Assembly: GCA_010909165.1 (NCBI GenBank)
Contig: MU008155.1
Location: 1,178,001 to 1,242,000, forward strand
Origin: Anthoceros angustus
Taxonomy: Eukaryota > Plantae > Anthocerotophyta
Direction of reading: 5' to 3'
DNA: 64,000 bases
The notes beneath the pieces were generated by a model. It searched no databases and had not been told where the DNA came from. It worked only from the letters and a program-made list of their open reading frames with translations. The translations under genes were made by a program, and so were the position numbers. Below are positions 1 to 64,000 of this stretch, in pieces (positions within the stretch are counted from its first letter, which is position 1; every line of letters starts with the position of its first letter).

Positions 1-1638
1 CTGCCTGCTGGATTGACTGCAGACAGAATGATAACCGATTAATCACCTTGCTCTAATAGCCGCCATTACCATGAAACATTTTCGGAGGCAGTATGGGGAT
101 CAGCTGACAGCGGGGGAGGTAAGTTCCCAGTTTCAATCCGTCATCACCAATGGGTGCTTGAATGCCTGAATCCTAACACTGTCCTCACGACATGACCATG
201 GTCACGACATGGGACACATGCGCAAGTCCAACGGTGCCTCATAATGCCTGCGATTTGGGACGACAAAGACAAGCAGAGGATGAAGGGTTGCGCCCAAAAG
301 GCTGCCTGTTGGGGTATTCGGACCAAAAGTGTTTGGTCCCAGTACCGCAACAGACATGGACGCAAGTCCGCACCCGCTTCGTATCACCTTGGAGCCGGAG
401 GCAGCTGCCATGTACTGCTGGGTTAAGGCCAGACACTTAGGAGCTGAAGCTGGATGATCAAATTTCTCATCGCAGATATTGGTGGAGGTAAGTTCCAGGA
501 CCTGCACTTCCACCGCTACCCAAGATTATTCCCAAATCAGTCCGGTTTATTGTAGAACATGTGACACCTGTTTCAAAACAAATTCCTCCTGACACTTTGG
601 TTTAGGATACCACGTGCTCTCAAGCTTGAATAGTCTACTTACGCTCCATCCCAAGTTGAAACTGTGGATTGCACGGACAGTGGACATTGTGATCTATGCC
701 AAAGGCCAGTGTAGACCCTCGAGAGTTGAAAGTAAGAGAAGTACAGGCCAGCTCTGGGGGCTTGTGTGGTGGTATGCAGGGCAGGTGGCAAGAAATCAAG
801 AGCACATTCGATGGTCATGAAGACGTCGTATATGAGCTGGATTTACCCTCCAGGCTTTCCAGGGAATGGGAGTGGCACGACGAGCTTAACAACGTTAAGC
901 CTAGGAGCATGGGTTGCGAGGAAATAACTCTGTCGGCAGCTGACATCAAGGGTATATTTGATCCTATTGTCAATGAGATCATCCGTCTCATACAACACGG
1001 TATGACAGCACAAGTGCAAGTCATGATGGTCGTCGGTGGTTCTCGGCCTCCCCAAATATGGATTTGATGTCCAGGATTGAGGAAACATTTGCGACGAGGG
1101 TGCAGAAAATTATCAACCCATCTGAGCCAGGATGTGCAATATTTCATGGTGCTGTTCTGATGAGGCTTGCGCCTACTAGTAGCATTATCTCTAGCATCGC
1201 TGTAAGAGTTACGGAATTAGTGCTCGTCGGGAGTTCCGGCCATCAACAGATACGGCTGACAAACTAATCTTTGTTGATGGGGACGCCATGTGTAAGGATG
1301 TGTTCGGCCTGTATGTTCGGAAAGGAATGGAGATGGGAATTGATCATCGTGAGAGCCACATCTACACTCCAGCTTCTCGTCGCGTGAGGCGGATGAGTAT
1401 TGGAATCTACAGCTGCTGCTCAGACGTGAAGCCGGAATATATCACAGGTGTAGGAATGGCTCGCGAAGGGCGTTTTGTCATGGATATAACCGATGGGCTG
1501 GAATTAGATCTTCTCCCACGGATTCGCGTGTCCATGTATTTTGGCCGGTCGTCCATAGAAGTCCAAGCGCAGAGGGAAAATTTTGGTGACACAGAGCTTG
1601 TGGAATCACTTCACATGCATCTTGATCATGATGTATGA
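1..1638 (+). pseudogene. Degraded HSPA12-type Hsp70-like gene (5' end outside window), paralogue of 4772..6866
   Basis: Collinear with the intact copy (PAIWDDKDKQRMK, KVREVQASSGGLCGG, IFDPIVNEIIRLI, RVSMYFGRSSIEVQAQREN) with the same intron donors (~119, ~488). It carries an early stop, several frameshifts, a mutated exon-3 acceptor and a roughly 95-nt deletion after GGLCGG. Confidence 0.85.
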
Positions 1639-2208
1639 AATGGTGTTCCGCGTGTCAAGTGAGAATGCTCCCGAGATGCACCATGCACCGGTGATCCTCT
1701 TCGAAACGAAACTTACTTTGCAGAGTCTATGTAGGTATGCCGTGTGTTTCGGCCTCGAGATGTAGCATCCAGTGATGCCTGGTTCAGACAGCGAACTTTT
1801 CAGCTTCTACGCGCTTGCCATTCAACGGCCATCTTTGCTACTGCAGGATGAAGAGAATGAGCTGCGGGAATTGTGTACCCTAATACGAATTGGCCGTAAA
1901 ACCCTCACTCTGTTTGATGCCAGGTGTAACTTGTAACGCATTCCTACGCTCGCCGTGAAAGGGTTCACAATTATTCTCACACTCCTCACGGTCAGTGTGA
2001 AGTGCGAGCAGGACGTACCTCTACACTCAACGCAACTATGTACACTGTGGCCAAGTATGCTTCTCCTGGCAGCTTAGAGAATTAAGCGGTAGCTTCAGCT
2101 TGCAAGAATTAAGCCGACTTCAGCGTATTTCCTGGGCTCTGTAGCTTTGTATGTTTGTCCACAGGTGACTACAATTGTTGGACAAGTATGCGAAATGGAT
2201 GATCATGC

Positions 2209-2318
2209 ATCCCTTTTATTGCTCAAGAGATGTCTACCAATTTGGCAGGAGTTTGTTTGAGCTTTGACATGATCCCTTTTATTGCTCAAGAGATGTCTAC
2301 CAATTTGGCAGGAGTTTG
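2209..2318. repeat. Local direct repeat, ~63-bp period, 2 copies
   Basis: atcccttttattgctcaagagatgtctaccaatttggcaggagtttg occurs at ~2209 and ~2272. Confidence 0.8.
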
Positions 2319-2653
2319 CTTGAACTTTGCCGTCAACCAGGAAGTTACGTTTCGAACATGCACATCAGCATGGTGGTGATCAGAGATGATGAGCTGGTCT
2401 TTGCCAAGGTCCACACACCGGGCTGCTAAAATATGGCAGTCAACAATTTCAAATGGTGAAAGCTCCACACTGGGACAGCCTAATAACGCTTCGCAACTTC
2501 CAAACACTAACCCAGGATGCGTCTTGGATAAGATGTTGAGTCAACTGTCTTGCAACAAAACATACTGATCACTTGCTATATAAGATTGCTTACAAGGTTC
2601 CTCTGGTTCAAAATTCTGCTCAGCAACAAGGACCTCAAAGATAGCTTGAGGTG

Positions 2654-4034
2654 TCAACCGTCTATTTCATGAAGATAGACCTTAGCTCTGACCACCGCTT
2701 TACCGATGTGAAACCCAGGTACAACCACAAATGCTACTCTCCACACAGAATCAGATTTGTAGCTGGCTGCATCATCCTCGTCCTCCAGAATAGTAACGCT
2801 TTCCATGTATGCTTCATCATATGGACAGCCGACCTTCACCTGCAATATTACAATACAATAGGTGGTAAAGTTACTTGAGCACCTGATGTTCCACTTTGGG
2901 GGGAAATGCTGCGTTTACCTTAAAAATGGTGCAACGTGGATCAAACGAGAAAACAAGCAGATGACAAAGCCAGACATCGGACAGGAGCCGATGAAGCTTC
3001 CTCCGCAGAGCTATGTCCTCTTCTCTGTCACCCGTATCAGGGGCATGTAGTCCAATCCCGTTTCCTATACGGGACATCGATTGTAACACCTGCCGTGCTT
3101 TGGTGTAGCAGAAGGTAAGCAAGCTATCACCACCAAAGGCGCAGCATCCATTTGGTTGACAGAAACATGGGGCTTGGTTCCTTGCAACACTCCGAGGTTC
3201 TGCTGTACTTGTGGCTAGCTCTTCCAACCTTTTCATCCATACATCATTGTCTTGACGCAGCGAGCTGACAAGATCCTTATATTGCCTGTAACTGTCCGTC
3301 CTCCTTTTCTCCAAGTCCATCTCTGTTGGACAACATTCAGGAATCTGAAAATCCTCTGCCTCAAACCCACCGAAAACTATTTCCGACACATACTTCTGGT
3401 ACCAGAACTTGACATCCGACGTTCTTGCAAAACTTATGTCACTTGTGTGGGAAACAAGACCATCCTTAGCACCAGCCTCGTCTGCATCCTTGAAGAGGAC
3501 TTTCCCCTCCCCATCCGTGAACGCTTTAGTGAAGGTGGCCAGGGAATTCTCGATTCTCTGGACTTGGAGCAGGACGTCGTTGGGAGTGGCTACACAATCT
3601 CTGTAGGCACCATACTGTCCGCCACCCTGAACCTCGAGTCTTCCAATCTGCTCCTCCAGGTGCTTATTCTGCTGCACAAGGGCTTCATTCAGGCGTTGTA
3701 GTTCCGACACCCTCCCTATCTGTTCCTCCAGGTGCTTATTCTGCTGCACAGGGGCTTCATTCAGGCGTTGTGGTTCCGACAACCTCCCAATCTGCTCCTC
3801 CAGGTGCTTTTTCTGCTGCACGAGGGCTTCATTCAGGCGTTGTGGTTCCGACACCCTGTTTTCAAATTGAGTCGTAAGTCCAGCAGTCACTGTTTCGGGC
3901 TCGTCCTTCAGCGTCCTTATTCTGGCCTCGCACTCCGGCCAGAGCGAGTCATTTCCAGCATCCAACTCGTGTGAGACCTCCTCTGTGAATGTCCCGCCCC
4001 GAAAGCAGTTGAATGTGCTTGCAACGCCTCCCAT
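2654..4034 (-). CDS. Coiled-coil protein with GIL1/IRKI-type (GrpE-like) C-terminal domain, copy 1; exons 4034-2919 and 2839-2654
   Basis: ATG 4034 (MGGVAS..., Gly2/Ser6). In-frame 79-nt GT-AG intron. IVFGGFEAEDF, VWLCHLLVFSFDP and terminal KVGCPYDEAYMESV...VAFVVVPGFHIGKAVVRAKVYL match the GIL1/IRKI C-terminal signature. Confidence 0.8.
3640..3858 (-). repeat. 72-bp coding tandem repeat x3 (RxSEPQRLNEALVQQNKHLEEQIG)
   Basis: Three near-identical 24-aa units in the coiled coil; the paralogue at 7730..9159 has only one. Confidence 0.9.
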
Positions 4035-4619
4035 CGATTTCCTAATCCCTCTCCAGCACGAACCGAAACTCAGCATGCAACGAGCCCGAGAGAAGCGTCC
4101 AGGCAAAGAGCAGTCAGGGCCCTTCGTTCACACACTCATGAATCTCTCTGTTTGTGTTCAAAGCGAAAGTGCACCCCTGTCAGCTTCTAGAGGTTTCACG
4201 TTCGATCGCCAACGGACGTCCACAGGGACGCGGACGATCGTGAAGCTCCGACGAGCGTACTCAGTACGCTGCGGGGTAGCGTGACAGGAAGGGACAGACG
4301 CACGCTTCTGAAAAGTGGTCATGGGGCGTAACAAGGACCACGCTACGCTCCAAGGCTCCACGGCAAAACCAACCCAGGCCTTACATGCTGTGTTTACGCC
4401 AGCGCACACCGGGTTTACCGCTTGCTCCCGGTGGATCGTACAATTCCCATCGCTCCAACGGGCGTATGCACTTGAGAGTACAGTACATATACAGTAGGTG
4501 GTATGTAGGCTGCGAGGGAATATTTCCGACACGATGGGACAGATGCACGCATTTGAAACGTCGTTGGCGTTAACGCTAACTCCAGGAGCGTAACAAGGAT
4601 TACGCTCCAAGGCTCCACC

Positions 4620-4634
4620 GTTCGCGAAGCTTCA
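4620..4634. promoter_or_regulatory. Perfect three-unit heat-shock element (gTTCgcGAAgcTTCa) in the divergent promoter
   Basis: nTTCnnGAAnnTTCn about 140 nt upstream of the Hsp70-like ATG, followed by a TATA-like tatttat at ~4660. Confidence 0.5.
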
Positions 4635-4771
4635 AAATAACTCAGCAGTCAGGAAACTGTATTTATGACCTCGGAATCTGAAATGTTTGGACGTGACTCC
4701 TCGCAAAGATCAGTCTTGCTTGGGCATTGCTGCGCTCCACATTGGTCGTGACGCGTTCCAGGCGGAGGCAA

Positions 4772-6866
4772 ATGTCGCTGGCGATCCGGGACGCGAGGGT
4801 TGTGGTGGGCCTGGATTTCGGGACCACCTTCTCTGGCTTCGCCTACGCTCACAAGGCGTGCCCTGACGATGTCTACAAGTTTTACGAATGGCCGGATTCC
4901 ACCAGGGGAGGAGGGAGGCCCTACTGCAAGACGGAGACAAGTCTGTACTACGTTGCAGGAGCCCATGTCAACTCCTACGAGCTCAAAGGTTGGGGATGGA
5001 CAGCGCTCGTTGCCTACAGACAGGCGACCCAAGAGGCTACCAGAGCTCGGCGCCTGAGTGAGCTGGGATTGGATGGCACGGTTTCCAGGATTGCTCACAT
5101 TGGTGGCCCGGCGGCGGATGAGGTGGGGCTCTACATTACCAAGTTCAAGCTCCATCTGGCTGGTGAGGACAACGTTTCCAGCAGCGTCGTTGGGCCTCTC
5201 ACTGCCGGAGCACTGCCTGCTGGATTTACTGCAGACAGATTGATAGCCGATTATCTTGGCAAAATAGCCGGCTTCACTATGGAACAACTGCGGAAGCAGT
5301 ATGGGGATCAGCTGTCCGCGCGGGAGGTAAGTTTCCAGTTTCCACGGCTCGTCGCTGGGCGGCTTGAATGCATGAATCCTGACACGTCCTCACAAGTTAC
5401 AACATGACCCACATGCACAGGTTCAGTGGTGCCTCACGGTGCCTGCGATTTGGGACGACAGAGCCAAGCAAAGGATGAAGGATTGCGCCCAAAAGGCTGG
5501 CCTTGTGTCTGGTCCACATACCCCAACAGGTGTGGTGGCAAGTCCGCACCCGCTTCTTATCATCTTGGAGCCGGAGGCAGCTTCCATGTACTGTTGGACC
5601 AAGTCCACACACTTGAAAATGAAGCTGGACGATCAAATTCTGATAGCAGACATTGGTGGAGGTACTTCCCTAGCTATGGATATGCAATGCCATCACCCAT
5701 AATTATTCCCCATTCACTTCGGTACCGGTCCATTCGACAACATAACTGACAACTATTGCATACCGCTCTTCGGACTGCATTTCACGCTTATGCTACATCC
5801 TAATTTGAAACTGTGGATTTCAGGGACAGTGGACATTGTGGTCCATGCCAAGGCCAGTGAAGACTCTCGACTTCCAAAAGTAAGAGAAGTACAGGCCAGT
5901 TCTGGAGGCCTGTGTGGTGGTACTTACGTCGACCGGAACTTCTTCGAGTTTCTATGTAGCCGGATAGGTGGCTTCAGGGATTGGGTCCTCGAAAACCAGT
6001 CCTTACTCTTGAGTTTGCAAGGCCGGTGGCAAAACCTCAAGAGCACGTTCGATGGTCAGCAAGACATCGAACACGTGCTGGATTTGCCTTCCAGGCTTGC
6101 CAGGGAATGGAAGAGGCACGACCAGCTCAACGAACGAAAGCCAAGAAGTATGGGTTACGAGGAACTATGTCTGTCTACAGCTGACATCAAGGGTATATTT
6201 GATCCTATTGTCAATGAGATCATCCGTCTCATAGAGCACAGTATGACATCACAAGTGCAAGTTATGATGGTCGTTGGTGGGTTCTCGGCCTCTCCTTACT
6301 TGATGTCGAGGATTGCGGACAGATTTGCTACAAGGGTGCAGAAAATTATTAACCCACCTGAGCCAGGGTGTGCAATATGTCATGGTGCTGTCCTGATGGG
6401 GATTGCTTCTACCAGTAGCATTATTTCTCGCATCAGCCGTAGAACGTATGGAACTGAAACCACACGGGACTTCCTCCCAGGTACAGATCAGAGGGACAAA
6501 CATTTCGTTGCTGATGGGATAGCCATGTGTGATAATGTGTTCAACCTGTATGTTCAGAAAGGGACGGAGGTGGGAATTGATCATTGCGAGAGCCACGTCT
6601 TCTGCCCAGTTTATCGTGGCCAGAGAACAATGACAATAGGAATTTTCAGTTGCAGCGCAGACTCAACGCCACAGTATGTCACAGATGTAGGAGTGGTTCG
6701 TGAAGGGGGCTTTGAAATGGATCTCGCAGATGGGCTGGACTTAGATCTAGACCGAAAGGTCCGCGTATCCATGTATTTTGGCCGGTCAACAATAGAAGTC
6801 AAAGCGCAGAGAGAAAATTTTGGGAACACAGAGCGTGTGGAATCACTTCGTATGCATTTTGGATGA
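4772..6866 (+). CDS. HSPA12-type atypical Hsp70 (actin-like ATPase), ~612 aa; exons 4772-5326, 5421-5661, 5824-6866
   Basis: VVGLDFGTTFSGFAY (phosphate 1), QWCLTVPAIWDD, LEPEAA, ADIGGGTVD (phosphate 2, joined across intron 2), GGLCGGTYVD and VVGGFSASPYL. HSPA12-like C-terminus (MYFGRSTIEVKA) without EEVD. Both introns are GT-AG and frame-consistent. Confidence 0.9.
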
Positions 6867-7729
6867 AGTGGTGTCTCAAAGGATGCAACGAGCACGAGAA
6901 AGAAGCGTTCATTCGAGAACCAGTCAGGACCGCCCATTCGCACACTAAGTTTATCATCATCATTGATCGCCCTCAGTGGTTCAGACTTGTTGAAAGTACT
7001 TATTGTGCTGCGATGTCGCTGTTGCGTTGCGATGTTAATGGACGAATAATTTCTGGTAACTGTGAACGAAATTTAGCAAGGCAGCTTAGAGTACTTCATG
7101 CTGCTTTTGAGTAGTGCAGTCAGTTCCCCTAATCCTCACTGAGTTCCGACGTTTTGCGTAGCTAACTGATAACTGTAGCTGAACACAGCGGAGAAAGGAC
7201 AAATACCTACTCTGCTGTACTTACAGTCAAAAAATTGAAGTGCATCGGGAAGTCCTTCCCGATTCAAACCTTGTGACTACGTACATTTCAGATGAAAGCT
7301 GTAGGTGGACAACTTTAACACCCACTTGACAGGTCTTCACTTCAGCTGTGGGTGCCAGGAATTTCCTGTTGAAACATGCAGAACAGCATGTGATGATTAG
7401 AGATCGGCTGGTCTTTGCCAACTTGAAGGTCCATACACCGGGCTGCCAAATGTGGGAGTAAATAATTTCAAAGGGTGAAAGTTCCACATAGGGACAGACT
7501 AAAAGAGCTCTAGAAAGATCTTGACTCAGCGTTCCTGGATAAGATCTTGAGTGAACTGTCTTGTATCACTCAACCCAAACCATCCAGACGACCACTTCCT
7601 ATTCAAGATTGATCACAATGTTCCTCTTGTTCAAACCTGGCGAGTGAACAACGAGATTAATCACAAGGTTCCTCTTGCTCAAACTGGTGAGCGACAAGGA
7701 CCTCGAGATAGCTTGAGGTGTCGTCGATT

Positions 7730-9159
7730 CTAGTGTAGATAGATCTTAGCTCTGACCACAGATTTACCAATGCGAAACCCAGGTACGACCATGAATGCTA
7801 CTCTCCACACAGAATGCGATTTGTAGCTGGCTGTTTCATGCTCGTCATCCCGAATGATGACGTTCTCCATGTATGCCGCATCAAAGACAGAGCCAACTTT
7901 CACCTGTAATAACAATAGATACAGAGTTAGGCTAGGTAGCACCTGATATTCCACGTCGCTGGAAATGCTGCGTTTACCTTGAAAATGGTGCAAGGTGGAT
8001 CAAATGAGGAAGCAAGCAGATGACAAAGCCAGACATCGGCCAGGAGCTGAAGAAGCTTCTTCCTCAGAGCTATGTCCTCTTCTCTGTCATCAGTGTCACG
8101 GGCATGTAGTGGCCTCCAGAAGCTCCCAATACGGGATTGTAACATTTCCTGTGATTTGGTGTGGCAGAATGTAAGGAAGCTATCACCACCACAGGTGCAG
8201 CATCCAGTTGGTTGACAGAAACACGTGGCTGGTTCTTCCAACCTTTTCATCCACACATTGCTGCCTTGGGTCATCGAGCTGACAAGCTCCTTATATTTCC
8301 TGTAACTGTCACTCCTCCGTTTCTCCAAGTCCATCTCTACCGAACAAGATTCAGGAATCTGGAAATCTTCTGCCTCAAAACCAAAGAAAACAATTTCCGA
8401 CACATGCTTTTGGTACCAGAACTTCACATCCGACCTTCTCGCAAACTTTATTTCACCTGTAGGGGGAGAAAGGCCACTAGCAACGGCCCCATCTACATCC
8501 TTGAGCACGTTTCCCTCCCCATACATCACCGCTTTGGTGAAGCTGGCCAGGGAAGCCTTGATTATGTCAGCTTGGAGCTGGACGTCGTTGGGAGTGGCTG
8601 AACAATCGAGGTAGGAGCCACAATTCCTGCTTCCCTGAACCTCAAGTCTTCCAATCTGCTCCCGCAGGTGCTCCTTCTGCTGCATAAGGGTGCCATTAAA
8701 GTTCTGCAGGTCCGACATCCTGGCACGAAATTGCCGCTCAAGTTGAGCGGTAGCTGCCTCGTGCTCGTCCTGTTTCTTTTTTATCGCGGCCTCGTACTGC
8801 TGACTGAGCTCCTCCATGCGACGACTCTCCTCTGCTCTCGCCAATGGCGTGACATGCTCACGGAAAGCCGGAAGGCATGTCTTAGAGCCAGTCAGGTTGG
8901 AAACGAGCTCCTCCACGACAGTCACCACACTCCAGTATTCGTCCTTGCTGCGGGCCATCACCTGCCGTGCTCCCCCCGCATTCCATTCTGCTGCAGTGCA
9001 CGAAGTGCAGCCTGTCATTGATTCACCCATCCACTCCACCTCTGACCACAACCCATGTAGCGCGTCATGATGAGCTCTCCTGAACTCCTCTACAACATCC
9101 AACGATGTTGTCACTGTGTCGCACCCATTGCCTGCAAACTTGCTTCCAAAGACTCCCAT
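7730..9159 (-). CDS. Coiled-coil GIL1/IRKI-type (GrpE-like) protein, copy 2; exons 9159-7978 and 7903-7730
   Basis: MGVFGS N-terminus; same intron position as copy 1; terminal KVGSVFDAAYMENV...VAFMVVPGFRIGKSVVRAKIYLH. Confidence 0.82.
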
Positions 9160-9689
9160 TGACTACCTGAGCAATCTCTTCAACACGAACCAAAATTGTG
9201 TTAACTTCATGCGATGTAACGAGCTCGGCAAAACCATCCAGGCAAAGACCAACCAAGAGCTTTCTCGAACTTGAAACAGCTTTACTGCCCGCTTGCGGTG
9301 GAAGGCAAAACCATCTAGGCAACTTCCAACCAAGGGCTTTCTCGAACCTCGAACTTGAAACAGGTTTACCGCCTGCTTGCGGTGGATCAAACGGGTGTAC
9401 CGCCTCCCTGCCGTCGAAGGCATGTGAAGGCACACGCTTTACACCAAACGAAACTACGAACTTCACCATGGAGAGCGTTACTTGAGGTTGGACGTCTATT
9501 CTGCTAGTGAACTCGTTTGACTTTTCTTAACCCCAAAACGACGAATGACTCAATTTCCGACAGACGATATGAAATGGCTTATGTAGCAAGCGTTACAAAA
9601 TGGAAGTCATAAATTTGAAAAATTATTTTATTTCAACGAAACAAATTTTACCTATAAATTTGGAGAAGTTTACTGGTAAACCTCTTGGA

Positions 9690-10150
9690 GGTTAATGATC
9701 CCCCTGCTCCTTCTTGTCTTGGTGGCAACACAGTATCGGAAGTTGTTTCTGAGAAGGCGGACTGTGCTTGCTGTGCTTTAAACTTGAGAATTTTTGGTCT
9801 TGGTAATGACATTGTTGTACCACTTGCAAAGGAGTTTCTCAATAGGCTAAAGGTCGATGTGGTCGTTCCTCAAGCCTTTTGGCTTTGAAAGGATTTGGTA
9901 GGGAGCGCATATTGATTATAACTTTTCACCCTATGGATGATCGTCTCCAGGTTATGAAGGCTAGGTCTATGTTACGGACAACTCAGTTATATATCAATAA
10001 AGCACTTACACCATTGCAATGGAAGAATAAGAAGGAGAAGTTACCTGCTTTCTTACACCATTGCAATGGAAGAATAAGAAGGAGAAGTTACCCGCTTTCA
10101 GAGCTGCTCGTGATGTAGGTCAACTGGCTTTCTTTCGAGGGGATGAGTTG
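9690..10150 (+). mobile_element. Degenerate LINE ORF1-like remnant
   Basis: Frameshifted RILIITFHPMDDRLQVMKARSMLRTTQLYINKALTPLQ resembles the RRM/CTD segment of non-LTR ORF1 proteins; internal 46-bp duplication at ~10005-10092. Confidence 0.45.
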
Positions 10151-10176
10151 TAGGTGTTTAGCCCTCGTTCACGCAT

Positions 10177-10380
10177 TTTCATTAACACTGTTGATTGATT
10201 GAAGATTATTTATCTTGCATTTCATTAAAACTATTGATTGATTGAAAATTATTTGTGTCCTTTTCATTAACACTGTTGATTGATTGAAGATTATATGTCT
10301 TGCATTTCATTAACACTATTGATTGATTGAAAATTATTTGTGTCGTTTTCATTAACACTGTTGATTGATTGAAGATTATT
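10177..10380. repeat. AT-rich minisatellite, 5 units of ~42-43 bp alternating two subtypes
   Basis: ttcattaacactgttgattgattgaagattat repeated five times. Confidence 0.85.
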
Positions 10381-11889
10381 TCTCTTGTTTGAATTTTACC
10401 TTTATATTCAGTCAAACTATTTTATCGTAATTTATGTAGTTACCATATTTGAGTCCCATGACGGAAATCCGTTCTTACTTGACTTAAATAAAATTCTTCT
10501 TCTTATTGGCAAGCATTTCGATGACCATTGTTTTTTAGCTGTTATTAGATTCAAGCATATTATAATTGTTGGATAGAGACTCGGCTAAGAACCATGGTTA
10601 TATTTTTTAATTTTAAAAACTAATAATTTAAAATAATTTTTACATGTTATTTGTGTAAAAAATAGCACAAAAAACGGCCGTCCTTAATGCACCAACTTTC
10701 ATTATCCACATTGCTTCACTTCACAATGTACATAGTACATCTTTCTTTAATTACATAAAATTTATATAATTTAATATTTATATATTTTAAAATATTAAAT
10801 TATACTCTATCGAGGTATTTAATACACCACTTTATTCCAACTTAAAGGATGAGATAATTATTTTATTTAATAAATAAATATTTAGCTAAAATTAGTTTAT
10901 TTTATTAATAGTATCTCTCTAAATTTATATTATATTATACGAATATAATATCATAACGGATCAAGACACGCAGGTTTTGTTGCAAAATTTGTCCAATGAG
11001 GATAAGATTTGCTTTCATATATAACTGAATCAAGTGCGGACACTTAAGAACTGAAAATGTACAATCACTTAAGAACTGAAAATGCACAATCAAAGTTTCA
11101 TCGCAAATATATGTGGTGTTCAAATATATATGGTGTTCCTAATATGTGGTATTCCTAACTTCCGTTCATGCACCACCGTGACCCTTGAAGGTTCCACTCA
11201 TTTTGGTGTTTCCATAACCCAAATTGATCGTAATTTTATTTTAACCATTCTGACTTTTCTTTGTATATAGTAGTAAGTTGAAATGCATAGTGCACACAAG
11301 GCCTTGCAAATTAGGATCTCAGGAAGACTTTAGATAGAGTTTAGTACCCTAATATGGGTTGCTTGGCAACCCTTATAGAAATTGCTCTTGTGCTGGACTA
11401 CAACTTAAAGTAGCATCCCTACATAATCTATGTATATATCACTATATTTTTTTATTACGTATAGTAATATATCACGTATATATCACTATATTTTTTTGTT
11501 TCTAATTGCTTGACGAATTTCAAGATGGGACCGGATCGGAATAGGTAAGTAGAATGACCAAACCACCTTCTATCTCTAGATATCCATTTAACTACATCTT
11601 ACCTTTATAGGTAAGATACAGGCCCCATGCATTATAAGAGCATAAAATGTCCTGCAAGGCCCTATGGCGATTATGTACTGTACAACTAAAATATGTATGA
11701 AGTCATTCAAGTCTGTCTTCGGTAGGGGGACAAATAATGTTTTGTGGAGTATTTCGGAGAGGTATTCCCGTACCCTACCGGCTGGTGTTTTACTTCAACC
11801 CAGCAGCGAAGACACTGCCGGTGTTTCCTTCCTCCGCTGAGAGTGAGCTAGGTCTCACCTGTTTGGCGTGAAGTCTCCCGTCCTCAAGA

Positions 11890-12150
11890 TCTTTTTCCTT
11901 CAAAGCAGTATATGCTCGTGGTGTCTCCAGCTTCTCAATCAAATCCTTGAGAGCGTTTTCCTTCAAGCAGTCTCTGCTCGTGCTGTCTCCAGCTTCTCAA
12001 TCAAATCATTGAGAGGGTTTTCCTTCAAAGCAGTCTCTGCTCCTGCCGTCTCCAGCTTCTCAATCAAATCCTTGAGAGCGTTTTCCTTCAAAGCAGTCTC
12101 TGCTCCTGCTGTCTCCAGCTTCTCAATCAAATCCTTGAGAGCTTTTTCTT
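11890..12150 (-). repeat. 63-bp tandem repeat x4 encoding a 21-aa coiled-coil unit (KENALKDLIEKLETAGAETAL)
   Basis: ccttcaaagcagtctctgctcctgctgtctccagcttctcaatcaaatccttgagagcgtttt repeated; a 1-nt deletion near 11965 breaks the frame. Confidence 0.85.
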
Positions 12151-12192
12151 TCATCAGACCCTACTTTTGTGGTGAGAATTTTAAGGAAGACC

Positions 12193-12281
12193 GGGCATTT
12201 GGTCTAGTGGTATGATTCTTACCTAGGGCGCAAGACCCGGCAGTTGGTCTAGTTTTATGTTCTTGCCTGAAGTGCAAGACC
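12193..12281 (+). pseudogene. Two tandem 5'-half copies of tRNA-Pro directly upstream of the intact gene
   Basis: gggcatttggtctagtggtatgattcttacctagggcgcaagacc and a more decayed cggcagttggtctagttttatgttcttgcctgaagtgcaagacc; ~44-45-bp period; no T-arm. Confidence 0.8.
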
Positions 12282-12353
12282 GGGCATTTGGTCTAGTGGT
12301 ATGATTCTTGCTTAGGGTGCAAGAGGTCGCGAGTTCGATTCTCGCAATGCCCC
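12282..12353 (+). tRNA. tRNA-Pro (AGG)
   Basis: GGGCATT/AATGCCC acceptor stem; A-box TGGTCTAGTGG; anticodon arm CTTGC-TTAGGGT-GCAAG; B-box GAGTTCGATTC; 72 nt. Confidence 0.95.
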
Positions 12354-12700
12354 TATATAGGATCTATTGCGCCTGCAGTCAATCCCTCTGAGGTAGGTTC
12401 CCGTTTTGTTTGATATTGAAAAGTTTGTGGACAAACTATCCCCTCCGCTTTCCGGCAGGATCGCGTCTGCTGCTCCAGCGCGCAATCCTGATGTCCAGTG
12501 GCCTCTTGGCCCGGGGCTTTGCAGCCATGGAGTCATAGCATGATAAATTCAAAAGGGTGCTCAACTTCTCAGGAACTCGTGCGGCTGTGATGTAAGGAAC
12601 TGAAGAATGCTTGTGTTCCTGGTACTGGGGTGCTACTGAAGTGCTGCACTGACCGCACGGAGCACCCTGCACTTCGAGGTGGTAACACACCGGCTACGGG

Positions 12701-14206
12701 ATGGCGACCGGATTGTGTAATAAGCGTCTCACGTGTACTGATTGTCAATGTCTGCCGCGACTGCCCTTCAGCATGATGTTGTCCCCGGATCACGTGAAAA
12801 CCACTCCATCCTCGCTGGTGGCCAGGGACGCAACGACAGAGGCCTTGTCAGAAGTCAAGGAGATGCTCCAGGATGCAGTGCTGGAGATCATTTGCTTGAA
12901 AAAGAAGCTGGAAGATGAGAGAACGCAGAATGGGGTAGCGGAAGACAGATGCAGACTGCTGGACCAGAAACGACGGCATTACAAAGCAGAGTGCCACATG
13001 CTGGAGTACGAGCTGGAGGCGCTCAAATTTCAGCAGCAGACGGAAGCAGGTGAGTGGCAGAAGGAGTGGAAGGAGGTCCATAACGAATGCGAGATGCTGC
13101 GGACCAAGATCTACGCTCTTCAGGCCGGCACTAGCGTGATTCTCCACCCTGAGCAAGAGCCCTTGTCGGGGCAGAGTAATTTGGCTTCTCCTGAGGCACT
13201 GAGTAGGCAGCTTACTGTCCACTCCGGTGCCTACTCCTTCTCGGTGAATACTTTTCAGGTTATGGCGAACAGCATAATGTTTCGGCTGGCCGGCTTCAGC
13301 AGGTCATTGATTCGTGCGCTTGGTCACCCAATTGAGATTGCGCAGGACGCTGCATGTGGAGACGGTCTGTCAGCAGGACTGTCGGATGGGAAGTATGCCA
13401 TGTACCAACGCGTTTCAGAGATATTGTTCAAAGGTTTCGAGGACGACAGCTTCACCTTCCCAGAATGCCTGATGCCGGAGGTGAACAGAGAGAAGAGACG
13501 GGTTATCTATTTTAATCAGGTCGGGGAGCTGGGGACCGTAGAGAATGAGGAGCAGGTGATGAGGAACTTCCAATACCTGCTGAAGTGTGACTATGCCGTC
13601 TCAAAAACAGAGCCCATACGTTTGGTCCCCGAATTGTGCCCCAGCAGCTGCACCAAAGTGGGGCTCTGTGGTTGTGGACGAGCAGCATTCATGAACTTCT
13701 GCCGAAGGGAACTTCACAGGCTTGCCAGGTCCTTCAAACCTGAGCATCCTTGGTGGAGTCCTGTACGAGAGGCAGAGGCAGGAAGCAACAAGTTGCCTAA
13801 ATTGCCCTGTTTATTGTTTATGAAGCGACTTCTTTCGTTGCTGGCATATCTGTGGCGGGCTCACCTTGTCTTTTTGACGTTCGAGCAACCTTGCAGAATG
13901 TTTAAAGTGAGTTCACCTCCTTAATCCGTTGTGAAACTTTGCAGAATTTGAAGCATACTCGTCGAGGGCATGAAAGTTGGAAACCAGGTGATGTTGCAGC
14001 AGTTAAGCTTGAAAACTGAAATTCACTAGAAAGTGGTGCTGGCTGGCCTGCAGGTTAAGAGGGGGTGTATCTTCGACCCCGCCTACATGGCTTCTGCCTA
14101 TGAGGATCCCAGACACACTTCCCAAGGAGTAGTCGAATATATTATTATACCAGGATTTTACATAGGCAACTTTGTTGTCAGAAGCCAAGTTTACGTGCGT
14201 GACTGA
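12701..14206 (+). CDS. Divergent coiled-coil GIL1/IRKI-type (GrpE-like) protein, copy 3; exons 12701-13906 and 14054-14206 (start uncertain)
   Basis: Long coiled coil, YQRVSEILFKGFEDDSF, LWRAHLVFLTFE; same intron position (FK|V); terminal VKRGCIFDPAYMASAYEDPRHTSQGVVEYIIIPGFYIGNFVVRSQVYVRD*. Confidence 0.8.
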
Positions 14207-14499
14207 CGAAGGGAAGCAGATACGGTGAGCAAAGAATTCCCATCAACGAATCAAGACTTAACAATGTTATCATTTATTTACACATCACTTTCTAACCGTC
14301 CTATCAACCTCTAAGGTTGATAGGAGACTTAGATATCAAGCTTAGACAGGGAATTCTTGAAGAGTATTGACAGCAACTAGACAATAATTTGCTCGGAAAC
14401 AGGTTGCTCCACTCCCTGTCCTTCGTTGTATATACGTGGACAATGCAGATTCTTGCAGTGTAGCTGTAGGAGTTGGCTTGACGTTGATTTGCAGGCGAT

Positions 14500-15460
14500 C
14501 TAGCTGGTCATGTCAGCGTAACCGAGGATGTACTCACTGTTGTGGATCAAGCGAAGAGGGTTACTCTGGGAACAACCGCGCTGGTTGTGAAGATTCGGAA
14601 CTTGTACTGCCCTGCCATGGTCTCGATCGGTATTTCCAAACGCGCTGTTGCAGCAATCAAAATAGCCAACGTCAAAGCCATCAGTGTCTATGGGAGTGAC
14701 GGGATCTGACTCTCCACCGGTGCGGGCTGTTGTGATACGACCTACTCCACCAAATCCATCCTTCCTAGCATCAACATATCCAATCTCGAGTCCAGGATCT
14801 CCGACATCGCAATATCCAACCTCAAATCCATGGTTTCCAGCATCGAAATATCCAACCTCGAATCCATCATGTAGCTCAGGCTGCCCGGGAACTGCCTCTC
14901 CACTGGTGCGGGCTGCTGTAGCACAACCTACTCCACCAAATCCATCCTTTCTACCATCTAGATATCCAATCTCGAATCTATGATCTCCAACATCGAAATG
15001 TGCGACCTCAACTCCATGGTTTCCAGCATCGAAATATCCAACCTCGAATCCATAACGTGGCTCAGGATGACCAGGAACTGGCTCTCCACCGGTGCGGGCT
15101 GTTGTAGTACGACCTACTCCACCAAATCCATCCTTTCCAACATCAAAATATCCACCCTCGTATCCATGATCTCCAACATCGAAATATCCAACCTCAAATC
15201 CATGGTTTCCAGCATCGAAATATCCAACCTCGAATCCATCCTGTAGCCCACGCTGGCCTTGGAGAGATGAACGCATAGCTTGCCAGTCATTCATGGCTCC
15301 GCGATTGCTAATGTCCTGCCCAATGTCAAAATACCCCACGTTGAAGCCACAGGTGAGCTGTCATACACTGCTCCGCGATTGCTGATGCCCTTCCCCATGT
15401 CCCAGTAACCCACAGAAAGTTTAGGCTGTCGGGGCTCCTGAAATCGGTTCGGTCAGCCAT
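14500..15460 (-). CDS. Orphan repeat protein / candidate multi-core peptide precursor with ~12-13 G-F-x-V-G-Y-F-D motifs
   Basis: Open 279-codon frame with 12-aa repeats grouped in three 186-bp higher-order units. A further upstream motif (SVGYWDMGKGISNRGA) and ATG 15460 join this frame if two 1-nt deletions (~15417, ~15350) are corrected. Confidence 0.6.
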
Positions 15461-16329
15461 CACTTGCGCTGTAACCTGCAGCCGAGGAATGCCGCCTGCA
15501 ACCAAGAAATACGACTGACAGCATGAAGCTGTAAGCAAATTGCAAAAGAGGCTCGCCGGAACACATTGTGGCTTGCCTGGAAGTCGGGTGTGCCAAGGTC
15601 TCACACACCCGGATTTCACACAAACAAAACCTAAAAGGACAACAATTCAGAAGTCGCGAAATCCGTTGCGCGCGGCACCTTGAAAGCAGAAGAAACTATC
15701 CCGGTGATGAGGATGGCCTCGGATTGCAGCGGTGGCACACAGAAGGCTGTACCGATCTCCAGACCTGAATCCCTACACAGTCCAAGTGCATGCGGAATTG
15801 GCCTGAACTTTGAAGCGGACGATGGTTTGAAATTGGCGCCAAAAGGGTTGGCGGCCAGTGGTCAGGCCGCGAATCTGGCCCCGAGATCCAGCCCGCTTGA
15901 GCGCGATGCCGCAATAACTGCCGCGAACACCATCTCATCAGGGGATATCGATGCGGCCGTCAGCACCGCCTTCCTTTCGACGTCAGTAGCCACAGTTTAT
16001 GAAATGCAACCTGGCGTTTATGTATACACATGCATAGGTACTTCCAGAAATCCCAGTGAGCGTATGTAAGAGCATGCATGTACATTGTTCATGTGCCGAG
16101 TTAGCTGGCACTGCTAAAGTAGTGGCACCGCCAAAGAAGTAGAGGGGCCAGAAGAAGTGGAAATAAACTGTTTCTGATGGACTGCTAGTCTGCTACCCTT
16201 TCCATGACTCACGCCTTGAGGGGCCTAAAAGCGTCGCTGGAGTGCCAGGGAATGCACAATGCACATGCATGGACCGTGGCAGTAACATGATCCTGCTGAA
16301 AGGTAGGAATCGGGATTTACATTTTCATC

Positions 16330-16621
16330 TCTGACCAGGTGCATGGAACCTGGGTTACTCGACCCTCGCCTTACGGCCTGATGCAGCTTTCATGCAAATG
16401 CCTGCCAGGGTCCCAGGGACCATGGCGGTAAGATGAGCCTGCAGAAAGGTGGTAGCTCGGGATCTACGTTTCAATCTTTGACCAGGTGCATGGAACTTGG
16501 GTTACTCGACCTTGGACAGCGCGCTTGTGATGAGCGCCTGCCTAATGTAGCTTTCATGCTTCTGCCAGGCTTGCGTCTTGGCAAAAGTGCCCTGGTCCCC
16601 GGAAGCTTTGTTTGCGTGTGA
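16330..16621 (+). pseudogene. Duplicated remnant of a GIL1/IRKI-type terminal exon
   Basis: tgaccag|gtgcatggaac...gggttactcgacc occurs twice (~16333, ~16479). The second reads CMELG...NVAFMLLPGLRLGKSALVPGSFVCV*, like VAFMVVPGFRIGKSVV. Confidence 0.5.
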
Positions 16622-17226
16622 AACTGTGGGGAAAGGATAAGGATTTGTCTGTCTTTGTCGAAAGTGCTGGACGGATAGACAGCATATCCAGAGCATCGAG
16701 CCATCGTCGCAAGAGATAAGAGATCCAGATTAGGATAGATAATAATATTTTGGAGGTGGTGTCGGATATGGATAACTATCTACTCCTAATCGCAGCCCTA
16801 ATCCTACCCGAGATCCAATCCTCTGGTGTAGAGAAGATTACGTGTCCATCCCTCACTGTGTACGGGGATGGATGATGAGCTGTCAGTCACAACAGAAGGC
16901 AACGCAACGTGCTGCTGCTGCTCAGAAACCTGGAGTAGGAGGTCTCGTCCCAGTTCGCTGGCCACGTCAAGCACGCGGGGTGAGGCTGCCCACACTTGGC
17001 TTGCCGCCTCACCACGAGGCACGCTGGCTCTCCCCTATTTAAGTGGCCCGGCTTGCCAATTGGTTCAACGTACGTTCGCTCTCCTCGCCCGAGATTTTGT
17101 GCTCGGTCGCAGCGCGTTGCTGTCCGCCCTCCCCGCAGCGCTTTCTTCTGCCTCGCGCGTTCTTGCGTGGCTCGCGTGGCTCGTCCATTCGACCTGGTGG
17201 CGAAGTCGCGATTCGCGCTGTGAGAC

Positions 17227-17580
17227 ATGGCCCGATGCATGGAGAGTGCGCGATCTGTGGCCCCGTCACGGAACGTGATAGCGGTGGAGAGCTGGAGCAA
17301 AGCTCAGCCGGCCGCGGAGGAGAGTCCCGTGAAGCTGTCTTGCCGGCGGCTTCACGTGAAGGAGACTTTCATGTTTGCCCCGGCCTACGCGCATCAAGAT
17401 CCTGACCCGTCGCCGAAGGCGAGGACGTTCGAGCTCTGCTTGAGGGACTATGAACCGCACAATGTGCTCCCGAAGAAAGCAGAGCAGGAATCGTTCTGGA
17501 GATCCTTCGTCAGGGACAGGTTGCAGTGGTTGAATGGCGTCATGTTCGGATGGACCAGTTCCTTCGTCGTGATCCATTGA
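17227..17580 (+). CDS. Hypothetical 117-aa protein
   Basis: Intact ATG-to-stop ORF in good context, with a TATA-like ctatttaag at ~17035; no recognisable domain. Confidence 0.35.
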   Translation: MARCMESARSVAPSRNVIAVESWSKAQPAAEESPVKLSCRRLHVKETFMFAPAYAHQDPDPSPKARTFELCLRDYEPHNVLPKKAEQESFWRSFVRDRLQWLNGVMFGWTSSFVVIH

Positions 17581-17789
17581 TCGTGCCGCCCGACACGATC
17601 ATTGTTCCGGCCACAATGCTACCTACTACGGATTCTTCCACCGATCTGGAGCTCGTTCGGGAAGACCTGCGCCTCGAGGCCATGGTTGTGGACGAAAGGA
17701 GGATTTCTACAACTCCAGCATGAATTCAAGGGGTGATGCTGCCCGGAGCGTCAAGCGAACAATATCACGAGCGCGATCCGGTCATGCTA

Positions 17790-20459
17790 TTACTCTTCTT
17801 CCAGATGTTTCCTGTGAACTTGCGCACACGCTGTGCTACAGTAGGAGTAAGAGTACCTTGTGAAAGGCACTTTACCCGACAGAGCGATCCCACAGTAAGA
17901 GCAAGGATCTACCGAAGACTGCGGCTGTGAACCTCCACTTCCGCCAGCAGTGTTCAGGCCTAAAGCTCGAAGTCTCCGCTCCGCGGCAGCAGCTCGCATC
18001 TCCCGCTCCAAAGCTTGCGCTTTCAGCAGAGCCTGAAATAGCCCAACCAACTTAGACGTTGCCAGAGAGTAGTCCAAAAATCTATTGGGGAGGGACTAAC
18101 CAGGTCAAATGCCACTGGCTTTTGGGCAGCAACTCTTTTGTCCTTCCCAGATCCATGCCGGACCTCTTTCGTCGCTGCAGCTGCTAACTCCGCTGCTGCC
18201 TTCGCCTCAGCCTGTTTCAAGTCCACAGAGTTTTGATGTTGCGTAGATAGGGGAATGCAGCAGTTCTGCATGGCGTTCTTTTTTACTAGTGAATTTGGAA
18301 ACTTTCTGTATGGCATTCTGCCCCGCTGGAAGACAAATGCGTAAATTTTCCCCAATCCAAAAAAAACGCTGCGTAAACAAACCTGAGCAGCTTCTTGGGC
18401 TTTCTTCTGCTTCTTCAGCTCTTTCATCTTCGCTTTCCTTTTCGCGTCCTTCTCAGCCTGCAAAGACATGAGGATATCGCATATTGAACTGTCGATGCCA
18501 AGATACTCTCAACACATTATTGCCTACTGCGTACCTGCTTCGCAGACTGAGCAGCCTCTATCTCATCTGTCAGCGGGCTTGGGACATTGGCCGCATGCCA
18601 GTCCCACCTGTCTGGATACTCGGCCATAAATCTGCGGAAAACATTTCTCGTTTCCTTGTTCGCAGCAAGGGAGTATGGAGTTCGACCTCTGCCTTCTTTG
18701 GCACAAGGGTCGGCTCCAGATCTTAGAAGTTGCAAAACGGAATCTGTATTCCCAGATTTTGCTGCTTCATGCAGGGCAGATAGGCTCCGATCACTGAGAT
18801 CTGCTGTTTCCTGCAGTTCCCCATTGTTCCTCGTCTCACTTTGCTCTGCTTCTCTTTCCGACACTTGTATAGGCTTGTCAGCTCCTGTGCCAACCTTCAG
18901 TGGCACCTTTTTTTGGCTCACAGCTTCAACTTTTTCTGTCTTTGTACCTCCTTCCAAACTACTGGGCCCCTTGTACTCCAAAGACGCAAGCATTTGAAAG
19001 ACTCTTCTTGCTTCTTTGAAGGTAGGCCTGCGTGTTGTGAAGGGGATATTTCGTACTCTCCGATCGCTTCTGCTCAGTGCAGCATCCTCACCACCAAAAA
19101 AAGACTGACTGTCGGATGAAGGAGCATGGACATATATTATAGAAGCTTCTCGAAGATAACTCTTCCATCGGGAGAGCAAATCTTGAATGTCCTGCACGAC
19201 ATGAGAGGTGTCACAGATTTGCAAGGTCAGCATCCTAGCAGAGCAAATTCCTGATCACCCATCACAATCAGCTGGCCCAGTCAGCATGAACAAGGCAACC
19301 TAATTACCTTCTGAAGAGCCTTTTCATTGTAACGTCGAAGAGAGGCACCTGCAGATTTTGGTGCTCTGCCAGAGGCATCCTTCGTGGACTGTCTTCCCCC
19401 AGCTTTGGCTCTCACCACATATCTGCAAACCATTTAGTAAAAAAGGAGCAGGCTTCCGAAATCTCAACCAGGGGCAGCACCCTGTCATAGAGGGCTCCAA
19501 CAAGATAGAAGAAACTACCTGTGAAAAGTCTGATGTGCAAGAGCTTCTCCACTTACAATGTTCCCTACGACACCAGCAAAATGCCCTCCGTTGGCAAGCA
19601 GAACCACCCACACTTGTTGAGGCTCAGGGCCCTTCAGAACTCTCAACCTCCGTTCAAGCTCTCCATCAGAAACCGACAGCCCAGCCGGGTCGTCACCTGC
19701 ATATCCTTTTTCTCCTTGCAGAACTTCCTTCTCGGTGACCAGCACAGCACGCCACACAGACACCACTTGCCCTGAGTTTTGCAGCAGGAACGAAATGTGG
19801 ACTATCCTGTTGACACCCAATCTAGGTTTCCTTTCTCCCTCATCATCGTCAGAGGCATCAGTGTCAGATCCTGAAATGCTGGACACATCATCGTTGTCAC
19901 GCTGATGTTCGTTCTGCGCAAAAATCTCGAATTCCTCCTCACTTAACCCCGCTTTCCCATGTACCTTCCGCTTGACCTGCAGAGCAACAAGAAACTCAAC
20001 CACATAAACACATTCGCCTATTGCAACGCTGAAACAACATGCTCCATCATGCCGACACTAGAAACTGAGCTCCACAACACGACTTACGTTAAGACGATGG
20101 AAATCAGACTTGAAATGGGACCTCTGCTGCCCCAGACTCAAAAAAACGGAGTCACAGGTTATACATGTCCAACGGCTCATCCCATCCCCCTGCTCCGCTG
20201 CCCCTGACACTCTTTCCGACTCCTTTCTCGCCCCATCAACGCCCACTACACCGAGCTTCTGCTCCTGAGCTGCCACCGCGTTGTTCTCATCATCTTGCTG
20301 CTCCTGCTCTTGCTCAGTGGGTGCTAATCCTGATGCTGCAGCTCCTAATTCTGGAGACAGACTCTCCTCACGATGTACCACCGCAGAATCAAAGAAATCA
20401 TGGCTCACGGTGCATAGATCATTGGACCTGGCAAGCTGATGCTGTGAATTGCGCCCCAT
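17790..20459 (-). CDS. ANKZF1: Ankyrin repeat and zinc finger protein ANKZF1/Vms1 (ribosome quality-control peptidyl-tRNA release), ~7 exons
   Basis: C2H2 [10 protein letters not shown]...[13 protein letters not shown]; VLRF1 domain GGHFAG...[18 protein letters not shown]...[11 protein letters not shown]; [12 protein letters not shown]; ankyrin LHEAAKSG...GADPC; C-terminal treble clef CSYCG...[18 protein letters not shown] introns at 20087-19977, 19518-19423 etc. Confidence 0.93.
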
Positions 20460-21399
20460 CACGCTCTCGCCAGATACAAATACCGTTTGCAAAGTAGCTA
20501 ATTTATGGCCAGTGGATGTTTTGGGACATTTTCGGCAAAGTTCCTAGAAATGGATTTCGTAGAGGACATTTTTCGACAAGTTCCTAGAAATGAATTTCGT
20601 AGACGCATTTTGTAGACTGACCTGGATCTCTCAACTAGATCAGCCATTTTGGTGTTATTTTCTCGGTATCTCCATATTGGTAGAGGAAGCTTTACATGTA
20701 GCGTTATGTTTCCTTCAAGGAGTGACATCAAAGACATGGTTCATTGGAACTCTATAGTCAAGTATTCTTTGGACTGTTAGTTGGTGGTTTATTCTGGGCT
20801 AACAACACAGGTAGGAACGACAAATGTATCAAGCATTCCCATTCAAGCATAAGTAGAGGACACGGCCGTGGTGGTTATTGTGCTTGCGGTATAGGCTCCA
20901 CGGTGATGAGCGGATACTAGGACACACACAGGAATATACATACACGCATGCACATAGCGTTAGTCAGGCAGGCTTACAGTTTTAAGTAACACCGCCAACC
21001 AATGCACACAGGAGGACAATCGGTGGTTAGCCAAGTAGGAACTTGAACATCCCTCAGACTCTCAAGCTTCCCTTCAGTGGCAGCAAGACCTACAGTGAGC
21101 GTGCACACATTCAAACAACAACATGGCTAACTAGGCCTACAAGTGTTGGAACAACTATATATAGTGGGTCCGCTGTTCTAAAAATACCTGCCCTCAACGT
21201 CTTGGCGCCCTTTTGTGGCTTAGGATCCTCTGCATCCTTGGATAAAGCTGGCTATGGCCCACTTACCCTATGTTTGGAGGCAGCTAGCTAGCCTGCTTGG
21301 AGCCATTGTTTGTACCAAAACATCTTATCACACACACAACCAAGAAGGGTTGGCGGAATCGGATCGCGGTAGTAGCCTAGATCAGGTAGGAGAATGAAG

Positions 21400-23550
21400 T
21401 ACGTAAACAGGAAGCAACGAAGCGAACCATTCACTTGGGATCGAACCCTATACTACGTGACACAGGACTAGTGTGCGCCCGGTTGGCCCGTCAGCAAAAG
21501 TCCGTCCATGGACGATCCACAGTATCATAAACCGATCTATATCGTCTGACCTTCTTAGTTGCGAGGGTGGGTAGCAGAGCTCACCCTTCTTGCGATCCTA
21601 ACTAGTCTAGCCGCTATCGTGGCCAGCCGCCGCCGCCAAACCCCCACTTGTGAGAGTGGGTAGCGAACCGCGGACGCAACATGATCCCCTGTCAGACTCT
21701 ATTATGGCGATCGCCTAGCTACACGGGCATTGTGCAAGAAACGATGCTCAAGGTACCGTCCAACCCTCCCGACGAATCGAACCAAGGTACGAACCACCCT
21801 CCGTAATGTCAGCGCCCGGAGGTTACAGCCTCGGGCCCAACCGTACCACCGCCTAAACCCTCTACTTCGCACTCTTCGCTCACCTTCTAAGGCGGTAGGG
21901 CCCCCCGAGGAGTCAGAGGAGGCCGCGGGAGAAAAAGGGCTGGGGGAGAATGCAGTCACGGGGAACCTGGGTGCCCTGTTCGGGGACGGGAGCAATGGCG
22001 AGGCGGAGCCATCATAGGAGGAGCGGCTGGTCAGTCGAGCTGGACAAGGAACGTTAGCTCTAGCTGACCACGAGGTATGCTCTCCGGGCCCTGCACTCGG
22101 GATAGAAGGCCTAGAAGGGAGTGGTCCGGCGAGGAGGGAGGAGCCGGAGCTATGGGGAGGACCCATGGCAGGGGACAATGAGGTCTGTTTCCAAGGGGAA
22201 GGACCAGGGTTAGGAACGGACCCAGGGGTCCGTCCTCCGAAGTTAGGGACGGACTCGTTGGCGTCTAGCGAACCGCCCCAGCTGACTCAGTGCGAACGGA
22301 CTCCGGTCCCTCCTCCGGCCGGACTAATGGATGGGTGGCCCATCGGGGGGCAGGGGGGCAACACCCAACATCCGATGCTGCAGTCAGTAGAACTAGTGGA
22401 AGACATTGTGGTGACAACAGTTGTCAGCGCACCTCCGGGAGTGAGGCCCAATCAAGGTCGGGGTGAGACCTGGGCCCCTACTGGCAGGCACCGGTCAAGG
22501 ATAATCAGGCTGGGCGCCCCTTTGGCGCCAGGGTTAGGGATTGGGTTGCCAGACGGGGAAGTCAGCTAGGGTCAACAGCAACCTAGTCGCCGTAGACATA
22601 GGTAGCTACACGTGAGGATCTGGTATCCCTCCCGCGTGTGTAGGTAGCTGGCAGAGGGCCAGCCTTCGGGTTGTAATAAAGGCACTGCCTTAGAGGTAGT
22701 ATAAGAGGGAGGTTGCCACCCCTGTAATGCAATTTTTCTTTTAAGGTTGATGCCACGTTGTGCATGAGGACTTTTGAGCCAAGTGCTTAATGCCTTGCCC
22801 AAGTCACCGAATGGGCGGACTAACCCGAAGAGGATTATCCAGGTTCTGGTGACAAACCCCTAATGCGTGGAGGTGATTGCAGGTGCTGAGGAAGCTCGAC
22901 CCTTGCTCCTCAAGAGTGGGGCGCAGGTGAGAAGTGGACCGGAGCAGATAAGAGAAGCCGGACAGCCAGCGGAAGGTGCGGAGAGCCTGAACTGGCCGGA
23001 CCACGTGGACATGGATGCGGAGGTGCTGCAGCCCAACATTTCACCAGAGCGTGAGACTATACAACGACGGACTGTGGAGCGAGTGAAGAGAGAAGAACGG
23101 AGGGGAAGTGCCCAAACGGGCGGACAAGAGGACGTGAACGAGTCCTTAAACGTTCGGCGATATTGGGCTTGTACGGTAGAACCTTATATGGAATATGAGT
23201 GGAAGAGGTGAGCGGAGAGTGCGTAGTACTTAGAGAATTTGGGCGGTGGTACGGCTGGGTCCGAGGTTGCACCCTCCGACCGTTGATGTTGCGTAAGGTG
23301 GTTCGTACCCCTGTTCGGCTCGTCGGGAGGGTCGGGTTGTACCTTGAGCATCGTTTCTAGCACAAAGCCCACGTTGCTAAGCAGTCGCTGTAGTAGGTCC
23401 TAATCGTGAACCACGTTGAGTCACGGATCTAGGCGCTTGAGCGCCTATTGGAGCGGATCGTAAGGGATCGTGGTTCGTTGCATACCCTTGTGGTTGGGGA
23501 AGTCCGGCGACGGAGTCCGGCTAACGATAACGGCCTAGATTAGTTAGGAC
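21400..23550. mobile_element. Degenerate TE-derived region with ~300-350-bp diverged inverted repeats (21595-21890 vs 23200-23550)
   Basis: gctcaaggtaccgtccaaccctcccgacgaatcgaacc vs the reverse complement gctcaaggtacaacccgaccctcccgacgagccgaac. 21430-21520 also resembles 59190-59280. Confidence 0.55.
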
Positions 23551-24279
23551 GTTTGGCGCCTCAGCCTATGCTTTTGTACCTGAGGATAAAAGACGAAAAA
23601 TGGACAACAAGGCCACCAAGCATATCTTTCTAGAATACTCAGATACTGTTAAGGGATAAAAACTCTATAACCCCTTAACAAAAGAATTGACCATTGCCAG
23701 AAGTGTAAGCTTCAATGAGACTTACATTTTAATACCATAATATTCATACTGTCGGAATAAACAGGAAGCGGCTTTTCCAATGAATATACTGGTAACCGGC
23801 GGGAACATGGGAACGAAATGCCTGTTCCTGCCATTTTCCACAAAAAATGTTTCAAAAGTACGGTTGCTTTGTGTGCAGGAATCCGGGAACATGCCATGAG
23901 TTGGGCTGGAAAATGGAGATACAACCTCGGTAGGCACACATTTGCTTTGAAATAATGCCCATACATGACATTTTGTCGGTGGCAGCGAAGAGGGCACGAG
24001 AGAGGCCTCTTGCTGTACATTCAGTACATGAAGGGTATATGATTTTGGAAAAGCTGTTTTAAGGAGGGTGTAATAACTATTGGAGATGACAATGGAAATT
24101 CAACACGCAGCAGTGCGAGTCCCTGTTTCCATCTTCCCGAAATCATGCAATGCAATTGCCGTTTGCATACCTCTGGTGTGTGTTTTGTACTTGTCGAGTC
24201 CCACCTTCTTCATGGATTAGTGCTAAAAAAGAGAAAACAGATTGGCAAGGGGAACAAAAGTCTCCAGACGAGTGAGGAG

Positions 24280-24975
24280 ATTGACTTACCTTGGAGAGAA
24301 CTAGTGGACGCATGGACTCGCGAAATGCCGTCCCTTCTGACAAACGTTCAAACATATGAGGAGTGAAATGTGCAGGGAGGTATAAACAGTGCATGCCGGC
24401 GCCTCCACTACTTATATCTTCTACAAACGGTAGAAACAAGTGACTTACCTTGGACAGAAATAGGTGACACATGGACCCGCGAAATGCCGTCCCATCTGAC
24501 AAACGTTCAAACATATGAGGAGTGAGCGTAGAGGCGGTGTAAGCGGTGGGCAGGCATGCCGGGCGCCTCACTACTTATATCTTCTACAAACGGTAGAAAC
24601 AAGGACTTACCTTGGGCGACTAGGGGACATATGGACCCCAAATGCCGTCCCATCCGACAAACGCTCAAACATATGAGGAGTGAATCAGGCGGTGTAAGCA
24701 GTGGGCGCGGCATGACTCAACATTTTGCCATACAAACGGTAGAAACAAGGACTTACCTTGGGCGAACTAGGGGACATATGGACCCCAAATGCCGTCCCAT
24801 CCGACAAACGCGTTCAAACATATGAGGAGTGAAATGTGCGGAGGTATAAACGGTAGAAACAAGGGCCGGCATGACTCACTTATTTACTTGCCATACAAAC
24901 GGTAGAAACAAGGGACTTACCTTGGACATAACTAGGGGACACATGGACCCCAAATGCCGTCCCATCCGACAAATG
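24280..24975 (-). repeat. ~145-165-bp minisatellite x5, each unit exon-like plus intron-like
   Basis: gacttaccttgg (ccaag|gtaagtc on the minus strand) at ~24283, 24442, 24604, 24750, 24914. Confidence 0.85.
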
Positions 24976-26204
24976 TTTAGCTTTATAGATCATAGTGTTC
25001 AATAATTGGCTTATAAGTTGTTCAAGAATGGCGGCTTATGCGCCTACCGTCGCTCACGAAAGTCCCCACAAACACACTTGGCTCTCAACGCATCTTTGGT
25101 GGTACACCTTGCAATCAATTGACATTGAACTAGCCATATTGCAAGCTCATACTCCTTTTCAGTTGTCAAGATTGTCCCGCCTTTCTTCTTTGATTTCACC
25201 TTTCACTCACTCATTCTTGCAACGTGCCTTTGGAGATCTTGAACTCTTTGGCTGCTTATTTGCAGCTCATGCCATATCGAATGGCATCAGAAGCTTCTCT
25301 CAATGTGAACATGGTCCACCCACCTTTTTTCTTGAGATTGGTCCTTGGAACTCTCGTTTTCACTGCAAAATTCCTTGATCCAATGCAAAGGTACTGACTC
25401 TTTGCCTCGCTGCTGTTTTGAGTGGTTTTGTGCTTGAGGTTGTTAGACCGGTGGAGTCTCCGATGTTTGATGAAGATCGGTGCTCGGGGCCTTGGTTGTT
25501 TGCTCAAATTTGCCACACCATCACACAAACTTGTAGTTAGAGAGCGTGGTTCGTTGAAAGTAAAGTGCTACTTATAATATGATAGAGCAAACATTGAAGC
25601 ATTTAATTGCCTCGTTATTGTCCTCATCTCCTGCAATTCATGCGGCAGTATAGATGGCTGGTGGGGGAGCTTTGCCCAATGGTTTTTTCAAAGATACAGC
25701 AGGAGTGTATATCCAAGGCCTGATACACGGCATGCAAGCAATAACAATGCGTAGCTCGCAAGTAGACTTGTTCAAGAAATCAAATGCAAGTGCACAAGAA
25801 GGGATGAGGCAAGTGCAATGGAATGCAGGGAATACCTCGCGGCATAAATAATGGTTAAACCTAACAAATGCAGTTCCACCTCTAGCTTTTAGACTCTCTT
25901 GTGCATGCTTGTGGTTGTGTAGGCCTTGGGGAGCAAAGTGCCATTAAAAGAGTGAGGAGTCACCGCATGTGATCAACACTTGTGAATTTCGACAAGAAGA
26001 GTCTTTTTCCGCCTAAAAGTTTGAATTTGAGCACTCTAAAGGCATTAAGGCACCGAGTCCCTGTTTCCATCTTCCGAAATCATGCAATGCAATTCTTGGT
26101 TGCATACCTGTGTGTGTTTTGTACTTGTCGAGTCCCACCTTCTTCATGGATTAGTGCTAAAAGAGAAAGCAGTTGGCAAGGAACAAAAGTCTCGGTGAGT
26201 GAGA

Positions 26205-26900
26205 TTGACTTACCTTGGAGAACTAGGGGACACATGGACACGCGAAATGCCGTCCCATCGACAAAGCGTTCAAACATATGAGGAGTGAAATGTGCGGAGG
26301 TATAAGCGTGCATCTGCGCCTCACTACTTATATCTTCTACAAACGGTAGAAACAAGGGACTTACCTTGGGCGGAACTAGGGGACACATGGACCCATGATC
26401 AGTCCCATCCGACAAGCGTTCAAACATATGAGGAGTGGTATGTGGGGCGGTGTAAGCAGTGAGGCGCGGCATGACTCCACTGCTTACACTTGCCATACAA
26501 ACGGTAGAAACAAGGGACTTACCTTGGAGAACTAGGGGACATATGGACCCGCGAAATGCCGTCCCATCGACAAGCGTTCAAACATATGAGGATGTAGGGG
26601 CGGTGTAAGCAGTGAGGCGCGGCATGACTCCACTGTTTACACCTGCCGTACAAACGGTAGAAACAAGGGACTTACCTTGGACAGAACTAGGGGACATATG
26701 GACCCGCGAAATGCCGTCCCATCTGACAAACGTTCAAACATATGAGGAGTGAACTGTGTAGGGCAGGTGTAAACAGTGGAGGCGCCGGCATGACTCCACT
26801 GTTTACACTTGCCATACAAACGGTAGAAACAAGGGACTTACCTTGGACATAACTAGGGGACACATGGACACGCGAAATGCCGTCCCATCTGACAAATGTT
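26205..26900 (-). repeat. Second copy of the ~150-165-bp minisatellite x5
   Basis: gacttaccttgg at ~26207, 26358, 26516, 26669, 26834. Confidence 0.85.
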
Positions 26901-28560
26901 TAGCTTTATAGATCATAGTGTTCAATAATTGGCTTATAAGTTGTTCAGTAACTGGCTTATGCGCTCGGCTGGTCCGTCAGTGAAAGTCCGCCCACAAACA
27001 CACTTGGCTCTCAACGCATCTTTGGTGGTACACCTTGCAATCAATTGACATTGAACTAGCCATATTGCAAGCTCATACTCCTTTTCAGTTGTCAAGATTG
27101 TCCCGCCTTTCTTCTTTGATTTCACCTTTCACTCACTCATTCTTGCAACGTGCCTTTGGAGATCTTGAACTCTTTGGCTGCTTATTTGCGCTCATGCCAT
27201 ATCGAATGGCATCGAAGCTTCTCTCAATGTGAACATGGTCCACCCACCTTTTTCTTGAGATTGGTCCTTGGAACTCTCGTTTTCACTGCAAAATTCCTTG
27301 ATCCAATGCAAAGGTACTGACTCTTTGCCTCGCTGCTGTTTTGAGTGGTTTTGTGCTTGAGGTTGTTAGACCGGTGGAGTCTCCGATGTTTGATGAAGAT
27401 CGGTGCTCGGGGCCTTGGTTGTTTGCTCAAATTTGCCACACCATCACACAAACTTGTAGTTAGAGAGCTGTGGTTCTGACTGAAAAGTAAAGTGCTACTT
27501 ATAATATGATAGAGCAAACATTGAAGCATTTAATTGCCTGCCTCGTTATTGTCCTCATCTCCTGCAATTCATGCGGCAGTATAGATGGCTGGTGGGGGAG
27601 CTTTGCCCAATGGTTTTTTCAAAGATACAGCAGGAGTGTATATCCAAGGCCTGATACACGGCATGCAAGCAATAACAATGCGAGCTCAAGTAGACTTGTT
27701 CAAGAAATCAAATGCAAGTGCACAAGAAGGGATGAGGCAAGTGCAATGGAATGCAGGGAATACCTCGCGGCATAAATAATGGTTAAACCTAACAAATGCA
27801 GTTCCACCTCTAGCTTTTAGACTCTCTGCTGACTGCATGCTTGTGGTTGTGTAGGCCTTGGGGGAGCAAAGTGCCATTAAAAGAGTGAGGAGTCACTGCA
27901 TGTGATCAACACTTGTGAATTTCGACAGCAAGAGTCTTTTTCCGCCTAAAAAGTTTGAATTTGAGCACTCTAAAGGCATTAAGGCACTGACCAAACACCA
28001 CCAATCCCTTAGTACACTGTGAGTACATACACCTAGAATAAGAGTTTGCTGCAGTCCTTTTCAATTAGCTCTTAATGGAGAATTCGCCAGAACCCGATTC
28101 AACTTCTCTAGGTCAGAGGGTCAGAAACGTAAGTAAAAACTAAACAAATGGATAAAATATTACAAACTGTCCTGTTATTGCATTAAGAAACAAGTATTCA
28201 CATGGAGGGCCCGTCCATAAGCCTCTATTTTACTCTGCGTACTTAATAGAAAATGAAGACTTTATGTAAGAAAAAAAGATTGAGAGGTGATATATCTCAC
28301 TAACGACCTCACCCGTCGCTCTCGCCCAGCTTGTGGAGATTCAGAACCTGTAGGTATTTACATACATAAAATAGCTATAAAATCAATTCGATGTTCTAAC
28401 AGCAGAACCAAGAAAGCTAGGTATGTACAAACGGTGCATAGTTACCGCTTGACCTAGGCCCTGCAGAATTAGAGTACCTGCTGTTGCATCCCTATAGCCG
28501 TCGTGGACGGTCACAGAGCGAAGCGCCGCGGAATCGACTACAGGCTAGGCTTCGTGCGCA

Positions 28561-29324
28561 ATGGTAAGGTTGCCCATGCACGGTTTTCATGTATTGCAGC
28601 AACTTTGAGGCGCCGCTTGTGCGCGTGCGTCTTGCCTGGGATCAGACTTAGGCGAAAACCTCGGGCCAGCTCCTCACGTCTGATCCTATTTGACAGCTTA
28701 GCTCATAGCAGGCTTTCCTCTGAGAGCGCTACTAGCTGATGGGAGCTGGTTTGGTAGATTGTGAGCTGAGTAGCAGGTAGAGGACTGAGTAGGGCTTGTT
28801 TTTGACTGCAGGGTAAGGGTACTGGGAGCTTCGGGAAGAGGAGGAACAAGTCTCACACTTTGTGCAGGCGATGTGGCCGTCGCAGTTTCCACATCCAGAA
28901 GGCCAGATGCTCAGCATGTGCCTACCCTGCCAAGCGCATCAGGAAGTGTAAGAATCGGGGGTTGTGCTTGTTGCAGCCAGCTAGTGACTCTTTAGGGTTT
29001 CCTGCTGACAAGTCTTTTGGGGGGCTGGCAGATAACTGGAGCGTGAAGGCTATCCGGAGGAAGACAACAGGAACCGGTCGCATGCGTCATTTGAGACACC
29101 TTCCGAGGCTCTTCAAGAATGGATTCAGAGAAGGTTCGTATTCAGGCTTGGAATGGCCAGCATGGAATTTGGACTCTTTTTTTCTTTGTTTGCCTCATGT
29201 TTGGTCATCTGTGGTTTTTTCTTCGTTTGGACATTTGTGGTTTTTTCTTCATTTGCTCATCTGTGGTTTTCTCCCATCAGGAACTCAGGCACCGCCAAGG
29301 AAGGGAGTTGCTGCTACTTCATAG
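28561..29324 (+). CDS. RPL37: 60S ribosomal protein L37 (eL37); exons 28561-28563, 28812-28947, 29032-29133, 29281-29324
   Basis: Spliced [67 protein letters not shown]...[21 protein letters not shown]; ATG-only first exon. Confidence 0.97.
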
Positions 29325-30421
29325 TTAGCGAGCGTAGCTTGTAGGTCCCGAAGACGTCTTCGACGTGCAATTATTGGCATCTGTTGTGATCACTGCTAGC
29401 ATTTTGACATGGTTTTGTGAAAGGAGGAAGAAGTCTTTGAGCTTCGGTTGGTGCAAGTTTACACCTGTTGTGGTAATAATGTCATGTTCCGATGGCTTGA
29501 GCCACAAAACACGGACTACCCCAGGGTCAGCGAACCTCACCATCTACTCAATTCTCCATACAGGGCAACTGTTCGGTGAAGCCGTCATTCGTTGGCAATT
29601 TCATCAGCGTTGCTCATCTCAAGGGTGTCCCTGAGTAAAAGCCATCCTCTTCTGAGCTGTTCCGACAGTTTGTGCGGGTAGTATGTATACTGCTTTCCGG
29701 AAGCCTCATCAGGGACGTCGATTATCCCAGATGGAAGAGCTATAATTCGGCCACGCAATCTTTTTCCCGAGAGAAGGTTATCGGCTTTAAAATTGAATCA
29801 AGTCTAAGGCGGAAAGGAAAAGTCGACTTCTTTCCGCCTTTCATTGACGAATCACAGCAGACTCTGGCATTGATTGGCCATGCGGCTCACGCTGGCGAGT
29901 GAGGCTTAGGGGCTGCGTTCACACCATGGTAGTGCTGTAAAGGTACTCTTTTTTTCTTCCACATAGCAGTGGTATGTGATATGTGCACTTATGAGAGCTA
30001 TTTATTGAAACTAAGACCGGATTCGTGCAACCTTGCATAATTCCCACATGCAATATCAACAATCTTCACTAAAAAACTTGTCCATCATAGGTTGTGTTTG
30101 GTTTCAAGACATAAGTATTGGTATATATTATTAAAGTCTCATAGGTTGTGTAAAGTTCGAGGAGAGCAGCATGGTCATGTGTATTATTAGAATCTTTCTT
30201 ATACAATCTAGTGAAAGCTTTCCAAACATATCATACAAATATATTATTTATATTATAAATATATACATATATTTATAATATCCATAATCACATATATACA
30301 TTACTAGTATTTTAAACATAAATTAAAAATATATATAATTTATATTATATATCTATACACATATTTTTATATCTATAATCACATATGTACATTACTAGTA
30401 GTTTAAACATGAATTTTAGTC

Positions 30422-32048
30422 TTACGAGACAAATATTATTTGTCCAGGTTGAGACCAATGACAAATGCTGAATGCACCAGGCTTGCTGTTGAATATCCTC
30501 AAGGCTACATGTTTCGGACTCCACTTACTTGTATCTGTGTGACATACTGCTATATTGGTAATGGTAAACTCGGGCTTTGCGATGGACTGCAACGTAACTG
30601 CGTACAACTTGTCTGTAGGACTTGAGTGACAAAATGCAATAAGAAATGGGAAGACTGCAGGATGACAAATTCCATGTTTGGACCCCAAACCAGCCTTTAG
30701 TTCCACCTTTACTACTTTGAAAGCTCCATTGTTGATACTTTTGTCATTTGGTTCAAGAGATGTACTTGCTAGTGGTGTAATTGTGTTTGGATTACTTGGC
30801 TTTGAAAACACAAGGTCAAAAAAGTCAGCCATGTCTTCTAGCGATGTGATGCATCCTTTGAATTCTCCATGAGCCTTCCAGATTCTGTGATGTTGACAAA
30901 GTTGTGCGGTTGTTTTCATAGACTTAGCCATGTAGGACTTATTAGAGATATGCAATTCCTCTAGAAAGTGAGGAATGTTCCTCTCTTCAATGGATCCAAA
31001 GGCTTGAGTCAAGATGCGAGGAAGAAATGTTTTTGGATAGGCACTTTGTTTTAAAGTAGAAAACCTCCAAGCCGGCACTTCATGTATGTTGTAAACACCG
31101 CTATTAGGAACCAGATCAGATTCACGAAACCAAAAGGATCGTGCTCCTTCATCTTTTGCTGTCAATTCTGTATCAAGAATTTTTTTCTCGGATGAACTCA
31201 TATCTATATCCATAAGGTTCATATCATTCATTTCCATGATATCTTCTTCATTTGTTACCTTGATATTATCATTTTTCGTCTGCATGATATTATCATTGTT
31301 TATCTCTACCTCATCAACATGATTCATTTCCATAATATCCATTTCCATGTTCATATCCATGAAGTTGACGTCTTCAAACATGTTCATATTCATCATGTCA
31401 TCCATATCCATCATCATGAACATGAACATCATCATATCCATGTCCATATTCATCATCATTTCCATCATATCAAGAGGCATTATTTCGGGTCCCATATCTA
31501 ACATCAACATCATCATGAAATTGCTCTCCGAAATTCGTTCACTTGGAACATTCATATTGTCCAACTTATTGCACATGGAGTTTGTCGATGAGCAAAAAAG
31601 AGCAGCAAGTGTTTTATTATTCAATAAAGCCTTGGCTTCAATCAAGCTCTTGAAGTCTTGAACTTCATTTTCGCTCAGATGTGATGCTAAGTATTGCCAA
31701 GCTTGTGGAATATTAGTCCTCATTTTCTCCTTCCAATAGCTTAACACACTCGGGTTGATACCATTGTTCATTGATTTGCTAATTGGCACATCTAAAAGTC
31801 GCCGAGCGGTATATGGTTGAGTCTTTATGGAAAGACATTGAATTGTGAAATTCGCCTAGAAAATGACGAGACAGATTTTAAGCTATATTCTTTTGATGAT
31901 GAAGACAATCCAACATAGGAAAACATACAGAAAACAATGTAGCAAATGAACATGCATGCATGAACCAAACACAGCACATGAACATGACACAACTAATACT
32001 CACCAAAATCAACCAAAGCATTAAAAAATGCCCTTTATTGGTAGCCAT
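30422..32048 (-). CDS. Secreted BURP-domain protein (PG1beta-like N-terminus) with Met/Asp-rich central tract, ~492 aa; exons 32048-32004 and 31855-30422
   Basis: Splicing gives a signal-peptide-like MATNKGHFLMLWLILANFTIQCLS followed by ARRLL. BURP start FWFRESDL; GEFKGCITSLEDMADF; exact CH-x10-CH-x27-CH-x25-CH-x8-F spacing (CHPAVFPFLIAFCH...AVCHTDTSKWSPKHVAL...KPGAFSICHW). Confidence 0.88.
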
Positions 32049-32822
32049 GATTCGTAGAATGAAAACTCACTATCAAAACATAAAATATATAATATTAGCA
32101 AACTGTATATCACAAAAGAAATTCATACGATATAAATAATCTATACATGAAAGTACAAAAGTAACGAGACGAGAAACTATTGAGACATTTGAAACATGGA
32201 GTGAACAATAGTAAAGCTTGTTTACTACTAAGAGAGTATAAAACAAGACAAGCATCTATCTAATGACACCATACATTGTTCAAACATTTCAAACATCTAA
32301 GAACCAATAGGCAAAGTTGTGTACCTGTAAGAAAGTGACAAGCTCTGAATTATGAACCCACAAGTTTTCAATCAAGAAGTCATACACTATAAGAAGATTT
32401 TCAAATGCAATGGTTTTCTAGTGTTAACAATTTTCATTTTATAGTGGTTGACAATCAAACTCGACAAATGCATGTGACACCATCAAGTCGTTGATAATTA
32501 AACAAAGACAAATGCATCTCACAACATATTCTGAATTACGCATGGTATTAAATTCTGGATGACACATGCCATTGTGCTATATGAGTTTACAAGAATATCA
32601 TGCTTACAAGAATAGTCATATGAAAAAAAATCTAAATTATATATTAAATTATGGTAAAGATATAATATTGACATATACCAAATATTAAATAATATTTTAT
32701 GTAGATATTTAGAAAAAATCATTTTTCTTGGTAGTTGAACATAAATGTTAATAGTGTGATGATGACTCAAGCTAATGATATGGAACACCTGATGGTGAAT
32801 CTCGTCACATGGAGCATATCAC

Positions 32823-33192
32823 AGTTGACTTTAATTTTAAAAATTATCTTCATGTACTTTGATACTACAAACGATTAAAGTATGTCAACCAATTATTAAA
32901 ATAGTTGACTTGTAAAATATTTAATATTTTTAATTAAATAACTAAGAATTATAATTATTGAATTTTGATTAGATACAAAACAGCTCACTAAAAAGGCCAC
33001 GCTCAGGGCATATTAGAGTTGACTTTAATTTAAATACTTATCTTCATATATTTTGATACTACAAATGATTAAAGTATGTCAACCAATTATTAAAATAGTT
33101 GACTTATAAAATATATAATATTTTTAATTAAAAAACTAAGAATTATACTTATTGAATTTTGATTAGATACAAAACAACTCAGTAGAAAGGCC
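32823..33192. repeat. AT-rich ~195-bp direct repeat x2 upstream of the BURP gene
   Basis: agttgactttaattt...gattaaagtatgtcaaccaattattaaaatagttgactt...gattagatacaaaaca occurs twice. Confidence 0.85.
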
Positions 33193-34478
33193 CTCCTGAC
33201 CTTTTTAGGGAATAGAATGCTAAGATTTTTTGTACCAGAGTATTTCCAAAAAAGGATTAAAAGTCTTCAGCCTAACAATGATTAAACCTCAAGAATTTTA
33301 TTTTGATTCAAAAGTTCCTAAGATCATGAAAACTTGAGGTATTTATGTAGAGGTAAAAAAAAGTACTATATAAGATTCCATATAGTATCAAATAAGTACT
33401 CTCCTATCATTGTGTTTGGATGATGTTGATATGGTATGATCACTTAAAAAACTATCTGTATTAGAATAGATTGAATTAATTTATGTAGTTTGGAAACCAT
33501 CTTGTTTCTTCTTTTTTGGTGTGTTGGGACCTTGTTCATACCGTTTCTCCGGTCACATACCGTTCTTTTGGTCGGGTGCACCAGAGTCACCTCTGCTTTT
33601 GTTCTTGCTTACCATATGCTTTGTGCGATCTTGGGGGTTTCTTCCCCAATGGTTAGATAGCCTATATTGTGCTGGCTATGGACCCACCTATGTGTTCTTA
33701 GGGAGTTTGTTCCCGAATCGTTAGAATTGTTAGATAGTTTATGTTTAATAACGGATGTTTTTTATAAAGTATAATATTCTTTAAAAAAATAATAAAATGG
33801 TAAAAATAAATAAAATAATTTTAACATGAAATTTACATTCATTATCTATCCGTGTATGTCAATTTTAGAAAAAAAATAATTTAATTTTTATAGAGGAGAA
33901 AACATTAATGGAAAAAGCTATTCGCGTCTTGGTATCACTTTCAGCATGACTTTCCCTTACCCTGCTCTCAAATTTCACATATTGGTGAATGATTTCCAGT
34001 TTCTTCCCAATAGGCAAAGGAACGACTAGAGGGAATGATGATTCTAGTTTCTTCGCAACAGGCAAAGGAAGGAAAAGAGGGAAGACGATGCTGGGAGCGC
34101 GGGTATCTTCCAGTGAGGACCGAGCCGATGGCCGACTCGGGCCCCGATGCAACATCATGGCCATCAAGTGACTATGAGCGCAGCGCAGTGAGGGAGCAAA
34201 GCAGTGTACTGTACGATCACCAGTCGGCCTTGATGGCGGCAGGTATTGACGTTCAGGCCGTTCCTTCACCAACCTCCGCCACCTCCAGCGCCTCCGCCGG
34301 AACCAAACTCCACCTAAAAAATCGATTAACGGTAACCAGATCATTAAACTAAGCCTCCGATGATGATCTCGCCGCCGAGTGCGGTTCTTATCAGCAGGTG
34401 CTTGGGACTCGTCGTCAGTCGCAGCTTCAGAATTGGGCCTCGGAAGAGTTGTGTCGTCGACTGGAGCCTGGTTCTACG

Positions 34479-37400
34479 ATGAAGCCGCGGATTGATGTGC
34501 AGCTGGTGGTGGAGCACAAGAAGAACGGCACGGTCCTGGCCACCACAGCTGTGGTGGTGGATCGAGCTTCTCCAGACGTCTTGTCGGAGTTGCGGCGGAA
34601 GTTGATTGAGAGCATGCCGGACCTGGTGCCGCGTGATCTTCGCACGCGGGTGGGCTTTAACGAGAGTGCGGTGAAGGTGGAGTACAGAGACCGGAATGGA
34701 CGGGACTCGGTTATCTCCAGCAGTGTCGCGCTCCAACAGGCGATTGGAGAGCGTGTCGGCCTCGGACACGCTCCCAAGCTCTGGGCTTCTTATCAGTCTC
34801 CGGCAGATGCAGCTCCGGATACGTGGAGGCGAGTCGCATCTGGGAGCGCCTCAGGAACCGGTGCTGAGGAGCAGCCGAGGCATGTCCCATGGCAACACCC
34901 GGAGAGTACTGCAGGCGGCTGGGGGAGTCACAAGAAGCCGGGCAGCTTTGGCGGGTCGACGTTTAGAAGCTCCGGCGCTGTGGCATCGACTCCGGCGCAC
35001 CGACAGCTTCAGTCAGAAGCGCAAAGGTTCCTCGGTCGGCGATCGGGAAGTGATGGTGGTGTGTTGAATGAACTAGGTGAGAGGCTTGTTTCTACCACCC
35101 ATTTTGTTTGGTCCTATTTGTGAAGAACATTCCGGAATGCCGTTTCTGGAATCTGCTTGACGTGGGCCTGTTTAAACAAGGTGCAGGGCTGTCGAAGGCC
35201 AGTGATGTGTCGAGCCTTTCTGTGAGCCAGCTCTGCTACTGGCTTGATGCCAAACTCCAGCACTCTGCAGCAAGGAACATTCAAGAGCTGAGCTCGGAAC
35301 AAAATCCCGACTTCAAGACTCTGGTCAGTCTGCTGGGAAGGACAAATTTGACAGCGTCCGCAATCCAAAAGATGGTGGAGCTGTTGTCGAAGGAGGACAT
35401 CCGAAGCTCCTTGATGCGCCAGAAGACTGATAAAATATATGGGCTTCTTCAGGGTTCGCCCTTTATGATGCAGCTTCAGTGGCACCTCCAAAGCCTGTAC
35501 AATCCAAAGGCAAACGAGTTGCATCCACATATCAAGCTTGTAGAGGAGATTCTGACTCGAACAGCAGATGGGTGGAAGGTTGTGCCCCTGGATGCTATTA
35601 AGCGGGTTATCGATGAGACTGTCGAGGATGCCAATTGCAAGTCTTCAGACAGGGACGCCTACGAGGCTCTGTTATCAGATGTGAATCGATTGATTCAGAT
35701 AAGAGACGCATCCAAGCGCACAAGAGCTGCCGGGAGAGGTGACGAATGTCGTCCGGTAAGCTTATCTTGTCGATCGTCACCTTATTTCCAGTACTTTCGT
35801 AGGATGCCAAACATCCTATGCTGATGTCTCTATTTGATGTCTACGCAGGGAGAAGAGTATCGTCACCTTCCTATCCTGCCCACCAAGTCCGACATGGTGG
35901 TCTCAGACATTCTACAAAAACCGCTTCCCATTAATAAAGTTGGCCGGGAGTACTCATCTGTCTTCGAGTACCTAGACACGAACTTCAAGCTTTTACGAGA
36001 AGATTACATTGAGCCTCTCAGAGAAAGAGTCAACGAATACCGGAACCACAATGTGCGCCAGCCTGGTGTTGACATGAGGTCCTCCTGGGCCAACCATGAT
36101 CAGGAGGGCATATATCTGAATGTTCGCTTTCATCCCGGCTTCAGGTTTGGCAGAGAATCCATCGAGTATCAGGTAAACCAGTCAGTGATTCTCGTTTGTT
36201 CACATGGTCTTGAGTTCCCAACTCATTGCTCACCAGTACCAACTTGGTAGTCTGAAACTCGTCATTTGTCAGGTGAACTTCAAAGATGTTGGCGGATACA
36301 CTTCGTGGGAAACATCCAAACGGTTTATGCTTGGTTCTTTACTATGTTTCTCAGAGGATGACTTCGCCACACATTTCTGGGGGCTGGTGGCCAGCCGTGA
36401 GGCGAGGGACCTTGCAAGGGGTGTCCTTATGATCCGCATTCTACCAAGCCCAGAAGCTTCAGAAAGCTTAGCAAGTACTGAAAGAACAACAGAGCAGGCA
36501 CGCTTCCCCTGGTTTGAACCAGGAAAGCGCTTTGTCATGGTAGAATCGCCCGCCTTTTTTGAATCATACTCGCACGTTCTCAAGAGCCTACAGACCGAGG
36601 ACCTGTGCGATCGGCTAGCTTTCGCCAAGCATTTGATTGACTTGAAGGATGAGGTTAGTCCACCTAGCTATTTAGCGAGAAGGCCTCAGAAAGGGGTGTA
36701 TAATTTCAGCAGCGTCTTTCCTCAGATGGTGAGTGACAGTGGCAGAGATTCGTTTGATGTACTCGGAACCTGGCCAGACTGGGAGATGGGTACTCTGGCT
36801 GAGAGCCAGAAAGAGGTTCTGAAGCATGGACTCACTAAGGAGCTTGCCCTCATTCAAGGACCTCCTGGGACTGGAAAGACCTTCGTGGGACTGTTGTTAG
36901 TCAGGATGCTGCTAGCGAATCTGAAGCAGCAAATAAGCGAGCCCTTAAGGAGAGGTGCAGCTGACGCTAGGCGTACTCTGCAAAACGTATCTGGCCCGAT
37001 TCTGGTGGTTTGCTACACAAACCACGCGCTGGACCAGTTCCTCGAAGGCATCTATGAGCATGAAAAAAGCTTGATTCGTCTAGGAGGGCAGAGCAAAAAT
37101 GACGAACTGAAGGTCAGAAGCCTGACTTACCTTGTGAGGGAGCAGAGGGAAAAACGAGCTTTGGATAACGACCTGCGTCGAGCCTTCAGAGAGGCTGTGG
37201 ATGCAGCTCAGCAAACAAAGGAAGAGATCGAAGGGAAATATGTGCCCTTTCTTAGCTTGGTAAGTCTGAGTCATCACTTGGTAACACATGCAGTTAATGC
37301 TTTCCTGTTTGGGACCACAGTCGATGTTCTTGACCATTGTGTCATCTCCTATCGCAGACGCTCGTGAACAAAAATGCTCTACATGAGATTGCATCTCCAC

Positions 37401-40400
37401 AAGAGATAAATTCTCTGCTCCTCTGGAGGAACCAGACACTTAATCTGGCAGAGGATCATAAGGTTTCTGACGATGAAGTAGTGCGGATCTGGCTTTCTGG
37501 GGCTGATGAAAGGGCCTGCTGCAAGAAGACGGTAACGCCTAACAGTACTCAGGAGACAGCAAGGCCGAACCTCGCTTTCAAGAATCGATTCGAAGTCTTT
37601 GGAACTTTCACCGATGATGAAGATGAAGAAAACGCTTTGCAGAAATACGATCCCTATGATGGATTTTCAATAGCGTCTTCAGACGACGATCCTTATGACG
37701 TTGAGGACGCAGAGACTGCAGGTCAGCTTGACAACTGGGTCTTAGTAACTACGTACGCTTCTCATCTGTTCTGGTGACATGTTTGCCATGGTTTCTTTCT
37801 TGCAGACTCCAGTCTCGAAGAGGATATAGATATAGCACCTGCAGAGGAACTGAAATTGTTAGATATGAACAGAACAAATGACGAGGCAGGAAACGGTAGT
37901 ACAGAAGGGTTTCCAAGTACAGAACACTGTGAACAAATAAAACCTGAGGACGACTGCATCAATGTTGGTGACGTTTGGAGATTGCCTCGGGCTTTGAGAC
38001 TGAGGCTGCACCAGTGTTGGCTTATTGCCATCAAGACGAAAGTCCAGCAGCACATTGAAAGACTGTGCAACGAGTACGAAGAGGCCTGCAAGGCCAGATT
38101 ACAAGTGGAGAAAGAGGTGCAGCTATGCCTCCTGAGAAAAGCGAATGTCGTTGGCATGACTACCACGGCAGCTGCCCGGATGCGGGATACTCTGGTCTGC
38201 CTGAAGCCAGAGATTGTGATAGTGGAAGAAGCCGCCGAAGTACTCGAAAGCCATATTCTGGCATGTTTGAGTCCTTACACCAAGCATCTCATCCTCATTG
38301 GGGATCATCAGCAGCTTCGCCCTACAGTATCAGTTCACAGGTTGGCTGAGAATCACAAACTGGATGTCTCTCTCTTTGAGAGGCTGGTTGTGAGTGGAGT
38401 GGAGTTCAGATCTCTGGAGGTTCAAAGAAGGATGAGACCAACCATCTCAAACCTCTTGCTGTCCATCTATCCCCATCTTAAAGACGATGCTTCAGTAGCC
38501 CAATTCCCAGACGTTCGAGGGATGAAACACAGTGTCTACTTTCTCGACCACAGGGAGGAGGAGAGCTCGGTTAGGAACTCGGAAACTGGCTCTAAAGTGA
38601 ACAAAGAGGAGGCAAAGCTGGTCGTGGAACTCTGCATTTATCTTTTGAAGCAGGACTGCTATTCTGCGAAGGACATCACCATTCTGAGCATGTACGCCGG
38701 CCAGGTAAACGTGTCACAGTTGATTTACATTTTGCGTTAGAAGCGGTTCAGCGCATCTGGTCCTCCCTGTGGAGCAAGTTGGTTGTCCTTTACACCGTCT
38801 TTTCATGTTCAGGTGGAAGAAATCAGGCGTCTCTTGAATGTGCGCGTTGAAGCTACCTGCCTACCAAGAAAAGTTGCAGGAGGCACACAGAATCTCAACC
38901 AGGAAGAGGCTTTCCCCAGAGTCAGCAGTGTGGACGGTTTTCAGGGAGAGGAAAGCAAAATCATTCTTCTTTCGCTGGTGCGGAATAACAAGCTTGATGG
39001 GACTGGTGGAATAGGATTCCTCGACATACACAACAGAGTGTGTGTTGCCCTGTCGAGAGCAAAATATGGAATGTATATCTTCGGAAATGCAGATCTTTGG
39101 CTGGGAGAAGTGAACTTTGGGGACAATCACCGGAACCCTCAGACAGTCCGGCCTGGTCGGCCCTCAGCTGATCCTGTGTTGTCAGAATCATCCTGAGAGG
39201 GAGACCAAAGTGACACGGGATATCGATTTCAGACAAGTTGAGGATGGGGGTTGTGGTCAGCCATGCGGATTCCAGTTACAATGTGGCCATGTTTGCCCTC
39301 GACGGTGCCACCCCAGCAACCATGAGCAAGCGGTCTGCTCTGAAAGCTGCTCCAAGCAGTATGAGAACTGCGAGCATAGTTGTTCAAGGATATGCCATCA
39401 AGGGTCCAGTTGTCCGCCCTGTACAGTTCTCATGAAAAGGCAGCTGCCTGGGTGTGGTCATCAACAAGCTGTGCCGTGCTCTGAGCCCGTGGATGCAGCT
39501 GTGTGCCAGGGGAGGTGCGACAAAATTTTAGGCTGTGGGCATCCGTGTTCCAATAAGTGTAGTGTGCCCTGTGTGGAAAAATGTCTGAAGCCGGTGACAA
39601 GAACTTTACCGTGTGGCCACGGCCAAGAGGACGCTTGCCATGAAGACACAGCAAGCATCGTTTGCAGGACTCCTTGCACAGCCACACTGGAAAGATGCAG
39701 CCACAAATGCTCAGGTAGGCTGATAAGAACTGCACGTCCATGGTCCTTTTTCGTGGCTTGTAAGTGTTTTCCAGTCAGCTGAACTGTTTCTGCTGCAGGT
39801 AGCTGTGGAATCTGCAAGCAGGGGTCGCAGCATGTGCCTTGCCCTAAACCATGCGAACTGGTGCTTCCATGCGGCCATGCCTGCCTCGCAAGCTGCGCCG
39901 ATTTCTGCCCTCCTTGCGAGCGGCCATGTCAGAGGAAATGCGTGCACGGTGCTTGCACATTGAAATGTGGGGAGGAATGCATCCCGTGCAGGGAGAAGTG
40001 CGCGTGGAAATGCAGGCATCACCGTTGTAATCTGCTATGCTTTGAGATATGCACGAGACCTCGGTGCAACCGGCGTTGCAACAGGAAACTGCCAGGATGC
40101 GGTCACCGGTGCAACGGACTCTGCGGGGAGTTGTGCCCCAAAAAGTGCAAAATCTGCAATGGGGACACAATCGACTTCATCTCCAAGAGGCGGTTGGGAG
40201 ACTTGAAAGCTAAACACAGGCTCGTGAAGCTCCATGACTGCAAGCATGTCTTCGAGGTGACAGGCCTGGACAGATGGATGGACCAGGGAGATGGTGTGGG
40301 AGCCTCTTCCTCTGCAACAGCAATCAAACTGAAGCAGTGGTATGCATCCAATTTCCCCTACCTCCTTTTTCATTTTATAACCTGCGGAATGGATGGCGTG

Positions 40401-41241
40401 ACAGACTATTCCAACTCTGTGCGTGTGCAGCCCGCAGTGCAGGACTCCCGTCCGACGGTCTTACAGGTATGCCGAAATTGTCAAGACTACTCTGGAGAAG
40501 ATTGAGGCCGTGAAACGAAGAGTGAGCGGGTATCAGCAATCGAGTCTTGGAAACCAAGCCCTGACCAGCGGGCGTGCGCTAGGGGCCATTGATATCTACC
40601 GCCAGGCACTCAAACACGAGCCAGGCCTGCCGGAGGCGCATTACGGCCTAGGATGTGCTTACTCAGCTGCCAGGTTGAACGCAATGGCATCCTTCCACTT
40701 GCTACTGGTGGTCTGCACAAGCCAACTCAAGGCTCACCCAGCAAGAGCCGCTGCATCAAAAGCGTGCATCGTCGAGAACGACATCGATTACTGCAAGAGC
40801 ATCGCCTCTTCCATGGCAACCACGTCCTGCAGAGGTACTCATTCTGTAAGCAACGGGCTGTCGAAAATGCTTACCCTTCCTTCCTTGCCTCCTATCCTAA
40901 TGTGTTGCCAAATGCGCTGCGCAGCCGGGAACCCCATCGCCATCAAGGCAATGGTGCAACTAGCGCGGACATGCACCAGAATGAATGAGTGGGAGATAGC
41001 AACACAGCTGAGTGCAGCTGTGTTGGATCTCGACCCAGAACATGAGGACGCGAAGGCCGTGATCAGCGATGCGAGAAGCAAGAAACAGAGTGAGCCTAGT
41101 GTGGCCGTAATGCCACACCAGGTTGGCTATCATGCTGAATGGTACCACTGTCCCAACGGCCACGTGTATGCCCTCGGCGAGAAGTCGCAGTGTTGCGAGC
41201 CTCTGGGTGTCCCCCTTGCATCGCTGTTTATCGGCAGATGA
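34479..41241 (+). CDS. ZNFX1: ZNFX1-like protein copy 1: PB1-like N-terminus, UPF1-like SF1 helicase, NF-X1 zinc fingers, RING-like, TPR-like, partial RZ finger (~10 exons; 1-nt indels near 39095 and 39120)
   Basis: YLDTNFKLLREDYIEPLR, SKRFMLGSLLCFS, MVESPAFFESYSHVLKSLQ, QGPPGTGKT, VVCYTNHALDQFL, GMTTTAAA, IVEEAAEVLE, LIGDHQQLRP, SLFERL, SVDGFQGEE, NRVCVALSRAK, CQNHP, multiple CGH-x-C fingers, DCKHVFEVTGLDRWM...CPQCRTP, WYHCPNGHVY. Confidence 0.88.
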
Positions 41242-41946
41242 TATTTTGAGCTTGTAGATTGCTTGGAATCACTTCCAAGGGTACTGCCAAACACTTCGAA
41301 ATTTGCGTTCCCATCTTCCATGGGCTGTGTTGCGAAATGACAAATCGCTTGACATCCCATTCAAAACCATTCTCAACAGTGTCGGCATGATTTTCCCTCC
41401 TCTTCTGCTCCGGTTTCAGTCTTTCAGTGACTGCTCATTTATAGCGTCTTCCGAGTCTTCCCCTTGCGGTGTGGACGGAGGCTATCTCCCCCTGGGCCCC
41501 TTGGCACGCATGACGGCCCTCAAGTGATCATGAGAGATCGCAGCGCCTACCAAGCGTCGTCGTCTATTTCATTGCAAACAATAAAGGCTGAGCGCGCGGG
41601 ACCGAATCGCTGTTTTCTGTTTATGAATACAAAAAAGCGCGCGGAATTTGACTGTACTGCTCTGTTCTGTGATGATAAAGCGGCGGCGGCCAAAGTACAC
41701 CGGATTGGACGGGTTGGCCTGTCGTGAGTCGTGAGTCGTTTTGAAGTTGAGGTCGGTACTTCACCAACCTCCGCTACCTCCAGCGCCTCCACCCAAAACC
41801 ACCGGTAGACTAACTCATTGGCTTAAGCCTCCGATGATGGGGTGGCCGCCGCGCGCGTTCTCATCAGCAGCTCGGGAAGCGTAGTCCACGGCAGTTCAGA
41901 ATTGGGCGTTGGAAGCTTCCAATCCACCTTGGAGCCTGGTTCTACG

Positions 41947-44900
41947 ATGAAGCCGCGGATGGATGTGCGGCTGGAGGTTGAGCACAAGAAGAAGGGAACG
42001 GTCCTGGCCACCACAGCTGTGGTGGTGGATCTAGCTTCTCGAGACATCTTGTCGGAGCTGAGGCGGAAGCTGATTGAGAGCATTCCGGGCCTCGTCCCGA
42101 GCAATCTTCGCACGCCGGTGGGTGTTGGCGAGCGTGCGGTGAAGCTGGAGTGCAGAGACAGAGACGGACGAGACTTGGTTATCTGCAGCAGTGTAGCTCT
42201 GCAACAGACGATTGGGCAGCTCGTTGGCCTTGGACGCGCTCCGAAGCTCTGGGCTTCTTATCAGTGTCCGGAGCTGTCAGAGGATGGACGATGCTTGGAA
42301 ACGGTTGAAAGTACTGGCACCTCGGTGAAGAAGAAGAAGGCGAAGAAGGATTCTACTAAAAAGGACAGCGTTGGCGCCTCGACTTCTCGAACCTCCTACA
42401 ATACTGGAGCAACTGGGGCTCAAACGAGCACACAGAATCAGTCATGCGTGCAAAGTTCCCTCGGTGGGCAATCGGGACGTGATGGTGGTGTGCTGGATGA
42501 ACCCGGTGTCAAGAAGAAGAAGAACAAGAAATCTGTTCAGCTGGATGGCATTGGCGCGTCCACGTCTTCAAGCTCCTGCGATGTTGCACCAACTCGGGCT
42601 CACAGGAGCAGGCAGGTTCAGTCAGGCGTGCAAAGTTCCCTCCGTGTGCGATTGGGACGTGATGGTGTTACGCTGGATGAACCAGGTGAGAAGAAAAAGA
42701 AGAAAAAGAATTCAATTAATCTGGACAGCATAGGCGCCTCCACCTTTCAATGCTTGGAAAGTGTTGAAAGTACTGGCACCTGGGTGAAGAAGAAGAAGGC
42801 GAAGAAGGATTCTACTAAGATGGACAGCATTGGAGCCTCGACTTCTCGAAGCTCCTACAATCCTGCAGCAACTGGGGCTCAAACGAGCACACAGGTTCAG
42901 TCATGCGCGCAAAGTTCCCTCGGTGGGCTATCGGGACGTGATGGTGGTATGCTGGATGAACCGGGTGTCAAGAAGAAGAAGAACAAGAAATCTGTTCAGC
43001 TGGATGGCACTGGCGCGTCCACGTCTTCAAGCTCCTGCTATGTTGCACCAACTCGGGCTTACAGGAGCAGGCAGGTTCTGCCAGGCGTGCAAAGTTTCCT
43101 CGGTGGGCGATTGGGACGTGATGGTGGCACGCTGGATGAACTAGGTGAGAACAAGAAGGAGGAGAAGAATTCAATTAAGCCGGACAGCATTGGCGCCTCG
43201 ACGTCTCGAAGCTCCTACGATATTGCACCAACTCAGGCTCACAGGAGTAAACAGGTTCAGCCAGGCGTGCAAAGTTCCCTCGGTGGACGAGTGGGACGTG
43301 ATGGTGGTAGGCTGGATGAACTAGGTGAGAAGAAAAAGGAGGAGGAGAAGAACTCAATTAAGCCGGACAGCATTGGCGCCTCGACATCTCGAAGCTCCAA
43401 TGATATTGCAACAACTCAGGCTCACAGAAGCAGACAGGTTCAGATAGGCGCGCAAAGTTCCCTAGGTGGGCCATTGGGACGTGATCATGGTGCCGTGCTG
43501 GATGAACTAGGTGAGATGCTTGTTCCACCACCCATTTTGTTTGGTCCAATTTGTGAAGGATATATTTGACATTGAATGCCGTGATCTTGAAGTTGCTTGA
43601 CGATGGCCTGTTTGAACAAAGTGCAGAGTTGTCGAAAGCCAATGTGTCAAACCTTTCTGTAACCCAGCTCTGCTCCTGGTTTGATCCCAATCTCCAGCAG
43701 TCTCCAGCAAGCAACATCGAAGATTTGAGCTCGGAACAAACTCCTGACTCCACAACTGTGGTCAGTCTGCTGGAAAGGAGAAATTTGACGGCCTCTGCAG
43801 TTTTTGCAGTACTTTCATGGGTCGCAAACATCCTGTGCTGATGTACATTTTTTATGTCCATGGCGCAGGGAGAAGAATATCGTCACCTTCCTATCCTGCC
43901 TTCTAAGTCTGACATGGTGGTTTCGGACATCCTACAAAAATCTCTTCCTATTAATCAAATTGGCCGGCCGTACTCATCTGTCTCTGAGTACCTGGACACA
44001 AACTTCAAGCTTTTACGAGAAGACTACATTGAGCCTCTGAGAGAGAAAACCAACGAATACCGAAATCGGTATGTGCAGCAACCTGGTGTTGGCATAAGGT
44101 CTTCAGGGGCTAACCATGATCAGGAGGGCATATATGTGAATGTTCGCTTTCATCCCGGCTTCAGATTTGGCAGGGAATCCATCGGGTATCAGGTAAAACA
44201 TGCAATAATTCTCGTTGGTTCACACGGTCTTGGGTTCCCAACTAAATGATCTGGAGTACTAACTTGTCTGAAACTGTTCTTTTTTCAGGTCAACTTCAAA
44301 GATTCTGCTGGCAGATACACTAGGTGGGACACATCCAAACGTTTTATGTTTGGTTCTCTACTATGTTTCTCTGAAGATGACTTCTCCACATATTTCTGGG
44401 GTCTGGTGGCCAGCCGCGAGGTGAGGGACCTTGCAAGGGGTGTTCTCATAATCCGCATCATACCAAGCCCAGAAGCTTCAGAAAGCTTGGCAAGTGCTGA
44501 AAGAAGAGCAACAGAGCAAACATGCTTCCCCTGGTTTGAACCAAGACAGCGCTTTGTCATGGTGGAATCGCCTGCCTTTTTTGAACCATACTCTCATGTT
44601 CTCAAGAGCCTACAGACCGAGGACATGTGCCATCAGCTAGCTTTCGCCAAGCATTTGATTGACTTGGAGGACAAGGTTGGTCCACCTAGCTATTTAGCGA
44701 GAAGGCCTCAGAAAGGGGTGTATAATTTCAGCAGCGTCTTTCCTCAGATGGTGAGTGACAGTGGCAGAGATTCGTTTGATGTACTCGGAACCTGGCCAGA
44801 CTGGGAGATGGGTACTCTGGCTGAGAGCCAGAAAGAGGTTCTGAAGCATGGACTCACTAAGGAGCTTGCCCTCATTCAAGGACCTCCTGGAACAGGAAAG

Positions 44901-47900
44901 ACCTTCGTGGGACTGTTGTTAGTCAGGATGCTGCTAGCGAATCTGAAGCAGCAAATATGCGAGCCTTCTAGGAGAGACCCAGCTGACTTCAGACCTAGCC
45001 TACAAAGTGTATCTGGCCCGATTCTGGTTGTTTGCTATACGAACCACGCCCTGGACCAGTTCCTCGAAGGCATCTATGAGCATGAGAAAAGCCTGATTCG
45101 CCTAGGAGGGCAGAGCAAGAATGATGAACTGAAGCTCAGGAGCCTGGCGCATCTTGGGAAGGAGCGGAGAAAGATACGCGGTGTGGATAAAGACCTGCGT
45201 CTGGCGTTCGGAAAGGCTAAGGGAGCAGCCAAGGGCATCAGGAGGGACATCGAGTTCAAACATCTGCCCTATCTCAGCTTGGTAAGCCTGATTCAGAACT
45301 TGATGACCCTGCTGCTGTCCTGTGTGCCTCAAGGGATACCTCCTGTTGGAAGCACTGTTGATGTTCCTGACCAATGTGTCAACTCCTACTGCAGAAGCGC
45401 GTCAACAAAGGTTCTCTACGAGAAATTGCAACTCCAGACCAGATAAATTCTCTGTTCCTCTGGAGAAGCCAGACATGTAATCTGGAACAGGACCATGAGG
45501 TCCTTCCTGACGATGAAGTAGTGCAGGTCTGGCTTTCTGGGGCAGATGAAAGGTCCTGCTCCAAGAAGAAGGTACAGTCTACTATTACTGGTGATACATC
45601 TCGGCCAAACTTCCTCTCCAAGAATCGATTCGAAGTCGTCAGAACACTCAACGATGATGATGATGAGGATGAAAAAGCTTGTCAGAAATGCGATCCGTTC
45701 GATGCCATTTCAGTAGCTTCAGATGTGGAGTACGAAGTTGAGGAGGCTCACGCAGAGACAGGTAAGTTTGGCAACTGGGTTGTTCAGTGCCTACTTACGC
45801 TTCCAATCTATGCTGGTCACATGTTTGCTATGTTTTCTTTCTTGCAGACTCCACCGCCGATCAGGAAATAGCAGCTGATATCATCAAAGCAGATGACGAG
45901 CCAGGAAAGGGGAGTACAGAAGGGACGACGGTCGAGCTGCTCAGCCCAGAACAATGTGAAAACATAGTACCTGAGAACGACTTCATCAATGTTGGGGACG
46001 TTTGGAGATTGCCTCGGGCTTTGAGACTGAGGCTGCACCAGTGTTGGCTTATTGCCATCAAGACAAAAGCACAGCAGCACATTGAAAGACTGTGCAACGA
46101 GTACGAAGAGGCCTGCAAAGCCAGGCTACAAGTGGAGAAAGAGATGCAGCTATGCCTGCTTAGACAAGCGAATGTCGTGGGCATGACTACCACGGCAGCT
46201 GCCCGAATGCGTGATACTTTGGTCTCCCTGAAGCCAGAGATAGTGATAGTGGAAGAAGCAGCCGAGGTTCTGGAAAGCCATATCCTGGCATGTTTGAGTC
46301 GGTACACCAAGCATCTCATCCTCATTGGGGATCATCAGCAGCTCCGCCCTAAAGTATCAGTTCACAGGTTGGCTGTGAACCACAAACTGGATGTCTCTCT
46401 CTTTGAGAGGCTGGTTGCAAGTGGAGTGGAGGTCAGATCTCTGGATGTTCAAAGAAGGATGAGACCAACCATCTCAAACCTCTTGCTGTCCATCTATCCC
46501 CATCTTAAAGACGATGCTTCAGTAGCCCAATTCCCAGACGTTCGAGGGATGAAACACAATGTCTACTTTCTCGACCACAGGGAGGAGGAGAGCTCGGTTA
46601 GGAACTCGGAAACTGGCTCTAAAGTGAACAAAGAGGAGGCAAAGCTGGTCGTGGAACTCTGCAATTATCTTTTGAAGCAGGACTGCTATTCTGCGAAGGA
46701 CATCACCATTCTGAGCATGTACGCTGGCCAGGTAAACGTGTCACAGTTGATTTACATTTTGCGTTAGAAGAGGTTCAGCGCATCTGGTCCTCCCTGTGGA
46801 GCAAGTTGGTTGTCCTTTACACCGTCTTTTCATGTTCAGGTGGAAGAAATCAGGCGTCTCTTGAATGTGCGCGTTGAAGCTACCTGCCTACCAAGAAAAG
46901 TTGCAGGAGGCACACAGAATCTCAACCAGGAAGAGGCTTTCCCCAGAGTCAGCAGTGTGGATGGTTTTCAGGGAGAGGAAAGCAAAATCATTCTTCTTTC
47001 GCTGGTGCGGAATAACAAGCTTGATGGGACTGGTGGAATAGGATTCCTCGACATACACAACAGAGTGTGTGTTGCCCTGTCGAGAGCAAAATATGGAATG
47101 TATATCTTCGGAAATGCAGATCTTTTGGCTGGGAGAAGTGAACTTTGGGGACAATCACCGGAACCCTCAGACAGTCCGGCCTGGTCGGCCCTCAGCTGAT
47201 CCTGTGTTGTCAGAATCATCCTGAGAGGGAGACCAAAGTGACACGGGATATCGATTTCAGACAAGTTGAGGATGGGGGTTGTGGTCAGCCATGCGGGTTC
47301 CAGTTACAATGTGGCCATGTTTGCCCTCGACGGTGCCACCCCAGCAACCATGAGCAGGCGGTCTGCTCTGAAAGCTGCTCCAAGCAGTATGAGAACTGCG
47401 AGCATAGTTGTTCAAGGATATGCCATCAAGGGTCCAGTTGTCCGCCCTGTACAGTTCTCATGAAAAGGCAGCTGCCTCGGTGTGGTCATCAACAAGCTGT
47501 ACCGTGCTCTGAGCCCGTGGATGCAGCTGTGTGCCAGGGGAGGTGCGACAAAATTTTAGGCTGTGGGCATCCGTGTTCCAACAAGTGTAGTGTGCCCTGC
47601 GTGGCAAAATGTCTGGAGCCGGTGACAAGAACTTTACCGTGTGGCCACGTCCAAGAGGACGCTTGCCATGAAGACACTGCAAGCATCGTTTGCAGGACTC
47701 CTTGCACAGCCACACTGGAAAGATGCAGCCACAAGTGCTCAGGTAGGCTTATGACAACTGCACGTCCACGGTCCGTTTTCGTGGCTTGTAAGTGTTTTCC
47801 AGTCAGCTGAACTGTTTCTGCTGCAGGTAGCTGTGGACTCTGCAAGAAGGGGTCGCAGCATGTGCCTTGTCCTAAACCATGCGAGCTGATGCTCCCTTGC

Positions 47901-49284
47901 GGCCATGCCTGCCTCTCAAGCTGCGCCGATTTCTGCCCTCCTTGCGAGCGGCCATGTCAAAGGAAATGCGTGCACGGTGCTTGCACATTGAAATGTGGGG
48001 AGGAATGCATCCCGTGCAGGGAGAAGTGCGCGTGGAAATGCAGGCATCACCGTTGTAATCTACTATGCTTTGAGATATGCACGAGACCTCGGTGCAACCG
48101 GCGTTGCAACAGGAGACTGCCAGGATGCGGTCACCGATGCAACGGACTCTGCGGGGAGTTGTGCCCCAAAAAGTGCAAAATCTGCAATGGGGACACAATC
48201 GACTTCATCTCCAAGAGGCGGTTGGGAGACTTGAAAGCCAAACACAGGCTCGTGAAGCTCCATGACTGCAAGCATGTCTTCGAGGTGACAGGCCTGGACA
48301 GATGGATGGACCAAGGAGATGGTGTGGGAGCCTCTTCCTCTGCAACAGCAATCAAACTGAAGCAGTGGTATGCATCCAATTTCCCCTATCTCCTTTTTCA
48401 TTTTATAACCTGCGGAATGGATGGCGTGACAGACTATTCCAACTCTGTGCGTGTGCAGCCCGCAGTGCAGGACTCCCGTCCGACGGTCTTACAGGTATGC
48501 CGAAATTGTCAAGACTGCTCTGGAAAAGATTGAGGTCGTGAAACGAAGAGTGAGCGGCTATCAGCAATGCAGCCTGGGAAACCAAGCCCTGAACAGCGGG
48601 CGTGCGATGGAGGCCGTTGAAATCTACGAGCGGGCACTCAAACACGAGCCAGGCCTGGCGGAGGCGCATTACGGCCTAGGATGTGCCTACTCTGCTGCCA
48701 GATTGAACGCAAGAGCAGCGTTTCACTTGCTACTGGTGGTCTGCACAAGCCAACTCAAGGCTCACCCAGCAAGAGCCGCTGCATCGAAAGCGTGCATCGT
48801 GGAGAACGACATCGATTACTGCAAGAGCATCGCCTCTTCCATGGCAACCACGTCCTGCAGAGGTACTCATTCTATAAGCAAAGGGCTGTCGAAAATGCTT
48901 ACCCTTCCTTCCTTGCCTCCTGACCTAATGTGTTGCCAAATGTGCTGCGCAGCTGGGAATGCCATCGCAGTGAGGGCAATGGTGCAGCTAGCGCGGACGT
49001 GCACCAGGATGCATCAGTGGGAGATTGCAACTCAGCTTGGTGAAGCCATCTTGGATCACCATCCGGAAAATGAGGACGGAAAGACCGTGATCAGCGAGGC
49101 GAGACGTAAGGCACAGAGTGCGCGCAGTGTGGATGTGATGTCACGCCAAGTTGGCTATCACGCTCAGTGGTACCACTGTCCCAATGGCCACGTCTACGCT
49201 GTCGGAGAGCAGTTGCACTGTTGCACGCCTCTGAATGTCCCCTCTCCATTGCTGTTATCCTCAGCTGACATTTCAGACTTGTAG
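41947..49284 (+). CDS. ZNFX1: ZNFX1-like protein copy 2 with repeat-expanded exon 1 and shortened exon 2 (1-nt frameshift at ~47150)
   Basis: Collinear paralogue of copy 1 with all helicase motifs; stretches of near-identity; ~420-bp deletion at ~43800. Confidence 0.82.
42290..43515 (+). repeat. ~180-bp coding repeats (6 full + 1 partial) encoding poly-Lys...DSIGASTS...VQSSLGG.LGRDGG.LDE.G
   Basis: About 60-aa units in ORF 41842..43569; a ~460-bp block is itself duplicated (42290 vs 42750). Confidence 0.9.
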
Positions 49285-49952
49285 ACAACACGGGATCACT
49301 TCAGTAGGTGCTTTCCAACGCTTCAAATTTTGCCTCCGCACCTCCCATGGGTTGTGTTAGGAGACGAAGATGCAAAGATGCCTTGCAAGATTCCAGAGAA
49401 ATGAACCCGAAACGAAGAAATGTGCACCGACTGTACCACCTACCACAGTTCATTGTCCCAGCGGGCGCCGATGTTGAGACACTGATAGGAGGTAGGTCCT
49501 ACCTCCTTACGCATCTGCCTCATTCGCCGCTGCAACCCGAGGAAAAGCATCCAGCATTATTGTAGGAGCCGTGCACCACTAATGCAGCCCACTGTACCAA
49601 TGGTCAGATGTCTGGCAAGCCTCTTGAGTCTTGACCCCACGAGAAGTGCAGCAAAAAAATCTTCAACGTGGCGCTGTGTCGGAGGGGAGCCTCACCCCCT
49701 GGCAACGACTTTGTGAAGAAATGCAGTGCACAGTGGGGTCCTCGGGAGACCAGCTCCCATCACGTTTCACCGTCCCAGCTCGCGTCACGAGACGTCTCCC
49801 AGGCCGGTCAGGGATAAGGAGGGCGCCTGATTGGCTGCCGTGACACAGGAGCTACCCCCCAATCATAGACCTCTTGTATGTAAAACGGGCGCTGCACACC
49901 GTGTTTAGCCCACCCCGCATTTCCCGCGATACTCGACTTCTCTTATCAGACC

Positions 49953-52070
49953 ATGGCCTCCACGATGCAGGCTTCGATTCTGACGGGCTGCCTCTCGGCG
50001 AACGCGGCATCTGCAGCCGCGCGGGTGGGGCTGTCCAAGCCCCGATCAGCGGGGGCGGTGGGCCTGGGAAGTGGCAAGTGCAGCGGCAGCCCGCTCGTGG
50101 TGAAGGCCGCGGCGGATTCGGAAGATGGGCGAGGAGGATGGAAGAGTGCCGGGAGGAGGGAGCTCCTGGCGGGGACCTTGGCCGCGGGCAGCATTCTGCT
50201 GCCGGGGTCGGCGCTCGGGGGGCCCGAGGCCGGGCCCTTCCCGGCGCCCGACCTCACAAAGTGTACCACGGCGTACATGACCCGGGACACCAGCTTCCCC
50301 ACCGAGTGCTGCCCACCGGGGTACACGGCCCCCCTCGCCATCATCGACTTCAAGCCCGACACCAAAATCCCCATCCTGCCCCGCCCCAAGTTGCACGAGC
50401 TGGACGACGCCTACATCGCCAAGCTGAATCTGGCGTACAAGCGCATGCGGGAGCTCCCAGACGAGGACCCCAGGAGCCTGTTCCAGCAGGGTAAGGTGCA
50501 CTGCTCCTACTGCAACGGCGCCTTCCCCTTGCCCGCTGGGAAGCCCGGGACCACCGAGCAGATCCACTTCGGCTGGTACTTCTTCCCCTTCCACCGCGCC
50601 GAGCTCTACTTCCATGAACGGATCCTCGCCAGCTTGATCGAAGACCCGTCTTTCAAGCTCCCGTTCTGGAATTGGGATAACCAGAGCATTGCCGCCAACG
50701 CCAACACGATCCCGGCCATCTTCCAGGATCCATCCTCCGCGCTCTACGACCCCAAGCGGAATGCCAATCACTTGAGCACCGGCATCGCCCCCATCGTCAA
50801 CCTCAGCTACAATGGCCAGAACGAGTACACGAACGAGGACGATGTGCGCGCGAACAACCTGTCTGTCATGCACAACACCGTCGCCACCACCCTGACCGCC
50901 GTAGGTTTCCTGGGTGGCAAATTCTACGCGGATGGCACCAATGCCGACAACACCACTGACCTCCAGGCTGGGTCTGTGGAGAACGGCCCGCACACCGCAG
51001 TGCATAAGTGGGGAGGAGATCCCGTGGGATATCCGAAAACCAATGAGGTGAGCACGCATTTTCGCTCTGCTGCAGCATTCGCTGGCATTGTTGTTTGTGG
51101 GTTGGAGAACACTAGAGCAGAGCAATGTGTGTGACACGGTGCGCAGGATCTTGGCAACTTCGCGACCGCCGGATTCGACCCGCTCTTCTACCATCTCCAC
51201 GGGAACGTGGACAGGCTATGGGCGGTGTGGGAGAACCTGCCGTCCGACCAGACCGCCACGGGCAGGCCTGTGCGCAAGGTGAAGCTCCCCGACGGCAGGA
51301 CTCGTGGTGACGACTACAGGACCAACTTCACGGACTCCCAGTGGCTGGACGCCGCCTTCCTCTTCTATAACGAGAAGAAGGAGCTGGTGAAGATCACGGT
51401 GCGGGATGTGCTGGACACCAAGAACAGCCTCCGGTACGACTACCCCTTCGTGCGGGAGGACCAGGCCTGGCTCAGCTACGGGTCGGTGCTGAGCGCCGCC
51501 GACAAGCTCGGAGACTCGGACGCGGGAACGGCATTGATCCAAGACTACGTCAGGGACCCCAAGGGCACAGTGGAGAAGCTGCGCAGGACCCCGAAGCCGC
51601 AGGGAAATGCTGAAGATTTCGCGGAGTTCGGTTCCAGAGCATCGCGCGGGGGGAAGGATACCGACACCGGGGACAGGCCCTTCACTGTCAGGGTGCGCCC
51701 GGAGCCTATTCCGGCGGAGCTCAAGGAGTTGGATTTCCAAGACCTGGAGAAAACTCTGACGCTGGAGGGAGTGTTGGTGCCTACCGAAGGCACACTGGCT
51801 TTCTCCGTTTTCATCAACTTGCCAAGCGCAGACCTCACCACGCCCAAATCCATCCCCCAGTTCGTGGGCACTTACAACAGCATTCCGGAGGGCAAGCTCG
51901 GCGGTGACGTCGGCCGTTACCGCCGAGTGAATGTGCGCTTCGAAATCTCTGCCAACTTCGAGCTCCTGGGCATCAACAAGCCGTCCAGGCTCCTGGTCAC
52001 CATCGTGCCCGAGGGGAATGACACTGAAAAGGGTGTGAAACTCAAGGGCGCAGTTCTCACTCTCGCTTAG
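49953..52070 (+). CDS. PPO: Polyphenol oxidase 1 (thylakoid lumen-targeted); exons 49953-51047 and 51147-52070
   Basis: Transit peptide plus twin-Arg RRELLAG; CuA HCSYC and HFGWYFFPFHR; LPFWNWD; CuB ENGPHTAVH...DLGNF...DPLFYHLHGNVDRLW; DWL-type WLDAAFLFYNE; intact frame. Confidence 0.95.
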
Positions 52071-52330
52071 TTTTTCCCTCTTGCATACGTCTATCGTAAG
52101 TGCTTTCTAGCGAGCTGTGAGCAACAGTCCAGGTAGCCTGTCAGTTGTTGTTGTGTCCCTGGAAAGACATGGCTTGTCCTGCCCAGAAGGGCGCCGTTCT
52201 CACTCTCACTTAGTTTTTCTCTATTACATACGTCTATCATAAGTGGTTTCTAGTGCGCTGTGAGCAAAAGTCCAGGTAGCCTGTCAATTGTTGTTGTGCC
52301 CCTGGAAAGACATGGCTTGTCCTGCCCAAA
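52040..52330 (+). repeat. ~143-bp duplication of the PPO1 stop/3'UTR
   Basis: aagggcgc.gttctcactctc.cttagttttt...gacatggcttgtcctgccca occurs twice. Confidence 0.85.
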
Positions 52331-53300
52331 CACAGCTTGAATTAGAATTCATCTTCATGTACGTTCCTATCCGGCACTGCATTATATACTATACGAAAGG
52401 AAAACGTCTGCCCCACCATCCAGACAATGTCAGAAGGTTTGAGGATGTGCACCACGTGTTCAGCTGTTCAGGATACACATCTCCTAGCCCTCGGCACAAC
52501 CCAAGCAGACCCCTGACATCTGACATGTTCAGCATTTTGGACGTCCAAGTCCAACTCCTTCTGTCTCGCAGACCCTCTTCTACTAGAGTAAGAAGCGATA
52601 ACAGTAATACATTATCTGCTTGCCAGTCGAGCAAGGTAGGACATCAACAGGGGATCACGTCGTGGAATATGTAGAAATATCTACAAAAAACTGATGGTGT
52701 TGAGTATGCACCTGCAGGTGTCCTCCGACATGGTGGTGTGCAGAATCCTACTTTTAGCGGAGAGCATGGGCACTCAAGGCGGGAAGGTGGGAGCCAGCTG
52801 CACAAATCAGCTGTGGGCCCTCATCGGTGCACCGACTCGGAAAGCACAGAAATATCATTCGATAATGGCAGGATACATGTTTCTGCTGAAGGCCCGAAGC
52901 GTGGGAGGGTCGGACGAGAGAGGCCTCCCGGAGAGATAGCGTGGAATCTCGTTTCTCCCGAGGGGGAGCCAACGGAAAGCAGGGCACGTAGACCTGCTTC
53001 AAACTACGTACGTACGGACAAGGCACGAGGTGCAGACTGTAGCCTACAGACTGTACAGTACGTTATTTAAATTATTGTCACCTCCTTCCCGCCTCCCGCA
53101 ACGTGCCATGTCGCCAACGCTTATCGAGAATACAGGATAGAGGATCGAGGATCGAGGACATGGATGCTGTACGCGCCACACCAGGTCATTCATTGGCCGG
53201 AGTCCGAGAGCTTCAAATAAGCGGCAACCTCCTTCAGTGTTGTGTGAATCTTTCCGCGTCGTTCCTGACGAGCGGAAGCTACAGTCGACAGCTTCGAGAC

Positions 53301-55438
53301 ATGGAGGCCAGCAGCGCCTTGGCGAGCTGCCTGTCGGCCAACGCGGCCGCGGCGTCTGCGAGTGTGAGAGGCGGCTCGTTCCGGGTGCGCCCAGGGGCGT
53401 CCGGAGGCCGGGGAAGCGGCAGGTGCAACCACGCGGTGGTGGTGCGGGCGGAGAAGAATGCCGACACCGGCAGCAGCAAGAGCCGGAGGGAGCTCCTGGC
53501 GGGGACCCTGGCCGGGACCATCCTGCTTCCGGGCGGGGCGGCCCTGGGAGGTGTGGAGTCGGGCCCGCTCCCGCCCCCCGATCTCTCCAAGTGCACCACG
53601 GCGTACATGACCGCGGACAAGACCTACCCGACGGAGTGCTGCCCGCCTGGATACACGGCCCCCCCAGACATCATCGACTTCAGGCCCGACCCCAAGATCC
53701 CCTTCCGCATCCGGCCCCCGCTCCACACCATCGACGAGGCATATGTGAAGAAGTTCAACCTGGCGTACGAGAGGATGCGCGCGCTGCCGGAGGACGATCC
53801 CCGGAGCTGGTACCAGCAGGCCAAGGTGCACTGCTCCTACTGCAACGGCGCCTTCCCTCTGGCCAAGGGCCAGCCGGGCGCCGTGGAGCAGATCCACTTC
53901 ACCTGGTTCTTCTACCCCTTCCACCGCGCCGAGCTCTACTTCCACGAGCGGATTCTGGCGAGCCTTATCGACGACCCCACCTTCGCGCTGCCCTTCTGGA
54001 ACTGGGACAACCAGAGCCTCACCGCGGGTGCTAACCGTGTGCCGGCCTACTTCAACGACCCCGCCTTCGCCGGCCTCTACGACAAGAACCGCAATGCCCT
54101 CCACATGCCGGGAGGAAAGTACCCGATCGTCGATCTCGGGTATTTCGGCAAGGGTGAGTACACATCCGAGGATCAGGTGCGGGCCAACAATCTCGCCGTC
54201 ATGTACAATGCCGTGACCACCACGCTCACGGCTCGGGATTTCCTGGGGGGCAAGTCCTTCGCGGACGGCACCAACGGCGACGGCACCACAGTTGGGCAGG
54301 CCGGGAGCGTGGAGGGCGCGCCTCACACCAGCGTGCACATCTGGGGCGGGGACAAGGCCAACTCTCCTGTTATCAATGCGGTAAGCAAGATGAGGATTTT
54401 TTGATGAAAACCATGGTAATGCGCAGTGGGCTCGGGATTCTGAGAATGGTTCCGTTGTTGCGTGGTGTTGGGCTGATGGCTTTGTTGTGGGTTTTGTTGC
54501 GTTTGGCAGGATTTGGGGAACTTTGCAACCGCGGCATTCGACCCTCTCTTCTTCCAGCTGCACGGGAACGTGGACCGGCTGTGGAAGGTTTGGGAGGGGC
54601 TGCCGTCCGACCAGACGTCCACTGGGAGGCCTGTGCGGAAGGTGAAGCTAGCGGACGGCAGGATCCGTGGAGACGACTACAGGCAGAACTACCCAGACAA
54701 GGAGTTTTTGGACGCCGCATTCCTCTTCTACAACGAGAAGAAGCAGTTGGTGCGGATCAAGGTGAGTGACACTCTGGACCAGAGGGGCAGCTTGCGCTAC
54801 GACTACCCCGACCTCAAGTCCGATCTTGCCTGGCTCAACTACGGCACGGTGCTGAGCGCGGCCAGTGGGCTGGGTGATGCCACGGCCAGCGCCGCCCTGC
54901 TGCAGGAGTATGCCAAGGACCCGAAGAGCGTCATTGACCAGCTGCGGAAGACGGTCAAGCCTGCTGCTGCTGGGTTTCAGGCGGATGATTTCCCGGAGTT
55001 CGGGTCCCGGAAGGCCCGGGGCAACAAGGAGCAGGATCTTGGGGACAAGCCCGTCACGCTAAGGGTGATACCGGAGCCCCTTACACCTGAGTTGAGGGGC
55101 CTGGATTTCGAGGACCTAGAGAAGACTCTAGTGCTGCAAGGTGTGTTGGTGCCCAAAGAGGGTAACCTTGCCTTCTCTGTCTTCATCAACTTCCCTAGCG
55201 CAGATGACAAGACTTCAAGGCTATCCCCAGTACGTCGGCTCCTACTCAAGCATTCCCGAGGGCAAGCAAGGCGGTGATGTGGGCAAGTATCGCAGAGTGG
55301 ATGTGCGCTTTTCCGTCACTGCCAACATCGAGCTGCTGGGTATTAAGAAGCTGTCCAAGCTGTTGGTCACCATTGTGCCTCAAGGTGATGATACTGAGAG
55401 GGTGTGAAGCTCAAGGAGCTCTACTCGACTTGGATTAG
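53301..55438 (+). CDS. PPO: Polyphenol oxidase 2; exons 53301-54380 and 54510-55438 (three 1-nt deletions near the 3' end)
   Basis: Same PPO motifs. Indels at ~55215, ~55402 and ~55415 lie in homopolymers relative to PPO3 and are probably assembly errors. Confidence 0.88.
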
Positions 55439-57260
55439 GCACTGGTGCCGAGATTACGGTGTCATTTGGTCCCTCACCTGGGTGTTCCCTTGACACCTGC
55501 ACACGGCTACCTGGCACAATCCAGTACGAGCAGAAATTGATCAAGATGGTTGTACTCTTGTCAATTTTGCTTCCAATGCAAAGAGACGTGCCCATTTTGC
55601 TCTGTCACATTTACGCCTCATCAGATCTGTCGTGCATCTCACTTGTTACTACTTTGGCAGTCATTTTGCAACCCCCGTACGAGTATATGTTCATCACCTG
55701 ACACTCCTGATGACAAGAGAGTCTGGGTGGGAAGATATCCACTCCGATAGGATAAGGAGCTGCTCAACTCCTGACACCTGCACACTGCTACCTGGCACAA
55801 TCTAGTACTAGCAGAAATTGATCAAGATGGGTCTCTTTCTTGTCAACTTTGCTTCCCATGCACAGACGTGCCCATTTTGCTCTGTCACATTCACGCCTCA
55901 TCAGAGCAGTCGTGCATCTCACTTGTTACTACTTTGGCAGTCACTTTGCATCCCCGTACGAGTCGCATGTTCATCACCTGACACTCCTGATGACAAGAGA
56001 GAGTCTGGGTGGGAAAATATCCACTCCGATGGGAGAAGGAGCTGCTCACCTCCTGAGTTGCTTTCTCACCAACGAGAAAACAATTCATTCTGCATTAAAT
56101 CCTTGTACATATCAGGCCGGACGCTGTGCTGTGAGCAGCTAGTATGTCTGCTCACAGCTACACACAGCTGCGAGGAAGTGGAGCCAGGTTGACACACACC
56201 TTCTCTCAACATCGTTCCAATTAGTCTAACGGTGTGCTGTGAGCAGCTAGTATGACTGCGCATAGCAACATATAGCTGCCAGGACGTGGAGCGAGGTTGA
56301 CACACATGCTTTCAACATCGTTCAAATTAGTCTAACGTGAGAATTTCCATTCCGAGCCTTGAATGACCTATGACCACGAATTTCAGAGTGCTGCTTGTTG
56401 TTGGAGAAATGTCAATTTCAAAGCAAGAGCGAGTGGCCGAGGGTGGTGAGAGCAACCTCTTCAACTAGCAAAACTACTAACAAGGCTTTTCGTGATGTAA
56501 AGAATACAAACTTTCATGCCTCAACAGTTGTGGCAAAACTTGTCACAATATCCTTCCTAGTTGTGGACGCATGGACAAGAGGAAAATCCAAGCCATCAAC
56601 ACAGGCTTATGGTGATTGAAAATCAACACAAACGCGAGGTAAAGATACAATCAAAATGCAAAATGCACATATCCGATCTAAAAAAACCCAGTCTCCAAAC
56701 CCTTGTATAGGGTGGAGAGCCTATAGGTGTAGTAATATAGCACTTATATGATATTGTATTTTATTGAGGAAAAACAATGGGAAAAATCCATTTAGCACAG
56801 CACGCGACAATGAAGGTGGACCTCGAGGGTCAGGTGAAAAGAGTGACTAAGCTTCTTACCTAAAGTTACCTACTCCTCCTAGAATATCATATGCAGGAAG
56901 AACAAATGGTCTATAAATGACGGAGGAAGAGGAAGAAGCATCACTTGCTGTCGCCCCCTTGTGAAGGATTGCCATCAACAGGGCCCTTCGAAAGGCAATG
57001 GAGACTCGCTGTCTGAAGTTAGCTGTGAAATAAGAAAGGGACAACCCTGCGCCATGCCTGGGGGCGTCGTAGGATTTGGCGCAGGACTTGAGAAATTGAT
57101 CGAAGTTCGTAGCCATTGCCCATGCACTTGCATGCATACCAACACATTATATATGGCAGTATAGTAATCACTATGCCCTCCCAGAAAAAAAAAGCAGAAA
57201 CAGAAAAACCAAAAATAAAACTAGAAATAAAAAAAAAACCCTCACAAAAATCCCAAAAGA
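54510..57260 (+). repeat. Segmental duplication, copy A (near-identical to 61272-64000)
   Basis: PPO exon 2 plus ~1.8 kb downstream, including an internal ~282-bp duplication (55491/55773) and a ~108-bp duplication (56125/56234). Confidence 0.92.
56856..57120 (-). mobile_element. Non-LTR retrotransposon C-terminal fragment (also at ~63620-63870)
   Basis: LSYFTANFRQRVSIAFRRALLMAI resembles the F.QR.S.A..R terminal helix of RLE-type LINE ORFs. Confidence 0.4.
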
Positions 57261-57654
57261 GATTGGAACCTTCAGCTACAACCTGCAAGTACCTTCAGCC
57301 AAAACCTCTCACAAAAAGCCAAAAGAGACTCGAACCAAGTACAAATTCAAACTCCAAAGTCATTGTCTTGACCAAAAACTCTCACAAAAAGCTTTTATGT
57401 TCAACAAACACCTCACACACAAAACATCTCCGAAAAGAAAGAAATCTACATATAAACACTTTTGTTGCACATATATTCTCTTCTAAAAACCTAAAACCTA
57501 AAATACATGATTTTAAAATCGTTATTTGGACGTATCTTAGAAACCTTGCTATGATACCATGATAGAATATGTCGAAAGATAAGAAGAGCTTTATAGAAGT
57601 AGCAATCCTATTGCAAGATGGATGATCCTAGCAATGGATATGCACGATAGGAAT

Positions 57655-57826
57655 CTGATGGATATGCGATAAGAGATGGCGTCTGGATATGCGCGATAAG
57701 AGATGGCGTCTGATGGATATCGCGATAAGAGATGGATCTGATGGATATGCGCGATAAGAGATGGATCTGGATATGCGCGATAAGAGATGGCGATACAGTG
57801 GATATGCGCGATAAGAGATGGCGATA
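57655..57826. repeat. Minisatellite ~27-32 bp x6 (tggatatgcgcgataagagatgg)
   Basis: Directly visible tandem copies. Confidence 0.9.
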
Positions 57827-57997
57827 CTCTCTTCTCTGTATACGAGTTTGTTATCTAACTTGTCAAGAGATGCTGATCATCATCATCATTATGTCTTCCA
57901 TGCAGCGTTGTTGGGGGTGGCACGACAGCAGGGCCCGGGAGGTCTCGCGCCACTAGGACCCGGGAGGTCATGACGGCAGGGCCCAAGAGTGAGCCAA

Positions 57998-58455
57998 CTT
58001 CCAGGTTTAGAGTTTCACAAGTTTAGGTTTTTGTAGCGGCTGGTCTTCCAGGTTTAGGGTTTCATAGGTTTAGGATTTTGTGGCCGGTGGTTCGCTGGTT
58101 CGCTGGACGATTGCCCGAAGGAGTCAAGGTCGAGGGGGCAGCACTACGCTCCGTATGGCGAGCCCTAATAGGCTAGGCAAAGGCCCCCGCCTAGAGGGGC
58201 CGCAACCCACCAAAACACCTGACAACCCACCGCACAGACCCCCGCTCCTGAAATCTTGAATAGAAACCTTAAAACCCTATGGCTGGCCAAAACATGACAG
58301 CCCCGCCAAAGCTTGCTTAAACCAAAAAGTTGGGCCCCGCCACTGCAAAACTCTACCCCCTACCTGAAAACCCTAAAGCCACCACCGCAGAACCCTAAAC
58401 CTGGAAGACCAGCCGTCGTAAAACCCTAAACCTGTAAAACCCTAAACCTTGAAGG
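57998..58455. repeat. Fold-back element: ~65-bp inverted arms built of telomere-like TTTAGGG/CCCTAAA motifs
   Basis: cttccaggtttagagtttcacaagtttagg...cggctggtcttccaggtttagggtt pairs with aaccctaaacctggaagaccagccg...aaccctaaaccttgaag. Confidence 0.7.
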
Positions 58456-59574
58456 CGGCTCACCGAGCCCTCCACTACAAAACTCCACCCCTTGCACGAA
58501 AACCCTAAAGGCGATGCCGCAGCTCTAGACATGTGAAACCCTATACTTGGGTTGTTCTCTGAATCATGCCATTCTCGTTTGTTCCTGCTCTCTCCCCTAC
58601 GGTGCAGTCCACTCTTTCAGTGGTAGTCAAGGACACCCCCTATCCAATCTGCGCTCAGCAGTGTTGTGGGGTCAAGGGGGTGAAATGTCATATCGGGCAC
58701 AAACACAAGGACTTCGACCAAACCACTTAGCAGGCCCAAGAGAAATTTAGATATTTTCAAACTCATCGCGGCTGAATCGCGTGTCATACTCCTTGGAGTT
58801 GGCATCCAGATGCAACCATCGTGGCAAGTCCAATAGGAACAGGGCAAACGGACGGGGTTCCACAAACTGAGCCATTCTCACGATGTCACCAAAAATTATT
58901 CCTATCCTGCATGATCTCCCGGAAGCATCTCTGATCGTCTTCAACTTATCGGACGGGGTCTCCAGAATTGTCATCATCCGCCATAATCTTCCACGCTTTG
59001 GCCTTCAACACATGTTCGTTGAAAACATGCGGTCTCGAGTGAGGGCTTCCTAGAACGTGAGGTTGACCGAGTAGGTCCGGGCCCTTTGGCCTTAGTGTCG
59101 AGTAGGTCCGCTAACAATGGAGTTTGACTTGTCGAGTTCTACCCAAAGTAGTTGCAAGTAGTAGAATGAAGGTGTAGTTACGAAACATTCCCTTGAGATC
59201 GAACCACTTACTACACGATACGGGACATAGTGTGCGCCGGTTGGTCCGCTAGCGGAAGTCGCCCACAAGGGAGCATCCAAACTCGAGCGGATGTATAGCC
59301 CAATTGGATAGGTGAAGGACGCTAGCACGATCGAGGCGGACCTAGCCTCCTTTTGCCGTCAGCTTCTCCTTCTCGATCCCCGGCGGGCTCTCCACCTTCC
59401 GCCTTGTAGCCTAGGCCTCCGTCGACCCTAGAGTTCGACCATGCGTCGCTTAGTGGCCTCCACCTCCTGCGTTCTTTCATAGGCCCGGCCCCCAGATCAT
59501 ACCATGTGTGACTGATGTCATGACTCGCCTGACTTCTTCCTTCTTCTACCACGGTGGCGGGCGAACTCCTTCAA

Positions 59575-59765
59575 ATCCCGCAATGCCTACCAACAAGTAC
59601 CCGCAATGCCTACCAACAAGTACCCGCAATGCCTACCAAGAAGTACTTTGCAGACACTATACGAAAAGAAGTGCCCACCAAGTACATATACGAAAAGAAG
59701 TGCCTACCAAGAAGTACTTTGCAGACACTTCGGAAAAGAAGTACTTTGCAGACACTATACGAAAC
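59575..59765. repeat. Composite minisatellite (23-bp cccgcaatgcctaccaacaagta x3; ~28-bp aagaagtactttgcagacactatacgaa variants)
   Basis: Directly visible, ~300 bp upstream of PPO3. Confidence 0.85.
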
Positions 59766-60078
59766 CAAAGCTCTGTCCTGAGCGGGTAGTGGATCCACAT
59801 ATACATTGACTTTGCGAAGCGTGCGCATTTATTTTGTCCGACGATGTGCCACTGGCCGTGTGCAGTCCCAATCCCGACCTCCTTCCAAGTTCCTGCCTCC
59901 CTCCCGCGACGTGCCATGGCGCCAGCAGATATCGAGGGCATCCATGATGGGATGGGTGCCCACAATAATTCATCTGGCCGGAGGCCGGAAGCTATAAAGA
60001 AGCAAATAGGCGTGTAGCAGAATCAGCCCATCTCGCTCGCTCCAGGCCCCCAGGACGAGCGGTCGTGAGCGTGGAGCC

Positions 60079-62204
60079 ATGGATACCAGCAGCGCCTTGG
60101 CGGGCTGCCTGTCGGCCAGCGCAGCCGCGGCGTGTGCTGCGAGTGTGAGAGGCGGCTCGTTCCGGGTGCGCCCAGCGGCGTCCGGTGGCCGGGAAGCGGC
60201 AGGTGCAACCACGCGGTGGCGGTGCGGGCGGAGAAGAATGCCGACACCGGCAGCAGCAAGAGCCGGAGGAGCTCCTTGCGGGGACTCTGGCCGGGACCAT
60301 CCTGCTCCTGAGCGGCTACGCCCTGGGAGGCGTGGAGTCAGGCCCGCTCCCGGCCCCGATCTCTCCAAGTGCACCACGGCGTACATGACCGCGGACAAGA
60401 CCTACCCCGACGGAGTGCTGCCCGCCTGGATACACGGCCCCCAGACATCATCGACTTCAGGCCCGACCCCAAGATCCCCTTCCGCATCCGGCCCCCGCTC
60501 CACACCATCGACGAGGCGTATGCGAAGAAGTTCAACCTGGCGTACGAGAGGATGCGCGCGCTGCCGGAGGACGATCCCCGGAGCTGGTACCAGCAGGCCA
60601 AGGTGCACTGCTCCTACTGCAACGGCGCCTTCCCTCTGGCCAAGGGCCAGCCGGGCGCCGTGGAGCAGATCCACTTCACCTGGTTCTTCTACCCCTTCCA
60701 CCGCGCCGAGCTCTACTTCCACGAGCGGATTCTGGCGAGCCTTATCGACGACCCCACCTTCGCGCTACCCCTTCTGGAACTGGGACAACCAGAGCCTCAC
60801 CGCGGTGCTAACCGTGTGCCGGCCTACTTCAACGACCCGCCTTCGCCGGCCTCTACGACAAGAACCGCAATGCCCTCCACATGCCGGAGGAAAGTACCCG
60901 ATCGTCGATCTCGGTATTTCGGCAAGGTGAGTACACATCCGAGGATCAGGTGCGGGCCAACAATCTCGCCGTCATGTACAATGCCGTGGCCACCACGCTC
61001 ACGGCCCGGGATTTTCTGGGGCAAGTCCTTCGCGGACGGCACCAACGGCGACGGCACCACAGTCGGGCAGGCCGGGAGCGTGGAGGGCGCGCCTCACCAG
61101 CGTGCACATCTGGGGCGGGGACAAGGCCAATTTTCCCGTCATCAATGCGGTAAGCCAGGAGCGAATTTTTGATCCGTGCTGCTGGCATTGGCATTGTTGG
61201 CGCACTGGCTCGAGGATCTCATGATGGAACTTGTTGGGTTTTGTTGGGTTCCTTTGGGTTGGGCCTGCCAGGATTTGGGCAACTTTGCAACTGCGGCATT
61301 CGACCCGCTCTTCTTCCAGCTGCACGGGAACGTGGACCGGCTGTGGAAGGTTTGGGAGGGGCTGCCGTCCGACCAGACGTCCACCGGAAAGCCCGTGCGG
61401 AAGGTGAAGCTGGCGGACGGCAGGATCCGTGGAGACGACTACAGGCAGAACTACCCAGACAAGGAGTTTTTGGACGCCGCATTCCTCTTCTACAACGAGA
61501 AGAAGCAGTTGGTGCGGATCAAGGTGAGTGACACTCTGGACCAGAGGGGCAGCTTGCGCTACGACTACCCCGACCTCAAGTCCGATCTTGCCTGGCTCAA
61601 CTACGGCACGGTGCTGAGCGCGGCCAGTGGGCTGGGTGATGCCACGGCCAGCGCCGCCCTGCTGCAGGAGTATGCCAAGGACCCGAAGAGCGTCATTGAC
61701 CAGCTGCGGAAGACGGTCAAGCCTGCTGCTGCTGGGTTTCAGGCGGATGATTTCCCGGAGTTCGGGTCCCGGAAGGCCCGGGGCAACAAGGAGCAGGATC
61801 TTGGGGACAAGCCCGTCACGCTAAGGGTGATACCGGAGCCCCTTACACCTGAGTTGAGGGGCCTGGATTTCGAGGACCTAGAGAAGACTCTAGTGCTGCA
61901 AGGTGTGTTGGTGCCCAAAGAGGGTAACCTTGCCTTCTCTGTCTTCATCAACTTCCCTAGCGCAGATGACAAGACTTCCAAGGCTATCCCCCAGTACGTC
62001 GGCTCCTACTCAAGCATTCCCGAGGGCAAGCAAGGCGGTGATGTGGGCAAGTATCGCAGAGTGGATGTGCGCTTTTCCGTCACTGCCAACATCGAGCTGC
62101 TGGGTATTAAGAAGCTGTCCAAGCTGTTGGTCACCATTGTGCCTCAAGGTGATGATACTGAGAGGGGTGTGAAGCTCAAGGGAGCTCTACTCGACTTGGA
62201 TTAG
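60079..62204 (+). CDS. PPO: Polyphenol oxidase 3; exon 1 (60079-61149) with many 1-2-nt indels, exon 2 (61272-62204) intact
   Basis: Near-identical to PPO2. Exon-1 indels lie mostly in G/C runs, so either assembly noise or a young pseudogene. Confidence 0.75.
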
Positions 62205-64000
62205 GCACTGGTGCCGAGATTACGGTGTCATTTGGTCCCTCACCTGGGTGTTCCCTTGACACCTGCACACGGCTACCTGGCACAATCCAGTACGAGCAGA
62301 AATTGATCAAGATGGTTGTACTCTTGTCAATTTTGCTTCCAATGCAAAGACGTGCCCATTTTGCTCTGTCACATTTACGCCTCATCAGATCTGTCGTGCA
62401 TCTCACTTGTTACTACTTTGGCAGTCATTTTGCAACCCCCGTACGAGTATATGTTCATCACCTGACACTCCTGATGACAAGAGAGTCTGGGTGGGAAGAT
62501 ATCCACTCCGATAGGATAAGGAGCTGCTCAACTCCTGACACCTGCACACTGCTACCTGGCACAATCTAGTACTAGCAGAAATTGATCAAGATGGGTCTCT
62601 TTCTTGTCAACTTTGCTTCCCATGCACAGACGTGCCCATTTTGCTCTGTCACATTCACGCCTCATCAGAGCAGTCGTGCATCTCACTTGTTACTACTTTG
62701 GCAGTCACTTTGCATCCCCCGTACGAGTCGCATGTTCATCACCTGACACTCCTGATGACAAGAGAGAGTCTGGGTGGGAAAATATCCACTCCGATGGGAG
62801 AAGGAGCTGCTCACCTCCTGAGTTGCTTTCTCACCAACGAGAAAACAATTCATTCTGCATTAAATCCTTGTACATATCAGGCCGGACGCTGTGCTGTGAG
62901 CAGCTAGTATGTCTGCTCACAGCTACACACAGCTGCGAGGAAGTGGAGCCAGGTTGACACACACCTTCTCTCAACATCGTTCCAATTAGTCTAACGGTGT
63001 GCTGTGAGCAGCTAGTATGACTGCGCATAGCAACATATAGCTGCCAGGACGTGGAGCGAGGTTGACACACACATGCTTTCAACATCGTTCAAATTAGTCT
63101 AACGTGAGAATTTCCATTCCGAGCCTTGAATGACCTATGACCACGAATTTCAGAGTGCTGCTTGTTGTTGGAGAAATGTCAATTTCAAAGCAAGAGCGAG
63201 TGGCCGAGGGTGGTGAGAGCAACCTCTTCAACTAGCAAAACTACTAACAAGGCTTTTCGTGATGTAAAGAATACAAACTTTCATGCCTCAACAGTTGTGG
63301 CAAAACTTGTCACAATATCCTTCCTAGTTGTGGACGCATGGACAAGAGGAAAATCCAAGCCATCAACACAGGCTTATGGTGATTGAAAATCAACACAAAC
63401 GCGAGGTAAAGATACAATCAAAATGCAAAATGCACATATCCGATCTAAAACCCGCCCAAACCCTTGTATAGGGTGGAGAGCCTATAGGTGTAGTAATATA
63501 GCACTTATATGATATTGTATTTTATTGAGGAAAAACAATGGGAAAAATCCATTTAGCACAAAGACGCGACAATGAAGGTGGACCTCGAGGGTCAGGTGAA
63601 AAGAGTGACTAAGCTTCTTACCTAAAGTTACCTACTCCTCCTAGAATATCATATGCAGGAAGAACAAATGGTCTATAAATGACGGAGGAAGAGGAAGAAG
63701 CATCACTTGCTGTCGCCCCCTTGTGAAGGATTGCCATCAACAGGGCCCTTCGAAAGGCAATGGAGACTCACTGGGTTAGAATGAAATAAGAAAGGGACAA
63801 CCTCGCCATGCCCGGGGCGTCGAGGATTTGGCGCAGACTTGAGAAATTGATCGTTCGTAGCCATTGCCCATGCACTTGCATGCATACCAACACATTATAT
63901 ATGGCAAGATAGTAATCACTATGCCCTCCCGTAAAAAAGGTAAAGAAAAACCAAAAATAAAACTAGAAATAAAAAAAAAACCCTCACAAAAATCCCAAAA
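61272..64000 (+). repeat. Segmental duplication, copy B (runs off the window)
   Basis: Matches 54510-57260. Confidence 0.92.

Follow-up and report, generated by a model that had tools for sequence, protein, structure and literature searches.

The analysed stretch of DNA (the window; 64,000 nucleotides) from Anthoceros angustus, a land plant without seeds, carries a tandemly duplicated pair of genes, one for an HSPA12-like Hsp70 ATPase and one, convergent to it, for a coiled-coil (CC) protein. On balance, we think it probable that the two products form a chaperone module in which the CC protein regulates the HSPA12-type Hsp70 in a GrpE-like manner, although both the binding and the exchange are inferred. 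GrpE is the nucleotide-exchange factor of bacterial Hsp70, and we know of no dedicated cofactor of HSPA12 proteins. Because the CC protein has a GrpE-like tail and its gene adjoins that of an HSPA12-type Hsp70, it is a testable candidate for an Hsp70 cofactor; its most likely role is that of a cytosolic GrpE-like regulator dedicated to this orphan Hsp70, with an exchange activity that remains an inference. No published description of the gene pairing was found.

The duplication was directly observed. Direct repeats of 18 families, at a constant offset of 5.0 to 5.24 kb, spanned both genes and the spacers, and the copies of the ~5.2-kb unit were 73 to 93% identical. The first-pass annotation had proposed that the pair was duplicated as one unit, in the order Hsp70-like pseudogene, CC1, intact Hsp70-like gene and CC2, with homologous spacers 3' of the CC genes and a common upstream motif, and the repeats and gene models agreed with it throughout (Table 1). 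The spacers at 2380-2650 and 7400-7730 shared 83% identity over 254 nt, and the motif was common to 4410-4437 and 9362-9388 (GGTTTACCGCYTGCT..CGGTGGATC). The first Hsp70 copy, whose 5' end lies outside the window, was indeed a pseudogene: its exon 3 was spread over three frames (702-1040, 1040-1207 and 1204-1623) with frameshifts near 1040-1060 and 1200-1210, its exon 2 was shifted between 303 and 329, and ~31 codons were deleted after 'SSGGLCGG'. The second Hsp70 copy, CC1 and CC2 were intact. CC1 and the intact Hsp70 gene stand head to head, as had been described, with candidate CC1 start codons at 4076 and 4034 facing the Hsp70 ATG at 4772; a CC1 transcript contig extended to 4118. One perfect trimeric heat-shock element was found between these two genes at 4621-4633 (three matches to the pattern in 64 kb versus ~0.9 expected), and it was not conserved at the other loci compared. 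A profile search revealed no Hsp70 partner beyond the upstream region of CC2.

Table 1. Positions of the genes, exons and intergenic regions of the duplicated pair and of the third CC gene in the window.
Feature	Position	Strand	Basis or remark
HSPA12-like Hsp70 pseudogene, copy 1	1..1640	+	tblastn pieces in three frames, broken ORFs, fragmented Hsp70-like profile matches
CC1, GIL1/IRKI-family coiled-coil gene	2654..4106	-	PF24994 on last exon, E 1.7e-15; transcript contig skips 79 nt
CC1 exons	4106-2919; intron 2918-2840; last exon 2839-2654	-	splice sites read from DNA; last exon encodes the GrpE-like head
CC1 stalk repeat, 72-nt (24-aa) unit present three times in tandem	3640..3857	-	copies 92-95% identical
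Divergent promoter region common to CC1 and intact Hsp70 gene	4107..4771	.	sequence inspection
Intact HSPA12-like Hsp70 ATPase gene, 612 codons	4772..6866	+	exons 4772-5326, 5421-5661, 5824-6866; both introns confirmed by transcript contigs
Convergent spacer, Hsp70 gene and CC2	6867..7729	.	homologous to 1640-2650, 73% identity over 777 nt
CC2, second GIL1/IRKI-family coiled-coil gene	7730..9159	-	PF24994 E 6.4e-15; transcript contig skips 74 nt
CC2 exons	9159-7978; intron 7977-7904; last exon 7903-7730	-	
CC2 upstream region	9160..9500	.	motif shared with 4410-4437; internal 51-nt repeat
CC3, third, more divergent family member	12701..14206	+	tblastn, ORFs, family profile matches
CC3 exons, approximate model	main exon ORF 12701-13924 (splice donor inside, not located); head exon ~14039-14206	+	

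The gene models and their transcription were likewise observed directly. All three intact genes were present as spliced transcript contigs in one run (X1), which matched the DNA with 100% identity and skipped exactly the predicted introns, namely those of CC1 and CC2 and the Hsp70 introns at 5327-5420 and 5662-5823. The labelling of this run as RNA is a guess, which the spliced contigs themselves suggest.

An alignment with 22 relatives showed that the intact Hsp70 contains the motifs DFGTT, EPEAAS, DIGGGTVD, VGGFSASPYL and PGCAICHGAV; these motifs of an Hsp70-type nucleotide-binding domain (NBD) are intact and conserved across the three exons. Its homologues (best E 3e-97) had their nearest members, ~40 to 47% identical, in bryophytes, ferns and lycophytes, and its relatives carry PF27033 (DUF8340). 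The Ceratodon orthologue matched PF00012 at 41.3 bits (cut-off 20.6) and the NBD structures of DnaK and BiP at 3e-5; the window exons, each searched alone, stayed under the PF00012 cut-off. In an atlas search, the same orthologue matched a chordate HSPA12A cluster with a TM score of 0.84 over 556 residues and a mollusc 'HSPA12A-like' cluster with a feature score of 0.98. The Hsp70 gene is thus of the HSPA12 type rather than canonical, as tested on the Ceratodon orthologue and not on the spliced window protein.

CC1 and CC2 belong to the GIL1/IRKI family. Their last exons scored 57.2 and 55.3 bits, respectively, with GIL1_IRKI_C (PF24994; cut-off 27), and the proteins were 57% identical to each other; CC2 has a single copy, at 8648-8721, of the 72-nt stalk unit of CC1. 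CC3 shared 28% identity with both, and its head exon matched the family profile at 2.5e-12. The family profile retrieved 410 relatives, and PF24994 was present in all 68 aligned members, 28 of which also contained DUF641 (PF04859). The latter domain was absent from CC1 and CC2 at E values up to 1, and from CC3 and the Hsp70-linked copies of Calypogeia and Ceratodon at E values up to 0.1. The angiosperm members GIL1, IRKI and COST1 have other known partners; no published link was found between the characterised flowering-plant GIL1/IRKI members and Hsp70 or GrpE.

The resemblance to GrpE lies in the C-terminal head. We modelled the last 127 residues of the CC family with AlphaFold2 (pLDDT 83.6) and compared the model with 350,542 PDB chains using Foldseek. 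All 12 best matches were GrpE (best E 6e-3, probability 0.97), and those that followed were unrelated, with E values above 2. VIA-align, run without Foldseek against 48,161 chains, placed GrpEs of three organisms at the top (Z of 5.3, 5.0 and 4.9), with the beta-domain on the beta-domain and an rmsd of 2.5 to 4.2 Å over 50 to 54 residues, and a second structural comparison gave seven GrpE entries with Z of 5.5 to 3.2 before the next chain at 2.4. The CC head, as modelled, resembles the GrpE C-terminal beta-wing and no other PDB fold. The scores are modest for a 55-residue domain (Z ~5, TM ~0.3 to 0.45). Furthermore, hhalign aligned the CC family with 13 diverse GrpEs in the same register (probability 74%, P 2.9e-5), with a score of 37.2 over 47 columns (GrpE 145-192). 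The controls reached a mean of 10.1 (sd 2.0, maximum 18.5) in 200 column shuffles, 12.5 for the reversed alignment and 16.7 for an unrelated family; the match was well above these controls, yet, as a comparison of sequences, it is suggestive only. In a lax Pfam scan, GrpE was the only family besides GIL1_IRKI_C to match more than one member (2 of 61, best E 0.074). However, none of the 61 members reached the gathering score of PF01025 (GrpE), the CC family profile found no match among PDB sequences, and a narrow GrpE profile gave no match either. The first-pass annotation had inferred a GrpE architecture for the whole CC protein, and this survived in part: the head fold and the in-register profile support it, whereas the CC protein has extra helices, amounting to ~190 residues, in place of the short two-helix segment of GrpE. 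In the full-length model of the Calypogeia CC protein, a 75-residue helix was followed by about ten helices (residues 203-392) and then by the head, and a structure search with this model returned no GrpE-like match, or indeed any match.

A complex was predicted for the Calypogeia Hsp70-like protein with residues 195-455 of its CC neighbour, and not for the window's own proteins. It scored an ipSAE of 0.72, compared to 0.00 for the best of three controls; among solved complexes, 51 of 78 attained the score mark, as did 2 of 108 mismatched pairs. At least 89% of contacts were common to the runs, the partner pLDDT was at least 80, and the contacts mapped to DnaK 26-34, IIB 246-285 and IIA 331-356. 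Lobes IB and IIB have been named for both GrpEL1-mortalin and DnaK-GrpE (PMC11685456). The binding anticipated from the gene pairing is supported in silico only, with the predicted complex passing its controls and placing its contacts on the IB loop and IIB lobe that GrpE uses. The CC fragment was monomeric, and the score is the model's own confidence, to which solved DnaK-GrpE complexes memorised by the model may have contributed in part; physical CC-Hsp70 binding and its geometry are inferences from this prediction.

It is possible, if unlikely, that the CC protein binds the Hsp70-like ATPase without being an exchange factor, serving instead as an adaptor, an inhibitor or an anchor, and that the head is a docking device only; for example, the CC protein could fasten the ATPase to a client or to a membrane, or keep the NBD in an open but inactive state. 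The ~190-residue helical domain and the stalk, which is long and variable in length (CC1 has three 24-aa repeats, CC2 one), exceed the needs of exchange, and at 116 contacts the predicted interface is extensive. CC2 begins with MGVFGSK, an N-myristoylation-type motif, although membrane anchoring by this route rests by analogy only on the N-terminal MGxxxS motif of the Anthoceros angustus copies. In addition, the literature presents flowering-plant family members as regulators of, or scaffolds for, other proteins, for instance COST1 with RHD3 (PMC13189119). However, the contacts in the predicted complex span the IB loop and lobe IIB, the same geometry with which GrpE opens the cleft, and any protein wedged there would be expected to change nucleotide affinity.

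A GrpE-like regulator would work as follows. In this model, the Hsp70 has a complete actin-fold NBD and a C-terminal domain of non-canonical type and lacks a targeting peptide, and the CC protein consists of a long helical stalk, the ~190-residue helical domain and a GrpE-related C-terminal beta-wing. The CC protein would bind the ATPase across the top of the nucleotide cleft, with the beta-wing against the loop matching DnaK 26-34 at the IA/IB junction and the adjacent CC helices against lobe IIB. The cleft would then open, and ADP/ATP exchange would be accelerated or gated, as with GrpE and DnaK, while the stalk and N-terminus might set the place and time of exchange. Nucleotide exchange by the CC protein and its cytosolic location are inferred by analogy only.

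Recurrent adjacency in several plants was observed directly, and the linkage that the pairing implied was borne out in other genomes. None of the three refutation tests proposed in the first-pass annotation (head fold, linkage and, in silico only, binding) spoke against the idea. CC and Hsp70-like genes were adjacent at 5 of 10 loci inspected, comprising this window, two loci in the liverwort Calypogeia, one in the moss Ceratodon and Logan contig L106 from a relative, with the CC gene 1 to 3 kb or less from the Hsp70-like gene (twice in this window) and a head-to-head orientation at four of the linked loci. The other five Hsp70-like loci (Diphasiastrum, two in Sphagnum and two in Ceratodon) had no CC neighbour. 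An improbable reading is that the genes are merely co-regulated or co-duplicated neighbours, with a head that is GrpE-like by convergence or very remote descent and no shared function. The modest structural scores would allow this, many Hsp70-like paralogues lack a CC neighbour, and during calibration the complex test let through 7 of 44 blind neighbouring pairs. However, two different aligners both picked out GrpE as the sole matching PDB family, the in-register profile alignment lay ~13 sd above the shuffles, and the complex score stood clear of its controls. Moreover, the adjacency recurs in moss, liverwort and Anthoceros angustus, and a single clade (SH-aLRT 88) unites the Hsp70 genes of the linked moss and liverwort loci. 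Fold match, profile alignment and adjacency are three independent signals that point in the same direction.

The description of the module as fast-evolving holds only in so far as dN/dS is ~0.5: CC1 and CC2 gave 0.54 in the main exon and 0.28 in the constrained head exon, with no value above 1. We give little credence to the view that the module serves chiefly in immunity or conflict, with a diversifying Hsp70-like ATPase that acts with its partner to detect or oppose pathogens and with tandem birth-and-death as the main feature. In its favour are the tandem duplication, with its single pseudogene and additional CC copy, the main-exon dN/dS, the parallel duplications and CC pseudogene of Calypogeia and the massive HSPA12 expansion in bivalves (PMC13580251). 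Against it stands the absence of dN/dS above 1, of a sensor or effector domain, of evidence for a defence role and of infection expression data, and the idea is compatible with a chaperone module rather than an alternative to it.

A wider reading, which we regard as doubtful, is that the whole land-plant GIL1/IRKI/COST1 family is the 'missing' cytosolic branch of GrpE, descended from GrpE, originally paired with HSPA12-type proteins and, in flowering plants, still acting via ATPases of the Hsp70 type. The branch might also take in the MIEAP domain of animals and the weak structural neighbours of the family in fungi. If true, HSPA12 proteins would gain a cofactor, and DUF641 proteins could be assigned a biochemical mechanism.

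Compared to known systems, the CC proteins share GIL1_IRKI_C and the coiled-coil plus helical layout with GIL1, IRKI, COST1 and other plant DUF641 proteins (PF04859 plus PF24994), but the window CC proteins and the Hsp70-linked moss and liverwort copies differ from them in giving no DUF641 match. The window Hsp70 resembles HSPA12A/B in its intact phosphate and adenosine motifs, its non-canonical C-terminal part (DUF8340 in the relatives of the plant protein) and the occurrence of lineage-specific expansions, as in bivalves; HSPA12A/B, however, are animal orphan Hsp70s, whereas this is a plant lineage. The function of HSPA12 is 'presently unknown' (PMC13580251). With the cytosolic eukaryotic exchange factors BAG, HspBP1/Fes1 and Hsp110, the CC protein would share the proposed job of opening lobe IIB of a cytosolic Hsp70-type NBD, but their folds are unrelated to it, and they were absent from the CC fold-search matches. 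No organellar targeting peptide was visible in the CC protein, whereas according to reviews (PMC12987570, PMC13580251) GrpE-like factors occur only in bacteria, mitochondria and chloroplasts. The CC head has in common with GrpE, Mge1, GrpEL1 and CGE1 (PF01025) a C-terminal beta-wing fold, aligned in register ('G..FDP..H.A...V...GY....R.A.V' in GrpE versus 'G..F...YME.V...V.PGF....V...VY' in CC) and preceded in both by helices and a long N-terminal helix. However, the CC protein falls under every curated GrpE sequence threshold, and a helical domain of ~190 residues takes the place of the short helix pair in the four-helix bundle of GrpE. Finally, the partner of GrpE is a canonical Hsp70, whereas the proposed partner of the CC protein is an HSPA12-type ATPase.

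Bases 1-9500 contain a tandem duplication. A repeat search found 18 direct-repeat families there at a constant offset of 5.0 to 5.24 kb and with 73 to 93% identity, spanning both genes and the spacers of a unit in which an HSPA12-type Hsp70-like gene on the forward strand is followed by a convergent gene for a coiled-coil protein of the GIL1/IRKI family (CC) on the reverse strand. The whole convergent spacer was 73% identical between the two units, and the CC intron 78% between the copies. Together with the similarity of the downstream spacers and the upstream motif, these repeats bear out the proposal of the first-pass annotation that the pair was duplicated as a unit. Its reading of the first Hsp70-like copy as a pseudogene also stands, as exon 3 is readable only across three different frames. 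CC3 has no Hsp70-like gene beside it, according to a family profile scan of the window.

Genes and sequence elements in the duplicated region and its surroundings (window coordinates)
Feature	Position	Strand	Basis or remark
Hsp70-like pseudogene, copy 1	1-1640	+	Exon 3 in three frames, ~31 codons missing
Intact Hsp70-like gene (612 codons)	Exons 4772-5326, 5421-5661, 5824-6866	+	DNA splice sites and transcript contigs
CC1	4106-2919 + 2839-2654	-	DNA splice sites and transcript contigs
CC2	9159-7978 + 7903-7730	-	DNA splice sites and transcript contigs
CC3, third, divergent GIL1/IRKI-type gene	12701-14206	+	Head on its own exon, as predicted from sequence; 28% identity to CC1/CC2
Segments omitted by X1 contigs	2840-2918 (CC1), 5327-5420 and 5662-5823 (Hsp70-like), 7904-7977 (CC2)		Contigs at 100% identity
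Downstream spacers	2380-2650, 7400-7730		83% identity over 254 nt
Short upstream motif	4410-4437, 9362-9388		Common to both units
63-nt unit, two tandem copies	2209-2334		92% identical; spacer downstream of CC1; no counterpart in second unit
72-nt (24-aa) stalk repeat, CC1	3640-3857		Three tandem copies, 92-95% identical
72-nt stalk repeat, CC2	8648-8721		One copy
MGVFGSK, CC2 N-terminus	9159-9139	-	
MGGVAST, CC1	4034-4014	-	Internal Met, 14 codons past first in-frame ATG
Heat-shock element TTCGCGAAGCTTC	4621-4633		Perfect trimer, ~140 bp upstream of Hsp70-like ATG
Other trimeric heat-shock element matches	19142, 35125		

Splice sites were taken from the DNA and then compared with public reads. 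The stretch is covered by one read run (X1), whose RNA label is a guess, yet whose contigs skip introns at GT..AG borders, and the omitted segments are exactly the predicted introns. The intact Hsp70-like gene, CC1 and CC2 are all transcribed in the X1 sample, and the contigs cannot rank their expression levels. More X1 contigs matched exon 1 of the Hsp70-like gene (4800-5160) at 90 to 95% identity and then diverged into unlike sequence, one of them at a depth of 222, from which we infer that the genome transcribes further family members from other loci, at higher representation.

The last exons of CC1 and CC2 matched the Pfam family GIL1_IRKI_C (E 1e-15), and their main exons had no Pfam match, DUF641 included; DUF641 membership of the window genes was rejected on that ground. 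No homologue of the CC2 main exon turned up in a word-index search, and an exhaustive profile search was required instead: a profile of the local and linked CC copies retrieved 410 relatives among 1.84 billion representatives. GIL1_IRKI_C was present in all 68 of the 68 aligned family members, 28 of which also contained DUF641. Between CC1 and CC2, 43% of residues are different. Their dN/dS is 0.54 for the main exon and 0.28 for the exon of the C-terminal domain (the head), at a dS between 0.3 and 0.6; we read this sequence divergence as relaxed evolution, not positive selection. Their N-terminal helical stalks differ in length by 48 residues, the difference between three repeats and one. The long helix of bacterial GrpE is a thermosensor, and by analogy the stalk length could matter. 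N-myristoylation requires Gly2 and a small residue at position 6 in its consensus, which the MG starts of CC1 and CC2 fit as a motif match without myristoylation data; the motif was absent from the copies of the liverwort Calypogeia fissa and from a moss protein (P0049). Gravitropism, autophagy and ER shape in plants are all influenced by the GIL1/IRKI/COST1 family, for which we know of no biochemical mechanism.

The three exons of the intact Hsp70-like gene could be aligned with 22 relatives, and the phosphate-1, connect-1, phosphate-2, adenosine and connect-2 motifs of Hsp70 were all kept. The relatives with a source name came from liverworts, mosses, lycophytes and ferns, with a best identity of 47%. 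A phmmer search of the window exons against PDB sequences returned chance matches only. The orthologue from the moss Ceratodon purpureus scored above the Pfam HSP70 cut-off (41.3 bits) and matched the nucleotide-binding domain (NBD) structures of DnaK and BiP at about 1e-5; its Atlas model matched chordate HSPA12A with a TM of 0.84 over 556 residues, and its Atlas features matched a large cluster of mollusc HSPA12A-like proteins. On the strength of these matches, "HSPA12-type" is a fair name. The ATPase starts only nine residues ahead of the first NBD strand, so that no targeting peptide is visible. HSPA12-type Hsp70s are widespread in eukaryotes and hugely expanded in some animals. Their function was called unknown in a 2026 review (PMC13580251).

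We located the ATPase relatives in annotated assemblies and scanned their DNA with both family profiles. Linkage of the two genes recurs in other plants. Calypogeia locus 1 contains CC, a head-to-head Hsp70-like gene and then a CC pseudogene, in the same order as in the window, and at locus 2 an Hsp70-like gene lies head to head with a CC 1.7 kb away, with a second CC. Ceratodon has an Hsp70-like gene, CC and then, head to head, another Hsp70-like gene, and in the clade of the window gene itself, a contig of 5.4 kb carries a CC head exon and two successive Hsp70-like genes. No CC neighbor was found within 10 kb in Diphasiastrum, at two Sphagnum loci or at two or three further Ceratodon loci. 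CC thus adjoins an Hsp70-like gene at 5 of the 10 loci with DNA, the window included and two fern loci left out, and the chance expectation is well under one in a hundred, given that both families are modest and a genome has tens of thousands of genes. A quick maximum-likelihood tree put the linked ATPases of moss and liverwort in one clade (SH-aLRT 88) and the unlinked moss paralogues in another (99), and grouped the window ATPase with three further sequences. The deep branch order is unresolved in this tree; the linkage is therefore read as old and as lost in some branches.

The local CC duplications in Calypogeia parallel those of the window, with a broken, near-identical copy downstream of the Hsp70-like gene at locus 1 (13231-14722) and two copies at locus 2 (3332-4444 and 10232-11266). 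The unlinked Hsp70-like paralogues of Ceratodon (L008 3307-5652 and L006 7189-7914) adjoin other stress genes: one has an HSP90 gene ~4.3 kb upstream, and the other has a zf-AN1 stress-associated-protein gene as its head-to-head neighbor.

The window genes were searched exon by exon without joining the exons, and the full-length fold and the complex were modeled on the intronless Calypogeia neighbor pair. AlphaFold2 modeled the final 127 residues of the CC family (61 sequences, no templates, pLDDT 83.6) as a long helix and, after it, six short strands. The first-pass annotation had matched this C-terminus to GrpE by eye, and structure and profile searches both upheld the match. The best 12 of 350,542 PDB chains in a Foldseek search were all GrpE (best E 6e-3, probability 0.97), from Thermus, E. 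coli, human GrpEL1, Geobacillus and M. tuberculosis, and beyond them E jumped above 2. VIA-align, which is independent of Foldseek, placed three GrpE representatives first among 48,161 (Z 5.3, 5.0 and 4.9), with the head superposed on the GrpE beta-wing at an rmsd of 2.5 to 4.2 Å over 50 to 54 residues, and in a second structural comparison seven GrpE entries (Z 5.5 to 3.2) stood above all else (2.4). In absolute terms the modeled head scores modestly, which is to be expected of a domain of 55 residues; it is the exclusivity of the matches that is striking. With a diverse GrpE profile (12 plasmid- or chromid-borne grpE genes and that of E. coli), hhalign gave a probability of 74%, P 2.9e-5 and a score of 37.2, compared with a mean of 10.1 (sd 2.0, maximum 18.5) for 200 column-shuffled profiles, 12.5 for the reversed profile and 16.7 for an unrelated family. 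It paired CC "rG..F.p.YMesV....kVgF.V.PGFrvg..vIk..VYL" with GrpE 145-192, in the same register as the structural alignment.

In a lax Pfam scan, only GIL1_IRKI_C and GrpE were matched by two or more members, and GrpE clusters were among the ESM Atlas shapes nearest to the CC model. BLASTP of a CC protein against E. coli GrpE found no match, and neither did hhalign against a narrow enterobacterial GrpE alignment or a search of PDB sequences with the CC family profile. In the full-length Calypogeia model (pLDDT 78.6), a helix of 75 residues leads into a series of shorter ones spanning ~190 residues, with the head at the end; as a whole the model had no Foldseek match beyond helical noise, and the likeness to GrpE is confined to the head and the helix before it. 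We regard CC as a divergent GrpE-like branch with a new class of partner, the HSPA12-type ATPase, and do not count it as a member of the GrpE family, because two defining GrpE features fail. Weak structural neighbors of CC (P0047, model m2f6b3328f8c7) included the chordate "mitochondria-eating protein" domain (Pfam MIEAP, TM 0.42 to 0.66) and clusters from Mucoromycota and Ascomycota, and HSPA12-like clusters are present in Mucoromycota, Basidiomycota and Chordata. The CC/HSPA12 partnership could predate land plants, which at such TM values of models is only a lead.

The complex of the full Calypogeia ATPase with CC residues 195-455 scored 0.72, against 0.00 for the best of three controls; in a mostly microbial calibration, that score mark was met by 51 of 78 complexes with a solved structure and by 2 of 108 mismatched pairs. 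At least 89% of contacts were common to the runs, and partner pLDDT was at least 80. A solved DnaK-GrpE complex exists, so the score may in part reflect the likeness to that known structure. The model supports binding of CC to the ATPase but does not show it. We consider CC most likely, at somewhat better than even confidence, to be a dedicated and probably cytosolic GrpE-like regulator that would govern nucleotide exchange of the neighboring orphan Hsp70; both exchange activity and location are inferred. The main rival, which we hold to be possible though rather unlikely, is that CC binds as an anchor, adaptor or lock and does not drive exchange.

The two genes might also be merely co-regulated neighbors, an explanation that we think improbable. 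CC1 and the intact Hsp70-like gene share a promoter with a perfect heat-shock element, one of three matches in 64 kb where ~0.9 are expected. No such element was seen in the corresponding promoters of Calypogeia and Ceratodon, and since it is not conserved at these loci, heat regulation of the pair is not claimed. A conflict or immune role of the module is possible but unsupported, and would be compatible with a GrpE-like regulator.

In text searches, no paper linked GIL1 to GrpE or MIEAP to HSPA12, and DUF641 and GrpE shared one incidental co-mention. A conserved pair would join two gaps, the function of HSPA12 and the mechanism of GIL1/IRKI/COST1, and make both experimentally approachable. 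In this pair the GIL1-type tail resembles the Hsp70-binding wing of GrpE, and its predicted docking site on the ATPase is that of GrpE. Contacts were placed by aligning the ATPase to E. coli DnaK, and fell on DnaK 26-34 with the neighboring insert, lobe IIB (246-285) and lobe IIA (331-356). Lobe IIB touches CC helices 211-219 and 253-258 in the predicted complex, and the loop on the IB side touches CC 202-207 and head residue 447. GrpE binding by DnaK depends on the DnaK loop 28-33, and P151, I157, M159 and R183 of GrpE are interface hot spots. In the hhalign register, these GrpE residues align with CC contact residues 412-422 and 444-448 (Calypogeia numbering). According to reviews of 2025 and 2026, GrpE-like factors are confined to bacteria, mitochondria and chloroplasts (PMC12987570, PMC13580251), and the latter asks why no cytosolic GrpE was retained in eukaryotes. 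In GrpEL1-mortalin and DnaK-GrpE, lobe IB is contacted by the beta-wing and lobe IIB by the short helices (PMC11685456), and the predicted contacts between CC and the ATPase would follow the same division of labor.
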